Source: Nitrospinaceae bacterium
Lineage (GTDB): Bacteria > Nitrospinota > Nitrospinia > Nitrospinales > Nitrospinaceae
DNA: 64,000 nucleotides
NCBI GenBank assembly: GCA_965223665.1
Contig: OZ245011.1
Location: forward strand, 3,296,001 to 3,360,000
Reading direction: 5' to 3'
In this document: positions 1-64,000 of the stretch, in pieces
Layout of the letters: each line of letters starts with the position of its first letter
How positions within the stretch are numbered: the stretch's first letter is position 1
Made by a program: the position numbers and the translations under genes
The notes under the pieces: model-generated
What the model saw: only the letters and a program-made list of their open reading frames with translations
Databases searched by the model: none
Told to the model about the DNA's origin: nothing

Positions 1-248
1 GAAGGATGCCCTTCTTTTTTCAAAATTCTTAAGGCCAAAATACAGGCTACTTGCGCTAAAGCTTCAACAATTAAGACCCCAGGCATGACTGGGTAATCCG
101 GAAAATGTCCCTGAAAAAAAGGTTCATTTAAAGTAACATTTTTTATTCCAACAATTCGCTTATCATCATCACATTCGATCACTTTATCCACTAGCAAAAA
201 TGGAAATCTATGGGGAATGATTTTTTGGATTTCGTTGACATCTAACAT
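1..248 (-). CDS. fabZ: 3-hydroxyacyl-ACP dehydratase FabZ (5' part, truncated by window edge)
   Basis: Manual translation from ATG at 248: [23 protein letters not shown]...[31 protein letters not shown], with FabZ signature motifs; follows bamA-skp. Confidence 0.95.
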
Positions 249-312
249 AATTATCCTCGTTAGAAAGGTTGCCGGATGGGAGATAGTGTTACATACGAAA
301 ATCTAATTAACG

Positions 313-849
313 TTACTTATGTTTTTTATTATAAGCAATAATTGCTTGAGACGTTAAATCCAACGCATCATCACTATAAAAAAGAGCTTTTTTCTCTAAA
401 ACCATTGTCATTTTCTTTTGTTTGCCCATAACTTTTAGAACCTTTAGCATTTTCTCTAAAATTTTATTCATCATATCCTGGCGTTTTTTCTCAAATTCTT
501 CATTACGATCCTGTACATACCGTTCAAACTTTTTCTTTTCTAATAAAAAGCTTTCTTCTTTCTTCTTTTTTAACTCGGGTGTCAAAACAAAACCCTGCTT
601 ATTGATTTGCTCCAGCATTTTTTTTATTTTTTCTTCACGGGCGGCAATGACACTTTTCTCTTTTTGAAATTCTCGATTAAAATTAGCAATTCCTCTTTTA
701 AATTCTTTGGTTCCAACGACGGCTTTTTCCATATCTACGAAACCGATTTTGGTAATGGCAAATGCTGAATTTGAGCAAAACAATCCTAATCCAATAACCA
801 AAGAAAAAATTAATAGAAAGTAACGAAATTTCATTATATTTTTTATCAT
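313..849 (-). CDS. skp: OmpH/Skp periplasmic chaperone
   Basis: Signal peptide, KIGFVD motif, coiled-coil body, DLT near C-terminus; lies between bamA and fabZ. ATG at 849 preferred; ORF extends to 861. Confidence 0.9.
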   Translation of the reverse strand: MIKNIMKFRYFLLIFSLVIGLGLFCSNSAFAITKIGFVDMEKAVVGTKEFKRGIANFNREFQKEKSVIAAREEKIKKMLEQINKQGFVLTPELKKKKEESFLLEKKKFERYVQDRNEEFEKKRQDMMNKILEKMLKVLKVMGKQKKMTMVLEKKALFYSDDALDLTSQAIIAYNKKHK

Positions 850-872
850 AATCTCTCTCAATTCTTTTTAAG

Positions 873-3206
873 TTAAAATGCCTTTCCAGCAGAAAAGTGA
901 AATTCTCCAGAGGATTCCCCGGTTTGTTTATCTAATTTGAATCCATAGGCTACCGAAATGGGGCCAAATGGACTAAAGAAACGCATACCAATTCCAACAC
1001 TTTCTCTCATATTGAAAAAATCAATAACTTCTTCAGTAGAGGAAAGATCAGCTCCACTTCCAAAAACATTTCCGCGATCGTAAAAAGTATAAAACAAGAA
1101 TTGTTTGTTTAAGGGGTATTGGAGTTCTAAATTGATTAATAAAGAATGATCTCCTCCTATTGGATCACCCGTTGAAGTTTTTGGACCCACCTGCCTTATA
1201 GTAAAACCACGTAAAGAGTTGGCTCCCCCTAAAAAGTAATGTTCAAAAACAGGCATTACCTCACCACCATATCCCTGGCCATAATTAATTGCAGCATGAA
1301 CGACCCCAACAAGCTTCCTATTAAAAAACTTAGCTATTGGACGGTAGTAAGAGACTTCATAACCTGCCTTGAAAAAATCGGATCCTCCTAAAATATTACC
1401 CGCAATTTCAAATCGTATCACATGCCTCCAACCCTGTGTAGGGTTAATAAAATTATCCCTGGTGTCTCGAATAAAAGTAGGGCCGATACGGCTGGTAGTC
1501 CGAGTTCCATCCATTAATAAAGGAGTTGCATTTTGTGGTAACACGTCAGAAATTTCAACTCTTGAGAACCTGTATGAAATTCCAATCCAATCCGTTTCAG
1601 AAAGATTTTTACCAAACCGAACACCACCACCACGCGACTCGCTATCAAAACTAAAAAAGTTAGATCGGCTGTTAAATGCATCGACACCAAAAGATACTTC
1701 TGAATCAAATATTCTGGGTTCAGTAAAATTTAAGTCAAAATTTGTTCTTCTAGAAGAAAGATTGGTTGACAAATTCAGTCTTTGCCCACGGCCAAATAAA
1801 TTATCTTGGGCAATAGATGCATTAAATATTAAGTTTTCTACAGAACTAAATCCGATTCCAAACGAAATTGAACCGGTAGGTCTTTCTGTTAAAGTAGTGT
1901 CTATATCAATTAAATCCGGTTCCTTACCCCTGCGGGTATCAATTTTAACATCTGCAAAATAGCCTAAATTATTTATTCTTTGTTTGGATCGTTTTAGTTT
2001 TTTGCTGTTAAATAACTCACCTTCTTTGATTCGGAATTCTCTTCGAATTACATTGTCCCGAGTTTTTAAATTTCCTAAGACGTTTATTTTCCCAACATAA
2101 ACCTTACTTCCAGGGTCAATAACAATTTTTAAATTAACAAGACGTTTTTTATCATCTATTTTACTAGTGGGATTTATATCTGCATAAGCGTATCCTTTTT
2201 GAGAATACAATTCAGTTACATTTAATATATCTTGTCTTAATTGAGAAACATTGTAAATGGCTTTTGGTTTAGTTTCTAGAGTCTTTAAAATTTCTTTTTT
2301 CGAATAGGTTTTATCCCCTTCAACTTCTATTTTTCCTACCCGATACTGGTCACCTTCTTCGACTCTAATAGTGATATAAATTTCTTTACTTGCACGGTTA
2401 ATTTCGATGGAAGGATCATGGACTCGAATTCTCAAAAATCCTCTATCTTGATAGTAGGCTTCCAATCGTAAAACATCGAGTTTTAAAATATCTTTTTTGT
2501 ATACTCCAGAGTCATTAAAAAATGTAAGAAGGTTCTCTTCTTTGGTTTCCATTTGATCTTGCAGATCATCAGCTCGAATATATTTATTTCCAATAAATCG
2601 AATTTCTTCGATTTTAATTTTTTCTCCTTCGTTTATTTTGATAGTAATGTTAACCAAACCATCGTTCGTGTTTATTTTATCAACTGCAATTTGGACCAAA
2701 AAATAAGCCTTTTCATGATATTTTGCTTTTATTTTTTCTACAGTATCTGTGATTAAGTGATCATTAAAAGTGGCTCCACGTCGCAGAGATATTTCTTCCA
2801 ATAAATCCTTAGCTTCATATAAGTCATTTCCAACAAAGGTAATATCCCCAATAGATGGGATTTCAACCACCCAATATGTTACTGATACACCTTCGTCCAG
2901 GTCCTCCGTTTCGACATGAATATCTGAAAACTGACCCAAACGGTAAATTTCTTTAATATCTTTTCTCACGAGAAGTCTTGAAAGTGGTTTCCCAACTTCT
3001 GTTTTGATGTAGTAGAGGATAGTTTCTGAATCGACTCGTTGGTTTCCTTTAATACCAATAGATTTAACAATCTTTCCATCTTGTTGACCAAATACGGGAT
3101 TTACCCAACCTAGTACAAGTACAAAGAAAATTAAAAAAGGAGCCCATCCAGTTTTAATTCCTTTTAGCAAAGGAATAAAAATTTTTGAATTAAATAAGGA
3201 AGTCAA
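873..3206 (-). CDS. bamA: Outer membrane protein assembly factor BamA
   Basis: POTRA repeats (GNQRVDSETI, GNLKTRDNVIRRE), LGGANSLRGF motif, SPFGPI, terminal Phe. Confidence 0.96.
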   Translation of the reverse strand: MTSLFNSKIFIPLLKGIKTGWAPFLIFFVLVLGWVNPVFGQQDGKIVKSIGIKGNQRVDSETILYYIKTEVGKPLSRLLVRKDIKEIYRLGQFSDIHVETEDLDEGVSVTYWVVEIPSIGDITFVGNDLYEAKDLLEEISLRRGATFNDHLITDTVEKIKAKYHEKAYFLVQIAVDKINTNDGLVNITIKINEGEKIKIEEIRFIGNKYIRADDLQDQMETKEENLLTFFNDSGVYKKDILKLDVLRLEAYYQDRGFLRIRVHDPSIEINRASKEIYITIRVEEGDQYRVGKIEVEGDKTYSKKEILKTLETKPKAIYNVSQLRQDILNVTELYSQKGYAYADINPTSKIDDKKRLVNLKIVIDPGSKVYVGKINVLGNLKTRDNVIRREFRIKEGELFNSKKLKRSKQRINNLGYFADVKIDTRRGKEPDLIDIDTTLTERPTGSISFGIGFSSVENLIFNASIAQDNLFGRGQRLNLSTNLSSRRTNFDLNFTEPRIFDSEVSFGVDAFNSRSNFFSFDSESRGGGVRFGKNLSETDWIGISYRFSRVEISDVLPQNATPLLMDGTRTTSRIGPTFIRDTRDNFINPTQGWRHVIRFEIAGNILGGSDFFKAGYEVSYYRPIAKFFNRKLVGVVHAAINYGQGYGGEVMPVFEHYFLGGANSLRGFTIRQVGPKTSTGDPIGGDHSLLINLELQYPLNKQFLFYTFYDRGNVFGSGADLSSTEEVIDFFNMRESVGIGMRFFSPFGPISVAYGFKLDKQTGESSGEFHFSAGKAF

Positions 3207-3230
3207 CTTTTACCAGGAGCAATTAAAGAC

Positions 3231-3283
3231 AAAAAAAAAGTATCAACCTCTAAGCCTTGAGAAGGCTTAAAGCTTAATACTTT
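3231..3283 (-). terminator. Intrinsic terminator downstream of clpC
   Basis: Perfect TAAGCCTT/AAGGCTTA stem (3251-3269), extended by imperfect pairing, followed by T9 on the minus strand. Confidence 0.7.
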
Positions 3284-3337
3284 AACTGTGCTTTTGTCAA
3301 AGGAATCCTTTATAAAAAGGACTCAAAGTTTTCTATT

Positions 3338-5767
3338 TTAGGAGACCGTGTCTAAGGCGCTGGATTTTTCAGTAAAAGTCAATTCATCTCCATCCAGGCC
3401 AACCTCAATTACGCCATTTGATTTAAATCTACCTTTAAGCATCTCATCAGATAAAACATCCTCTAAATGCTTTTGTATAGCGCGTTTAAGCGGTCGGGCT
3501 CCAAAATTTTTATCATATCCTTTCTCAGCCAGCCATTTTTTGGCTTCATCAGAAATATCAAGAGTTAAGCCTTGTTGAATTAACTGCTGATTCAGCTGTT
3601 GAATTTGAATATCCAAAATTTGGGTCACATTTTCCAAAGTTAATGGCTTAAATACGACTATATCGCTTAATCGATTCAAAAACTCTGGGTTGAAAGTCTT
3701 CCTGAGATCCTGTTTGAGGTCCTTTTCCATTTTATCAAAGCTCATATCCATGTCGTTATTATGGAATCCCAAAGAACCTTTATCTAGCATTTTGGAGCTA
3801 ATATTGGATGTTAAAATGATCACTGTATTTTTAAAATCTATATTACGCCCATAGCTATCAGTCAATCTACCATCATCCATAATTTGTAGAAGTAAATGGT
3901 AAACATCAGGGTTTGCTTTTTCAATTTCGTCAAAAAGAACAACAGAATATGGTTTTCGCCGCACTTTTTCTGTTAATTGACCCCCTTCTTCATAACCAAC
4001 ATAACCAGGAGGGGCACCCGTTAACCTTGAAACATTAAATTTCTCCATATATTCTGACATATCCAACCGAATTAGTGCGTCTCTCTCGCCAAATAAAAAT
4101 TCAGCGAGGGCACCTGCCAGTTCAGTTTTACCCACCCCAGTGGGTCCTAAAAAGAGAAAAGTTCCAATGGGACGGCGCATATCCTTTAAACCAGAACGAG
4201 ATCGGCGAATTGCCTTTGTAATTGCCTCGATGGCTTCTTCCTGTCCAACAATTTTACCTGCAAGTTCCTCACCCATATTGAGCAAGCGAGATGATTCCTT
4301 TTCCTCGATACGGTTGAGAGGAATTCCAGTCATACTGGATACAACAGATGCAATATCTTCTTCCGTAATGCAGGGTTCTTGTAATTGATTTTCTTCATCC
4401 CATTTTGCTTTTGCTTGATCTAACTTGGAACGAAGATCTTCTTCTTTATCTCTTAACTCAACTGCTTTTTCAAATTCCTGATTTTCGATTCTAATTTTCT
4501 TTTCTCGAACCAAAGAATCAATTTCACGTTGAATATTTTTCATTTCTGGAGATTGGGTTGCTTTACGTAACCTTACACGCGAACCAGCTTCATCAATTAC
4601 GTCAATGGCTTTATCAGGCAAAAATCGATCACTAATATATCTATCAGCAAAACGGACTGCAGTTACAATGGCATAATCAGTGATTTTTGCTTTGTGGTGA
4701 ACCTCATAAGGCACCTTGAGTCCGCGAATAATTTCGATCGTTTCATCCACGGAAGGTGGATTAACAATAATTGGCTGGAACCTTCGTTCGAGAGCTCCAT
4801 TTTTTTCAATATATTTTCTGTATTCTTCCAAAGTGGTTGCACCAATGCACTGAATTTCACCGCGAGATAATGCTGGTTTCAGCATATTCGAGGCATCTAC
4901 GGAGCCTTCGGCAGCGCCTGCGCCCACCAAAGTATGGAGTTCATCAATGAATAGGATAACGCTTTCATTTTGGATGATCTCCTTCATGATTCCTTTTAAC
5001 CTTGCTTCAAATTGACCACGGTATTTGGTTCCAGCAATTAGAGAACCTAAATCTAAAGAAACCACACGCTTATCAAATAAACTGTCCGGAACTTCTCGCT
5101 CTACAATAAGTTGAGCAAGTCCTTCTACAATGGCAGTTTTACCTACACCAGGCTCACCAATCAAAACCGGATTATTTTTTGTGCGGCGACTTAAAATTTG
5201 AATCACTCTTTCAATTTCTTTGCTGCGGCCAATTATAGGATCAAGCTTTCCAGCTAAAGCCATTTGGGTTAAATCACGACTAAACTCATCAAGAGTGGGT
5301 GTTTTGCCGGCTTCCCGGGTGGTTTCCCCAGGTTCTTTAAACATTTCAACAAGTTTTTCTTTTACATCATCGAAATACATACCAAAGCTATTTAATACTC
5401 GGCAAGCCACTCCTTCTTTTTCTTTTAACAAACCAAGCAATAAATGCTCGGTTCCAATATAATTGTGGTTAAGGGAACGCGCTTCTTCCACCGCAAATTC
5501 GAGCACTTTTTTTGCTCTGGAGGTAAAAGGAATATCTCCTATTACTAAGGAGTTTGAACTGCGCGGGAGGTTTTTCTCTAACTCTTGCTTGATTTGACTT
5601 AAGTCCACCCCAGATTTTTGAAGTAGTGCAACGGCAATTCCTCCCCCATCCTTGATTACTCCCTGGAGGATGTGTTCCGTTCCCAGATACTCATGTCGAT
5701 ATAATTCCGCTTCTTCTCGGGCTAAAATGATGACTCGGCGTGCTCTTTCTGTAAATCGCTTAAACAT
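3338..5767 (-). CDS. clpC: ATP-dependent Clp protease ATP-binding subunit ClpC
   Basis: Clp N-domain repeats, two AAA+ modules ([16 protein letters not shown]), UVR coiled coil (FEKAVELRD). Confidence 0.95.
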
Positions 5768-6103
5768 ATTCGGTAGATTCCCTAGAAGTCTATTCTTAAT
5801 AAAAGGCTAAAATAAAGATTTTTCAAACACTTCTTCAATTCAAAGAAAATTTTTTTTAGCTTAGTTTCCTTATTGCATTTTAGCAAACAGGAGGGATATT
5901 ACAAGTTTTAAATTTGTCATATTGGAAGGGTTGTAACTTATTAATAAATAACCCTTTAAGTGATTTTTTGTGGCTGAAATTTTTGCGGTTTTTTACCCTT
6001 TGAAAGACATTATAAAACCTTTACATAAACATTTTTAAGCCAGAGCTGTGCCGAGTTTTTCGTCGATGAAAAATTTATGGTTGGGTTTTGCGATTCACCC
6101 CTC

Positions 6104-9100
6104 CTAAAAATAACCTGCATCTGGGTGGAAGCAAACCAAAGCTGCTGTTGTACTTGGAGGATCAAATTCGTTCGCTTCTGTGAGGGAGATTCCCAGATCC
6201 TGAGGCTGCAATATTTCATAAATTACTCGATTATTAACTAAATCTTCTAAGGAAGGGTATCCAGGACTGTATCGGTTTCCCTTCTCATCTTTTTTCCGGC
6301 CTGTTCGTACTTTAAGCAACTGATGAATGTATTCCGCAAAATCTTCTGCGACTCGGTCGCCTAGACCTTGTAAATATAAGGCGGACTCGGTGTCATTTTC
6401 TTTTTTAAAATTGTCCACTGCTTTTTCTAAGCTTTGTCCTGCGGTCGTGATTTGTAATCCAACCACATCCATAATTCCCGAATCTTTGGAATGGAAGTAC
6501 TGAGCAACAGAAAATATATCTTTTTTCCCTTGACCCACACATACGTTAAAATTGATTCGCTTCAGTTCATTGTCCGGTTGGTTAGGGTCGTAAATAACTA
6601 AATCATCTCCATCGGATTGTGCAGGTAATAGGGCAAACCTTGCTTTTGGAATTATCCAACTATTGGCTTGAGACTTTTCCAGCCAATCTTTTTGAAGCTC
6701 TTTTAATTGCTCAAGTTTGACTCCTTTTTTGGCCCAGGAAGACTTTTTCCCAAATTTCCAATTCAGTGAATACAAACTTTTGGTATCAATGGAAGAGGCT
6801 AATTTATCTAACTTAAATTCTATTTTATGGACTCCGTAACCGTTTTGACGAACCTGATATTTTTTGAAATTCACTTTCCTTCTTTTTAATGTAGAAAGCA
6901 GTTTCTTTTTATCTTCTTCTATTCCTTTGGCTCGTTGGTAACTATGAATAAGTTTTTCACGGTTCTTATCTAATACTTCTGCTTTCTGTTGTTGGTCGGC
7001 TAAAGAGTTCATGGTATTAACTCCGTCCATGCCGCTTTCACAATAAAAAATATTAGGAATAATATTTTGCAAATCGTCTTGCCCATGCATGGCGACATAA
7101 CCTGCATGCCGGTCATTGACCGGAGCTCCACCAATAAGTATTGGAATTTCGTATTTTTGTTCTTTGAGCATGCGCGCCACAGTGATCATATGATTTGAAG
7201 TCTGAACTAAAAGTGCACTCATTCCAATAGCGTCAGCCTTTTCTTTTCGCGCAGTCTCAACGAAATTTTCCAGGGGTACTTGAACTCCCAGGTCCACAGC
7301 TCGATAACCATAATTTTCCAATAAAGTTTTAGCCAGGTCCTTACCAATGCTGTGAACATCTTGGTACACGGTTCCAATGACCACCGTGCCTTTGTAGTCA
7401 ATGGCTGCCCCTGGTTCAACTCCACTTTGATGTCGCATATAGGCTTCTAAAAATCCCATCACGTTACGCATTACATCGGCACTTTTTAATAAATGTGGCA
7501 AACTCACTTCGCCTCGGCCGAACCCATCGCCTAGTTCCCGCATGGTTTTCATTAAGTAATCACTAATAAAACTAAGGGGTTCATGTTTGTCAATCACCTG
7601 AGTTGCTTGTAAAACAATTTTATCGTGGTAGGTGTATACCAACCCATTTTTCTCAATAGTTCCTTCAGATTTTTCTTTGACACCATCCAGAATTTTTCTA
7701 CAAATACTTTCTTCAAGTTCCAGGGCATTGTAGTCAAATTTTTTCGAGACTTTTCCGGTTTTCTTTTTGAGCGCAACTTCTTCCAGCTTTTCAAATGCCT
7801 CCATGTCATGATCTAAGATTATTTTCTTTGCTAAATCGACATCTTCAGGTGGAAGACTTTCTTTGGGGACAAAATGGTTGGGGTTTAAAATGGCGCAATC
7901 CAATCCCCTCTGGCGTGCTTCATCTAAAAAAACACTGGTTAAGACTTTTCGCATATAGGGTTTTTGTGCCAAGCCTGCTGTTAAATTGCCTACTCCAATG
8001 CTGGTTTTTAAATCAGGATGAATTGATTTTATTCTAGGCAAACTGTCCAAGGCTTCTTTACAAAAATTCATTCCCTCTTTCGATTCGCTTCCAATTGGAT
8101 ATGCATTGATATCTACTAAAATTTGATCAGGGGTGACACCATGTTTGTTTAGTGACTGTTGAACAATCTCACTTGCCAATTGATATTTTTCATCTGCAGT
8201 AATCGCAGGTCCTTCCGGGCCATTTACCAAGGCAATGTAAACCGGATGGTGGTCCTTGGTGGATGATAAGACTGCATCAAGTTTAGATTCACCGGGACGG
8301 TATTCTTCTAAGCTGATTGAATTGATAATAGGGCGACCCGGATAAGTGGTTAGACCTTCTTCCAATGCTTCTACAGAGAAAGAGTCTATACACATGGTGG
8401 CTTTAAAGTCACTGGTTAGGTCATGGATAACTTTAGGAAGGATTTTTTCCGTTTCTACAATATTACTGTCCATGCATACATCAATAATTTCCATTCCTAA
8501 ATCTGCGATCTGTTCATGTACAACCTCTTCGAGAATATCAAGTTTTACACCTTCATCCTGTTCAACCGCATCACGTACTTTTTTACTGCCACGAACATTT
8601 AGACGTTCTCCAATACAAATCAACCCGTCTTTACTGTCTAGAACGACGACTTCCTGTGGGCCCGAAATATAGGTTCTATTATCCGTTTCCCGTGGTTTTG
8701 GGATAGCATTTCCTATCATCTTTCGTAAGGATCTGATATGGTCTGGCCGGGTCCCACAACATCCGCCAACTATTGACACTCCATATTCTTTGACAAATGA
8801 TTCCATAATATTGGCCATTTCATTAGGCTCTAATTTATAGCAGGTTTGTCCATCCTCTGAGACCGGTTGGCCTGCATTTGGAACTACAGAAATAGGATGA
8901 GGGCAAATCTGGCTGAGTCGCTTTACGGTGTCTACTAATTCTAAGGGTCCCACATTACAGTTCATTCCAAAGGCAGAGATTCCCATTCCAGCTATGGCTG
9001 TATAGGCGGCATGTATATCAGTATTAAAAATTTGCATTTTTGAAAATGTATCGACTGTTACTTGAGCAATCACGGGCAAAAATTTGTTTTTCTTTTTAAA

Positions 9101-9721
9101 AGCTTTTCGTGCACCAATAAGAGAGGCCTTTGTCTCAAGAATATCCTGCTGAGTTTCGAACAATATTAAATCTGCGCCACCGTCTATTAATCCTTCGATT
9201 TGCACCTGATTATTTTCAACAATTTGATTAAAAGTTGCTTGGGCTAAGTTTGCTTGTGTACTGGAAATCACATAATTGGAAGGGCCAATGGAACCTGCGA
9301 CAAACAAGGGGCGTCCATCGTAATCATTTGAGCTTTTATACTTATCAATAGCTCGGCACCCGACTTCACAACCAAAGCGACTCATCTGATAAGCGATAGC
9401 ATTTAAGTCCCCTTGTTTTAAATCTAAACCCTCAGGAATAGCTGACATTTTACTTGAGTCGATTTGATTCCAATCAAATTCCTTGAGACGCAATGGGGAA
9501 GCCCCAAATGTGTTGGTCTCAATAATATTAGCGCCCGCCTGCAAATACTCCCGATGGATATTCTCTATGTCTTCTGGGCGGGAAAAAAGTAACAAGTCAG
9601 TCATCATACGAAATAGAGAGCCACCAAAATCTTCATCGGTGACATCTAAATTTTGCACCATGGTGCCCATGGCTCCATCAAGCAGCAGTACTTTTTGTTT
9701 TAAAATATCTTCAAATTTCAT
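6104..9721 (-). CDS. metH: Cobalamin-dependent methionine synthase
   Basis: LLDGAMGT, GGCCGT homocysteine-binding domain, IGERLN pterin domain, DVHSIG B12 motif, RYSPGYP activation domain. Confidence 0.95.
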   Translation of the reverse strand: MKFEDILKQKVLLLDGAMGTMVQNLDVTDEDFGGSLFRMMTDLLLFSRPEDIENIHREYLQAGANIIETNTFGASPLRLKEFDWNQIDSSKMSAIPEGLDLKQGDLNAIAYQMSRFGCEVGCRAIDKYKSSNDYDGRPLFVAGSIGPSNYVISSTQANLAQATFNQIVENNQVQIEGLIDGGADLILFETQQDILETKASLIGARKAFKKKNKFLPVIAQVTVDTFSKMQIFNTDIHAAYTAIAGMGISAFGMNCNVGPLELVDTVKRLSQICPHPISVVPNAGQPVSEDGQTCYKLEPNEMANIMESFVKEYGVSIVGGCCGTRPDHIRSLRKMIGNAIPKPRETDNRTYISGPQEVVVLDSKDGLICIGERLNVRGSKKVRDAVEQDEGVKLDILEEVVHEQIADLGMEIIDVCMDSNIVETEKILPKVIHDLTSDFKATMCIDSFSVEALEEGLTTYPGRPIINSISLEEYRPGESKLDAVLSSTKDHHPVYIALVNGPEGPAITADEKYQLASEIVQQSLNKHGVTPDQILVDINAYPIGSESKEGMNFCKEALDSLPRIKSIHPDLKTSIGVGNLTAGLAQKPYMRKVLTSVFLDEARQRGLDCAILNPNHFVPKESLPPEDVDLAKKIILDHDMEAFEKLEEVALKKKTGKVSKKFDYNALELEESICRKILDGVKEKSEGTIEKNGLVYTYHDKIVLQATQVIDKHEPLSFISDYLMKTMRELGDGFGRGEVSLPHLLKSADVMRNVMGFLEAYMRHQSGVEPGAAIDYKGTVVIGTVYQDVHSIGKDLAKTLLENYGYRAVDLGVQVPLENFVETARKEKADAIGMSALLVQTSNHMITVARMLKEQKYEIPILIGGAPVNDRHAGYVAMHGQDDLQNIIPNIFYCESGMDGVNTMNSLADQQQKAEVLDKNREKLIHSYQRAKGIEEDKKKLLSTLKRRKVNFKKYQVRQNGYGVHKIEFKLDKLASSIDTKSLYSLNWKFGKKSSWAKKGVKLEQLKELQKDWLEKSQANSWIIPKARFALLPAQSDGDDLVIYDPNQPDNELKRINFNVCVGQGKKDIFSVAQYFHSKDSGIMDVVGLQITTAGQSLEKAVDNFKKENDTESALYLQGLGDRVAEDFAEYIHQLLKVRTGRKKDEKGNRYSPGYPSLEDLVNNRVIYEILQPQDLGISLTEANEFDPPSTTAALVCFHPDAGYF

Positions 9722-9890
9722 TTTTTAGGCAATAAATTATTAGGAGTTGGATAATTTTATTCTACTTAATATTCCCGGTTTTGATGAAAAATACGAAGAA
9801 AAGGTTTAAATTCAATGTAAATTGGGAGTAATACTTTATTTTATGGGATATTAATATAATAACCTACTTCTAAATTTAAACTATTAATTT

Positions 9891-11036
9891 ATGTTCTATT
9901 TAAAAAGCTTTGGTTTAACTCTAATTATAATTTTTTCTTTTTTAAAGGGTACCCTTAATGGTGAAACCCAACGTATTGTATCTTCCATTGAAGAAATGCA
10001 CCTAACGTATCCCAAGGACATACAAATCAACATATTTGCCAGCCATGTGCCGAGAGCCCGTCATATGGCTTTTGATGACCAAGGTATTTTATTTGTTACT
10101 CAAACAAGACAAGGAAATGTTTCAGCTTTGCCTGATCTAAATCGGAATGGAAAAGCGGATCAAATCGTTTCAATACTTAAAAACCGAAACTCTCCTCATG
10201 GAATAGCTTTTACGCAAATCGGAAATGATTATTTTTTGTATATTGCTGAAGAGGATCAAGTGGTCCGATTTAAACGTCTCAAAAAGCCATTTCACTATGG
10301 AGAGGAACAGGTCATTGTTGCTGGAATTCCAACGGGAGGACATTTTACTAGAACAATAAAAATAAAAAATGACAAACTTTATCTTTCTGTAGGTTCTTCT
10401 TGTAATGTTTGTATTGAGGAGAATCCCTTGCGTGCGGCAATCTCAAGTTATAATTTAGATGGGACCCGACATGAGATTTTTGCCGAAGGGCTCCGAAATT
10501 CTGTTGGTATTGAGTTTTCTCCTTATTCAGGTGAACTGTGGGGAGTCAATAATGGCCGTGACTGGCAAGGCGACGACCACCCACGAGAGGAATTGAATAT
10601 CATTAAAAAGGGTAAACATTATGGTTGGCCTTATTGTCATGAAAAAAATGTGCCTGACCCTGAATACGGGAGAATAATGGATTGTAAAATAACTGAACCT
10701 CCTGCCTATACATTTACTGCACATATGGCACCTTTAGGTCTCGAATTTTATCTGAGAGGTAATTTGCCCGAGAAATACATAAATAGTTTGTTCATTGCTT
10801 TTCATGGGTCCTGGAACCGTTCCCAACCCGCCGGGTATAAAGTTGTAAGGGTGATTCTCGATAAAGCCGGAAAAATTTTATCGCATGAAGATTTTATTTC
10901 GGGGTGGCTCCGTCCCAACGGAAAAAAAGACGGTCGTCCAGTGGATCTTCAGCTTTCACCCCAAGGGGATTTGTATCTATCAGATGATTATGCAGGAGTG
11001 GTTTATAAAATTTCCTCAGCGCTAGGGAAAAAATAG
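9891..11036 (+). CDS. PQQ-dependent sugar/sorbosone dehydrogenase family protein
   Basis: Signal peptide; VGSSCNVC, GLRNSVG, HYGWPYC, HGSWNR, GRPVD motifs. Confidence 0.85.
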   Translation: MFYLKSFGLTLIIIFSFLKGTLNGETQRIVSSIEEMHLTYPKDIQINIFASHVPRARHMAFDDQGILFVTQTRQGNVSALPDLNRNGKADQIVSILKNRNSPHGIAFTQIGNDYFLYIAEEDQVVRFKRLKKPFHYGEEQVIVAGIPTGGHFTRTIKIKNDKLYLSVGSSCNVCIEENPLRAAISSYNLDGTRHEIFAEGLRNSVGIEFSPYSGELWGVNNGRDWQGDDHPREELNIIKKGKHYGWPYCHEKNVPDPEYGRIMDCKITEPPAYTFTAHMAPLGLEFYLRGNLPEKYINSLFIAFHGSWNRSQPAGYKVVRVILDKAGKILSHEDFISGWLRPNGKKDGRPVDLQLSPQGDLYLSDDYAGVVYKISSALGKK

Positions 11037-11121
11037 ATCCATTAAATTTAGACGAGGAAAAGGGGGAAACCCAGTGGGGGGCTAATCTATTAAAGCCGAG
11101 ATAACCCCCGCAAAGAATTTG

Positions 11122-11892
11122 TTAATGACCTGAATGCATGGTGCTAATTTTCTTTCTTTGGTCATCGGTTAACAATTTTAATAAGCTGATTTTTGCCTCA
11201 ATCATCGTACGAATTTTTTCTGTCTTAATTTTAACGATCTTTTCTCCAACACTTCTAATTTGAGATTCGTCAACATTACCTGAATGAACCAATCTGTCTA
11301 ATTCCATATGAGCAATAGTATGATCTGCTCGGAGTTGGATATTCGTCTTGGCAAAGGAAAATTTCATTTCTTTAATTTTTTCGATTTGATCTTCATTTAA
11401 TCCCAGTTTCTTGGAAAACTTTAAAATATGGCTGAAGGGATTAGTTTTACCATGACTTCTATGATGACCCCCATGGCCACTGTGCTTTCCATGACTGCCT
11501 CCTTTATAGCCGTGTCCTCCATAGCCATGTTTTTTTGCGCCGTGTTTTGAATAACTGCCTGAGGGTTTGCCATGCCCTGGTTTATGAGGATATCCCTTAC
11601 TTCCATGGGAGTAACCATGCGGGCTGTGATGGCCGGATTTATATCCTTTCCCGGTTTTATATTTTGATCCTTCCTTCTTTTTTATATCTGGATGCTTTGG
11701 TGGTTTGCCTTTGCTTCCCTCTTTCATTTTCATTCCGAGGGAAGACGGAGATTTCCCGGGTTCTTCAAGGGAAGGGTGAACATAACTCCCTGAGGTTTCT
11801 GCAAAAATAGAAACCGGGGTAACTGTTAGCCAGGTAATAGCACTTATTAAAGACAAGATGAGGAATAGTTTCTTTTTATGGGTAATTTTCAT
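11122..11892 (-). CDS. Exported His/Gly-rich protein with C-terminal Spy/CpxP-like (heavy-metal sensor-like) domain
   Basis: Signal peptide, His-rich low-complexity tract, LGLNEDQIEKI and LLTDDQRKK (LTxxQ) motifs; AAGGAA RBS before ATG 11892. Confidence 0.75.
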   Translation of the reverse strand: MKITHKKKLFLILSLISAITWLTVTPVSIFAETSGSYVHPSLEEPGKSPSSLGMKMKEGSKGKPPKHPDIKKKEGSKYKTGKGYKSGHHSPHGYSHGSKGYPHKPGHGKPSGSYSKHGAKKHGYGGHGYKGGSHGKHSGHGGHHRSHGKTNPFSHILKFSKKLGLNEDQIEKIKEMKFSFAKTNIQLRADHTIAHMELDRLVHSGNVDESQIRSVGEKIVKIKTEKIRTMIEAKISLLKLLTDDQRKKISTMHSGH

Positions 11893-12007
11893 AATGATTT
11901 CCTTTTCTAATAAATCCCTCATATGGCTGCTTTAATAAGTTTGGAGTTCGGTTTAAGAGCCTAATAAGGGGATATCCGGTTTGAAATTCAAAAATTCATT
12001 TGAAAAC

Positions 12008-12084
<77 letters not shown>

Positions 12085-12441
12085 ATGTTTATTTATCAAT
12101 CAGTTATAAATAATATATCGTTTATTTTATAAATGACTCTTAGGTAAGAATTTGAAATATTTTTTTAAAGGATATCAAAAATTTTGTTTAAACAATATAT
12201 CAAAATTTAAAAGTCTTTTCCCAAAAAAACCTGGTAACGGAAAATAAAAATATTTGGAAATGAGTGGAAGGATATTGTTTTTTTTCAATAAACAAAAATA
12301 TAAATGGGGTGGCAAAAAATCATTTTTATTCTTTGGCTTTGATCTCAATCATTAACTGTTATTTAGTCATGTTTTTAATAAAAACAGGTTTTTAGAATTT
12401 TGATAATACTATTTTGAAATCCGCTTTAGTAATTTATCCAT

Positions 12442-14097
12442 TTAATCTCTGACGGCTTTTCTATATAAATAACCGCCTGCAAAAATAAGGGCACCCATGA
12501 TCAATAAAGAAAGTACTTGTTGTCCCCCTCTGAGTTCAGAAAAATCCAAAATGAGAAAACGACCAAGTCCGATTAAAATGAGAGGAATTGCTCCCTTAGC
12601 CATATCTTTATCTTTTGTTGTTTTAGCCCAAAATAGTATTCCAAAAGCGTAAGCAATCCAAAGTGGAGCGATGGCAAAATACCCGATTAACTTTTTCAAT
12701 CTAAAAAGTGTGACAAATACCTGAGCGTGTCCTAAGGATAAAGTTAGGTTGGACATCGACCCCCTTATCTTATTAGACAAAATTAGAAAGATTGCTCCAA
12801 ATATTGCACCAAAAATCAATAGAAATTCAAAGTTGACTTGGCTTACACCAAAAAAGACGGTGAGATAGCTATAAAGAAGTATTAAACCCGAAACTACAAT
12901 CAGGCCAATAAAATTTTTATTGTCGATTATTTTTTTGTGAATTATTCCGAAGAGAAGTGTTAGCCCAAAAGAAAAAATGACCCGGGCAAAATCATTCATT
13001 TGGACAATAAATATTGAGTGAGCAAAAATTAAACTACAAGTCGTATAGACAACCCCTCCACTATCAAGTTCTTTTTGTTGCAATTTTCTTTGAGCTAATG
13101 AATAAATTGATAAAAAGAATACTGCAAAACCGATCGAAAAAAGAGTTGCCCAGTTCTCAGATATTTGGTCTAAGAAATAGTACTCTTGACCGTAGAAAAA
13201 AATAATCACAGGGAAAAATGCCCAAGCTTCTTTTTCTGTAAGACGTAATTTGTTTTTTAAAGAAAATAGTAGAGTTCCTATAGCGAATATAGTTAACTGA
13301 ATACCTTGAATTATAATTATTTTTGAATTTAAATCCGGATCGTTTATCTCTTTTACCATTCCAAAAAAAGCGACCAGTCCGAGAGCAAGATAAGACGAAA
13401 CAGCAATTATGAGTCTTTTTTTCAAATTTATGGAAAATAAGGAAAAAGCAATATCCCAAACTATTAAATACAGTCCCATAAGAGAAAGCTGAGAAAAAGA
13501 TTTATGAAAGAAAAAAGCTCCTAGATAGGTTCCAAAGATTGCAAGGACCGCGTAGGTTTCCTCCTCTAATTTCGTTAGCAACCACAGGGATAATAAACCA
13601 ATAATAGAAACAGACAATAATCCCAATGTGGGATCCAGGAGTTTGTGGTAAAAAACAGCTCCATAGATTGTTAAATGTAGAATGGTGATTCCAAGGGCGG
13701 GTAACAGGCTGGTGTAGCTTTTTTCTTTTAGCAAAGTGAAAAATGGGAGTGCAACCAGTCCACCTGCAAATATGGAAGCTAATATGCATTGTCTAATGGG
13801 AGTTAACCAACCACTATCTATAGAAAGTTTAATGAGTAATATAGAAGCTAAAAGGATACAGGCAGAGCCAACATATCCCAAAAAATGACTTTCCTTTTTT
13901 GAGGATGTTGGATGGGTTTGGAAAACAGGTTTTACTTGGGTATTGAACTTCATGCTCGGTTTAGGTTTTTCTATAGCGGAAGATTTTTCTGGGATATTTG
14001 ATTTGGGAAATTCCACTTTTGTCTTTTCAAGGGTGTCGATTCGTTTTTCAAGCTTTTTTAAACGATTTAGTATTTCATTTAGTACTTTGGAGCTCAT
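12442..14097 (-). CDS. DUF2339-like polytopic membrane protein
   Basis: N-terminal coiled coil, E..LG.VG and GWLTP motifs, many transmembrane helices. Confidence 0.7.
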   Translation of the reverse strand: MSSKVLNEILNRLKKLEKRIDTLEKTKVEFPKSNIPEKSSAIEKPKPSMKFNTQVKPVFQTHPTSSKKESHFLGYVGSACILLASILLIKLSIDSGWLTPIRQCILASIFAGGLVALPFFTLLKEKSYTSLLPALGITILHLTIYGAVFYHKLLDPTLGLLSVSIIGLLSLWLLTKLEEETYAVLAIFGTYLGAFFFHKSFSQLSLMGLYLIVWDIAFSLFSINLKKRLIIAVSSYLALGLVAFFGMVKEINDPDLNSKIIIIQGIQLTIFAIGTLLFSLKNKLRLTEKEAWAFFPVIIFFYGQEYYFLDQISENWATLFSIGFAVFFLSIYSLAQRKLQQKELDSGGVVYTTCSLIFAHSIFIVQMNDFARVIFSFGLTLLFGIIHKKIIDNKNFIGLIVVSGLILLYSYLTVFFGVSQVNFEFLLIFGAIFGAIFLILSNKIRGSMSNLTLSLGHAQVFVTLFRLKKLIGYFAIAPLWIAYAFGILFWAKTTKDKDMAKGAIPLILIGLGRFLILDFSELRGGQQVLSLLIMGALIFAGGYLYRKAVRD

Positions 14098-14360
14098 TCT
14101 TATTCCTCTATGTATTTAAAAAATCTTAAACGGAAAAACCAATTGCGCTACTTCATTAAAATCGCTTTTACAGTAATAGTATTAAGTCTCTTAACGGTAA
14201 GGAAAGGAAACTACTGAAATGGATTGAATTTAGAATTATTTGCTTATTTTGGAGTTTACCAAATTTCTAAAATACCCCTAGTTTCTCTAGAGGTGGAATT
14301 TTTAATGAAAAACCTGAAAAGTAAGGGGGGCTATAACGGAGATATCAAGAAAATGAAATT

Positions 14361-14437
14361 TGGGGTGAGCGACGGGATTTGAACCCGCGACCGCTGGAGC
14401 CACAATCCAGAGCTCTACCAACTGAGCTACGCCCACC
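14361..14437 (-). tRNA. tRNA-His(GUG)
   Basis: G(-1)GTGGGCGTAGCTCAGTTGGTAGAGCTCTGGATT-GTG-GCTCCAGCGGTCGCGGGTTCAAATCCCGTCGCTCACCCCA. Confidence 0.96.
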
Positions 14438-14549
14438 GTTATATTGGTTAAGCGTTGCAGTTTAAACTATCTGGGGATGATTTGTAAAAGAAAATATTAT
14501 TGCCCTCATTACTATTAGCCCAAGCTCAAAAGAGTTTCTTTTATTAAGT

Positions 14550-15008
14550 TTACTTTATGACCCGTAAGTGGCTTCGGTCACGTTTGGGTTTGTTGGAAGC
14601 CCCAGAAGACTCTGTGGTTTTAGGGGAGGTTTGGGCCGCTTTTGGGGTGGTCTGGGTTGTTTGTTTAGTTTTTTGTAAATGTTCAATTAGATCGATATCC
14701 TGAGGGACACTTTCTTCCCATACTTGGCCTTTTTGAGTGGAGGGCTCATAAATAGCCCAAATAGCTTCAAAAGGAATAATGCACTTATGAGGTCTACCAG
14801 CAAAGGATAGGGTGGCATAAATTCCTTCTTCATCTATTTCGATGGGCCGTCTAAAATTCAAATTAAAAATCAAATTCAAGATAGGGTTATTCTTGTGAGA
14901 TTTGGGTACGTCCACCATCGAATTTCGAGCATCCAGGCAAACCATTGCGTCTCCTTGACCCAGTAATAGATGGAGAAAATCGTATTTTTCTTTTTTTATA
15001 TCACTCAT
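14550..15008 (-). CDS. sspB: SspB-like ClpXP adaptor
   Basis: ATLSFAGRPHKCIIPFEAIWAIY core and C-terminal RSHLRVIK ClpX-binding tail. Confidence 0.8.
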   Translation of the reverse strand: MSDIKKEKYDFLHLLLGQGDAMVCLDARNSMVDVPKSHKNNPILNLIFNLNFRRPIEIDEEGIYATLSFAGRPHKCIIPFEAIWAIYEPSTQKGQVWEESVPQDIDLIEHLQKTKQTTQTTPKAAQTSPKTTESSGASNKPKRDRSHLRVIK

Positions 15009-15388
15009 ATCAATACCTTAACATAAAACAGTGGCTCCTAAAAGCCATTCAATGTTAACATGCACAGCATTTCCTCTAGTTAAAAAAGATTGATATTTAT
15101 TTCCATTATTTGAAATAAATGGTTAAGGGGATTTAGGTTTTTTTATTTTAACCAGAATTTTCTATGAAAAAACTTCTCTCTATTTAAAGGGTATCGGGAT
15201 AAACTTTGTTGCATCTTTTATGGGTTGGAATTTTTCGGAGAAGATAGATTTTATTGGACCGGATGTGCATTTGTTAGCCAATAAGTAGAAAAACTTGGAA
15301 AGTAAAATCTTCCCTGCTGTACAAACCAACAAATAATATTTTTACGGGATTAAGATCCTCTTAAATGATTAAGGATGGGTGAAAAAGT

Positions 15389-16261
15389 ATGAGCAAAACA
15401 GGAATTTTAAATTGGGGTATTTTTCTTGGGATTTTATTAATCTTTGCCTCGGCTGAAGCGCAAGATGTGCGTACGCGGGAAGTTTTACCAAACATCTATA
15501 CAGTGGTTTCATCTTCCACTGAATCAGCTAATTCTACTTTTATTGTTACTAAGGAAGGCGTGATTATTATCGACCCAAGTAAAGTTAAAGGGGATTCAAA
15601 AGGACTTAAGGCTCGAATTCAAGAAATCACCCAACAACCTGCAGTTTATTTAATGAACTCCCATTTTCATACAGAAAATCTTTCAGGAAATTCGGAATTT
15701 CCCGATACGAAAATCATTGTTGCGCATTCTAAAACACAAAAAACCTTATTAAATCTATTAGCAGCCAAGAAAATTGAAGCGCGTGTTCCTAATGTTATAT
15801 TTCAAACCGGTATGGAAGTGGCCTTGGGTGGGTATCAGTTACAACTGAAACACCACGGGCCTGGGCATACTCAAGGGGATTTTTATGTTTATTTGCCTTC
15901 CTGGAGGATAATCATCACTGGAGGGTTAGTTTATAATGAAATTATTCCAGATTTAAAAGATGCTTATATTGATTTATGGATTGACACCCTGATTGAAATG
16001 GAAGATTTAGATGCTGAGATTATTGTGCCGGGCCATGGAAAACCAGGAAATAAACCCCTGGTAACTCAAACGAAACATTACTTGATGCGACTTCGCGATT
16101 GGGTTAAAGAAGGATTAGATAAGGGATTGAAATTACCTAAAATTATTGAAACAACAAAACAAAATATTCAAAAAAAATATGGAGATTGGGCGAATCAAGA
16201 CCGCATTGAAGACAATATTATTCGCGCATTTTTGGAATACAGTGCGAAAAAAGGGACATAA
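15389..16261 (+). CDS. Exported MBL-fold metallo-hydrolase (cyclase-like) with degenerate metal motif
   Basis: Signal peptide; SHFHTEN, GPGHTQGD, VPGHG motifs. Confidence 0.8.
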   Translation: MSKTGILNWGIFLGILLIFASAEAQDVRTREVLPNIYTVVSSSTESANSTFIVTKEGVIIIDPSKVKGDSKGLKARIQEITQQPAVYLMNSHFHTENLSGNSEFPDTKIIVAHSKTQKTLLNLLAAKKIEARVPNVIFQTGMEVALGGYQLQLKHHGPGHTQGDFYVYLPSWRIIITGGLVYNEIIPDLKDAYIDLWIDTLIEMEDLDAEIIVPGHGKPGNKPLVTQTKHYLMRLRDWVKEGLDKGLKLPKIIETTKQNIQKKYGDWANQDRIEDNIIRAFLEYSAKKGT

Positions 16262-16314
16262 TCTAAAACTATAGAAACATAGAAATCAATTAGGTTTAAG
16301 CACTCTAAATTATT

Positions 16315-18111
16315 TTAAAATTCAACTCCCTTTTCTGTCCAGTAATCTCTTAGGTTAGTGTCTTGGTTTAAGATCGTATCCAGGTAAGTGTGTCCACCCG
16401 GGATCATAGGAATTACATGTCCGTGGCTCTTGTCATTGTAGGGGTATTTAACGTCTAAAACATAAGGACCTTTGTGTTTTAGCATTCTTTTAAGTGCAGG
16501 GACTACTTCCTCTGGCTTACTAATGCTTTCTCCCTTTATGCCAAATGCATCGGCAATTTCGGAAAAATTGGCATCTCCAATAAAAGTATGGCCTCGTAAG
16601 GATTTATAAAATCGATCTTCCCATTGAGCAACCATCCCCAAATGCGCGTTATTGAGAACAACATTTTTGACTGGGATGTTTTCTATCTTTAAGGTTTGTA
16701 ATTCTTGAATGTTCATCAAAAAAGAACCATCTCCTTCAAAATTAATAACCTGTCGATCTGGAAAGGCGACTTGGGCACCCATTGCTGCAGGAAGTCCGTA
16801 ACCCATAGATCCTAATCCGGAAGAGCAAAGCCAGGTTCGGGGTGTATGAAACCGCCAAAACTGTGCTGCCCACATTTGATGCTGTCCGACCCCAACCGAG
16901 ACGATGGAATCCTTTTCAGCAAGTTTTTGTAATTCAGAGATTACATGTTGAGGAACAATAGCTTTTTCGTTTAATTGATAGGTCAAGGGAAACTCTTTTT
17001 TCCATTTTTGAGTTTGTTTCACCCAAGGTCCAATATTTTCCTGGGGAACTACCAATTCGTTCATCATTTTCAGGGCTTGTTTGACATCCCCCTGAATAGG
17101 TACATCAATGGCGATATTTTTATTGATTTCCGAAGGGTCGATGTCAACATGGATGAATTTAGCTCCTTTACAAAATTCAGAGAGCTTGCCTGTTACACGG
17201 TCATCAAACCTTACCCCCAGGGCAATAACCAAATCCGCTTGATTAATTGCAATATTTGCGTAAACGGCACCATGCATTCCTAACATATGCAAGGACAGGG
17301 GATCATCCATAGGAAAAGATCCCAATCCCATGACGGTATTGGTAATAGGAATACCGGTTTTCTTTACAAACTTTCTCAACTCGTCCGAGGCTTCGGCAGC
17401 CAAAATCCCTCCACCAGCATAAATTACCGGCCGCTTGGCTTCTTTAATAAAATGCATAGCCTTTTTAATTTGCTGGTTTGATGGTTTCAGGTTGGGTTTA
17501 TAGCCAGGGATATTTAAAGAAACGTTAAAGTTGGGTATTGTTTCTTGCTGTTGAATATTCTTAGGGATATCAATTAAAACAGGTCCCGGTCGTCCTGTGC
17601 TTGCAACATGGAAAGCTTCCTTCACCACTCGGGGAATATCGTTAATATCCTGGACTAAATAACTATGCTTAACCAAAGGAAATGTTGCACCAACCACGTC
17701 GGCTTCCTGAAAGGCATCACTTCCCATAACAGCGGTGGGTACTTGACCCGTAATGGCTATAATAGGAATCGAATCTAATTTTGCATCCATAATTCCTGTA
17801 AGTAAATTTGTTGCTCCCGGACCCGAGGTTGCTAGACAAACTCCTGGCCGACCGGTAGCTCGCGCATATCCACCTGCTGCAAAAGATCCCCCTTGTTCGT
17901 GCCTAGGTAATACGTGCCTGATTTTTTTACTTAAAGTGAGTGCTTGATGAATTTCCATTGAAGCACCACCAGGATATCCAAAGATAGTATCTACGCCTTC
18001 ATTTTCCAAACTTTGGACTAGAATTTCCCGTCCTTTCATAGGTTTTTGTGAAGACTTTTTGGCTTTATCAATACTGATTATTTTCTTTGCAGTGGTTTGC
18101 TTGCGGGACAT
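16315..18111 (-). CDS. ilvB: Acetolactate synthase large subunit
   Basis: FGYPGG, RHEQG, TSGPGATN, RFDDRVTG, GDGSFLMNIQEL TPP motif. Confidence 0.95.
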   Translation of the reverse strand: MSRKQTTAKKIISIDKAKKSSQKPMKGREILVQSLENEGVDTIFGYPGGASMEIHQALTLSKKIRHVLPRHEQGGSFAAGGYARATGRPGVCLATSGPGATNLLTGIMDAKLDSIPIIAITGQVPTAVMGSDAFQEADVVGATFPLVKHSYLVQDINDIPRVVKEAFHVASTGRPGPVLIDIPKNIQQQETIPNFNVSLNIPGYKPNLKPSNQQIKKAMHFIKEAKRPVIYAGGGILAAEASDELRKFVKKTGIPITNTVMGLGSFPMDDPLSLHMLGMHGAVYANIAINQADLVIALGVRFDDRVTGKLSEFCKGAKFIHVDIDPSEINKNIAIDVPIQGDVKQALKMMNELVVPQENIGPWVKQTQKWKKEFPLTYQLNEKAIVPQHVISELQKLAEKDSIVSVGVGQHQMWAAQFWRFHTPRTWLCSSGLGSMGYGLPAAMGAQVAFPDRQVINFEGDGSFLMNIQELQTLKIENIPVKNVVLNNAHLGMVAQWEDRFYKSLRGHTFIGDANFSEIADAFGIKGESISKPEEVVPALKRMLKHKGPYVLDVKYPYNDKSHGHVIPMIPGGHTYLDTILNQDTNLRDYWTEKGVEF

Positions 18112-18314
18112 GATTTGGATGCTATTTAAAGGGTTATTAAAAAAACATATATTATATACCTGGGGATGTCAAACGGAAAGCTTTATACCCATTTACAAGT
18201 TTAATAATTACGATTTTGATAATAGGTTGAGAAAACTTCTTATGGATTTATCAGGGCAGGACATTAATCCTAGAACTTTTATATCCCCAATTTTAGCTTC
18301 AAAGCGGGTGAAAA

Positions 18315-18932
18315 TTATTTTTCGATTTTTATGCTTTTTAGAATTTGTCGAAAGTAATTTTCTGAAACATCTGGACCTTCACCAGGGCTGGACATGCTTA
18401 TTAGAAACATATATGCCCCACGTGGAACAATCCACATTCGAGACAGAGTGGGAAACTGTTGCCCCTCTTGGTTTGCCACAGTGTACCGGGCTTTCATATA
18501 AGCGGCCGGGAGACCACTGATTTGGGTCTCTTGGACTTCATGGATTAGATGAAAATCAGAAAAAGCACGTTCCATAGCCTTAACAGAAAAATTAAGGACA
18601 TTTTTTGCGGGCATTCCTTGAAGAGGGCCTAAGGGTCTAAGAATTACTTGAACGCTGGGATTGAGACTTTCGTGTGGCTCAGGGTACCTGGTAAAAGCCA
18701 CTAAGGGAGCATTTGCTTGTTTTTGCATAAGCTCTTGTAATTTTTGATCCTCTAACTGGACCCGGGCTCTATTAGCTTCAATAGCCTGAGTTGAAATGAA
18801 ACTCCATTCTGAGGGTTTAGTGATAGAAAACCCTGAGGTGGGATTGAAAAAGACATTGCTATCCTCCTTTGCAAACAGCAAAGAAGCTGGAAAACAAATA
18901 AAACAAATGAGCAAAATTGAGATTCGCTGCAT
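18315..18932 (-). CDS. Exported hypothetical protein (PsbP/DcrB-like fold possible)
   Basis: Signal peptide; GFSITKPSEW, ISGLPA, F..ILKSIKI pattern. Confidence 0.55.
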   Translation of the reverse strand: MQRISILLICFICFPASLLFAKEDSNVFFNPTSGFSITKPSEWSFISTQAIEANRARVQLEDQKLQELMQKQANAPLVAFTRYPEPHESLNPSVQVILRPLGPLQGMPAKNVLNFSVKAMERAFSDFHLIHEVQETQISGLPAAYMKARYTVANQEGQQFPTLSRMWIVPRGAYMFLISMSSPGEGPDVSENYFRQILKSIKIEK

Positions 18933-19236
18933 ATCATTTTCTCCATAAAAAGCGGAGCAGCAAATATGGAACCCCCGACCAGTCCATAGCTGGGGAAAAG
19001 CCTAATCCATAAAATTACATTGAATAAAAATATAAATCAAATAGAATCTCATCTAAAAATGAAAAAAGTATCTTAAGAGTAAGGAAATCAATAGAAATAA
19101 ATTTAGATATATTTTCGGCGTTGGTTATTATTGGATTTCTACATTCGAAATTAATGTTTTGATTGTTGAAGGATGAAATGGCTGGAAATTACGTTGAAAA
19201 AAGAAATTATTGGAAAAAAATTTTTTGTGAAATTAT

Positions 19237-20844
19237 TTATAAAAACTTTTGTATTGTCCGATGGAATTCATCCATATTAATTGGTTTTGTTAGATAGGCA
19301 TCGAAACCTGATTCTAGTGCCTGTTGTATATTTTCTTCCATCGCAAATGCGCTGCAAGCAATGACTGGAATTTTTTGAGTCTCCTTTTGTTGTTTTAATA
19401 TTTTTAGTGCAGAAAAGCCATCTAATTCCTCAAGATCTAAATCCATGATTATTAAATTCGGTTGTAATTTTTTGGCTAATTCAATTCCTTTATAAGCATT
19501 CAGTGACGAATGAAAGCTTATATTAGGATGCTCTGAAAGTATTCTTTCGACGAGTCGAATATTTGATAAATTATCTTCAATGTAAAGTACATGTTTGGCT
19601 TTTTTTACGATGGGGTGACCAGTTTCAATTTTTTCTTTTAATAGATATTCTTTTGAATCTAAAACAGGTGTTTTTTTATCGCCAGGCAATTCAATGGTAA
19701 AGCAACTTCCTGCACCTAATTTGCTTTCAACCATTATTTTCCCATTCATTATTTCTAATAGTTTTTTAGTGACCGACAACCCAATGCCCGAGCCTTCGAT
19801 TTCTCTTTCACTATTTCTCAATCGAGTGAAAGGTTCGAAAATGTGATGGATTTTTTCAGGTTGGATTCCCACCCCCGTGTCCTTAACGTGTAGTTTGACC
19901 AATTGATTCTCTACAAGTACCGCTTCAACAGTCACACTACCTCCTTTAATGTTGTACTTAATTCCATTGGAAATCAAATTGAGTAAAACCTGTTTTAAGC
20001 GGACTCTGTCAGCTAAAACTACAATTTCATCTTTCAAGATCTGATCAATAAGTTGGATTTCATTTTTTTCCGCTAAAGGGGACATCATCCCCAGAATACT
20101 CTTTAGGAAATGGTTAATTTCGATTCTTTCAATTTTTAAGTCATAGTTTCCTGCCTCAATACGGGCAAGGTCCAAAGATTCATTTATTAAATCAAGTAGA
20201 TGATTTCCACTTTGTATGATTTGATCAACAGATTCATTCAGTTGATTATCTGATCGGATTTTAGGATCTTTATCTAGTAACTGAGCAAACCCAAGAATAG
20301 CATTCATGGGAGTCCGCAATTCATGGCTCATCCTAAAAAGAAATTGAGATTTAGCCAAGCTTGCTTTTTCTGCAGCTTCTTTAGCCTTCAGCAAGTCATC
20401 TTTTAGCTTCTGGAGATGAAATGTTTTCTCTTCTACACGAAGTTCAAGATTATCCTTATAATCCTTCAATTCTTGTTCCATTTTTTTTCGACTGGTAATG
20501 TCGGTAGAAATTCCTCCAATTCCAAAAATTTTTCCTTCTTGATTGTGGACAGGAAATTTTACTGAGATATAAGTATGCATTCCATCTTTATGAGGGGCCG
20601 TTTCTTCTATCTCCATTACCTTTCCAGATTTTAAAACCAGGTGGTCGTTTTTCATGAATTTTTCTGCAAAGTCTAATGGGAAAAGATCTAAATCTGTCTT
20701 CCCTTTCACTTCATCATTTTTAACAGAAAATAATTTTTCATATTGTTTATTGATCAAAATGTATTTTCCCTCTAAATCTTTTATATAAATTACTGCGGAC
20801 GTATGATCAGCAAGTGTTTTTAGAAGGTCTTCGTAAAGTTTCAT
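19237..20844 (-). CDS. Cytoplasmic PAS hybrid histidine kinase with receiver domain
   Basis: PAS domain, MSHELRTPMN H-box, N/G1/F/G2 boxes, C-terminal REC (IEDN, IIMD, KP). Confidence 0.92.
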   Translation of the reverse strand: MKLYEDLLKTLADHTSAVIYIKDLEGKYILINKQYEKLFSVKNDEVKGKTDLDLFPLDFAEKFMKNDHLVLKSGKVMEIEETAPHKDGMHTYISVKFPVHNQEGKIFGIGGISTDITSRKKMEQELKDYKDNLELRVEEKTFHLQKLKDDLLKAKEAAEKASLAKSQFLFRMSHELRTPMNAILGFAQLLDKDPKIRSDNQLNESVDQIIQSGNHLLDLINESLDLARIEAGNYDLKIERIEINHFLKSILGMMSPLAEKNEIQLIDQILKDEIVVLADRVRLKQVLLNLISNGIKYNIKGGSVTVEAVLVENQLVKLHVKDTGVGIQPEKIHHIFEPFTRLRNSEREIEGSGIGLSVTKKLLEIMNGKIMVESKLGAGSCFTIELPGDKKTPVLDSKEYLLKEKIETGHPIVKKAKHVLYIEDNLSNIRLVERILSEHPNISFHSSLNAYKGIELAKKLQPNLIIMDLDLEELDGFSALKILKQQKETQKIPVIACSAFAMEENIQQALESGFDAYLTKPINMDEFHRTIQKFL

Positions 20845-21064
20845 GAAAAAATTGTTAAGTAAATTTTTGTTGAAATGGAGGTTAGTTGTTTAAAAGAATA
20901 TTGTAAAACAAAAAAGCTTTTGTTTTTTGATTAGGATAAAATTTTTCAATCTAATTAGGGAAATACCGCTTTACCTTTTTACCTTTTTTTGATGATTTAA
21001 GTAGGAAGGATAAAAATGAATCATTCAGGACGAGATTGGTTCGGGTTAAGGATAAAATTCTAAT

Positions 21065-21586
21065 TCATTTTCTATCCCCCGTCGCCGGAGCAATTATATT
21101 TTGATTAGACAAAATCCACTGATATTGTTCTTTGGTATCCGGTACTGTCACGCCTCTTTTTAAAGAAATGTGAGAAAATGCTTTGTCTACATTAAACCCG
21201 TAATGAATTAGAATAGCTGCTGCTACCATGCCAGCACGGCCAATACCTGCACGACAGTGAATCAAAGTATTTTTCCCACTTAAAATTTGCTGAAAAAGAG
21301 TTTTTGTAAAGTTTCCAAATTTTTCCACTGAATTTGGTAAGCCTCTATCTTGAATGGGAAAAGATAAAAAATGCATTTCGTATTTCTCAGTTAAACCTTT
21401 TTCTTTTTGCAGACCAACTTCAAATTCTTCACTGGGTTCAAGTAGAGAAACTATTTGATTAATGTTTTCATTGGCAATATTTGCAAATTCTTCTTCAATC
21501 CAATCTCCGGCAGTGGGTTTAGCCATTATGGCCATAAAACCTTTTCCGATGTTTTCAATTCTATAAATGTTAGGTTTAAATGGCAT
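21065..21586 (-). CDS. Dual-specificity/protein-tyrosine phosphatase family protein
   Basis: HCRAGIGR (CX5R) catalytic loop, FPIQD acid loop. Confidence 0.88.
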   Translation of the reverse strand: MPFKPNIYRIENIGKGFMAIMAKPTAGDWIEEEFANIANENINQIVSLLEPSEEFEVGLQKEKGLTEKYEMHFLSFPIQDRGLPNSVEKFGNFTKTLFQQILSGKNTLIHCRAGIGRAGMVAAAILIHYGFNVDKAFSHISLKRGVTVPDTKEQYQWILSNQNIIAPATGDRK

Positions 21587-21816
21587 AAGAGAATTATTAC
21601 AAGATAAATGGTAAATAAAGAGATTTTAAAGGCAGGAAAATTTGACTTTAATAGGAAATATTTTGTTGAGAAGGCCAGAGCCCCCAGATCAAGAACCCCT
21701 TCAAAACCCTGAAGACTAAGGCCCCTTCCCAATAAAATAAACCCCATAACTATTTTTGTAGTATAGAGGATATATATAATTTACATTGATTTTCCTAATA
21801 AATCAAATAGAAAATT

Positions 21817-22746
21817 TTATTTTGAATGATTGTAAGCATTTAATAAAATTCCTTCCCGTAGACTGTATTCGCTTACTGTCAATAAGGGACATTGGAAAGC
21901 CTGCATGGTTGCAAGGACTATAGCGGTCCCAGCTATGATTAAATCTTCTCGACCTCGTTCCAAGGCGTTTATTTTTAACCGCTCCTCCAGGGATTTACTT
22001 TTGAGATTTTCCATCAATTTTTGAATATTTTCTTCAGGGAGAAGCATTCCATGAACTTTATCCGGATCATAAGGAAAAATATTCTGATCCATAGCAGCTA
22101 AGGTGGTGACAGTGCCTGCAGTTCCTATAAGTACTTCTGGTTGGGGAAGATTCAGTTTTTCTTTTATTACTCGAAATTCATCGGTCAAAAAGTTTTCTAA
22201 TTGGTAATATTCTTCGTCCAAGATTGGATGTTGAGTAATAAACCGCTCAGTAAGACGAACAACGCCAAGAAAGGTCCCATAGGAAGAAACAATCTTTTTA
22301 CCCTTAGAATAAATAAATTCGGTGCTACCTCCACCTATATCAAAAATAATGGTAGGCTTTCCTTCATCAGGAAGTTTCCAGAAAACTCCTTGTAAAGTCA
22401 GCTGTGCTTCTTCTTCCCAAGAAATGACATTTACATTCAGTCCAGTTATTTCTTTAACCTTTTCAATAAACGAATTTTTATTAGATGCTTCACGAACTGC
22501 ACTGGTGGCAACTACCTGAATTGGAATGTTTCCATGAGTTTTGCATTTAGCTTTAAAGTCATTTAAAACGTCAATGACCATCTCCATTCGATGTGGAAGA
22601 AGTCGCTTATTTAAGTGAATACCTTCTCCTAATCTGCATATAACACGCTCAGAATCAATTTCCCTAAAGTTTTCATGGGAATCTACCTCCATGATTATTA
22701 AGCGGACCGTATTAGTACCAATGTCAATGGCGGCAAATTGCTTCAT
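21817..22746 (-). CDS. Ppx/GppA phosphatase
   Basis: AAIDIGTNTVR, ATSAVREA, DIGGGSTE, LREG motifs. Confidence 0.92.
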   Translation of the reverse strand: MKQFAAIDIGTNTVRLIIMEVDSHENFREIDSERVICRLGEGIHLNKRLLPHRMEMVIDVLNDFKAKCKTHGNIPIQVVATSAVREASNKNSFIEKVKEITGLNVNVISWEEEAQLTLQGVFWKLPDEGKPTIIFDIGGGSTEFIYSKGKKIVSSYGTFLGVVRLTERFITQHPILDEEYYQLENFLTDEFRVIKEKLNLPQPEVLIGTAGTVTTLAAMDQNIFPYDPDKVHGMLLPEENIQKLMENLKSKSLEERLKINALERGREDLIIAGTAIVLATMQAFQCPLLTVSEYSLREGILLNAYNHSK

Positions 22747-22749
22747 AAA

Positions 22750-23853
22750 TTAAATTGGCAAGATGGAGTCGCTGTCTACAGTTAAAAGAAGATATAAACC
22801 GATGCAAATAAATAAAAGGTTGGGACCCCAGGCAGCTAAAATTGGATGAAAAGTTCCCCCCTTGCCCAATGAGATTCCTAACCCATAAAATAAACTGAAC
22901 CCAAAACCCATAACCAGACTAGCTGCAATACAATACAGAAGACCGCCCCGCCGACTTGAAATAAGGGCGACAGGGATTCCCAAAAAAGCCATGACAACTC
23001 CAATGAAGGGGTAAGAAAGTTTTTTGTTCAAATCCACCCAATAGGGGGAAGTGTCTACTCCCTCGCTTTCATAACTCTGAATAGTATGGAACATTTCACG
23101 TGCAGACATTTCTTCGGGTCGTTTTTGAATTTTTTGAAAATCATGAGGTTGCTCAGAAACTCGAATAACTTTTCTCTCAAAAGGTTTTGTTATATTTGTC
23201 CCATCCGCAAGAAACGATCTTGTAAAACCATTAGAAAACTCCCATCGACCATCTTTCCATTGTGCTTCTTTTGCATCTACTCTTTTAAATAAATTAGAGT
23301 ATGTACTGTCATAAAAAAGAATACTGATTCCCTTCATTTTAATTTCGTTGGGATCAAAGTAATTAATGTTCCAAATCGCTCCATTTGGAGATCGGTACCA
23401 TAAGTTATCTCGAGCAAGCTTCGCTTGGTCTGGAATTCCTCTAACTTTTACATAAAGAATATAGTTCATTTTTTGGCTGGTTATAGGTGCAATAAATTCA
23501 TTGAGAATCACAATGCATAAAGAAATTATTAAAGACATGCTCAGGATTGGCATGGTGATTCCAGTAACACTAATGCCGCAGGCTTTCATGGCAATAAACT
23601 CGTTATTACGAGAAAGTGTGGCAAGCGTAATCACGGTAGTTAAAAGTACAGATTGCGGAGCCATGTAGAACAAGATAAATGGAATTTTGTAAATGTAATA
23701 AAATAAAAAGTCACTTAATGGAGCTTTTTTTATTAAGAAATCATCCATTCTTTCAAATGCATCAATGAAAACAAATATCCCCACTAACCCGCCGAGAATA
23801 AGAAAATAGTTTTGGAGGAATTGTTTTAGAACGTAGCGTTTGAGAAGTATCAT
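22750..23853 (-). CDS. lptG: LPS export ABC transporter permease (LptG/LptF family)
   Basis: LSRNNEFIAMKACGIS, AAWGPN, 3+3 TM layout with periplasmic beta-jellyroll region. Confidence 0.8.
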   Translation of the reverse strand: MILLKRYVLKQFLQNYFLILGGLVGIFVFIDAFERMDDFLIKKAPLSDFLFYYIYKIPFILFYMAPQSVLLTTVITLATLSRNNEFIAMKACGISVTGITMPILSMSLIISLCIVILNEFIAPITSQKMNYILYVKVRGIPDQAKLARDNLWYRSPNGAIWNINYFDPNEIKMKGISILFYDSTYSNLFKRVDAKEAQWKDGRWEFSNGFTRSFLADGTNITKPFERKVIRVSEQPHDFQKIQKRPEEMSAREMFHTIQSYESEGVDTSPYWVDLNKKLSYPFIGVVMAFLGIPVALISSRRGGLLYCIAASLVMGFGFSLFYGLGISLGKGGTFHPILAAWGPNLLFICIGLYLLLTVDSDSILPI

Positions 23854-23859
23854 AAAAAT

Positions 23860-24954
23860 TTAAATAGTTTTATTTGATGCAGTAAGATCAGGAATAATAT
23901 TTTCTAATGCCTTTTTTAAACTTGAAAGTTCTGGTTGTCGATTCAATGTCCGCTTCACATAACCCAGGGTGGGTTGAATATACTGAATATAACGATTATT
24001 TTGTTTGCACACACTCTGATAAGCAAATGTGCCAATCGCTTTAAGATTTCTTTGTATAGCCATATAGTCGAATATTTTTATAAATTCTTTTTTATCAATA
24101 TTATTTTTTTCTAATTTTTCTTTATTATGAATAAAACGATCAATTAAATTATCTACCCAGGGCTCAGGTAATTGAACATAAGAATCTCGCAAAAGCGATA
24201 CTAAATCATATTGGCAAGGACCCATTCGAGCGTCTTGAAAATCAATAACTACTAATTGATTATTTTGCACCATAAGATTTCGGCTGTGAAAATCCCGATG
24301 AGTAAACCAAAGTGGCTGGGATTCTAACTCCCTGCAAAGTTCAAGAAAATGACTCTGGATTTCATTTATTCGGGTATCAGACAATTTAGCTTGTAGAAGT
24401 CCTTTTACAAAGTGTTCAAGCATAAAATTTAATTCCCAAGTCAACTTTTCTGTATCGAACCGGCGATGATAAGCAGGGCAATGGCTATCGATTTTTTTTG
24501 TAGAATAAAATTGCAAATTTGAAAGCAGGTCAATTGCTTTCTCATACCAAACGAGTTTTTCATTAGAGTTTAAAGGTTTAACAAAATCCTCAAAAGTAGA
24601 ATTTCCACAATCTTCCAAAAATAACAATCCATTTTTTACATCGTAATGAAATAGCTTGGGAACTAGAATGTGATTATTTTTTAGGAATTTTAATAAAAGT
24701 GTGAAGTCAATTTCATTCTTGTCTGGTTCAGGTTTCTCTAATTGCATGAGAACCAGAGAGGTGGGTTCAGTGGAAATTTGTTCAGAGCTTGGTGTTAACC
24801 GGAAATATTGACGTGTCGAAGCATCTCCCTGAAGCAATTGAATCTCAAACTGGTCGACATCGTTTTTGAATATGTGTAACCATTTCTTTGAAAGGTAGGC
24901 GGTATCAAACCCATATTTTAATAATTCTGGGTCATTTAAAGGAGCATGTTTCAT
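23860..24954 (-). CDS. amgK: AmgK-like MurNAc/GlcNAc anomeric kinase (aminoglycoside phosphotransferase fold)
   Basis: GDASTRQYFR, HRDFHSRNLM, IDFQDA, YDLVSLLRD, QRNLKAIGTF. Confidence 0.8.
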   Translation of the reverse strand: MKHAPLNDPELLKYGFDTAYLSKKWLHIFKNDVDQFEIQLLQGDASTRQYFRLTPSSEQISTEPTSLVLMQLEKPEPDKNEIDFTLLLKFLKNNHILVPKLFHYDVKNGLLFLEDCGNSTFEDFVKPLNSNEKLVWYEKAIDLLSNLQFYSTKKIDSHCPAYHRRFDTEKLTWELNFMLEHFVKGLLQAKLSDTRINEIQSHFLELCRELESQPLWFTHRDFHSRNLMVQNNQLVVIDFQDARMGPCQYDLVSLLRDSYVQLPEPWVDNLIDRFIHNKEKLEKNNIDKKEFIKIFDYMAIQRNLKAIGTFAYQSVCKQNNRYIQYIQPTLGYVKRTLNRQPELSSLKKALENIIPDLTASNKTI

Positions 24955-25160
24955 TTATATTTATCTTTTGGGTGCAGACTTCTATTTGTTTGCTTCAGGA
25001 TAGAAACACAGAGTCAAAAAAATATAGTATACTACCCACCCCCTAAAGGGATCAACTAAGTGTCTTAGAAACTAAAGACCTTTGGGGGTAACATTAATTA
25101 ATCCAAAGCAAGTAGACTTTTAGCTTTGTATAGAATTTTACGAAATTTTTGGAGGAAAAA

Positions 25161-25487
25161 ATGCCGCAACCGTCTAAACATGTTTTTGTTTGTGTTAATC
25201 AACGTCCACCGGGACATCCACGCGGTTCTTGTGGGGAAAATAAGGCTATGGAGGTTTATGAGAAATTTTCCATGGGAATTGAACAAAAAATGTTGTTCGG
25301 AAAAGTATTATTAACTAACGCCGGTTGTATGGGACCATGCTCCATGGGGCCCGTAGTGGTGGTGTATCCTGATGGAATTTGGTATCGACAAGTAAAACCT
25401 GAAGATGTGGAAGAAATAATAGACTCGCACATTGTGAATGGAAATAAAGTAGATCGTTTGGAAATTCCTCAGGATCTTTGGGGTTAA
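25161..25487 (+). CDS. Thioredoxin-like [2Fe-2S] ferredoxin
   Basis: HVFVC..R....GSC, GCMGPC, VVYPDGIWY; GGAGG RBS before ATG 25161. Confidence 0.9.
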   Translation: MPQPSKHVFVCVNQRPPGHPRGSCGENKAMEVYEKFSMGIEQKMLFGKVLLTNAGCMGPCSMGPVVVVYPDGIWYRQVKPEDVEEIIDSHIVNGNKVDRLEIPQDLWG

Positions 25488-25525
25488 TTTTCCTTATTAT
25501 TAGAAAAGCCTTTCTTGATAAAAAA

Positions 25526-26122
25526 TCAAGAAAGGCTTTCTTTTATGAGTTTCCCTAAATGTCCCCATAACTCTTTCCGGCCCAAATTTTCCTTACTGGA
25601 ATAAGAAATCATTTCAAGAGCTTTCTGGTTTAAAAAGACCTTCTTAATAATTTTTATTTGTTTGGACCGTTCCGCCTGGTTTAATTTGTCTGCCTTAGTG
25701 ATTACCAACGAGTAAGGGATTTCGTGATTTTCCAACCATTCTTGCATTTGCAAATCTAATTCGGTTGGTTTTCTCCGGTAATCTAAGATTAAGATGACTA
25801 GTATTAAATTTTTGCGTTTTAGCAAATATTGTTCAACCATATTTTGCCATTTTGCCTGAGTTTGTTTTGCTACCTTTGCGTAGCCGTAACCGGGAAGGTC
25901 CGTGAAAATAAACTGATCATTGATATTAAAAAAGTTAATTAATTGAGTTTTCCCTGGAGTGGCGCTGGTTTTAACTAGTTTTTTTCGATTGAGTAGAGAA
26001 TTGATTAGAGAAGATTTGCCGACATTGGACCTTCCCACAAACGCCAGTTCTGGATAATCCAGATGAGGATATTGTTTAGGAGTGACCGCACTAGTGATAA
26101 ATTCAGCGCTAATTATTTTCAT
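25526..26122 (-). CDS. engB: Ribosome biogenesis GTPase YihA/EngB
   Basis: GRSNVGKSS, TPGKTQ, DLPGYGYA, TKADK. Confidence 0.95.
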   Translation of the reverse strand: MKIISAEFITSAVTPKQYPHLDYPELAFVGRSNVGKSSLINSLLNRKKLVKTSATPGKTQLINFFNINDQFIFTDLPGYGYAKVAKQTQAKWQNMVEQYLLKRKNLILVILILDYRRKPTELDLQMQEWLENHEIPYSLVITKADKLNQAERSKQIKIIKKVFLNQKALEMISYSSKENLGRKELWGHLGKLIKESLS

Positions 26123-27414
26123 GACCGAAAGGGATTAATCACCAAACCGGAAAGTAGCTTTGGATAAAAATAGGTCGCTTTTTGCGGAAGTCGAATTCCC
26201 TTCTCCGCTAAGCTGCGCACCTGATCAATTTGAGTCGCATTCATAAAAAACGCCAAATCAAATTTTCCAGCGTCCAAATTGTCCATAGTTTCTTCAGTAC
26301 GAACATTATATGAAATATATTTTTGGTGGTCAGGATTTTTGGTATCTATTTCTAATAAATGTTTAAGCACTAGGGAATGTAATTGGCAAACGTCTAATAC
26401 TTGAAGTTCATCAGGATCATCCTTACCTAAAAAGGGAATAATGTTTTTTGTATCTTTTAACCTTATGAATACACCTTCTCCCTTACCAAAGTAGATTCCA
26501 AAACTTATTTGTTGTTGTCCATATTTTTCTAAGATTTCAATCCATTGATCTGCAGATTGATTGGGCTTAGAAGGCTCTATTTCAAAAAAAGGCTCCAGTT
26601 GTTTGAGGAAATTTTTCCGATCAAAGGGTTTGGGACATTTCACTTGCCGATGAATGGGATAAATAGTGAGTGATTGCGCATCTAAATTTGTAAGAAACAT
26701 CATTACATGAGCCGCATCAGGAACTTCATGGCCATGTTCTTTAAAGTAACCAAGAGAGGTTTCGTAGCGGTGGTGGCCATCGGCTATATACACTTTTTTA
26801 TCACCAAATTGTTTGGAAATAAAAGTAACAAGCTCCTTATCTTCGATGCGCCAGACCCGATTGGTGATTGTGTCGTCCTGAATGGTGGCTAATGGGGGAT
26901 TTTTTATAACTTCATTTAATTTTTTATCGATAATTCCTTCCGGATCAGAGTACAGGCCAAATACAGGACTAAAGTTTGCCCGACATGCACGAATTAGTTG
27001 AGCACGATCTTTTTTGGCCTTAGATAGAGTGAATTCATGAGGACAAATGTTACCTTGGCTGAAATCTTCTAATTTGACTCGACCAAAAAAACCAATTCGA
27101 TGATTAGTTTTTTCATTAAAGGTGAACTCTTGACTATAAACGTAAAAGCATTGAGAAGAATCTTCCTTTAAAATTTCTTGATCCATCCATTCGCGAAAAT
27201 ATTTTGCAGACCGCGAATACCGGTTATTACCTTCTTTGTCATCAGTGAATTCCTTGCCCAAAATTAGACGGACCACGTTGTAAGGATTTTTAGAATATAA
27301 TTCTTCCTGCATATCCGGGCGAATGACGTCATAAGGTGGCGCTATCAACTCAGTCAATGAACCAGCTTTGGACTCATTATATAAGAGCCCCTTAAATGGA
27401 ACGACTTCAACCAT
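26119..27414 (-). CDS. DUF1015 family protein
   Basis: APPYDVI, PHEFT, YIADGHHRYE, PQKATYFYPK motifs. Confidence 0.88.
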   Translation of the reverse strand: MVEVVPFKGLLYNESKAGSLTELIAPPYDVIRPDMQEELYSKNPYNVVRLILGKEFTDDKEGNNRYSRSAKYFREWMDQEILKEDSSQCFYVYSQEFTFNEKTNHRIGFFGRVKLEDFSQGNICPHEFTLSKAKKDRAQLIRACRANFSPVFGLYSDPEGIIDKKLNEVIKNPPLATIQDDTITNRVWRIEDKELVTFISKQFGDKKVYIADGHHRYETSLGYFKEHGHEVPDAAHVMMFLTNLDAQSLTIYPIHRQVKCPKPFDRKNFLKQLEPFFEIEPSKPNQSADQWIEILEKYGQQQISFGIYFGKGEGVFIRLKDTKNIIPFLGKDDPDELQVLDVCQLHSLVLKHLLEIDTKNPDHQKYISYNVRTEETMDNLDAGKFDLAFFMNATQIDQVRSLAEKGIRLPQKATYFYPKLLSGLVINPFRS

Positions 27415-27523
27415 GGTCGGTTTCCTACATTTAAAGTTTATGAATAGTTTTACGAATTTTATGTTGGGCTAAATATACCTTCTTTGGAAGTATATGACAA
27501 TATTCGACATTTAATTAAAAATA

Positions 27524-28057
27524 TTATAATGCTTCACATTTGCAGAGTTCCCGAATATAACGGACGAGAGATTGTATTACCGTATCATCTAGTGTATTCC
27601 CCCAACTAGGCATGCAAGGTGCTCGTCCCACTGAAAGTCCCCCATGTTTTATAGCTGTAAATAATTGTTCATCGGTTCGTGTTTCCAAATAAGAGGCTTT
27701 AGTATGATCGCGTGGGGGTACGGTCAAAAAAGGTGCATTAATGCCATTTCCTTTTCCTTTAACCCCATGGCATTGGGCACAATAGAATTGATAAGTATTA
27801 CGAGTTTTTTGAGATACAGGTAGGGTCTCTTTATTCGAGGGAGATTGGGGTTTAGGGATTTCGGTATTTAAGGGAGGAGTTGATTCTTTATTCTCTTGTT
27901 TATCCTGGCCACAGGAAACTAAAAATAATACTATAAAAAATAGAATTACAGTAAGAGGCCGATATGAATTTAAAAATGAAGAGATTTTTTTTAAAGACCC
28001 TTCAAAAAAATTCAACTTCATGGAATTAGATTTGCTCCCTTTATTATTTTCATCCAA
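27524..28057 (-). CDS. Monoheme c-type cytochrome, probable lipoprotein
   Basis: CAQCH, MPSWG distal Met, lipobox-like FLVSC; true start may lie downstream. Confidence 0.85.
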   Translation of the reverse strand: MDENNKGSKSNSMKLNFFEGSLKKISSFLNSYRPLTVILFFIVLFLVSCGQDKQENKESTPPLNTEIPKPQSPSNKETLPVSQKTRNTYQFYCAQCHGVKGKGNGINAPFLTVPPRDHTKASYLETRTDEQLFTAIKHGGLSVGRAPCMPSWGNTLDDTVIQSLVRYIRELCKCEAL

Positions 28058-28097
28058 ATTTTTAAAAAACTAAATATAGAGAAACGGACTGAATAGT

Positions 28098-28808
28098 CTA
28101 ATCATCCTCTGATTTTTTATGAGAAATAATGTATTTTGTTAACTGCATTAAAGTGTCTTCATCCAATTTGAAAATGGGCATCCTGCCTTTATTGAGGAAT
28201 TTTTTAGGATTCTTCAACCAATGATACACCCAGGAAGCTTGTAATCGATTCCCTGCATTTAATAATGATGGTCCAGACACTCCCCCACGCGGTAATCCTG
28301 CTAAATTAACGCTTTCATGACAAGCAATACAACTATGATCACGTTCAAACTTCATTTTTGCTTTTACTTTTCCAACTTTTGAGAGAGGAGCGGGATCAAT
28401 TTCAATGGAAGGTAAATCTTTTAATTTTAGGGTCATTAAATAATTAGTCATTAATTTGGCATTTTGAGAATTCATGGTCGGATGAGGTTCTTTAAATTGT
28501 GGCGATCCTTTTAGAAATCCTGGATCTTCAGTATGTCCTGCTTTCCGAATAATGTGGGGTTTTTGAAGAAATTTTTTTACCCATGTGGGTTGTAACTTGT
28601 CACCCGAATAAAATAAATCCGGTCCAATAAATTTTTTTTCTGATGGGGTGATCGTTAATTGATGACACTCCCCACAGCTATATTTTTCGATTATTTGAGA
28701 AGGATTTGCATTTATCTGAATAGGGCTAAAAATAAAAAATATAAATAAAGCCGACCCGTAGAAACTTTGAGAAACAAATTTTAATTTCCATTTAATCCTA
28801 TTTTTCAT
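28098..28808 (-). CDS. Diheme c-type cytochrome
   Basis: Signal peptide; CGECH and CIACH in two similar domains (GPDL/GPSL..G..LQ..WV). Confidence 0.85.
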   Translation of the reverse strand: MKNRIKWKLKFVSQSFYGSALFIFFIFSPIQINANPSQIIEKYSCGECHQLTITPSEKKFIGPDLFYSGDKLQPTWVKKFLQKPHIIRKAGHTEDPGFLKGSPQFKEPHPTMNSQNAKLMTNYLMTLKLKDLPSIEIDPAPLSKVGKVKAKMKFERDHSCIACHESVNLAGLPRGGVSGPSLLNAGNRLQASWVYHWLKNPKKFLNKGRMPIFKLDEDTLMQLTKYIISHKKSEDD

Positions 28809-28814
28809 AATTCA

Positions 28815-31730
28815 TTATTCGCCATGTTGGTAATAGTTGGAATTGGGTAAATTAGGGTCATTCCCGTAAAATGGGACTTGTTTGTTGTCGAATGGAATAG
28901 AAGGATTGGCGCTAGAGTTGCTTTCTGGTTCAAATAATTTTTTGGTATCTTCTCGATTGAAGACATCTGTCGAAGGTTTGGGTTTATAGGAAAAGATTTG
29001 GTTTTGGTTTAGGTCATAATAAAAAAGTTTTTCTTTTCTGGAAGGATCTCCAAATTTCTTTTCGTTTTTCTTATGAAGATCATCAAATGGAAAAGTATTT
29101 CTATTTAATAGTCTTGGAAATCGTTGGTGTCTCAAGTCTAAAAAGCGATACGCTTTATATTTGTCTTTTTGGGTGGTTAATCTTTTTATTTCATTTAATG
29201 TTAAAAATCTGGATTTTCCCTCTGGTAAAATGGTTTGTATGGGAATTCCATCAGAGGCGATCATTTGTTTAATTTGAAACTTGGGGAGGACTCTATTTTT
29301 GGTTTTTAGCTCTTCGAGAAAATGGTTTCCTTCTTCTACCATGAGTAAATTTGAATCGCCCTGGCCTGTCGCAGTTGTGTTTTCATGACAACCTTCGCAG
29401 GTGCGTCCCTTTGAGCGAATCGTATGTGGTGAGTGAGGGGTCATGATCAATCCTGGAGTACCCTTTTGGGTAATGGGAACACCTGCTCTTAATCGGGGGT
29501 TGGATGATTCCGGTTGAGTAATAAAAAATTGATACCGGGGTTTTAATATAGAATAATTATTCCTTTGGTTTTTCCCCAAAATTATTTTATCCCAAGTGGA
29601 CTCGGTAATTAAATTCCACCAAATTCCAGGTTTCCATTCTCCTGATATTCCGTTTAAATTAGATTTTGCGGTTCGCCAATTGATCATTCCAGGGGGATCT
29701 TGTTTTCCAGTAGAAATCCCTCCCTTTTGAATAAATTGTAAGGTTGGGTCTGCAAAACTCCAATCCTTCCATTTTTTCAAATTTACATCATTTTCTCGAA
29801 TTGAATGTAATCCCCATTCGCTGGCAGACCAACGGGCATGGCAGGCCGAGCATTCAACTTGGATCATATGTTTCGGAACCTGATGGCTTAAAGGCATAGA
29901 TTTGAGTTCCTTTAGTACAGGAATTTTATGTTCATTTCCTGTGACTTTTGAATATAAGATCCATTCTCCCTTCTTGTATAGGATATGAGGTAAAGGACTT
30001 CCATTGGGACCCGCCATGACGGTATCACCCATTTTAATTTTTTTCTTTAAGTTGGGATTGAGTTGATTTTTTTTAACTAGCTCTTCAGATTCCAAATCTG
30101 TTTCAATTAATTTATATCCCTCTGGGGGTTTGGAGTTGGTCCCATGGCATGTTTGACATCGAATTCCAATTGCGTCATGTTGTGTAGGGTAGGCGTTGGC
30201 ATTGGCTTTTATTTCATCCGAACTATGGCAATCAATGCAATGTAAACCCTTTTCTCGATGAATATCAGGAGTTAAAAACTCATGCTCACTTCCATATAAT
30301 ACGGGGTTATTTTTATCAGTAATTTGTCGAACAGGTTTATGTTCAGGTGGAAGTGCAAATAGTCCTTCATATTCATTGCCGACCCCGTTATGATTGTGGC
30401 AATGTTCACATTGAATACTGGGAATGGCCACTGTAAATTGATGAACTACCGGATAACCACGTGGATTTTTTAAGTTATTCATCGAGAAATTTTTTGAAAA
30501 TCGATTGCGATTTTTTTTTAATGAATCTTTTTGTGTTTTCTGAATAGCTCGATCACGGCTTAATGTAATTCCATCATTCGAATAAATCATATGACAACCC
30601 GCACATCCGGTTGCACGATAATCACCCGGTCGGTGCGGGGAAGGGCCCTGAAGATGGCACCGTAAGCATTTTTTTTCTAAAAAGTCATCAACAGGGTGTT
30701 TTTGACTTTGGTAAACCCAAGGAAAAGACAATAAATCATCTTCTCCATTTTCTTCTTCCTCAGAGGTTTTTTCCTTTGTTTTTTTGGCCTTCTTTTTAAC
30801 AGGAGTTTTGCTAATCTGGGTTTGAGGTTGTTCTAACGGAGGTGCTCCCCAGGCATTCCGGGTAGTTTCAATGAGGCCTCTATTGGTGGTCATTAAAGAA
30901 TTGGCCATTTTTTCAATTTGCTCTTCATGACATTTACCACAATATTTTGGAGCATTTTCTAAGTCTGAAGGGTTGGAAATCATTCCCTTATGAGCCTTTT
31001 TCATAGTCGAGGCTCTAGGGTTTCCTCCATGACATTTTTTACATTGAAAGGGGTGATTGGTGCTGATTTGCTCAATCCCTCTGTGGCAAATCAAACAACC
31101 TCCTTCATTATTGTCTAATAGGATTCTTCCAAACACATCTTCCAATTTGAAATTGGAATCCCTGTAGTAGTTTTCAATGAACCCCTTGGAGTCTATATAG
31201 GAATTAAAGCGCAGGCCGTCAATTGTTGTTCCTGGTCTTAAAGAATTTTCGCTATTTATTGCATTACCCCGAATATAAAAAAATGGATCGCGAAAATCCC
31301 CCGCATCAATTCTATCTTTTACCGGGGCGGGAGGGGTTTCTACCATTTTCTTTTCGAAGGTATCTTGCGATTGAGAACCAGGACTCGGTTCGGAAAAATT
31401 TTCAGATTCCGGTTGGGGAGAGGGAATGGGGGGAGTGTGGGTTTCGTCAAATGGACTTAAAGGATCAGGGTTAGTGTATTGCGAAATATCTGGAATATCA
31501 CCTTCGGTGGATTTTTCTTCTTCAAATACTTCTAAGGGTTCTTCTAAAGAATTTTCTTCTGGGTTTACTATGGGCTCGTCGGATGTTTTCTCTGATTTTT
31601 CTGGGACTTTAGGAAGAGAAAAAAAGTCGAATATACTTTCAGCATTAGGTTGAGAAACTAAAAGAACACAAAAGCAGAAAGAAAATAGAAATGATAAAGA
31701 AATTTTAGGTATCAAAGGTTTAATTTCCAA
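28815..31730 (-). CDS. Multiheme c-type cytochrome (10 CxxCH)
   Basis: Ten CxxCH motifs counted; signal peptide; acidic Pro-rich N-terminal region. Confidence 0.9.
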   Translation of the reverse strand: MEIKPLIPKISLSFLFSFCFCVLLVSQPNAESIFDFFSLPKVPEKSEKTSDEPIVNPEENSLEEPLEVFEEEKSTEGDIPDISQYTNPDPLSPFDETHTPPIPSPQPESENFSEPSPGSQSQDTFEKKMVETPPAPVKDRIDAGDFRDPFFYIRGNAINSENSLRPGTTIDGLRFNSYIDSKGFIENYYRDSNFKLEDVFGRILLDNNEGGCLICHRGIEQISTNHPFQCKKCHGGNPRASTMKKAHKGMISNPSDLENAPKYCGKCHEEQIEKMANSLMTTNRGLIETTRNAWGAPPLEQPQTQISKTPVKKKAKKTKEKTSEEEENGEDDLLSFPWVYQSQKHPVDDFLEKKCLRCHLQGPSPHRPGDYRATGCAGCHMIYSNDGITLSRDRAIQKTQKDSLKKNRNRFSKNFSMNNLKNPRGYPVVHQFTVAIPSIQCEHCHNHNGVGNEYEGLFALPPEHKPVRQITDKNNPVLYGSEHEFLTPDIHREKGLHCIDCHSSDEIKANANAYPTQHDAIGIRCQTCHGTNSKPPEGYKLIETDLESEELVKKNQLNPNLKKKIKMGDTVMAGPNGSPLPHILYKKGEWILYSKVTGNEHKIPVLKELKSMPLSHQVPKHMIQVECSACHARWSASEWGLHSIRENDVNLKKWKDWSFADPTLQFIQKGGISTGKQDPPGMINWRTAKSNLNGISGEWKPGIWWNLITESTWDKIILGKNQRNNYSILKPRYQFFITQPESSNPRLRAGVPITQKGTPGLIMTPHSPHTIRSKGRTCEGCHENTTATGQGDSNLLMVEEGNHFLEELKTKNRVLPKFQIKQMIASDGIPIQTILPEGKSRFLTLNEIKRLTTQKDKYKAYRFLDLRHQRFPRLLNRNTFPFDDLHKKNEKKFGDPSRKEKLFYYDLNQNQIFSYKPKPSTDVFNREDTKKLFEPESNSSANPSIPFDNKQVPFYGNDPNLPNSNYYQHGE

Positions 31731-31733
31731 AGA

Positions 31734-33830
31734 TTAACGTTTTCTTAAAATTTTTTTTCTTAAATTTCTGTGGGCATTTTTACGTTCAAACTTATAACTA
31801 GCTTTTAAATTTTTATAAATTGAGTCACCATATTTATCATGACATGGAATGCAATTTCCAACTTTTAATATTTTTGTGATTTCTTCTTGATTAAAAGGTC
31901 GCGCATTTACTTGGGAAGTGCCAGCGAGGGGCGATCCACTTAATCCAACTTTTGCATCCGGACTGAAAGGAGACTTGCCCTTGATTTTGTTAGATCGATT
32001 GGTAGGAATAAACTTATCATACTTTCCTAATGAATTTTTTCCCCAGAGAATGTTTCCTTCCCCTAATCCTAAAGCTTTGGGAGATAAATGGCAACTTGCA
32101 CAAGATCGAACTTTTTTTCCCACAGAATGAGGTGAAACCGCAGATGCAGAGTGAGTAACGGAATAACCACTCGGGTTAGTAAATTCCCATTGCTTATATT
32201 TACCCATATTGTCGCCAAATTCACTAAGGACAGGAATAAAATGTTCCTGATCATCTATAGCTGTAAAGGTATTGGGTTTATGAGCAGACATAGGAACCAC
32301 TTTTCCTCGAGGACCAATCATTAAACTAGGCTCTTTTGTCTGAATGTGGGAAAAGTTTTCTGAAAAGACCTTTGATGGATTAAAAGCATTCTGTGGTTTT
32401 AGAGTTAGATGGCAACCTTTACATTCCGGGACCCATTGAGAATGACAGGAGGTGCATTCTAATTTCTGTCGATGTCCGGGAAAATTATGGATGGTCCACC
32501 ATTTCTTTGTCTGTGGTGTCTTAAAAGAAATACCATTTCGCTTACTAAATGTAATTACTTTTTTGTTTTGATATTTAACATTACTCATTTTATTGTTACG
32601 CGAAGTAAGTACCATGGAGTCACCAACAGAAATTTTTACTCCCTGATAATGTTTACTTTGACGAATGACAGGATCTTTAGAATCGATTATTTTCTCAAAT
32701 TTTGGGCTGGTTCTGGAAGAGCCATGGCAAGTTTCACAGCGGATTTCAACAGCTTGCTTTTGTTTTGAGTATATATTTCCATCGCCCATGATATCAGACT
32801 CAGTATGGCAGTCAATGCATTCCATTCCCGCGGAAAAATGGACATCATGTTTTACCTGTCCTAGTCCAAATGAGAAATTTCCGATGTTTTTAGTTTCCTC
32901 TGGTTTTTCTTCAAGACGGGGAGTTCTTAATATACCTTTGTGGCATTGTGAACAGATTCCGATTGGCGGAAGTGCTGTCAATTGGTGGGAAGCAGGGTAT
33001 CCTTCAATTCCCTTGGGAATTGTTTCATCCTGACCTTGGTAAATACCCTCAGGATTATAACGGAAATGACATGCAGCACAACCCTGTGATCGGAATTGTC
33101 CAGGGGGGGGTGGAGAATCTATATGACATTGGGAACATGAATCGCGAATAAAAAAATCCCCTGGGTGTTTAGAGATTGGAATAATAGGATCTGGAAAATT
33201 TTTATTCTTCAAATCCAAGGGTGAAAAATAAGGAATTGCTTCTAATTGCTCCACGGCTAATGATTCTTTAGGGATTTTCCCGTCGGTGTCAGTAATAGAA
33301 TAAATTCCATATTTAGCTTTTGGTGAAGGTTGGCCACCCCATTGAAACCTTAGTCCTGAAATTACACCTGCCATCGTTCCCATTATAGATTTTAATACAC
33401 GGTCGACATGATTGAGAGATTCATCTTGATGACCTGAATGGCATTGAGCTTTTCCGCAACTTTGCCGTACTACCTTTAAAGACGATGGATTACGCTTTCC
33501 GGTGCCGGCGTTTGGGTCATATATCAATGTTGAATGAGCTTTTTCTTTATCTAGTGAATCTGGTTTCCCACCATGGCAAATGGTACAGCCCCAATTTAAA
33601 GGATGAGATGTGCTGACTTGTTTAATTCCTCTATGACAGTTTAAACAAAGTTCCCGGCTGTCTTTGTTCTGTAGATTATACAAGTTCTCCAATGACAAAG
33701 AAGACGGGTTTAGCGGTTTGTTGTCAAGAGGTAGCTGTTTTAAATCTTGAGCAAGAATTGTCCAAGGGAATAAAAGCTTAAAAGTAAATACTGTCCAAAA
33801 ACAGAATGTTAATTTGGAGAAAAAGGTCAT
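31734..33830 (-). CDS. Multiheme c-type cytochrome (11 CxxCH + 1 CX4CH)
   Basis: Eleven CxxCH motifs plus CGKAQCH; signal peptide; paralogous to the downstream gene. Confidence 0.9.
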   Translation of the reverse strand: MTFFSKLTFCFWTVFTFKLLFPWTILAQDLKQLPLDNKPLNPSSLSLENLYNLQNKDSRELCLNCHRGIKQVSTSHPLNWGCTICHGGKPDSLDKEKAHSTLIYDPNAGTGKRNPSSLKVVRQSCGKAQCHSGHQDESLNHVDRVLKSIMGTMAGVISGLRFQWGGQPSPKAKYGIYSITDTDGKIPKESLAVEQLEAIPYFSPLDLKNKNFPDPIIPISKHPGDFFIRDSCSQCHIDSPPPPGQFRSQGCAACHFRYNPEGIYQGQDETIPKGIEGYPASHQLTALPPIGICSQCHKGILRTPRLEEKPEETKNIGNFSFGLGQVKHDVHFSAGMECIDCHTESDIMGDGNIYSKQKQAVEIRCETCHGSSRTSPKFEKIIDSKDPVIRQSKHYQGVKISVGDSMVLTSRNNKMSNVKYQNKKVITFSKRNGISFKTPQTKKWWTIHNFPGHRQKLECTSCHSQWVPECKGCHLTLKPQNAFNPSKVFSENFSHIQTKEPSLMIGPRGKVVPMSAHKPNTFTAIDDQEHFIPVLSEFGDNMGKYKQWEFTNPSGYSVTHSASAVSPHSVGKKVRSCASCHLSPKALGLGEGNILWGKNSLGKYDKFIPTNRSNKIKGKSPFSPDAKVGLSGSPLAGTSQVNARPFNQEEITKILKVGNCIPCHDKYGDSIYKNLKASYKFERKNAHRNLRKKILRKR

Positions 33831-33886
33831 TGGGAAATGAGTGGATTTAAAACAGCCGCGTAAGGAAATCTGCGGGTAAATTTAAA

Positions 33887-34207
33887 CTATTTGTAGACAA
33901 CTTTCACATTATCTAAATAATGAGTTAATTCTTCAATGGATTTTCGGACGGTTTCAACATCTTTTTTTTCGGCCGCATGTTCAAGGGATTTGCCAATTTT
34001 ACTTAGGTCATTGAAACCAAAGCTACCTCCCGACCCTTTAATGATATGTCCAAGACGTGAAATGGAAGAATAATCATTTTTGAAAAAGCTGCTTTTTATT
34101 TCCGATAAATCTTCCCGCCTTTTTTTGAGATAGTCTGGGATTAAATCCTTTATATCCGAATCGACCGTGACCACGGGTTTACCAATTTGTTTCCAGAGTT
34201 CATTCAT
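33887..34207 (-). CDS. Stand-alone Hpt phosphotransfer protein
   Basis: LGHIIKGSGGSFG Hpt motif. Confidence 0.88.
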   Translation of the reverse strand: MNELWKQIGKPVVTVDSDIKDLIPDYLKKRREDLSEIKSSFFKNDYSSISRLGHIIKGSGGSFGFNDLSKIGKSLEHAAEKKDVETVRKSIEELTHYLDNVKVVYK

Positions 34208-34303
34208 ATTAAATTGTTTGCTTAAATAAAAAAATCCCTGTGAGTTTGTTATCTATTATAAGACTTGGAAATGTATAAGGAAAAAATAATTACTTAATGA
34301 GGT

Positions 34304-36409
34304 TTATTTTAATCTTAATACTACAAGACTTCTAGGTATTAATGAAATTTCATTATTTTTGAGAGATATTGAAGTGTCTTCTTGGGTGCTATTTGTATTT
34401 AGAATGATCTCCCAACTTTGTAAGGGCTTCAAAAAATTTGGAAGATGAAATGCTTTATTTGTATTTTCTGCATTGATTAATATCGCGAGTGAATATTTCA
34501 AAAATGAGTTTGGCTTTTCTGGATCAATGTTCAAGGGTTCTGATGGAATTACAATTGTTATGGATTTAAAAGCTTCATCATGCCAGAATTTATCATTCAT
34601 TTCTTCTCCTTCAGGATTCAGCCATAGAACATCTTTTTCATCCTTTGAAATATTTTCATCAAAAAATCTGGCTCTCTGTAAGGGTGGAAATTTCTGTTTC
34701 AATTGGATTGCTTTTTTAAAAAAATTTAAAAACTCCTCTTGCTCTTGATTTAAGTTCCAATGATACCAATTTGTTTCATTATCCTGGCAATAAGTATTAT
34801 TATTTCCATTTTGCGTTCGACTTAATTCATCGCCGCCTAGAATCATAGGAACTCCTAATGAAGTCAGAAGAGTAACTATAAGGTTCTTCTTTTGTCGATT
34901 TCGAAGAGAGCAAATGTCAGAATCGTTGGTAGGTCCTTCAACCCCATAGTTTTCGCTATCATTATTGGTGGTTCCATCCTGGTTTTTTTCCATGTTGGTT
35001 TCATTGTGTTTATCTTTGTAGCTCACTAAATCTTCAAGAGTAAAACCATCATGACAGGTGATATAATTTAAACTTGCTTTAGGTGATCTATTTTTTGGAC
35101 TATAAATATCACTGCTTCCCGAAAATCGGCGGGCAAATAAACCAATATGTCCCGGGTCGCCTCGCCAAAAACGTCGCATGGTTTGGCGGTATTGATCATT
35201 CCACTCCGACCATTCATTGGGGAAACCGGAAACTTGATAGCCTTCTGGGCCGAGATCCCAGGGTTCAGCAATAAGTTTGGTATGAGTCAGGACGGGATCT
35301 TTGCGAATTTCTTTGAAAATTTCTGCTTCTTCTTCAAAATGGATTGGCCCACGCCCTAAAACTGTTGCCAAATCAAATCTAAATCCGTCAACATGCATTT
35401 CCTGAACCCAATACCGTAAAGAATCCATAATTAGTTGACGAGTTTTTGGATGATTCATGTTAATGGTATTTCCACAGCCGGTATAGTTCAAAAACTCATA
35501 ATTCTTTTTTTCGTCTAATTTGTAATAAGTAAGATTATCAATTCCTTTTAAAGACAAAGTTGGTCCTGATTCGTTGCCTTCTGGAGTGTGGTTAAAAACT
35601 ACATCTAAAATTATTTCGATTCCAGCTGAATGCAAAACTTTAACCATTTCCTTGAATTCCCGAATTGGGTCACCATTGTTTGTTGCAAACCTTTTGTCAG
35701 GAGCAAAAAAAAGGAGGCTATTGTATCCCCAATAATTCCTTAAATTGTTTTCGTATAAATTCTTCTCGGTGATAGCTTGGTGAATCGGAAGCAATTCAAC
35801 AGAGGTGATACCTAAATTTAAAAGATGATCTATTATGGGAGATGAAGCCAGACCTAAAAATGTTCCTCTCAGTCTTTCGGGTACTTCCGGATGTAGTTTA
35901 CTAATACCCTTTACATGCGTTTCGTAAATAATGGTTTTATCCCAAGGTATTTTAGGACTTGAGTCCTCTTCCCAATCAAAAGATGATTCCACCACCTGTC
36001 CTAAAGGAGCGCAAGAAGCCGAATCTTGGAAATTGAGATCATGGATGGAAGACAAACCCCCTTTAGAAAGGGAGAACAATTTATCATCCCATTTTAAGGA
36101 TCTACCTAAGAGAGGAGCGTAGGGATCAATTAATAGCTTCGAGGGGTTAAACCAATGACCCTGACTGGGGTTAAAGGGACCAAAGACGCGATACCCGTAT
36201 AGAGTCCCCGGACCGGCATTTTTTACAAAAACTTGCCAAAGATGATTTGAATTTTTTTTTAAGGGTAAACAATAAGTTTCTTGCTCAGCCTCGGCAGAAT
36301 CAAATATACAAATTTCCACCCGGGTAGCATTTTCAGAATATAAAGAAAACTTTGTGCCCTGGGGCGTACAAACCGGTCCTAACTTTATTACTTCCGTTGG
36401 ATTCAACAT
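34304..36409 (-). CDS. glgX: Glycogen debranching enzyme
   Basis: NYWGYN, DVVFNHT, VDGFRFDLA, IAEPWD, HDGFTL. Confidence 0.95.
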   Translation of the reverse strand: MLNPTEVIKLGPVCTPQGTKFSLYSENATRVEICIFDSAEAEQETYCLPLKKNSNHLWQVFVKNAGPGTLYGYRVFGPFNPSQGHWFNPSKLLIDPYAPLLGRSLKWDDKLFSLSKGGLSSIHDLNFQDSASCAPLGQVVESSFDWEEDSSPKIPWDKTIIYETHVKGISKLHPEVPERLRGTFLGLASSPIIDHLLNLGITSVELLPIHQAITEKNLYENNLRNYWGYNSLLFFAPDKRFATNNGDPIREFKEMVKVLHSAGIEIILDVVFNHTPEGNESGPTLSLKGIDNLTYYKLDEKKNYEFLNYTGCGNTINMNHPKTRQLIMDSLRYWVQEMHVDGFRFDLATVLGRGPIHFEEEAEIFKEIRKDPVLTHTKLIAEPWDLGPEGYQVSGFPNEWSEWNDQYRQTMRRFWRGDPGHIGLFARRFSGSSDIYSPKNRSPKASLNYITCHDGFTLEDLVSYKDKHNETNMEKNQDGTTNNDSENYGVEGPTNDSDICSLRNRQKKNLIVTLLTSLGVPMILGGDELSRTQNGNNNTYCQDNETNWYHWNLNQEQEEFLNFFKKAIQLKQKFPPLQRARFFDENISKDEKDVLWLNPEGEEMNDKFWHDEAFKSITIVIPSEPLNIDPEKPNSFLKYSLAILINAENTNKAFHLPNFLKPLQSWEIILNTNSTQEDTSISLKNNEISLIPRSLVVLRLK

Positions 36410-36451
36410 GTTTCTATGTTAAATGCCAACGACCCTTTGTAAAAATTTTTT

Positions 36452-36961
36452 TTAATAAACCGGATTATGAAAATAGTAAAGGGCATCATCTCCTGGAACA
36501 ATTGTATAATCCGGCAGGCTCGAACAATGTTCGTGATTGATTTTCCATGACCCACCATTTTTGACAAAACCATAGGTACATACACTATGCTGTCGTTCAT
36601 CCGAACTCAATCGAGAAGAAACGTTAATCATTTCGTCGACCAGTAGAAAACCGACGTTAGAACCAACGTTACCGGCTAAAATAGTTCTTTCATTTTTACA
36701 TTTCATATTTTCTAGATCACTAATCATACTTTCGTAATCTTTAATTCGGTCTTTAAGTAAAATTCTGTGATCGTCAGAAATTATTGTAATTTTTGGACTA
36801 TAATAATCAGATAATTTTTTAGGACTGGAGCAAACCACTGCGTCTACTTTTTTTAGAATATTTAAAAGATCATTTTTTTCATCAGCCCAAGCGAAGTTTG
36901 TGCTGAAGACAAATAAACAAAATAAACATGTTGCCCAAGTCAACTTACCCATTCTATTCAT
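36452..36961 (-). CDS. Exported NTF2/SnoaL-like domain protein
   Basis: Signal peptide; GSWKINHEHCS NTF2-like C-terminal strand. Confidence 0.65.
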   Translation of the reverse strand: MNRMGKLTWATCLFCLFVFSTNFAWADEKNDLLNILKKVDAVVCSSPKKLSDYYSPKITIISDDHRILLKDRIKDYESMISDLENMKCKNERTILAGNVGSNVGFLLVDEMINVSSRLSSDERQHSVCTYGFVKNGGSWKINHEHCSSLPDYTIVPGDDALYYFHNPVY

Positions 36962-37020
36962 CTAAATTTCTCCAAAATCGGATTAAATTGGTCATTAATT
37001 AATTGTAAAAAAAAGTACTC

Positions 37021-39279
37021 TTAGGGAAAATTTTGGAAATAAATTTCCACGGTTTCTCCCTCGTGTGCCCATCCGAAGGAATCGGTTCCTGCTAATGTAG
37101 TAATGATTCCTTTGTTATCTACCTTTCGCACGCGGTTATTACCCATATCGGTGATATACATATTTCCTTTTGAATCGAAGGCAATATCAGCAGGTTGCTT
37201 CAACATGGCCTTGGTGGCCGGACCGCCGTCACCATAAAAACCTTGAATTCCGGAACGACCTGCGACGGTAACTATTTTGCCATCTTTACCAATTTTTCGA
37301 ATCACATGTGTTCCCGTTTCAACAATGTAAAGTTCACCAGAGGGGCTAATCTCAATTTCGCCTAAAGAACGAATTCCTGCTTTAAGCGCTGGACCGCCAT
37401 CCCCTGAATCAACATGTTTTCCATTGCCGGCAAATGTGGAGACTATGCCTTTGGTATCAATTTTTCTAATTACATTGTTTGCCGAATCTGCAACATATAA
37501 ATTACCAGCTTTATCAAATACCATTCCCTGAGGGTCCCTAAAGGAAGCTTTAAGAGCTGGACCACCATCTCCGGAATACCCGGCTTCTCCGGTACCTCCA
37601 ATAGTGACAATTTGTCCCTTGGAATCAATTTTTCGAATTTGATGATTTATTCTGTCGGTAATATATAGCAGGTTATCAGGGCCAACAATAACCTCAGAAA
37701 ACTGAGAAATTACGGTAATTTCAGATTTCGCCGAGGTAGCGTACCCAGAGTCTCTCTTGACGGATTTTTGGTAATGATCTTCCCCGGTATTCATTACTTC
37801 ACTAATAATACCTTTTGAATCAATTTTTCTTATAAGGCTTACAAATCCGCTTGGACTAATAAAATATAACTCATCATTTTTACTAAGGTCCATGACGGTC
37901 GGGAAAACAGAAGCCTTGAGTGCAGGTCCTCCGTCGCCAATGTTGCCTCGTACTCCCGTTCCTGCAAAGGTATTAATAATTCCATCAGGACTAATTTTTC
38001 GGATACGGTAATGAGATTTATCTGCCACTAAGACGTTGTCTTTACTATCTACTACAATTCCATGTGGAAAGTTAAGAATAGCTCCATTTCCTGGTCCACC
38101 ATCGCCTCCAAATTTCTTTATTCCATTTCCTGCTACAGTTTCAACCTTGTTGCCGCGCATACTCATTCGACGAATTCTATAATGCGAACGGTCAACCACT
38201 AAAAGATCTCCGTTTTTATCCAATGCCACGTCAAACGGAAGGTGAAGGCTGGTTTCTCTAGCAACTTCTGCATCGCCGTTATATTCCTGTTGCCCTGTTC
38301 CCATAATGGTGCGAATCATTCCTAATGGGTCCACAACCCGAATTCGATTATTGTATCGGTCCGCAATGTACAGGTTTCCCTTGTCATCCAATACAATCCC
38401 TGTGGGGCCGGCTATGCTAGCTCGGTATGCAGGCCCATTATCACCAATAAAATAAAATCCACCGTCCCCTGCAACGGTGCTGATTAAACCTGAAGAATCA
38501 ATTTTCCGAATTCGATTATTTCCACGATCAGCAATATAAAGGTTTCCTTTTTTATCCAAAGCTAAGCCAAAGGGTTTATCGATGGTTGCTTTAAGAGCGG
38601 GCATATTGTCACCGTTATAACCTTCGGCACCACTTCCCGCATAAGTACTAATATTGCCTTTGGAATCTACGACACGAATTCGATTGTTCGAGCGGTCCGA
38701 GATAAAAATATTTCCACTTTTATCGACAGCCACTCCAGAAGGTAAATTGAGATTTGCTTGAGTGGCTGGGCCACCATCTCCGCTAAAACCCGCAATGCCA
38801 TTCCCAGCTATGGTAGAGATAATCCCTTTTGTGTCGACTTTTCGAACACGGTGGTTTTCTCTATCAGCAATGTATAAATTCCCTTTTGCATCAAAACAGA
38901 GTCCTGCGGGGACCCTTAGTTTAGCCTGGGTAGCAGGCCCACCATCCCCTGCAAAACCAGATGCGCCGCTACCCACAACATTATGTAAGAGACCACGACT
39001 ATCGATTTTGCTAATGATGTTATGATCTCGACGGGCGAAGTAAATATCTCCATTATCAGCAACCGCAATGCCATCTACTAAAGAAATAGAAATAGAAGTG
39101 GCTTTGACAGGACCTTTGGCGGCAAACACAGGTACTGTTGTAAGTAACACTATCAAAAAGCTATAAAAAATTTTATGAGTCAATTTTGATACACCAACAA
39201 TCATGAGAGACCTCTTATTTTTAAAATATGAAAGAACTTGGCTGGATGGCCGAGTCCCATTAAACATGTATTTTTTCAT
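37021..39279 (-). CDS. Exported NHL-repeat beta-propeller protein
   Basis: About 11-12 repeats of GDGGPA..A.L..P.G...D..GNLYIAD..N.RIRKID..G.ISTIAG; true start probably downstream of 39279. Confidence 0.9.
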   Translation of the reverse strand: MKKYMFNGTRPSSQVLSYFKNKRSLMIVGVSKLTHKIFYSFLIVLLTTVPVFAAKGPVKATSISISLVDGIAVADNGDIYFARRDHNIISKIDSRGLLHNVVGSGASGFAGDGGPATQAKLRVPAGLCFDAKGNLYIADRENHRVRKVDTKGIISTIAGNGIAGFSGDGGPATQANLNLPSGVAVDKSGNIFISDRSNNRIRVVDSKGNISTYAGSGAEGYNGDNMPALKATIDKPFGLALDKKGNLYIADRGNNRIRKIDSSGLISTVAGDGGFYFIGDNGPAYRASIAGPTGIVLDDKGNLYIADRYNNRIRVVDPLGMIRTIMGTGQQEYNGDAEVARETSLHLPFDVALDKNGDLLVVDRSHYRIRRMSMRGNKVETVAGNGIKKFGGDGGPGNGAILNFPHGIVVDSKDNVLVADKSHYRIRKISPDGIINTFAGTGVRGNIGDGGPALKASVFPTVMDLSKNDELYFISPSGFVSLIRKIDSKGIISEVMNTGEDHYQKSVKRDSGYATSAKSEITVISQFSEVIVGPDNLLYITDRINHQIRKIDSKGQIVTIGGTGEAGYSGDGGPALKASFRDPQGMVFDKAGNLYVADSANNVIRKIDTKGIVSTFAGNGKHVDSGDGGPALKAGIRSLGEIEISPSGELYIVETGTHVIRKIGKDGKIVTVAGRSGIQGFYGDGGPATKAMLKQPADIAFDSKGNMYITDMGNNRVRKVDNKGIITTLAGTDSFGWAHEGETVEIYFQNFP

Positions 39280-39741
39280 TTAAACTATCATTTAGCAGAG
39301 GCAAAAAAAAAGTCCAACCCAGAAAAACTTTATTAAAAAAATTGGAATGGGACTTTCGTTTTCTCAAGTAACCGTTGTCTTTGACAGTGATCTTGACGTT
39401 CTCAAATATTTGAGGAAAACAAAATCTCCTGAAATTTATATAAGCAAGGAGAACTTTTAACCTCTGAAATTATATGTGTTTGTCCTGAATTATACGGAGT
39501 AAGATAGTCTTGTCAACGGAATTTAGAAAAAATGGCTCTAATGAAAATGTTTTAAAATTAAGTCCCCAAATATTTTTTTTGGATTGGTTTGTAAATTTGG
39601 GTCTTGTTTTGGAAAAATGGTATTATAGTGCTTATTCAAATGGAGGAATCTGCATCCAATAATACAATCTTGGTGATTCAATTTCTTTGTATTTAGAAAA
39701 ACAAACCATTTGATACTAATTTTAGATAAATAGGTTTATCC

Positions 39742-41556
39742 ATGAAAATCCTATTAATTTTTCCGCCAGATTGGCTTCCTTCGGAACCCTACCTGAGTTT
39801 ACCGGCTTTGACATCAGTATTGCGACCTGCAGGCCATGAAGTTGTCCAAAAAGACATCAATGTTGAGATGTATGACTTAATGTTTAGCGAGAAATTTTTG
39901 CGACATGTGCAAAAACGAATTCATTTTGAATTGAGGCATTTGCAAATTCAAGCCGATCGACAAGGACTTGATGAAGAAGAACGAGAGCTGAAAAACGCTC
40001 TCGAAATGCAAACTGAGGAAATTTTTGTTGAACTTATTGCCAGTGTGAAAGAAGCCAAACGAATACTTAAAACGGAAGATTTTTTCGAAATTGAAAAATT
40101 AGAATGGGCTACAAGTACTCTACACCATGTAATGTCGGTGATTTCTCTAGGATATTATCCTGCACAAATTTGTTTTCCTCCTATTGAAACGGATTTGGTT
40201 TACAAGCCTTTTATGTCTACTGAAATAATAGAGGCTCTTGAAGATAATCAGATCAATGTTTACCGTGACGTTTATCGATTTTTGTTAGAGGACCTAATTG
40301 CTGAAGAAAAGCCAGATGTTGTGGGGATATCTGTAGTCCAGCAAAAACAGCTAATTCCTACCTTTACTTTTTGCAAATTAATCAAGGAGCAAATGCCAAA
40401 TACCCATATCACTTTGGGTGGAAATATCATTACACGCATACGCGATGTAATGGTGGGAAAGGATAATTTATTTGAACTTTTTGATACCGCGGTTCTGTAT
40501 GAGGGTGAGAGTGCTTTTTTAAAATTGATTGAATCCTTGGAAAGAGGTGAAACGGATTTTTCTCAAATGCCTAATTTGATGTACAAAGGGGCTAATGGAA
40601 TACAGGTGAATAAAGAAGTACTTTCCGAAAATATGGATCAATTACCACCCCCGGATTTTGACGGCTTGCCTTTAGACAAATATTTTGTTCCGAGATTGAT
40701 CCTTCCCTATTTGGCAACTCGCGGTTGTTATTGGGGAAAATGTACGTTCTGTGATCACTTTCAGGGTTATGTGGAGGGCTATCGTACTAAGCAAATTGCT
40801 CAGATCACAGAAGAAATTCGTTTTTTAAAAAATAAATATGGCAACCGTTATTTTCATTTTACTGATGAATCCTATCCACCCGCGTTATTTCGAAAATTAT
40901 CCCGTTCGTTAATTGACAATAAAGTAGATATTGCCTGGACGACTCATATGCGATTCGAGGAAACTCTGCTTGATGATGAAGTGTGGAAAGATGCACAAGA
41001 ATCTGGCTGTCGATACTTACATTTTGGTTATGAATCGGGAAATGAACGCGTACTAAAGCTAATGGACAAAGCAACTCATTTAGATGCGATTCGTACTAAT
41101 TTAGCAATGTCTGCTAAGCATGGAATTTGGAATCACATTATGGGGTTTTTCGGTTTTCCAGGGGAAACCTCCGAGGAAGCAGAGGATAGTAAAAAGTTTG
41201 TTCATGAAAATCGTCAAAATGTCCATTCTTTAGGTTTTATGACCTTTGTCCTGGGTAAATATAGTCCAATTGCCATGGAACCCGAAAAGTATGGAGTGAA
41301 TGCTTATAAAAACCCTGAATGGGACTTGGCATTAGATTACTATTTTACTGTTGATGAAGGATTAAATATTCAAGAGGCGTTAGATGTATTTGAAGAGTTC
41401 GAACGCAATCACGATGGAAAATGGGATTTAAGAACTTGTGTGCGGGAATATATTTTCCTCTATGTGGATCATTTCGGGACTAATGATCTCAAACAACTCC
41501 ATATCCAACCTCACCAACGTCCAGAAATTTACAACAACCCAGTTGGCATGGTTTAG
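39742..41556 (+). CDS. B12-binding domain radical SAM protein
   Basis: N-terminal B12-binding-like domain (PYLSL, DVVGIS, LGG), RGCYWGKCTFC CX3CX2C, GYESG, FFGFPGET. Confidence 0.9.
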   Translation: MKILLIFPPDWLPSEPYLSLPALTSVLRPAGHEVVQKDINVEMYDLMFSEKFLRHVQKRIHFELRHLQIQADRQGLDEEERELKNALEMQTEEIFVELIASVKEAKRILKTEDFFEIEKLEWATSTLHHVMSVISLGYYPAQICFPPIETDLVYKPFMSTEIIEALEDNQINVYRDVYRFLLEDLIAEEKPDVVGISVVQQKQLIPTFTFCKLIKEQMPNTHITLGGNIITRIRDVMVGKDNLFELFDTAVLYEGESAFLKLIESLERGETDFSQMPNLMYKGANGIQVNKEVLSENMDQLPPPDFDGLPLDKYFVPRLILPYLATRGCYWGKCTFCDHFQGYVEGYRTKQIAQITEEIRFLKNKYGNRYFHFTDESYPPALFRKLSRSLIDNKVDIAWTTHMRFEETLLDDEVWKDAQESGCRYLHFGYESGNERVLKLMDKATHLDAIRTNLAMSAKHGIWNHIMGFFGFPGETSEEAEDSKKFVHENRQNVHSLGFMTFVLGKYSPIAMEPEKYGVNAYKNPEWDLALDYYFTVDEGLNIQEALDVFEEFERNHDGKWDLRTCVREYIFLYVDHFGTNDLKQLHIQPHQRPEIYNNPVGMV

Positions 41557-41769
41557 TCCTACCAAGAAAATAAAACTAGAATCTATAATTCAATTGAACT
41601 TGAATTTTTATTTCAAATAAAGAGAGGTTAACTTTCTATTAAAACCTATCAAATAGAAAAGTGTTGGGTAATAAAACTCATTGTTTTTTAATAAATCCTT
41701 GAAGAAATTGTTTAAAAAATCTCTCCATTTAAAATACTTTTAATGGTCCCTAGCCAGGAATAAGATGAG

Positions 41770-42171
41770 TTATTTATTGGGATTGTAAGAAACCACGGGT
41801 TCTTGTTCTGTGGCAATATTACGACTAATGACAGCGATAGCAGGCTCAGAATCGCTTAAATTTTTCGGTTGATGCGGAATTCCTGGTGGTATAAATAGAA
41901 AATCTCCCTTTTCCGTGATTATCGATTCTTTTAATTCTTCCCCAAACCGGTTGTCAACGCGACCCTCAAGTATATAAATAGCTGATTCAAACCCATCATG
42001 AAAATGTGGTTCAGCTTTTCCTCCTGGAGGAATTTTAACCAGGTTCATGGAAAGATTTTGTGTGCCAGCGGTACGTTCAGAAATTCCAAGGAAATAATTT
42101 AAATTCCGTTTGCTCGTAAAAGATTCATCTGGACGAACTCTTACCAATTTTTTTTGTGGGTGGTCGGTCAT
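41770..42171 (-). CDS. Cupin domain protein
   Basis: PHFHDGFESAIYILEG and GDFLFIPPGIPHQP cupin motifs; AGGAGG RBS. Confidence 0.88.
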   Translation of the reverse strand: MTDHPQKKLVRVRPDESFTSKRNLNYFLGISERTAGTQNLSMNLVKIPPGGKAEPHFHDGFESAIYILEGRVDNRFGEELKESIITEKGDFLFIPPGIPHQPKNLSDSEPAIAVISRNIATEQEPVVSYNPNK

Positions 42172-42272
42172 AAAAACTACCTCCTATATTTCCTAAGTAA
42201 TTTTATTTACTATTATATCAGACTAAATGAATCCTTGGTTTTGACTTGATCAATATTGGTTAGAGAAAATAA

Positions 42273-42848
42273 TTGTATAAAGACTTTCTAAGTTTAGTAG
42301 CTATTGCGCTTACCTTCATGGCATTCTTTCCTTATATAAGTTCCATTAGACGAGGGGTCACTAAACCCCATGTGTTTTCTTGGATTATATGGGGGGCAAC
42401 TACATTTATTGTATTTCTCGCGCAGCTTTCAGATAAAGGGGGTGTTGGAGCGTGGCCAATTGGGTTTTCTGGAATAATTTCCATCTATGTTGCAGTATTA
42501 GCATATAAAAAACAATCAGACAGTTCAATTACACGGACGGATTTGATTTTATTTATTTTTGCAATGACCTCATTGCCTCTTTGGTATTTGACGTCGGATC
42601 CTTTTTGGGCTGTGGTTATTTTGACCCTAATTGATCTCGTAGGATTTGGTCCAACTTTTCGTAAATCTTATCAAAACCCCTTTGAAGAACAATTGAAATT
42701 TTTTGTGTTAATGGCATTGCGTAATGTTATTTCCATAATGGCATTGGAAAATATTTCACCTACAACTCTTATATTTCCTGGAACCATGGCAGTAGTCTGT
42801 CTAATATTTATTGTAATGGTTATTTATAGAAGGCGAATTCCTGTTTAA
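42273..42848 (+). CDS. Hypothetical membrane protein (PQ-loop-like internal repeat)
   Basis: About 6 TM; PYI.SI..G.TKPH.FSW and PTFRKSY..P..E repeats. Confidence 0.6.
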   Translation: MYKDFLSLVAIALTFMAFFPYISSIRRGVTKPHVFSWIIWGATTFIVFLAQLSDKGGVGAWPIGFSGIISIYVAVLAYKKQSDSSITRTDLILFIFAMTSLPLWYLTSDPFWAVVILTLIDLVGFGPTFRKSYQNPFEEQLKFFVLMALRNVISIMALENISPTTLIFPGTMAVVCLIFIVMVIYRRRIPV

Positions 42849-42889
42849 TATGGAAAGAATAATTAATACTTTTCAAGGAATTCAAGTGT

Positions 42890-42919
42890 TTGACCCTCTT
42901 GGGAGCCCTGTGCTAGAAT
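42890..42919 (+). promoter_or_regulatory. Sigma70-type promoter for dapF-dapA-dapB
   Basis: TTGACC-18 nt-TAGAAT with extended -10 TGn. Confidence 0.6.
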
Positions 42920-42995
42920 CGACCCTTCGTTTAGGCGAATCCTATCCGGCCAAGTATCATCCAAATAAGAAATATAATATTTTCAGGGAAATCCA

Positions 42996-43817
42996 GTGAA
43001 CATACCTTTTACCAAAATGAGTGGTAGCGGTAACGATTTCGTAATTATCGACAATCGTGCTGCTGTAATAGATTCTTCAATTAAAAGAGACTTTGTACAG
43101 AAAGTTTGTCGGCAAAAAGTATCTGTGGGTGCAGATGGAGTTATTTTTTTAGAAGAATCTGAGAATGCAGATTACAAGTGGGATTTTTATAATAATGATG
43201 GCAGTTCAGCAGAAATGTGTGGCAATGGAGGCCGCTGTGTGGCGCGTTACGCATTTGAAAATTCTATTGCTCCACAAAAACATTCTTTTGAAACGGTGGC
43301 TGGAATCATCTCTGCAGAAGTTAATGGTCCTGTGGTGAAAGTAAAGTTGACTCCCCCTCATGATTTGCAAAGAGATTTAGAAGTTTCATTTGATGGAATG
43401 TCGTACAAAGTAGATAGCGTAAATACTGGTGTTCCACATGCGATTGTATTTTCTACTGATGTGGAAAGTGAAGATGTTGACAAAATTGGTCGTGGTATTC
43501 GTTATCACTCAGTTTTTTCCCCATCTGGGACCAATGTGGATTTAGTGGAAAAAAAAGATGGCAGTTCTTTAAAAGTAAGGACATATGAAAGAGGGGTCGA
43601 AGGAGAAACTTTAGCTTGTGGAACTGGAGTCGTTGCCTCTGCACTTCTAGCGGCAAAGCGTTTTGAAATTGATTCGCCCATTAGTGTGGAAACTCGTGGG
43701 GGCGAATCATTAAAAGTTTATATTGAACCTTCTTCCAATGGTGAGGGAGATTCTCCTTCCGTTTTTTTAGAGGGTCTAACTAAAGTTACTTTTGAAGGTC
43801 AAATTAAAGAATTATAA
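42996..43817 (+). CDS. dapF: Diaminopimelate epimerase
   Basis: GSGNDF, AEMCGNGGRC, TYERGVEGETLACGTG. Confidence 0.96.
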   Translation: MNIPFTKMSGSGNDFVIIDNRAAVIDSSIKRDFVQKVCRQKVSVGADGVIFLEESENADYKWDFYNNDGSSAEMCGNGGRCVARYAFENSIAPQKHSFETVAGIISAEVNGPVVKVKLTPPHDLQRDLEVSFDGMSYKVDSVNTGVPHAIVFSTDVESEDVDKIGRGIRYHSVFSPSGTNVDLVEKKDGSSLKVRTYERGVEGETLACGTGVVASALLAAKRFEIDSPISVETRGGESLKVYIEPSSNGEGDSPSVFLEGLTKVTFEGQIKEL

Positions 43818-43845
43818 TTACCATTTAGAGGAATAACTTAGCCAT

Positions 43846-44721
43846 ATGTTTGAAGGATCTTTTGTAGCGATAGTCACTCCATTTAAAAATGGTAAATTAG
43901 ATGAGCCGTCTTTTCGAAACCTGTTAAAGTTTCATATAGAAAATGGGACTGACGGGATTGTTCCTTGTGGAACTACGGGTGAGTCTGCTACTTTGACGCA
44001 TGAAGAACACCATCAAGTTATTTCAATTGCCGTTGAAGAATGTAAGGGAAAAATTCCTGTGCTAGCTGGGACTGGGTCAAATTCTACCAAGGAGGCGATC
44101 GAACTCACTCAGCATGCGGAAAAGGCTGGGGCTGATGGTGCTCTATTGATAACGCCTTATTACAATAAACCTTCACAGGAAGGTTTGTATCAACATTTTT
44201 TGGCTGTGGCAAAGGAAACCAGCCTACCCATTATTTTGTATAATGTCCCTGGTCGAACCTCTGTGAACATGCTTCCTTCCACAGTGGGTCGATTGGCTAA
44301 GGATCGAAAAAATATTGTTGGTATTAAAGAAGCCTCTGGTTCCTTGGGACAAATTAGTGAAGTGATAGCTTTGTGTGGGGGTGATTTTTCTCTACTTTCT
44401 GGTGATGATGCTTTATTGTGGCCTATTTTGGCAGTGGGTGGGAAGGGTGTTATTTCTGTATCCGCCAATGTAGTTCCTGGTAAGGTCTCAGATTTATGTA
44501 AAAAGGCTAAAAACAATCAAAACGATGACGCCCGTAAATTACACTATCAGTTGATGCATTTAAACAATATCATGTTTATTGATACCAACCCGGTCCCTGT
44601 AAAAGCCGCACTTTCTTTAATGGGGATGATTTCTGCTGAACTTCGTCCTCCTTTGACTGAGTTATCTGAAGAGCATCTCAAAATCCTAAGATCCACTCTG
44701 AAAGAATACGCTTTACTTTAG
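43846..44721 (+). CDS. dapA: 4-hydroxy-tetrahydrodipicolinate synthase
   Basis: GTTGES, PYYNKP, YNVPGRT, GIKEASG. Confidence 0.96.
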   Translation: MFEGSFVAIVTPFKNGKLDEPSFRNLLKFHIENGTDGIVPCGTTGESATLTHEEHHQVISIAVEECKGKIPVLAGTGSNSTKEAIELTQHAEKAGADGALLITPYYNKPSQEGLYQHFLAVAKETSLPIILYNVPGRTSVNMLPSTVGRLAKDRKNIVGIKEASGSLGQISEVIALCGGDFSLLSGDDALLWPILAVGGKGVISVSANVVPGKVSDLCKKAKNNQNDDARKLHYQLMHLNNIMFIDTNPVPVKAALSLMGMISAELRPPLTELSEEHLKILRSTLKEYALL

Positions 44722-44812
44722 TCGACTTTTCATCTTCAATAATAAAAATTTCTTAAAATGTATTGATTTCAATTTTTAATGTCCTGAAGTTAATTAATAA
44801 GGAGGTTGAGTT

Positions 44813-45619
44813 TTGTTAAGAATAGGTGTGATTGGTGCGGCAGGGCGCATGGGTAGGACCATCGTTTCATGTATTGAGGATACGCCGGATGCAGATATTG
44901 GGTGTGGAACAGAAATGGCTGGTAATCCTTTTTTGGGGCAAGATGTGGGAGAATTAGCTGGTTTTGGAAAAAAAAATGTTTTAGTTACTGAGGATTTAGG
45001 TAAAGCAATCAATACTTGTGATGCAATTATTGATTTTACCACTCCTGAATCGAGCATGAATACCCTCCGTGTGGTGAAGGAGCATAATAAATCTGTAGTT
45101 TTTGGAACAACCGGATTTTCTGATAAGCAAAGATCTGAAATTTCTGAGGCTACTCAATCCATTCGATGTGTTTTGGCTCCCAACATGAGTATTGGTGTTA
45201 ATGTTCTATTTAAAATAGTTGGAGATGTGGCAAAAATATTAGGAGATGCGTATGATGTTGAAATAGTGGAAGCACATCATAAATTTAAAAAGGACGCTCC
45301 TAGTGGAACTGCTGTGCGAATTTCTGAAATTATTGCCGAGAGCTTAAAACGGGATTTAAGTGAGGTAGGGGTTTATGGACGTCATGGTTTTAGTGAAGGC
45401 CGAGGTGACAAAGATATTGGAGTGCATACAGTTCGTGCAGGGGATATAGTGGGAGAGCATCGAGTCATGTTTGGGGGAATGGGTGAAACATTGGAAGTGT
45501 TCCACAGAGCCCAAAGCCGACAAACATTTGCTCGTGGAGCCGTACGTGCCGCGCAATGGATTATTCACCAACCGCCGGGTTTATATGATATGCAAGATGT
45601 ATTAGGTTTGAGAGATTAA
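44813..45619 (+). CDS. dapB: 4-hydroxy-tetrahydrodipicolinate reductase
   Basis: GAAGRMG, EAHHKFKKDAPSGTA, RAGDIVGEH. Confidence 0.96.
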   Translation: MLRIGVIGAAGRMGRTIVSCIEDTPDADIGCGTEMAGNPFLGQDVGELAGFGKKNVLVTEDLGKAINTCDAIIDFTTPESSMNTLRVVKEHNKSVVFGTTGFSDKQRSEISEATQSIRCVLAPNMSIGVNVLFKIVGDVAKILGDAYDVEIVEAHHKFKKDAPSGTAVRISEIIAESLKRDLSEVGVYGRHGFSEGRGDKDIGVHTVRAGDIVGEHRVMFGGMGETLEVFHRAQSRQTFARGAVRAAQWIIHQPPGLYDMQDVLGLRD

Positions 45620-45621
45620 TT

Positions 45622-46389
45622 ATGGGTTTTTGGAAATCAAATTGGAATCGCCGATTTTTTTTGAAAGCGTCTTCTTTATCTTTGGCAAGTTTTTTGTTTC
45701 CAAAGAAAGGTGGGGGAACAGTTAATTTTCAAAATAATAAAAATATACCTTCCAACTATATACAAAACCGCGACACCCCGGGATTCTATATTCGAAGTGC
45801 AAACCCTTTTTTAGGAGTTGATATTAATAAATGGTCTTTGGGAATTAAGGGGATTGTGAAACAGCCTTTAACTTTGGGTTATGAAGATTTATTTGGATTT
45901 CCCAGAGTTTCTCAAGTATCGCGGTTAAAATGTGTGGAATGTTGGTCTGCCAAGGCGGAGTGGGAAGGATTTCGTTTCCAAGAGATTGTAAAGCGGGTGC
46001 AACCGGACCCAAAGGCTAAATATGTAACTTTTCAATCTGCTGACTCTTATTATGAAAGTTTTCTTTTGGAAGAGTTGTTGAGACCCAGAGTTTTATTTGT
46101 ATTGCGAATGAATGGAAAGCCTCTATCAAAAGATCATGGGTTTCCTTTAAGGCTTATTGCTCCTTTTAAGTATGGATACAAAAATGTTAAATATATTACA
46201 AGTATAGAGTTTTCAGAAAAACGTAGCCGAAATTATTGGGCAGACTATGGACCTTATTCAGTGGATGGAACGATTCAACCGGGAATTGATCATCCTCTGG
46301 ATTATAAGAAAAAACCCTTACCTATTAATGGAGGAGAGGTCTTCCATTTTTTCGATAAACGCCCTCCCAAATCTCCAAATGGCATATGA
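45622..46389 (+). CDS. Sulfite-oxidase-family molybdoenzyme (MsrP-like)
   Basis: Tat-like RRFFLK, LKCVECWS Mo-ligand Cys, HGFPLRLIAPFKYGYKNVK. Confidence 0.82.
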   Translation: MGFWKSNWNRRFFLKASSLSLASFLFPKKGGGTVNFQNNKNIPSNYIQNRDTPGFYIRSANPFLGVDINKWSLGIKGIVKQPLTLGYEDLFGFPRVSQVSRLKCVECWSAKAEWEGFRFQEIVKRVQPDPKAKYVTFQSADSYYESFLLEELLRPRVLFVLRMNGKPLSKDHGFPLRLIAPFKYGYKNVKYITSIEFSEKRSRNYWADYGPYSVDGTIQPGIDHPLDYKKKPLPINGGEVFHFFDKRPPKSPNGI

Positions 46390-47111
46390 ATCCATGGCGA
46401 AAACTATTTTCGTTAATCGTTTTTTTATTTTTTTGTTCCTGTTCTGATAACTCAGTCGAACAAATTTCTGTAAAAATTCCCCCTAACTTAAAAGTTCCTG
46501 AAGAAATGGTTTACATTCCTGAAGGCGAATTTGTATATGGTCATCCTAGCGATCCTAAAACAAGTTTAGGAAAAAAAGTTCATTTGCCAGCTTACTTCAT
46601 TGACAAGTTTGAAGTGACCCGTGGAGATTATCAAACAGCAAACACAAAGTATTGGGTCACTCCGGGCAAGGAACTTTTCCCAGTAAATTTAGTTAGCTTT
46701 TTAGAAGCGAGTACTTATTGCCAATCTTTGGGTAAACGGTTGCCGACAGAAAAAGAATGGGAAAAGGCGGCTCGAGGGATAGATGCCAGAAAATGGCCTT
46801 GGAAGCAGTTTCAAGAGCATCCTAATAATGGATTTTCAGGATTTATTCCTGAACCGGTGGATAAAAGGGATGATTGGATCAGCCCATATGGTATTTATGG
46901 AATGGGACATAATGTTTGGGAATGGACTGTGGATGATTATGATTTTAATGGGATGCCAGGAACTGAAAAAGGTAAATATAAAGTCATCCGTGGAGGGCTT
47001 TTTCAATCCCACTTAACAATAAAATTCTCTGCGACTTGGGCTAGAAATTATATGGAACCGCAAGCACGTTATAATTTTTTGGGATTTAGATGTGCTAAGG
47101 ATCTTGATTGA
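46386..47111 (+). CDS. Formylglycine-generating enzyme (SUMF1/FGE-sulfatase) domain lipoprotein
   Basis: Lipobox-like CSC, IDKFEVT, RLPTEKEWEKAARG, NVWEW, GFRCA. Confidence 0.88.
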   Translation: MNPWRKLFSLIVFLFFCSCSDNSVEQISVKIPPNLKVPEEMVYIPEGEFVYGHPSDPKTSLGKKVHLPAYFIDKFEVTRGDYQTANTKYWVTPGKELFPVNLVSFLEASTYCQSLGKRLPTEKEWEKAARGIDARKWPWKQFQEHPNNGFSGFIPEPVDKRDDWISPYGIYGMGHNVWEWTVDDYDFNGMPGTEKGKYKVIRGGLFQSHLTIKFSATWARNYMEPQARYNFLGFRCAKDLD

Positions 47112-47191
47112 GGAAAAAATCTTTGTAAACTTTCTATCAGATGCTTTTTAGAAAGAACTCACTGTCATTATTTCTTTTTAAAAATTCCAAT

Positions 47192-47225
47192 AAAAAAAGG
47201 GCTGCCAAAACATTTGGCAGCCCTT
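47192..47225 (-). terminator. Intrinsic terminator
   Basis: Inverted repeat AAGGGCTGCCAAA/TTTGGCAGCCCTT running into a T7 tract on the minus strand. Confidence 0.9.
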
Positions 47226-47255
47226 AGAAAACTATGGAACCTCCGGGAAACTGAA

Positions 47256-47300
47256 TTAACAATTTCCTACGGAGGTTCCAAGTCTACAATCGCTAGACAA
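47256..47300 (-). CDS. Putative 14-aa peptide MSSDCRLGTSVGNC
   Basis: TTG start 7 nt after GGAGG within AAAGGAGGTGATCCA; TAA stop; too short for the ORF track. Confidence 0.45.
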   Translation of the reverse strand: MSSDCRLGTSVGNC

Positions 47301-47596
47301 TGGATCACCTCCTTTCATCCAGGGGGTGAACATCCGCGCCGAGACTCCCCTGGCGCCCCAAACGCTTCACTATAATTAGCTATAGATTGTACTATTTTTT
47401 TGAAAAAGTCAAAATGGAAAATTTAGCCAGGTGGCCCATTGGATCTAGTGAGATATCTATTTGATTTCTATCGAGAACTAACAAATTAAATCTTAATGTT
47501 GCGGTGTGATTTTTCCAAATTTTGGTGTTTTTTGTAGAGCAAATTTTTTATTAATTGGATCCTTTAGTTTTTTGCAATTTCCCCAAAAATTGAATT

Positions 47597-47893
47597 TTAA
47601 TAAATCTTCTTGTTTTTTCTTTTTTTGTAAAAAGCTTTTTGACATTCGGCTGAACAATATTTTGCGGCACGATGTCTGGGATGAAATTCCTTTTCACAAA
47701 CCACACAGAACTTGTTATAAAATTTTTGTTTGGGTTGTCTGGGTTTAGCATCTCGCATTTTGGTAATCGTGCGTAAACCTTTTATCGTAGATTTTTGTTG
47801 GAGGAAATTTAGTTTTTCTTTTTCCAGGTCTCTATACTTTAAAACTTTTTTTAATTTGCCGTTTTTATCATAGACTTTACACTCATAAATCAT
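47597..47893 (-). CDS. Small basic protein with C-terminal zinc finger
   Basis: CVVC-x13-CSAEC motif; very Lys/Arg rich. Confidence 0.7.
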   Translation of the reverse strand: MIYECKVYDKNGKLKKVLKYRDLEKEKLNFLQQKSTIKGLRTITKMRDAKPRQPKQKFYNKFCVVCEKEFHPRHRAAKYCSAECQKAFYKKRKNKKIY

Positions 47894-48291
47894 TAAATTG
47901 TCACCAGATATTCGGGTTAATAATTTTATTTCTTTAACCCTCCTCTCTAAATTTCTAAGCTAAGTCCGGCTATCCAGTTTGCGCCTGAAATGGGTTTTTA
48001 ATTTCACTGGAAAGCTCCCCAGAGCCTTTCGCCGGACCATTGCCTACTTTAGTTATCTACTTTTTATTCTCCAAAAAAAATTTTAAATGCCTAAATAGTC
48101 ATATTTTTGTATTTTGAACGATGTTTTCTATAGCCCTCTCTTTAAAGATATTATATGGTATAAAAATTCATAAAATCAAATTTTTTGTCTAAAAAACTTG
48201 AAAAAATTTTAAAATTGTCTAAAATTTAATTGTTTGTCTAACTATTGATTTGTAGGCAAGGTTTTGGGTTTTATTTAGTGGACTGAGAAAA

Positions 48292-49248
48292 TTGGAAAAA
48301 GAATTAACAAGAGAAAATGATTTAGAGCTTCCTATTCGCGAGTTTTCTCGAATTACTGGAGTGAGCCCTCATACTTTACGCATTTGGGAGCGTCGCTACG
48401 GTGTTCCTAAAACAAGGAGACTGCCTTCCGGACATCGTAGGTATTTAAGAGAGGAAATTCCCCGGATAAAAGCTGTTGCTTGTGCTTTAGACGCTGGGTA
48501 CCGTCCGGGAAAAATAATTCACGCCTCCCTTCAAGAATTAGAAGATTTAATTAATGTTTCTTCGTTAATTCATTCGGTCAAAAAGCCTGCGGTTGATTCA
48601 AACAGAATAAGGGACTTTAGTATTCTCGATAAATGGATGAATGCGGTTCGAAAATATAATGAAGATTTATTGAGTCAAGAGTTTCATTATCAATGGCAAA
48701 AGATGGGGCCACTAAATTTTGTTCAGGATTGTATAACTCCTTTTATCTACCGTGTGGGTCTTGAGTGGGAAACTGGGGAATTATCTATTTCGCAGGAGCA
48801 TTTTGTTTCTGCCAGGCTCGGGGATTTTTTGGGAACCATGTGGCGAAAACTCAATGAAAGAAACCAGGGACCTGTGTGTGTGTTGGCGAATTTGCCTGAT
48901 GAGCCTCATTCATTGGGTTTGCAAATGGCCGCAGTTTTAGCGGCTTTAAATCAAAAAAAAGTAGTTTTTTTAGGAAGAGATACTCCTGTTGAGGATATTA
49001 TTTTCGCCGTTGAACAATGTAATGCTGAACTTTTAGGAATTAGCATTTCATGTATTTATGATGCCAAAACGGCACGAATCCAGCTAAAAAAACTACGGCA
49101 AAAAATTTCTCAGGATTGCAATATAATTGTCGGTGGGGAAGGTGCTCAGTGTCCAATTCCAGGGATTTTAAAAATGCAAAATTTATCCGAGTTTTTTAAC
49201 TGGCTTCAAGAGACTGGTAAAACAGGGGAGAAGGCTTATGAAAACTAA
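48292..49248 (+). CDS. CarH/LitR-like MerR regulator with B12-binding domain
   Basis: MerR HTH (TLRIWERRYG, GHRRY), W-x9-EH (WETGELSISQEH), ExHxxG (EPHSLG). Confidence 0.88.
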   Translation: MEKELTRENDLELPIREFSRITGVSPHTLRIWERRYGVPKTRRLPSGHRRYLREEIPRIKAVACALDAGYRPGKIIHASLQELEDLINVSSLIHSVKKPAVDSNRIRDFSILDKWMNAVRKYNEDLLSQEFHYQWQKMGPLNFVQDCITPFIYRVGLEWETGELSISQEHFVSARLGDFLGTMWRKLNERNQGPVCVLANLPDEPHSLGLQMAAVLAALNQKKVVFLGRDTPVEDIIFAVEQCNAELLGISISCIYDAKTARIQLKKLRQKISQDCNIIVGGEGAQCPIPGILKMQNLSEFFNWLQETGKTGEKAYEN

Positions 49249-49801
49249 AAACATTTTTTCCTTTTTGGTATTTGTGACTATTGGGTTTTTGTTTGTAAAT
49301 AATTTGAATGCGAACGAATCTGTCAATCGAAAGCAGGTTTTGGAGGTGGGTAAAATGCTTCCCAATGCTACTTTGTCCCAGTACCAAAAACCTGATATTC
49401 GATTAGATGATCTTAAAGGTTTTGTGAAAATTCTTAGCATTGTTCCCCAACTCAATACCCCTGTTTGTGATGAACAAACCCATCGTTTTAGTGAAACGAA
49501 CGGCGGGTTAGATCAGCATGTAAAAATTATTACCATCAGTACGAATTCTGCCGTTGGGCAATTTCGCTTTGCGCAAAAAGCTAAAATTAAAAATATTCTA
49601 TTTTTATCTGATCGTCCCCAATTTGATTTTGGTAGACAAACCGGGTTGCTCAATAGTGATTTTGGATTTTTAAGACGTACAGTTATGGTTGTTGATGAGG
49701 ATAATGTGATTCAGTATGTGGATTTTGTCCCGGGGGGTGGACTTCCCCAAATTAAAAAAGCTCTCAAAGCCGCTAAGCGAATTATTGAGAAGAATTCCTA
49801 A
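49238..49801 (+). CDS. Exported Tpx-like peroxiredoxin
   Basis: Signal peptide; PQLNTPVC (PxxxTxxC) peroxidatic motif; FG..TG and R.V.VVD Tpx features. Confidence 0.78.
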   Translation: MKTKNIFSFLVFVTIGFLFVNNLNANESVNRKQVLEVGKMLPNATLSQYQKPDIRLDDLKGFVKILSIVPQLNTPVCDEQTHRFSETNGGLDQHVKIITISTNSAVGQFRFAQKAKIKNILFLSDRPQFDFGRQTGLLNSDFGFLRRTVMVVDEDNVIQYVDFVPGGGLPQIKKALKAAKRIIEKNS

Positions 49802-49984
49802 GTTGTTTTTTGATTTTTTCCTCTAAATTTATGTCCTGGGTTCTACTTTTAAGTTTGAAGCTATAATTTTCTTTCCGCTTCTTCCCCTTGTTTTACTAAT
49901 TATCCTTCATATTAGGCTTGTTAAGTCCTTAGCTCGTCCTTTATCGAACTTGTGAAATTTCTGATATTTTCCTTTTAATATTTA

Positions 49985-50014
49985 TTGACTTTTCGCCTTT
50001 TTTTCGTCTATGAT
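49985..50014 (+). promoter_or_regulatory. lexA promoter with candidate LexA box in the spacer
   Basis: TTGACT-18 nt-TATGAT; TTCG-N7-TTCG direct repeat at 49992-50006. Confidence 0.55.
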
Positions 50015-50078
50015 GATGAAGACGTATCACCCTGAGACATTTATCAATGAACCATTGTAGTAAGAGGAGGGATGCAAT

Positions 50079-50672
50079 ATGCATCTGACCAAACGGCAAC
50101 GGGAGATTTATGAATATTTAAAAGAGCATATTCGTGAAAAGGGATATGCTCCTAGTATTATGGAAATCGGTGAGGAGTTCCATTTATCGTCTCCAGCCAC
50201 TGTCCATAAGCATTTAAGTCACTTAGAGGTTAAGGGGTTGATTCAACGTAAACATAATATGAGCCGAGCGATTGAACTCGTAGATGAAGAATCTGCAGTT
50301 CCTGAATATCATTTATTAGGACATATTGTTGCGGGTAAACCCATTGAGACGTTTGAAATGCGAGAAATGGTTTCTTTATTTCCTGCGGCACAAGATAAGA
50401 ATATTTTTGTGCTACGTGTTAAAGGGGATTCGATGATCGATGACCATATACAAGATGGGGATTTTGTTATCGTTGAAGGGCGAGAGGATGCGAATAACGG
50501 GGAAACAGTTGTTGCTTTACTCGATAATGAATGTGCAACTTTAAAGCGTTTTTATCGTGAAGGTGATCGTGTGCGGCTACAACCTGCAAACGAAGCTATG
50601 CAGCCTATTTTTATCAAACAAGGCGATCTTAAAATTCAAGGTGTGGTTATTGGTGTCATGCGTAAATTCTGA
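50079..50672 (+). CDS. lexA: SOS repressor LexA
   Basis: wHTH (LTKRQREI, SPATVHKHL), Ala-Gly cleavage site (VAG), GDSM Ser and TLK Lys; GAGGAGG RBS. Confidence 0.95.
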   Translation: MHLTKRQREIYEYLKEHIREKGYAPSIMEIGEEFHLSSPATVHKHLSHLEVKGLIQRKHNMSRAIELVDEESAVPEYHLLGHIVAGKPIETFEMREMVSLFPAAQDKNIFVLRVKGDSMIDDHIQDGDFVIVEGREDANNGETVVALLDNECATLKRFYREGDRVRLQPANEAMQPIFIKQGDLKIQGVVIGVMRKF

Positions 50673-50710
50673 TGAGCGTCAGAGGTAGAAAATATTTTTG
50701 AGAAGGCTGA

Positions 50711-52096
50711 ATGAATTTAACAAATCAGAGAGATATGGCAAATAAGCGTTTGCGCCCTTGTATAGAGAGAAAGATTTTACATATTGATATGGATGCATTT
50801 TTTGTATCGGTAGAGCAGGTGTTGGATCCCTCTTTAAAAGGGAAGCCGGTGATAGTTGGCGGCCTGGGGGGACGTGGTGTGGTTTCGGCGGCTTCTTATG
50901 AAGCGCGATCCTATGGAGTGCACTCAGCAATGCCCATGACACGAGCGCGACGTTTATGTCCGCAAGCTATTTTTCTCAGTGGTTCTCACGGTAAATATAG
51001 TGAGTTTTCTGCACGTATTTTTGAAATCTTAGATCGTTATTCACCGTTAGTTGAACCGATGTCTTTGGATGAGGCTTACCTTGACTTGACCGGTTGCGAA
51101 CGGTTGCAGGGTCCAATATTAAAGGCAGCAACGCGTCTTCACAATGAAATTCAAGAACGTGTTGGTATCAATGCATCTATTGGTATTGCCTCGAATAAAC
51201 TCATGGCAAAAGTGGCATCCAACTTGGCAAAGCCTAACGGAATGTTGCGTGTGTTGCCGGGACAGGAGGAACGGTTTCTGGCACCATTTCCAATTAAGTG
51301 TATCCCTGGCATTGGACCTAAAATGGCGACTCAATTGAAACGTATGGGAATCCAGAAAGTGAGTCAATTAGCATTGCTGTCGTGTGAGTTGTTAGAAAAA
51401 GCTTATGGGATATGGGGCAGAGGTTTATATGAAAGAGCGCATGGTATTTGCCGATCCCCAGTATTAAAGCGAGAAGAAACTCGATCTATCAGCCATGAGA
51501 CGACTTTGAAAGAAGACTCAGAAGACCCGCAATTTTTGGAATCGAAACTTAGTTATCTTGTAGAAAAAGCTGGATCGCGCTTGCGCGCATCGATCTTGCG
51601 TGCACGTTGCGTTACGCTCAAACTGCGTTATTCCGATTTTAAGACAGTCACTCGTTCTTTTACTTTGACTCAACCAGTGGACGAGGATTATGTGATTTTA
51701 CAAACCGTATTGGGCTTATTTCGAAAGTCGTTTACTCGACGAACTCGTGTTCGATTGTTAGGAGTGGCATTGACGTCGTTATCAGAAGTGACGGGGAGAA
51801 TTGCTCAGCGCGGAACTAACAGCCCTGGTTTGATGATGCAGGAAGAGCTTCAATTGGGAAGGGAAGAGTTGATTCGTCACCCTCTACCAGAAGTACAGAT
51901 TCGAGAAGAGAGTTCCAGCCAAACTGAAGAGATTTTGCATGCGATTAGAAATTCTCTCTCTCAAAGAGGGGCGCAGATGGAATTGTTTGAGTCTTTGGAA
52001 GATCAACGCTGGCAAAAGTTATATGCAGGAATTGATGGCATTCGTAAAAAATACGGCTTCCGTTCTATTTTACGCGCTTCCAGTCGATGGAATTGA
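50711..52096 (+). CDS. dinB: DNA polymerase IV
   Basis: HIDMDAFF, SYEAR, SLDEAYLD, KPNG, VRLLGV; clamp-binding-like QMELF. Alternative start at 50735. Confidence 0.93.
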   Translation: MNLTNQRDMANKRLRPCIERKILHIDMDAFFVSVEQVLDPSLKGKPVIVGGLGGRGVVSAASYEARSYGVHSAMPMTRARRLCPQAIFLSGSHGKYSEFSARIFEILDRYSPLVEPMSLDEAYLDLTGCERLQGPILKAATRLHNEIQERVGINASIGIASNKLMAKVASNLAKPNGMLRVLPGQEERFLAPFPIKCIPGIGPKMATQLKRMGIQKVSQLALLSCELLEKAYGIWGRGLYERAHGICRSPVLKREETRSISHETTLKEDSEDPQFLESKLSYLVEKAGSRLRASILRARCVTLKLRYSDFKTVTRSFTLTQPVDEDYVILQTVLGLFRKSFTRRTRVRLLGVALTSLSEVTGRIAQRGTNSPGLMMQEELQLGREELIRHPLPEVQIREESSSQTEEILHAIRNSLSQRGAQMELFESLEDQRWQKLYAGIDGIRKKYGFRSILRASSRWN

Positions 52097-53253
52097 AAAC
52101 TATGGGAGAAATTGATTGGAAAGCATGGCGAAAGGAATTTCCGGTAACTCAAAATCAGATATATTTAGATCATGCGAGAGTGGCACCTTTACCCCAAAGG
52201 GTACAAAATAAAATATCCACGTTTACACAGCAAGCTTGTCAGCAGGGAACGGTTCATTATCAACAATGGATGCAAGAAATAGAAGAAGTCCGTAAAAGCT
52301 TTGCCCGTCTCATAAATGCTAAATCTAGCGAAATCGCCTTTATAAAAAATACTTCTGAGGGGATTTCTATTATTGCCAACGGAATAAAGTGGAAGAACGG
52401 CGATAATGTCGTTATACCTAACATAGAATTCCCGGCTAATGTATATCCTTGGATGAATTTAGAGCGATTAGGTGTAGAAGTAAGGTTTGTTAAAGCGGTC
52501 CGTGGTTGTATTCCGTATGAGCAAATTATTGCCCAAATAAATCATCGCACCCGGATTTTATCAATCAGCTCTGTAGAGTTTAATAGTGGCTTTCGGAATA
52601 ACTTAAAAAAATTGGGCGAATTTTGTAGAAAAAAAGGAGTGTTTTTTTGTGTGGATGGGATACAATCACTTGGCATTGTGCCGATAGATGTAGAAGAAAA
52701 TCAAATTGATTTTCTTGCGGCAGATGGCCATAAATGGTTATTAAGTGTGGAGGGATTAGGGGGGCTTTACATCTCTTCAAGAGTATTGGAGCATATTCAC
52801 CCGATCATGGTAGGTTGGGATAGTGTGGTCAACTCACGTGATTATACTCAATACGATTTTACACTTAAACCCGATTCGAGAAAATTTGAAGGAGGAAGCT
52901 TCAACACCATGGGAATCCATGCATTTGGAGCAGCGCTTTCAATTTTTCATGAAATTGGTGTTGAACCAATTTTGAATCGGGTTCTAAGTTTGGGTGATTA
53001 CGTAATTGATCAACTTAAAGCGCGTGGATTAAAGATATTAAGTTCCACAAAAGAAAGTGAGCGTTCTGGAATTATATGTTTCAAGATAGAAGGAGATTTA
53101 GAAAAGTTTTCCCGATTCCTTGAAAACCGGAAAGTTACGGTTTCTGTTAGAAATAGTTTTATCCGAGTATCGCCTCATTTTTATAATTCGCAAGAAGAGG
53201 TTGAGCATTTTTTCCATTATTTGGATGAGTTCTTAAAGGAATCGCGAGTATAG
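52087..53253 (+). CDS. Class V PLP-dependent aminotransferase / C-S lyase family protein
   Basis: YLDHA, NTSEG, VDGIQS, DGHKWL, RVSPHFYN; no desulfurase Cys loop seen. Alternative start at 52102. Confidence 0.85.
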   Translation: MELKTMGEIDWKAWRKEFPVTQNQIYLDHARVAPLPQRVQNKISTFTQQACQQGTVHYQQWMQEIEEVRKSFARLINAKSSEIAFIKNTSEGISIIANGIKWKNGDNVVIPNIEFPANVYPWMNLERLGVEVRFVKAVRGCIPYEQIIAQINHRTRILSISSVEFNSGFRNNLKKLGEFCRKKGVFFCVDGIQSLGIVPIDVEENQIDFLAADGHKWLLSVEGLGGLYISSRVLEHIHPIMVGWDSVVNSRDYTQYDFTLKPDSRKFEGGSFNTMGIHAFGAALSIFHEIGVEPILNRVLSLGDYVIDQLKARGLKILSSTKESERSGIICFKIEGDLEKFSRFLENRKVTVSVRNSFIRVSPHFYNSQEEVEHFFHYLDEFLKESRV

Positions 53254-53256
53254 ACA

Positions 53257-53499
53257 ATGGTTTCTTCGAAAAAGAGGGGAAAAAAAATGAGGCAAGCTAT
53301 CCAAAAATTAAAATATGTTGTTCGCCATGCAGACCCTGAGTACGCCGAGGCTCTTTTAGGAATCATTAATGATTTTTATTCTACTTTAAGAATTAAACAG
53401 GGCGTAGATCAAAAAAGCTCTCATGGGGTATTAGTTCCCTTACCTAAATGTTCGCAAAAGGAAAAAGAGGACGATAAATCAAATCGCTTTACAGCATAA
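53257..53499 (+). CDS. Hypothetical protein
   Basis: 80-aa ORF directly downstream of and co-oriented with the aminotransferase. Confidence 0.4.
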   Translation: MVSSKKRGKKMRQAIQKLKYVVRHADPEYAEALLGIINDFYSTLRIKQGVDQKSSHGVLVPLPKCSQKEKEDDKSNRFTA

Positions 53500-54005
53500 A
53501 AAAATAACATTGACTTCATTTGATTTTTTAGCTGTAAAATAAAAAAATGTTTAATTCTGTAGAGTTAAACTAGTATCCTTTCAAGGTTTAATTACTCACC
53601 TCAAATATATAATCACTTATTTTATTCACTGGTATAAAAAGTTTTTCTAATTTTCAAAAATTTGGTAATTAAAGATTCTCAGTTGGGTGGGTTAAATTTT
53701 CCTGAAATCACAACCGGGCTTTTTAAATTTCATATACAATAAAAAGTCTCTGAAATAGGGTTGAATAAAGAATATAAGCTTATTGGAATATGATAGGAAT
53801 ATTGTCATAGGAGAAGGCGTCGTTTAAACTGGTTATAAATTGAAAGTTAATCCGCAATTCAACCAGAAATGGTTTTTCCTAAATTTTAAAGAAGAAAGTT
53901 TGAAATAAATTCCAGTTTTCACCCGACTAATTCAACGGTGTATAAAATTTTTGATTAACCAATTAACGAAATAAAGTTAATGGTGAAAAAAGGGGAGGAT
54001 GTTCC

Positions 54006-54635
54006 ATGAAAGTAATGAACTTGGCAAAAACATGGCTGATTTTGTTGGTACTTTTTTCCATGTTTCACGTTACTACCGTTCAAGCGTCAGCAGTTACAGA
54101 TGGATTAAAAACAACCATTGATAGTGTGATCAACGTGGTTACGGATCCTAAATACAAGGAAGACCGTAACGCACGACGTCAAAAGCTTCGAACGATAATA
54201 AGCCCTAAATTTAATTATGAGGAAATGGGGAAACGTTCTCTTGGAGCTAAATGGAAAAGTTTATCTCCTGATGAAAAAAAACAATTTCTTTCGCTATTTG
54301 AAAAGTTATTGGAAAATTCTTATGCAAGTAAAATCGAATCGTATCAGGATGAAAAAATTAATTATAATGAAGAGATAATTAAGGGGAAATATGCAATGGT
54401 CAAAACAGAAGTCGTTCGAAGAAGCGATTCTGTCGAGGTAGATTATAAATTGTTAAAAACAGAAAGTGATTGGCAGGTTTATGACTTTATTATTGCAGGT
54501 GTGAGTATGGTCCGTAATTACCGAACTCAATTTTCCAAAGTAATCCGCAAGGAATCGATAAAAGGTTTAATTGAAAAAATGAAAGAAAAAATAGATGAAT
54601 TAAATGATGGATCCATTACTGAAGAAAACCTTTAA
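54006..54635 (+). CDS. mlaC: MlaC/Ttg2D phospholipid-binding protein
   Basis: Signal peptide; LG..W..LSP, WQVYDFIIAGVSMVRNYRTQF; GGAGG RBS. Confidence 0.88.
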   Translation: MKVMNLAKTWLILLVLFSMFHVTTVQASAVTDGLKTTIDSVINVVTDPKYKEDRNARRQKLRTIISPKFNYEEMGKRSLGAKWKSLSPDEKKQFLSLFEKLLENSYASKIESYQDEKINYNEEIIKGKYAMVKTEVVRRSDSVEVDYKLLKTESDWQVYDFIIAGVSMVRNYRTQFSKVIRKESIKGLIEKMKEKIDELNDGSITEENL

Positions 54636-54712
54636 TATTATTCGTTAATTTTTTTAATCTTTAAGAGACTATTTTGGAATTCCCCCCATTGTGACTCTTA
54701 CCTTAAGTCATT

Positions 54713-55711
54713 TTGTTTATGATTGAAAGTACTTGCCCTACCCGAATTGACTTTGCTGGAGGAACTTTAGACCTTTGGCCCTTGTATTTATTTTTTGGAA
54801 ATGCTCCCACTATTAATGGGGCAATCAATTTATTTTCAAAAGTAAAAATTTATCCTCGCAAAGATAAGGCTGTAATTGTTGAGTCTAAAGATTTAAAAAT
54901 TCGAGAGCGTTTCTCTAATTTACGTTCACTTCCTGAAAAGCACCCTTTAATTTTAATTCTTAAGCTATTAAAATTTTACAATCCCATAAAGGGATTGGAG
55001 TTAATAACAGATTGCCAGGCTCCTGTTGGGTCTGGGATTGGGGGGTCATCAGCGTTAAATATTGCATTAAATGGTGGTTTAAATAGGTTCACCAAAAAAA
55101 ATCTCAATCGTGAAACTATGATTGAGGTGGCTAAAAATATTGAAACCCAGGTAATACAAGTCCCCGCTGGAACTCAAGATTATTATTCAGCCATGTTTGG
55201 GGGTATTCAAAGTATCCGCCCTGGGTTTACGGGAATTACAACAAAAAAAATTCGGTTAAATTTGAAAGATTGGTCTGATAGGTTTGTGCTTTGTTATACA
55301 GGAAAACCTCATAACTCGGGAATTAATAATTGGGCAGTTTATAAGAAAGCAATAAATGTAGATGCAAAAGTGCACAAAAGCCTATCTCGAATCGCTTCTC
55401 TATCCACTAGGATGGAAAATGTCCTAGTCAACCAAGAGGAATCAAAGTTTCCAAAGTTATTTAGTGAAGAATGGAAAGCACGAAAGGCTTTAGCTCCTGG
55501 AATAAGCACAGCCAAAATTGAACACTTAATTAAATCAGCTTCTTCCTGTGGAGCCTTGGCCGCTAAGGTTTGTGGTGCCGGTGGAGGAGGTTGTGTAGCA
55601 TTTTTTGTTCGAAAAGGCACAAAGAATAAGGTTAGTGAAATTTTACAACAACAAGGAGGGCAAGTCCTACCTATCCGTTTTGTTTCTAGTGGTTTACAAG
55701 TAACGGGTTGA
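54713..55711 (+). CDS. GHMP kinase (HddA-like sugar-phosphate kinase)
   Basis: PTRIDFAGGTLD, PVGSGIGGSS, GTQD, KVCGAGGGG. Confidence 0.85.
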   Translation: MFMIESTCPTRIDFAGGTLDLWPLYLFFGNAPTINGAINLFSKVKIYPRKDKAVIVESKDLKIRERFSNLRSLPEKHPLILILKLLKFYNPIKGLELITDCQAPVGSGIGGSSALNIALNGGLNRFTKKNLNRETMIEVAKNIETQVIQVPAGTQDYYSAMFGGIQSIRPGFTGITTKKIRLNLKDWSDRFVLCYTGKPHNSGINNWAVYKKAINVDAKVHKSLSRIASLSTRMENVLVNQEESKFPKLFSEEWKARKALAPGISTAKIEHLIKSASSCGALAAKVCGAGGGGCVAFFVRKGTKNKVSEILQQQGGQVLPIRFVSSGLQVTG

Positions 55712-55820
55712 TTCCCTACCTAATAATACTGTTAAATTCCTTTATTTTCCCTCAATAAGATAAGACTGAGTTATAATCTACCCATGCGTCTGATGATTTG
55801 CCCTTAGAGAGGGCTAAGTT

Positions 55821-56543
55821 ATGAAAAAATTTCTAACACTAAAAAATGTTTTTCTTTTAGCAGGATTTGCCATTTTAGTGGCGCTACCATTTTCTGTTTT
55901 AAATAAAACTCCAAAAATTCAAAAAGACGATACCATTAATCCCTATCCTGTACCAAAGGATCCAGCCTCAGCTCATATTCAAAAAGCATCGGAGCATTAT
56001 TTTTTCCGCGAATTTCCAGAAGCTGAAGAACATTATCGTAAAGCTATTGCACTTTATGAAGAAAGGAAGGATTTCCTTCATGTGGCAAAAACATATGAGG
56101 CTTTAGGAGATTTATATCTTTGGGCAAGGGAACCCAATGAGGCAAAAGAAAACTATTTAATTGCGGTGAAATATTTTTCCGACCAAAACAATATTTTGGG
56201 GAAGGCGAATGCCTTAAAAGAATTGGGTGACATGTTTATGGGGCTTAATGAAATTGTTGAATCTGAGAAGTGGTATAAACAAGCTTTGGAAATTTTAAAA
56301 CAAGAAAAACCTAATCGTGTTTTAGGTGCTGTTCATGAAGGAATGGGCCACTTATATTGGAAAGCTGAAAAAATTTCTCAAGCATTAGATTCTTTTTCTT
56401 TGGCTAGAGATACCTTTAAAACTTTAAATTATAATTTAGGTTACGATCATATGACTAATGTGATTGATCGATTGCAAAATGGTACAAAAGATTTGCACCC
56501 TCATGCTCTTCGAAGAGATCCTTTAACCGGTAAGCCCTATTAA
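55821..56543 (+). CDS. Membrane-anchored tetratricopeptide repeat protein
   Basis: N-terminal TM followed by four TPR-like helical repeats. Confidence 0.8.
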   Translation: MKKFLTLKNVFLLAGFAILVALPFSVLNKTPKIQKDDTINPYPVPKDPASAHIQKASEHYFFREFPEAEEHYRKAIALYEERKDFLHVAKTYEALGDLYLWAREPNEAKENYLIAVKYFSDQNNILGKANALKELGDMFMGLNEIVESEKWYKQALEILKQEKPNRVLGAVHEGMGHLYWKAEKISQALDSFSLARDTFKTLNYNLGYDHMTNVIDRLQNGTKDLHPHALRRDPLTGKPY

Positions 56544-56548
56544 TATAT

Positions 56549-57034
56549 TTGCTATTTTTAGATGTGATTAATTTTCTGAATCGAATCTATATATTTATTG
56601 GGTTAATTTTTTTAATTTCATTTAGCATCCATACAAGGGTAAATGCTGCCAATGATGAAACTTCCATCAAAGGTCCTGCTTTTGAAGCGATCTTATTGAA
56701 AAACCCTAATAGTCCAAGGTCTTCCAATCGTTTTAGCTGTTTGGAACCGATATTTCTTAAGATTACATGGCACAAAATTTACGGAAAACATGAAGCTTCC
56801 GTAATTTGGTTTAATTCCATTGGGGAAAAGCAAGAAGCCACCGAATCTCATTTCCAGGGAAAAAATGACATTGAAAAATCCTGGTTTGCCCTTGAGTTTA
56901 CCAATGTTTTCGAAAAAGAAAATTTTGCGAAGCCGAGGGAAGCGGGGAGGCAGTTTACGGGTACCTGGATGGTTAAAGTGTTTTTAGATGGGAAAATCTT
57001 GGACACTCAAAGTTTTTTTGTGGATTGTGGATAA
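56549..57034 (+). CDS. Exported hypothetical protein (Ig-like beta domain possible)
   Basis: Signal-like N-terminus; GTWMVKVFLDG C-terminal pattern. Confidence 0.55.
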   Translation: MLFLDVINFLNRIYIFIGLIFLISFSIHTRVNAANDETSIKGPAFEAILLKNPNSPRSSNRFSCLEPIFLKITWHKIYGKHEASVIWFNSIGEKQEATESHFQGKNDIEKSWFALEFTNVFEKENFAKPREAGRQFTGTWMVKVFLDGKILDTQSFFVDCG

Positions 57035-57066
57035 GGCTCTAAGAAGAATAAGTTAATTTTATTACA

Positions 57067-57375
57067 TTAATTGGTATCTATTTCCTCACCGTGGGTTTCA
57101 GAGTCTTCCTTTTTTTCTAAAAAACGTTTTTCCATTTTTCCTAAATCTTTTTTATTTTTGTTGATTTTCTTTAATAAGGTTTTAGTTTCTTGGTCCTGAA
57201 AAAGTTCATTTAAATCCAATTCCTCTTCAGGAAAAAGCAAATTCAAATCAATTTCGTCTTTGGATTCTTTATCCTCAAGATTAGGAGCTTCCTGGGGCGG
57301 GGAAGTATTCTCGTTTGATTGGCTATCCTCATTTATGGAAGTGAAGGTTTCTTCATCGGGCATGTTGGACTCCAA
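57067..57375 (-). CDS. Small acidic hypothetical protein
   Basis: Co-oriented with the pepA cluster; ATG at 57363 is a likely start. Confidence 0.5.
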   Translation of the reverse strand: MESNMPDEETFTSINEDSQSNENTSPPQEAPNLEDKESKDEIDLNLLFPEEELDLNELFQDQETKTLLKKINKNKKDLGKMEKRFLEKKEDSETHGEEIDTN

Positions 57376-57420
57376 TTAAAATTTTTTCACCATGTTACTG
57401 AAAAATTATTTTCTACTCAA

Positions 57421-58032
57421 CTAAGAAATTTCAAAGAAGGGAAGAATTTTTGGAATTAAGGCAATGGCTAACTTTCGGTCAAAGTCCAAAAGAAACTTAA
57501 GAGTTCGTTTGGCTTTATCCCAATCAGGGTTTGTTCCTTGTAAGGCTTTTTCTAAACGCTCCAATTCGAAAATTATTTCTTCTTTTTCCCGTTCATTGAA
57601 ACTCAGTTTATCTATCAGGGGTATATAGAGAGTTCTGTTAAATTCAATTCCTGAGAACGAGAAAGGTTCTTCCGGGACCCTATTTATTTTGATAGGCTCA
57701 CTGGATGCAGAAATTTTTTCTTTTAGTTGTTTGTCTTTTAATATATCTGCGACGAGATTCAGAATCTCTATTGCTAAATCAATATCGCATGTCAATGCGA
57801 TTCGATCGTTAATTTCATTTTGTTCCTCTTTTTTCTTTGAGAGAAAAAAATCGGAAGCAAAGCGGATTTCTTCAAAAGTGGGTTTCTTAGCTGGAGTATG
57901 TTCTGAAATAAACTGAGCTGTTTTAATTTTCCATGGAGAGAAATTTCGGTCATTACGGTTCCAAGCATCCGCCTTCAATGCTTCAGCTTCTTGAATTAAA
58001 GTATTTAGTTTCTTTTCCCAAGATCCTGACAT
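57421..58032 (-). CDS. Hypothetical protein
   Basis: 203-aa helical ORF in an operon-like run after pepA. Confidence 0.6.
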   Translation of the reverse strand: MSGSWEKKLNTLIQEAEALKADAWNRNDRNFSPWKIKTAQFISEHTPAKKPTFEEIRFASDFFLSKKKEEQNEINDRIALTCDIDLAIEILNLVADILKDKQLKEKISASSEPIKINRVPEEPFSFSGIEFNRTLYIPLIDKLSFNEREKEEIIFELERLEKALQGTNPDWDKAKRTLKFLLDFDRKLAIALIPKILPFFEIS

Positions 58033-58038
58033 GACTCT

Positions 58039-58521
58039 TCAGTAACGTGCTAAGTAAACTCCTAAGAAAAGGGCCATCCCAATAGTCCACATACTGGCTT
58101 GACTAAGTAAACGCATTTTTTCTAAGGTAGGGCGAACCAAGCTCTTGTTTTCGGGTCTTAAATCTAAATTGGCGATTTTGGATCTAAGTCCGAAGGTAAG
58201 ATAAGCACTGAGAAAAAATGCAATTACCGCAAAAATTAATTTTATCCCAAGGACATTGTAGTAACCATCCTTAAGGTTTACTTGATCCGTATAATTTTCC
58301 ATTAAGTAGTAGATGCCCGATCCAACTAATAAAAGAACACAAACAAAAATAGTAGGGGCAAGCGTTTCCATCATTTTATAAATTATCGAGTTTTCATCTA
58401 GAGTTTGTTGAGAGGCATTTTTTTCTATTTTAGGAAGTAATAACAAAAGGCAAAACACCGACGCTCCAACTCCAATGGACGCCGATAACAAATGGACAAA
58501 AATTATAATGGAGTTTTGCAT
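58039..58521 (-). CDS. CopD/DUF4149-like four-TM membrane protein
   Basis: HLLSA..GVG first helix, GSGIY, LGIKL motifs. Confidence 0.6.
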   Translation of the reverse strand: MQNSIIIFVHLLSASIGVGASVFCLLLLLPKIEKNASQQTLDENSIIYKMMETLAPTIFVCVLLLVGSGIYYLMENYTDQVNLKDGYYNVLGIKLIFAVIAFFLSAYLTFGLRSKIANLDLRPENKSLVRPTLEKMRLLSQASMWTIGMALFLGVYLARY

Positions 58522-58525
58522 AAAT

Positions 58526-60049
58526 TTAAAGATTTCTTAAATAGTTTATTAGAAGTCTAACCCCGTATCCTGATCCTCCCTTGGGAACATAGGGCTTTTC
58601 TTGACTGGTCCAGGCGGTACCCGCAATATCCAAATGTGCCCAGGGAAAATCCCCAACAAATGGTTTTAAAAATGCTGCGGCTGTTATGGTGCCAGCCCCC
58701 ACTCCAGGACTCCCTATATTTTTTAAGTCTGCAATATCGCTCTTTACAGCTTTTTCAAATTCATCGTAAAGAGGTAGTTGCCAAACACGTTCGCCCACCG
58801 TGTTGCCGCACTGAATTAGTTTTTGAATTAATTTTTCATCACTTCCAACTACCGCGCTTGCTACATGACCTAATGCAACAATACATGCGCCAGTTAGGGT
58901 GGCTAAATCAATGATAGCTTTGGGTTTGTATTTTTGGGCATATACTAAGGCATCAGCCAATATCAGTCGGCCTTCCGCATCGGTGTTTAGCACTTCAATG
59001 GTTTTGCCATTTGAAGCTTTAAGAATATCGCCAGGTTTTAGAGCAGAACCTCCAGGCATATTTTCCGTAGCAGGAATTATTCCAATAACATTGACAGGAA
59101 GCTTTAAGCTGGCAGCTGCTTGTAATGTTCCAATTGTTACAGCTCCACCGGACATGTCGAACTTCATTTCATCCATGTTGGCCCCTGGTTTTAGAGAGAT
59201 GCCTCCAGTATCAAATGTAATGCCTTTGCCCACAATAGCTATAGGAGCTTGTTTTTTCTTTCCCCCAAAGTATTCCAGTACTATAAATTTGGGAGGTTCA
59301 TGAGAACCTTTGGCGACTCCCAATAAGGAACCCATTTTTTCTTTTTCCATTGTTTCTTTATTTAAAACTTTACAGGTGAATTTATATTTTTTAGCTATTT
59401 TTTTTGCAGTATCTGCTAAATAGGTTGGAGTTGCTTTATTACTTGGATGGTGCATAAGATCTCGCGTGCTTATTACCGCATCACATAATAACTGTGCCGA
59501 TTCTATGCCTTTTTTTATCGAAGCTACTTTTGCCTTAGCAGGTGTGATTAAGGTAATAGTTTCGATTCGACTAGGAGGGTTATCTTCGTCAAGAGTTTTA
59601 TATTCATCGAAATGGTATAAACCAAGTAAGGCCCCTTCAATTAGTGCGGATGCAACAGGATTTCCCAATTTGCTTTTCCCTGATTTGGAGATTTTGTTAA
59701 ATTCAGAGTCACCCAAATAAAAAGATATTGAGTTAAATTTTAATTTCTCAGCTACCTTGGCCGAAGTTCCGGCAGTTTGTCGAACTTTTTCTTCATTTAA
59801 ATCCTTGAGGGTACCTAATCCAACGAGAATTAAATTTTCAGCTTCAAATACACATTTGGCACTAAAGGAAATGGTTTGGTTGAGTTTACCTTCAAACCGT
59901 TTCGATTCCATAGCTGCACTAATGGCACCATTAAATCGATCATCAATAGTTTTGATTAATCCAGAAGGTTTTTTTTGAGGGCAAAATATTACAAGGCAAT
60001 CTGCTTTATGATCCAAAGCATTCGAAGCGACAACATTTATTTTTTTCAT
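58526..60049 (-). CDS. pepA: Leucyl aminopeptidase (M17)
   Basis: VGKGITFDTGGISLK, MKFDMSG, NTDAEGRL, HLDIAGT. Confidence 0.96.
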   Translation of the reverse strand: MKKINVVASNALDHKADCLVIFCPQKKPSGLIKTIDDRFNGAISAAMESKRFEGKLNQTISFSAKCVFEAENLILVGLGTLKDLNEEKVRQTAGTSAKVAEKLKFNSISFYLGDSEFNKISKSGKSKLGNPVASALIEGALLGLYHFDEYKTLDEDNPPSRIETITLITPAKAKVASIKKGIESAQLLCDAVISTRDLMHHPSNKATPTYLADTAKKIAKKYKFTCKVLNKETMEKEKMGSLLGVAKGSHEPPKFIVLEYFGGKKKQAPIAIVGKGITFDTGGISLKPGANMDEMKFDMSGGAVTIGTLQAAASLKLPVNVIGIIPATENMPGGSALKPGDILKASNGKTIEVLNTDAEGRLILADALVYAQKYKPKAIIDLATLTGACIVALGHVASAVVGSDEKLIQKLIQCGNTVGERVWQLPLYDEFEKAVKSDIADLKNIGSPGVGAGTITAAAFLKPFVGDFPWAHLDIAGTAWTSQEKPYVPKGGSGYGVRLLINYLRNL

Positions 60050-60237
60050 ATGTAAAATTCCTTCATTCCCTAATTTATATGGGTATTTTCAAATTTGTGG
60101 AAGGGTAAGCAGTTTTTGGAGAAACCTCGGGTTCTCAGTTGATTCTCATCATTCTAAGGAAAAAATTGTGGCCAAACAAGGGGAAAGTCTATTCATCAAT
60201 TCCAAATTTGAAGGGTTATATTTAAATATTAAGTTCT

Positions 60238-63200
60238 TTACGCTGCTTTGGAAGGGGTTCCCAGCCTAAAATGAGATAAGCTTTTTTGAGAAGAAATTAA
60301 TTTTTTAAGAGCTTGCATGGCAAAAAAGTATTCACCATTATTCGAGAGACCGGTTTCCAAACAGATACGGTACCAATCAATGGCTTCCTCTATTCTCCCT
60401 TGAGTTTGGGCTTTGAAACCTAGGAAAAAAGAATATTCGCAGCGTTTTTTAGGGGTGTTCATTTGAAGGATTATTTCTTTCTTTGAAACCTTATGTAATA
60501 GAAAAAGACCTAAAAGGCCGTATTTATCTTCTTTCATTCCTGGAAGGTTATAGTAAGCTTTTAACTGATTGATTTCTTTTTGAGAAATATTTAAATAAAT
60601 TAAAGAGGAGGCTGCTCTTAACAACCAGTTGTAGCCATCGGGAGATTTCATTACTTTCCACAATAATTCAAAATGTCCATCGGCAAAAAAGTACATAGCG
60701 GCAGGTCCCATTAATTGTTGGGGAAGATTTTCTCTTAACCAGTTTACTGCTTTTTTCTCACCGGCGAATTCTTTTAAATATTTGTACATTGTGATTCGAA
60801 AAATAACTGATTCCATACTTTGAAGATGAACCTTTTGTGATAGTCTAAATGCTAGTTCATTTTGACCTAGCTCAAAAGCCGATTGAGCCCAAATTTTTAG
60901 AATTTTATTTTTTGAGTAAGAAGTGATTTGTGTAATCGCATATAGTGCCTGTAGAGATTGCTCCAATGGTCTTTCTTTAAAAATTTGTATGAACTCATAT
61001 CCCAGTTGTTGCCAATTATGAGTAGTCATGAGGTAAGGGTGATTTTTTATTAAAAGAGCCGCTTTAGCTAAATCGGATTGGTTCCAATAAAATCCAACAA
61101 GATTTGCAAGATATTTTGCAGAAGTAGGGTATCTTTGGTAACAACGAATAAACATTTCTTCCGCCTCTTTCTGTTGCCCAAGTTCTTGGAAAATTTTTCC
61201 TGCCCAACTTAGTGACCCTCCGGTATAACTTGGAACTGCTTCCAAAATAACTGGTAAAGCTTTTTTATATTGTTTTTCTTGATAATACGTTTTGGCCAGT
61301 TTAGTTAAAGCATGTGGCATTTCCAGATTAGTTGTTAAAACTTTTCTATTTAACCAATCCTGAATGACAACTCTTGCTGTATCATATTCTTTGTTTTTTA
61401 AAAGATAGTTAATGTAGGGTTTTCGTGCTTGCCAATTTTGGGGATCTTCCTTAACTATAGTTTTAAACCAATTTTCAATTGCGGAGGATGGAACTTCCTC
61501 AAATTTGTTTAGTAATCCGACAATATAGGATTTTAGCTTTTTGGGGGTGGTGGGGTCTCGAAGTAGTTGGAGTAATACGTTTTGATCTCGATTCAAAAAA
61601 GAGAAATATGCTTGTTGAGCAAAATAGCTCTTATCCGCAACCTTAATGAGCTGTTTTGTCAGTTTTTCATAAAGTTTTAAATCTAGCAAATTCTCATAGG
61701 CAATATCTGCCATTGCTTTTAGGTGCTCAGGACGAGTATCCAGTTTAGAAACCATTCTGCGTATACATACCCAAATTCCTGGATCTCCACTATGTAGATG
61801 TTTTTGAAGTTCTTGCCAGGTTCTCAGAACTAGTGGTGTTCCCCATTGATTAAAACCCATCAATTGTTCTATCATTTCATCTTTGTCAAGCTGTGAGTTA
61901 TAAGCTTGAGTCAAATAAAAGTACCAATTTGATATTTGGTGGGTTTGGTTGGGTTGAAAAAGTGAAAAAGAATCCACGGAGCTTTTTAATTTGTTAAAAA
62001 ATCTTTCTTTGGAAAATACAATTTTCTTAAATTTGTTTACCGTTTTTTGTCCTTTTACTAAAATACTATTGGAATTGGTATTAAGGATTTCAGCAAATTG
62101 GTTGGCACTCTTCAGGTCACTTAGGTTGTCTAAATAGAATAATCCCTCAGTAAAAATTGAAGAATAAAAATAGCTTCTAAAGAATAGTTCAAAGTCTTGC
62201 GAATTGAAGAAAACCCCTGAATAATTTTCAGTTGGTATGGAAATTTCGATCTCGAATTTATTTAGAAGAGATTTCAGATTTATGGAAACACCTAATATTT
62301 CACCTAGTGAGGTTAAAAATTGATTATTGTATTCGCCATTCGTGAAAACTTTTGATAAGGTTTTTATAGGTGGGTTCCCTGATTCTCTTGATAAATTTAA
62401 TAGAATTAATAATTGAGCTAATTTTGGAAAATTCCGCTTTGAATAAAAAGAGTCCAAGTTAAATCCGGTTTTTATTATTGAGAGTTGAGTAATGTCTTCT
62501 TTAAATGCCTTTTCTAACCAATGTTGCCATTTATCAAATTTTCCCTTTTTAGCAAGTCTTAATAACCAGAGATACTGAGTTTCTTTACTGGTTTTTTGGG
62601 AATGAGCTAGCTTTTTAAGGATCGAATCTTCTTTTAACAAAAATAACCTTAGGGGATCGTTTAACGGTAAGGTAAGAGCCAAAAGATTAGCATGAGATGA
62701 ATAACCTAGAGCTTCTGCAATTAAAGTCTCTTCACGGGACATGGCAGATGCTGTCAATCCTCGTGCAAGAGCTAAGTTGCACAATGATTTTGCCTTAAGT
62801 GCATCGGTAATTTCTATAAGGTCTAAGGTTTGAAATACAATTTGCGCAAGCGCTGTGGCCGCAGATTGAATAACCCAGTTATGATGAATCCCCTGATCCC
62901 AAAACTTGTTGGACATTTGGGCCACGAGTGCCATAGATGGAGTAAAGTAATTATTTAATTCATTTTTAATTAAAGTATGACTGGGATTGAAAATTTCGTT
63001 TGAAAGAATAATCGGGTATTTTCTATTTAAGCTTTTTGTCCAATTTACTAATAGGGTCATGAAATTGGAGAAATCTGGAAACTCTGGGATGGAACCTACA
63101 TTTATTCCTTGATAGCGGATATGCCACAAAATTCCGTCAAAATTAATTTGAGGATCTGAAGGTTTTTCCCCAGTAAAAAATGTGTGAATATCTGCGATTG

Positions 63201-63438
63201 CTAGTAAAAACCTTTTGTCGGGTTGCAAACGATAGCTATCTTCCAGTGTGTTGCGCATTTGCTGTGGAGGAACCTCCATGATATTGGGAATTTTTTCATC
63301 TAGAGGTGTAGCTTGGATCTTAGTAAATTGAGTGGGTTTGGGATTAAGACTTTCCCAAAACCAATTTGGTTGAAAAAACTGAATGTAGGAGGCGAAAGCC
63401 AGTGTGACGCCTAAAAGACCAAATAAATAGGGTCTCAT
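60238..63438 (-). CDS. Large membrane-anchored TPR-containing protein
   Basis: N-terminal TM, C-terminal TPR-like helices. Confidence 0.65.
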   Translation of the reverse strand: MRPYLFGLLGVTLAFASYIQFFQPNWFWESLNPKPTQFTKIQATPLDEKIPNIMEVPPQQMRNTLEDSYRLQPDKRFLLAIADIHTFFTGEKPSDPQINFDGILWHIRYQGINVGSIPEFPDFSNFMTLLVNWTKSLNRKYPIILSNEIFNPSHTLIKNELNNYFTPSMALVAQMSNKFWDQGIHHNWVIQSAATALAQIVFQTLDLIEITDALKAKSLCNLALARGLTASAMSREETLIAEALGYSSHANLLALTLPLNDPLRLFLLKEDSILKKLAHSQKTSKETQYLWLLRLAKKGKFDKWQHWLEKAFKEDITQLSIIKTGFNLDSFYSKRNFPKLAQLLILLNLSRESGNPPIKTLSKVFTNGEYNNQFLTSLGEILGVSINLKSLLNKFEIEISIPTENYSGVFFNSQDFELFFRSYFYSSIFTEGLFYLDNLSDLKSANQFAEILNTNSNSILVKGQKTVNKFKKIVFSKERFFNKLKSSVDSFSLFQPNQTHQISNWYFYLTQAYNSQLDKDEMIEQLMGFNQWGTPLVLRTWQELQKHLHSGDPGIWVCIRRMVSKLDTRPEHLKAMADIAYENLLDLKLYEKLTKQLIKVADKSYFAQQAYFSFLNRDQNVLLQLLRDPTTPKKLKSYIVGLLNKFEEVPSSAIENWFKTIVKEDPQNWQARKPYINYLLKNKEYDTARVVIQDWLNRKVLTTNLEMPHALTKLAKTYYQEKQYKKALPVILEAVPSYTGGSLSWAGKIFQELGQQKEAEEMFIRCYQRYPTSAKYLANLVGFYWNQSDLAKAALLIKNHPYLMTTHNWQQLGYEFIQIFKERPLEQSLQALYAITQITSYSKNKILKIWAQSAFELGQNELAFRLSQKVHLQSMESVIFRITMYKYLKEFAGEKKAVNWLRENLPQQLMGPAAMYFFADGHFELLWKVMKSPDGYNWLLRAASSLIYLNISQKEINQLKAYYNLPGMKEDKYGLLGLFLLHKVSKKEIILQMNTPKKRCEYSFFLGFKAQTQGRIEEAIDWYRICLETGLSNNGEYFFAMQALKKLISSQKSLSHFRLGTPSKAA

Positions 63439-63594
63439 CCGAGCACCAGGACTAATTTAAGTAAGATTGAAATTCGCTGTAAATATAAAAAGTATAAAGG
63501 ATTGTGGTCTTAAAAAACAGAAAATTAATATCTGCGGTTCCAAGAGGTTTTTATATAAAGATATAATGGAATAAAAAATCTGGGGGATTTGGTT

Positions 63595-64000
63595 ATGTAT
63601 ATATTGATAAAACGATGGATTATATTTTTCTTGGGACTGGTAATACTTTGGAGTGATCTAAATTCGGCCTATGCATTCACAATTCATGAATACAAAACTC
63701 CAACAAAAGACAGCAGTCCTTCAGATATAGCAATTGATGGAAATGGTAATTTATGGTTTACAGAAATTAATGCCAATAAAATTGGCAAATTGATTCCTTC
63801 TCAGTCTAAACCTGGAACATCTGAGGGAATTATAGAATATGATTTGCCTCAACCCAATAGTAAACCTCATTACATTACGGTAGCTCGGGATGGATTGATA
63901 TGGTTCACCGAGATGGAAGGAAACCGTATAGGAAAACTCAATCCTGAAACTGGCAAGATTAAAGAATATGAAATTCCTACTCCTAAAAGTGAACCTCATC
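63595..64000 (+). CDS. Exported Vgb (virginiamycin B lyase)-like beta-propeller protein, truncated by window edge
   Basis: Manual translation MYILIKRWIIFFLGL...PSDIAIDGNGNLWFTEINANKIGKL...DGLIWFTEMEGNRIGKLNP; GGGGGA RBS; absent from the ORF track. Confidence 0.82.
   Translation, partial: MYILIKRWIIFFLGLVILWSDLNSAYAFTIHEYKTPTKDSSPSDIAIDGNGNLWFTEINANKIGKLIPSQSKPGTSEGIIEYDLPQPNSKPHYITVARDGLIWFTEMEGNRIGKLNPETGKIKEYEIPTPKSEPH

Follow-up and report, generated by a model that had tools for sequence, protein, structure and literature searches.

A probable rre-type small mRNA with an added pseudoknot domain in the Nitrospinota

Small mRNAs that bind the ribosome tightly have been described in alphaproteobacteria under the names rreB and rreR (Hahn et al., RNA Biol 2016/17; PMC5711450). 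According to that account, rreB is a 165-nt mRNA of Bradyrhizobiaceae in which a 17-nt complement of the 16S rRNA 3′ end precedes an sORF of 14 codons that begins with GTG, and rreR of Rhodobacterales gives rise to an 18-aa product; for the class as a whole, 16–17 nt of complementarity and sORFs of 14 or 18 codons are given (PMC5711450). The rreB RNA co-sediments mainly with 30S subunits, to which it is tightly bound, is weakly translated as a consequence of its long SD and GTG start, and depends on its start codon for its stability, in that replacing the start yields a more stable RNA (PMC5711450). Overproduction of rreB left growth unaffected, with ribosomes greatly outnumbering the RNA, and, in the portions of PMC5711450 drawn on here, analogues are confined to Caulobacterales, Rhizobiales, Rhodobacterales, and Rhodospirillales, and the function of the class is called elusive. 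Another candidate relative is the CC2171 sRNA of Caulobacter, validated by Northern blot in Methylorubrum, for which the excerpted text of that report names no condition affecting it (bioRxiv 10.1101/2022.01.24.477521). We infer that CC2171 is most likely the rre RNA of Caulobacter and Methylobacteriaceae; a term search of the available text of PMC5711450 returned 0 mentions of CC2171 or Rfam.

How does the present locus compare with these RNAs? On the minus strand of the window, by which we mean the whole 64,000-nt stretch of DNA analysed, lies an element that is probably a monocistronic small mRNA of the rre type, ~184 nt in length. Judged by its sequence, it is a lineage-specific member of this described, obscure class, equipped with an added pseudoknot domain. 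Its parts are the following (coordinates are those of the window):

47192..47375, minus strand: whole predicted transcript, ~184 nt, with an estimated 5′ end and the 3′ end set at the T run of the terminator
47412-47407, minus strand: TTGACT, a −35-like box; by reading, TTGAC recurs ~95–108 nt upstream of GGAGG in 23/30 homologous loci
47336..47365, minus strand: hairpin P1, with arms GCGUUUGGGGC / GUCUCGGCGC and the 9-nt loop GCCAGGGGA; covarying
47347..47353, minus strand: CCAGGGG in the P1 loop, 5′ strand of the putative pseudoknot, pairing with 47319-47325
47319..47325, minus strand: CCCCUGG, 3′ strand of the putative pseudoknot, within the C-rich stretch UCACCCCCUGG (47329-47319)
47301..47316, minus strand: extended SD GAAAGGAGGUGAUCCA, complementary without mismatch over 16 nt to the 16S 3′ tail of the same genome
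47256..47300, minus strand: mini-ORF with a UUG start (47300-47298), 14 codons reading MSSDCRLGTSVGNC, and a UAA stop (47258-47256)
47235..47280, minus strand: hairpin H, an 11-bp outer stem (UGGAACCUCCG/CGGAGGUUCCA) plus an inner stem; covarying
47192..47225, minus strand: intrinsic terminator with a 13-bp stem (47225-47197), a 3-nt loop, and seven U

The linker behind P1 ends in UCACCCCCUGG, which is followed by AU and then the SD. Hairpin H begins at codon 8 of the ORF, its 5′ arm being made of codons 8–11, and carries the stop codon in its loop. Both the C-rich stretch UCACCCCCUGG and the 5′ arm of H have the SD as an alternative partner.

A structured, free-standing minus-strand RNA that ends at a terminator had been proposed from the letters of the sequence, and several features point the same way: besides the terminator, a 191-nt minus-strand RNA is calculated to fold at −85.8 kcal/mol (z = −6.59, with 0/200 shuffles as good), and the gene downstream (46386-47111, plus strand) is convergent. 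The terminator stem, with covariation, is also found in the homologs (alignment columns 175–205). At the other end, homology begins at GTGAAGCG (47370) in alignments A1 and A2; the sequence from this position reads GUGAAGCG and lies ~35 nt past the TTGACT box on the minus strand. The match of our covariance model, R1, in the window's own genome (G000:C1:3343230-3343370) corresponds to window positions 47230-47370. For a −10 hexamer, CAATCT, spaced 17 nt from the TTGACT box, is an ambiguous candidate, and a scan for consensus sigma-70 promoters called none at the element.

The central feature is the extended SD. The minus strand at 47316-47301 reads GAAAGGAGGTGATCCA (plus strand, 47301-47316: TGGATCACCTCCTTTC), and the original prediction had recognised in it a perfect 16-nt complement of a 16S 3′ end. 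The single 16S gene of the same genome, located by its Rfam SSU match, ends in ...GGCTGGATCACCTCCTTTCTA (read also as ...GCGGCTGGATCACCTCCTTTCTA); the complementarity is therefore to the organism's own rRNA. Allowing ≤1 mismatch, the 4.35-Mb genome contains the 16-mer twice, in the element and antisense to the 16S 3′ end. To place this length in context, we measured the in-register complement at all 6,903 GGAGG sites of the genome. It amounted to 5 nt at 3871 sites, 6 nt at 1840, 7 nt at 702, 8 nt at 367, 9 nt at 90, 10 nt at 24, 11 nt at 6, and 12 nt at 1 site; beyond these lie only the element, with 16 nt, and 1 site with 26 nt, which lies antisense to the rRNA gene itself. The complement is thus far beyond chance and a genome-wide outlier. 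Its duplex with the 16S tail has a calculated energy of −30.2 kcal/mol (−9.2 for AGGAGG) and is predicted to span the entire free 16S 3′ tail. Among the aligned homologs, AGGAGGTG.TC is invariant (28/28).

As the original prediction had suggested, homologs were collected from related genomes and checked for covariation. BLAST with a 216-nt region gave matches in 31/41 genomes, the window's own counted, and 28 of the 30 loci were aligned (A1, trimmed to A2), with L028 and L031 left out. These two loci have a ~70-nt insertion between P1 and the C-rich strand and by eye keep both motifs. The covariance model R1 extended the search to the phylum, in which 86/120 genomes match, the window's own included. 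Within the window's order of Nitrospinota, 85/101 other genomes match, distributed over four families as 19/20 (f1), 57/70 (f2), 6/6 (f3), and 3/5 (f4), and in the five families outside the order R1 found the element in 0/18 genomes. When only genomes with a completeness of >=90% are considered, 48/57 match. The match is a single one in 84/86 genomes and nearly always full-length. The exact SD and start pattern AAGGAGGTGATCCNDTG is present in 71/120 genomes, with no occurrence outside the order, and the reversed pattern, used as a control, gave 0 matches in the same 120 genomes. Genomic context is not part of what is conserved: the flanking genes vary between families (FGE-sulfatase, HflX-like GTPase, GatC, sensor kinases), and no neighbour was common across families among 54 flanking ORFs at 29 loci.

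Reading both strands of 46800-47800 bore out every helix that had been listed for the element, at its coordinates; what conservation says of them differs from helix to helix. In A2, with its 28 homologs, P1 shows changes on both sides in 10/12 pairs. Hairpin H, including the 11-bp stem TGGAACCTCCG/CGGAGGTTCCA (47235-47245 with 47270-47280) of the original prediction, shows them in 3/10 pairs, with pairing in 92.5% of its cells (A2, n=28). The covariation score of the whole structure was reached by 0/500 shuffles of A2, and sliding the 3′ partner by 1–3 columns lowers its pairing to 42–58%. The proposed pairing of CCAGGGG (47347-47353) with CCCCTGG (47319-47325), which joins the P1 loop to the linker, hardly varies in A2, and a larger set of 46 sequences (A4) was therefore assembled. 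A4 comprises 25 of the original loci, 19 of 20 added divergent loci, and two records labelled Nitrospinota and Nitrospina; left out were the near-duplicates L004, L008, and L011, the partial match L159, and the two loci with the insertion, L028 and L031. A search sequence by sequence in A4 found a contiguous loop:linker helix of >=5 bp in 46/46 and of >=6 bp in 41/46. The top-scoring helix is another pairing in 5/46, and CAGGG together with CCCUG is present in 46/46. Where the strands do vary, the variants are matched on both: five sequences have CCGGGG/CCCCGG, in which the A-U pair is gone from both strands, one has UUCAGGGA/UCCCUGAG with two compensatory changes, three have CGGGGAA/UUCCCUG, and there are G.U variants too. 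A pseudoknot between the P1 loop and the C-rich strand is thus likely.

The helices thought to hide the SD are a different matter. The downstream mask (GGAGGT/ACCTCC + TCCA/TGGA + GTCTA/TAGAC), in which the SD pairs with the 5′ arm of H, is present and pairable in 94.3% of cells, but shows no covariation and does no better than shuffles; covariation is lacking because the SD itself is invariant. The upstream mask, TCACCCCCT (minus strand, 47321-47329) with the SD, is likewise present, but its four outer pairs are broken in 4–10 of 28 homologs. As for the GCGCC/GGCGC hairpin near the 5′ end, proposed as a competitor of the upstream partner, it exists in this genome and appears particular to it: across the 28 homologs 67% of cells pair, below the shuffled mean of 71%, and we reject it as a conserved competitor helix. 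Of the folding switch originally envisaged, P1, the loop:C-rich pairing, and H are therefore conserved, whereas the masks are weak or lack covariation and GCGCC/GGCGC is genome-specific.

Calculated energies rank the alternatives in favour of an exposed SD. The pseudoknot (P1 loop with C-rich strand) is put at −15.0 kcal/mol and the pairing of the C-rich strand with the SD at −11.5 kcal/mol; hairpin H is put at −29.0 kcal/mol and the SD-masking hairpin with the H 5′ arm at −19.9 kcal/mol. Nested folding, in which the pseudoknot is not scorable, gives the SD core a mean unpaired probability of 0.18 for the full-length RNA and of 0.06 when the RNA is cut short ahead of the 3′ arm of H. As the SD core is mostly paired in these nested folds, its accessibility would depend on the pseudoknot.

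Behind the SD, the predicted short ORF is conserved in start spacing, length, and stop position. A start codon follows GGAGG in 46/46 homologs, at 7 nt in 44 and at 9 nt in 2, and is TTG in 34, ATG in 10, and GTG in 2. The ORF has 14 codons in 38 of the 46 and 13–15 codons in 45, and its stop codon falls in the loop of H in 46/46, in the same alignment column in 42. The remaining two frames have no such regularity. The peptide follows the consensus M-S-S-H-S-I-K/R-G-A-S-G-x-x-C; in the lineage with ATG starts it reads MLSDS..., with Ser 3 encoded by TCT, as opposed to AGY in most lineages. A conserved peptide together with a change of serine codon family hints at selection on the peptide or its decoding. 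Codons 8–11 are also under constraint from stem H. A longer in-frame ORF that begins at an upstream ATG (47256-47333, 25 aa) was considered and discarded: it has no SD, and the ATG is not conserved in the alignment.

Does the element belong to a family already in Rfam? At gathering thresholds no Rfam model matched the site. Under permissive settings the best match was RF01867, CC2171, with 34.7 bits (gathering threshold, 75; E = 1.5e-5 / 1.9e-5), and the other 18 matches (suhB, SAM-II, ALIL, and others) represent the terminator or noise. The CC2171 consensus starts ...GAAAGGAGGUGAUCCAGUGUCU, in which the 16 nt of the element's SD (GAAAGGAGGUGAUCCA) are followed by GUG UCU, and continues with a hairpin and a terminator. 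As the same model also gives matches with E <= 1 in 6/14 control genomes, the element's CC2171 score rests largely on its SD and terminator; of 17 other rre-like loci, 0 passed the CC2171 gathering threshold. In the reverse direction, R1 was run on 100 loci, scoring alphaproteobacterial units at 13–27 bits, those of Gemmatimonadota at up to 35, and three other loci of the Nitrospinota type at 50–129 (130.3 for the window's own). Outside the SD/start box, no sequence or structure homology to the alphaproteobacterial units was detectable. Homology of the whole RNA to the alphaproteobacterial or Gemmatimonadota units, which we considered, is not demonstrable, given R1 scores of 13–35 bits and CC2171 scores below threshold for these 17 units.

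To gauge how widespread this design is, we scanned species genomes for AGGAGGTGATCCNKTGTCTA, with TCTA fixed after the start and taxa assigned by record names, and retrieved at least 120 stretches. Among the matches listed, at least 63 come from Alphaproteobacteria, at least 43 from Gemmatimonadota, at least 3 from Gammaproteobacteria, at least 2 from Nitrospinota, at least 1 from Planctomycetota, at least 4 from unspecified Proteobacteria, and at least 4 from unclassified organisms, proportions that mean little, since the second codon was fixed and at least 120 matches is all that was listed. The two records named Nitrospinota and Nitrospina carry the same type of element as the window. In the matches listed, the frames behind the start run to 8–56 codons (one is cut by a contig end), with 18 typical of the Rhodobacterales type, 21–23 of the Stellaceae type, and 11, 14 or 19–21 of Gemmatimonadota. 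A hairpin and terminator usually come next (22 examples among these matches), and across phyla, among the matches listed, the same SD box is combined with completely different peptides. Relative to PMC5711450, as far as its excerpted text extends, the units outside Alphaproteobacteria are new, and a search of the literature for a later extension of the rre class found none. Defined by its sequence hallmarks, the rre-like class is wider than reported in that text.

What might such an RNA do? If it is indeed a small mRNA of the rre type, the following scheme can be drawn. During transcription, to go by the calculated energies, the 5′ arm of H might at first cover the SD, which would be freed once the 3′ arm is made. 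At equilibrium, P1, the pseudoknot, and H would all form, leaving the SD and the start codon open between them, with the pseudoknot of the P1 loop (CCAGGGG) and CCCCUGG keeping the C-rich strand off the SD. By analogy with rreB of Bradyrhizobium, the RNA would then hold on to the 30S subunit far more firmly than an ordinary mRNA does, its excessively long SD and its non-AUG start would hold translation low, and ribosome engagement at the start codon would set the lifetime of the RNA. Its biological output may lie in the peptide, in an action on the ribosome, or in the two together.

Other explanations deserve to be weighed against this one. sRNAs with C-rich loops target the SD regions of mRNAs, and the C-rich strand of the element (CACCCCCUGG), nearly invariant, resembles their anti-SD seeds. 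One might thus suppose a trans-acting sRNA that targets the SDs of other mRNAs, perhaps with a dual function alongside the mini-ORF; however, the C-rich strand has a conserved partner within the molecule, with matched changes on both sides, and the 16-nt SD and the conserved ORF geometry would go unexplained, which makes this reading very improbable. We attach still less weight, indeed hardly any, to a leader peptide or attenuator of the downstream gene and to a type I toxin mRNA, both of which share superficial traits with the element: a short ORF ahead of a hairpin and terminator in the former case, and SD-masking folds in the latter, the likeness that the original prediction had drawn. Against an attenuator speak the convergent orientation of the next downstream gene (46386-47111, plus), the neighbours that vary between families, and the fact that H was not seen to form an alternative pairing with the terminator; the toxin likeness falls with the peptide, whose mere 14 aa (MSSDCRLGTSVGNC) are hydrophilic and have no hydrophobic stretch. 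That the element occurs as one copy per genome (84/86 by R1) counts against both.

A more serious competitor, although in our estimation still quite unlikely, dispenses with the peptide altogether. The RNA would be a non-coding decoy or cap, by which idle 30S subunits would have their 16S 3′ tail held or protected, for instance in starvation or late 30S maturation; the ORF would exist only because a start codon is needed to lock the initiation complex. Such a role would fit a 13–16-nt complement that is the best-conserved part of the element and whose duplex would cover the whole free tail, as well as an SD box common to several phyla with wholly different peptides (among the matches listed) and the presence of rreB mainly on 30S subunits (PMC5711450). 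It fits less well with the tight conservation of ORF length, start spacing, and stop position, or with a peptide conserved within the order, its serine codon-family change included; moreover, by the account in PMC5711450, rreB overproduction brings no change in growth, and ribosomes greatly outnumber the RNA. For the original suggestion that the element binds and sequesters 30S subunits, this means that binding has a precedent, having been shown for rreB, whereas sequestration as the function is doubtful in view of the overproduction result (PMC5711450). A broader version of the idea, which we hold to be unlikely but worth stating, would unite all units of super-SD and mini-ORF in one multi-phylum class of ribosome-directed RNAs (among the matches listed, Alphaproteobacteria, Gemmatimonadota, Nitrospinota, some Gammaproteobacteria, and one Planctomycetota record). 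Their real target would be the 30S subunit, whose free 16S 3′ tail they would cap, protect or test when the subunit is idle or newly made; the peptide would be secondary, and the pseudoknot of the Nitrospinota would serve as a gate for the offer of the SD.

Returning to the reading that we prefer, an rre-type small mRNA, its wider meaning lies in the phylogenetic distance covered. The rre RNAs, whose founding study is cited by three papers in the library searched, have received little study; they are mRNAs whose design makes them bind the ribosome too strongly. Here the same design would recur as a single copy in the genomes of an order from a distant phylum, where it has gained a covarying domain with a likely pseudoknot. 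This order-wide conservation, the pseudoknot domain, and the look-alikes in Gemmatimonadota and elsewhere argue for a general ribosome-related need, in which case the rre design would not be an alphaproteobacterial curiosity. The units of Nitrospinota and Gemmatimonadota offer independent families for comparative and experimental work.

Two other known systems make conspicuous use of the 16S tail. The start-less STAB-SD stabilisers, as in Bacillus thuringiensis cry3A and similar cases, reside in the 5′ UTR of long mRNAs. Like them, the element carries an SD-like stretch, and its pairing to 16S rRNA would, as in STAB-SD, keep a 30S subunit attached to the RNA and affect RNA stability; unlike STAB-SD, which has no start codon at SD distance, the element combines a start and a conserved mini-ORF on what is probably a transcript of its own. 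The extended SD of rpsU in Bacteroidota, a phylum whose anti-SD is normally hidden, serves the autoregulation of a ribosomal protein, bS21. It is likewise an unusually long SD on one special gene per genome; the predicted product here, however, is a 14-aa peptide and not a ribosomal protein.

The closest likeness remains that to the rre RNAs, even though the original prediction had recognised no named family. Several differences set the element apart from the RNAs in the account of PMC5711450. It belongs to the phylum Nitrospinota, it has an extra 5′ hairpin and pseudoknot domain, and it uses UUG instead of GUG in front of a peptide without similarity to theirs; owing to UUG rather than GUG, the complement's last base lies 1 nt before the start, whereas the rre complement also covers the start codon's first base. 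The architecture nonetheless matches that of the rre small mRNAs, and all sequence-level hallmarks of the class that PMC5711450 describes, within the text drawn on here, are found in the element. Both are, or in the case of the element are predicted to be, small stand-alone transcripts (165 nt there, ~184 nt here) with a contiguous 16S 3′-end complement that spans the canonical SD (16–17 nt there, 16 nt here), directly behind which follows a usually non-AUG start and a frame of 14 codons, as in rreB (18 in rreR) (PMC5711450). Both have the SD region partly in a conserved hairpin with its 5′ extension single-stranded, and in both, one sORF is conserved per clade and the genomic context is not kept between clades (PMC5711450).

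What is the contribution of the weak start codon? We find a natural experiment for the weak-start rule within the order, as in one lineage (L154–L163, homologous loci from two genera of family f2, g6 and g22; 10 of the 46 sequences of the enlarged homolog set) the TTG start of the mini-ORF is replaced by ATG. In this lineage, the second codon is altered, the length of 14 codons is retained, and so is Ser at position 3, albeit encoded from another codon family.

A further variation affects the 5′ part of the element. In two loci of genus g12, L028 (1388–1514) and L031, a GC-rich insertion of ~70 nt, probably itself folded, separates P1 from the C-rich strand. By eye, both loci retain the two predicted pseudoknot partners, with GCCAGGGGA as the P1 loop and CCCCCUG as the C-rich strand.

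The sample that contains the source genome also contains contigs of other organisms that match the element at window positions 47293–47338 (runs X1–X3). These matches are limited to the conserved core, outside of which the contigs diverge, their loose ends resembling the relatives' versions; several element carriers therefore co-occur in this sample.

As to the genomic surroundings, a 98-aa ORF (window 47597–47893, –) shares the strand of the element and lies directly upstream of it; its translation has a lysine-rich C-terminal tail with CxxC...CxxC and resembles a small zinc-ribbon protein. Of two adjacent ORFs at 50079–52096 (+), the first (197 aa) reads in translation, by eye, like LexA and the second (461 aa) like a DinB-type polymerase; upstream ORFs at 43846–45619 read like DapA and DapB.

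Units of super-SD, mini-ORF and hairpin/terminator also occur outside Alphaproteobacteria, among the matches listed in our pattern scan of named records (L034–L153). Gemmatimonadota contributed 43 of these 120 listed matches, with TTG starts and mini-ORF types of 11, 14 and 19–21 codons, Gammaproteobacteria three (SAR92, Cellvibrionales, Woeseiaceae) and Phycisphaera one (L152; mini-ORF of 9 codons).

How specific is the model of CC2171 (Rfam RF01867), an sRNA family to which the element is a sub-threshold match? Of 14 genomes searched as controls, it matched six at E ≤ 1 (Bacillus, Caulobacter, Synechococcus, Thermus, Deinococcus and Thermotoga), exceeding the cut-off in only one of them. Weak matches to CC2171 stem mostly from the combination of a strong SD and a terminator.
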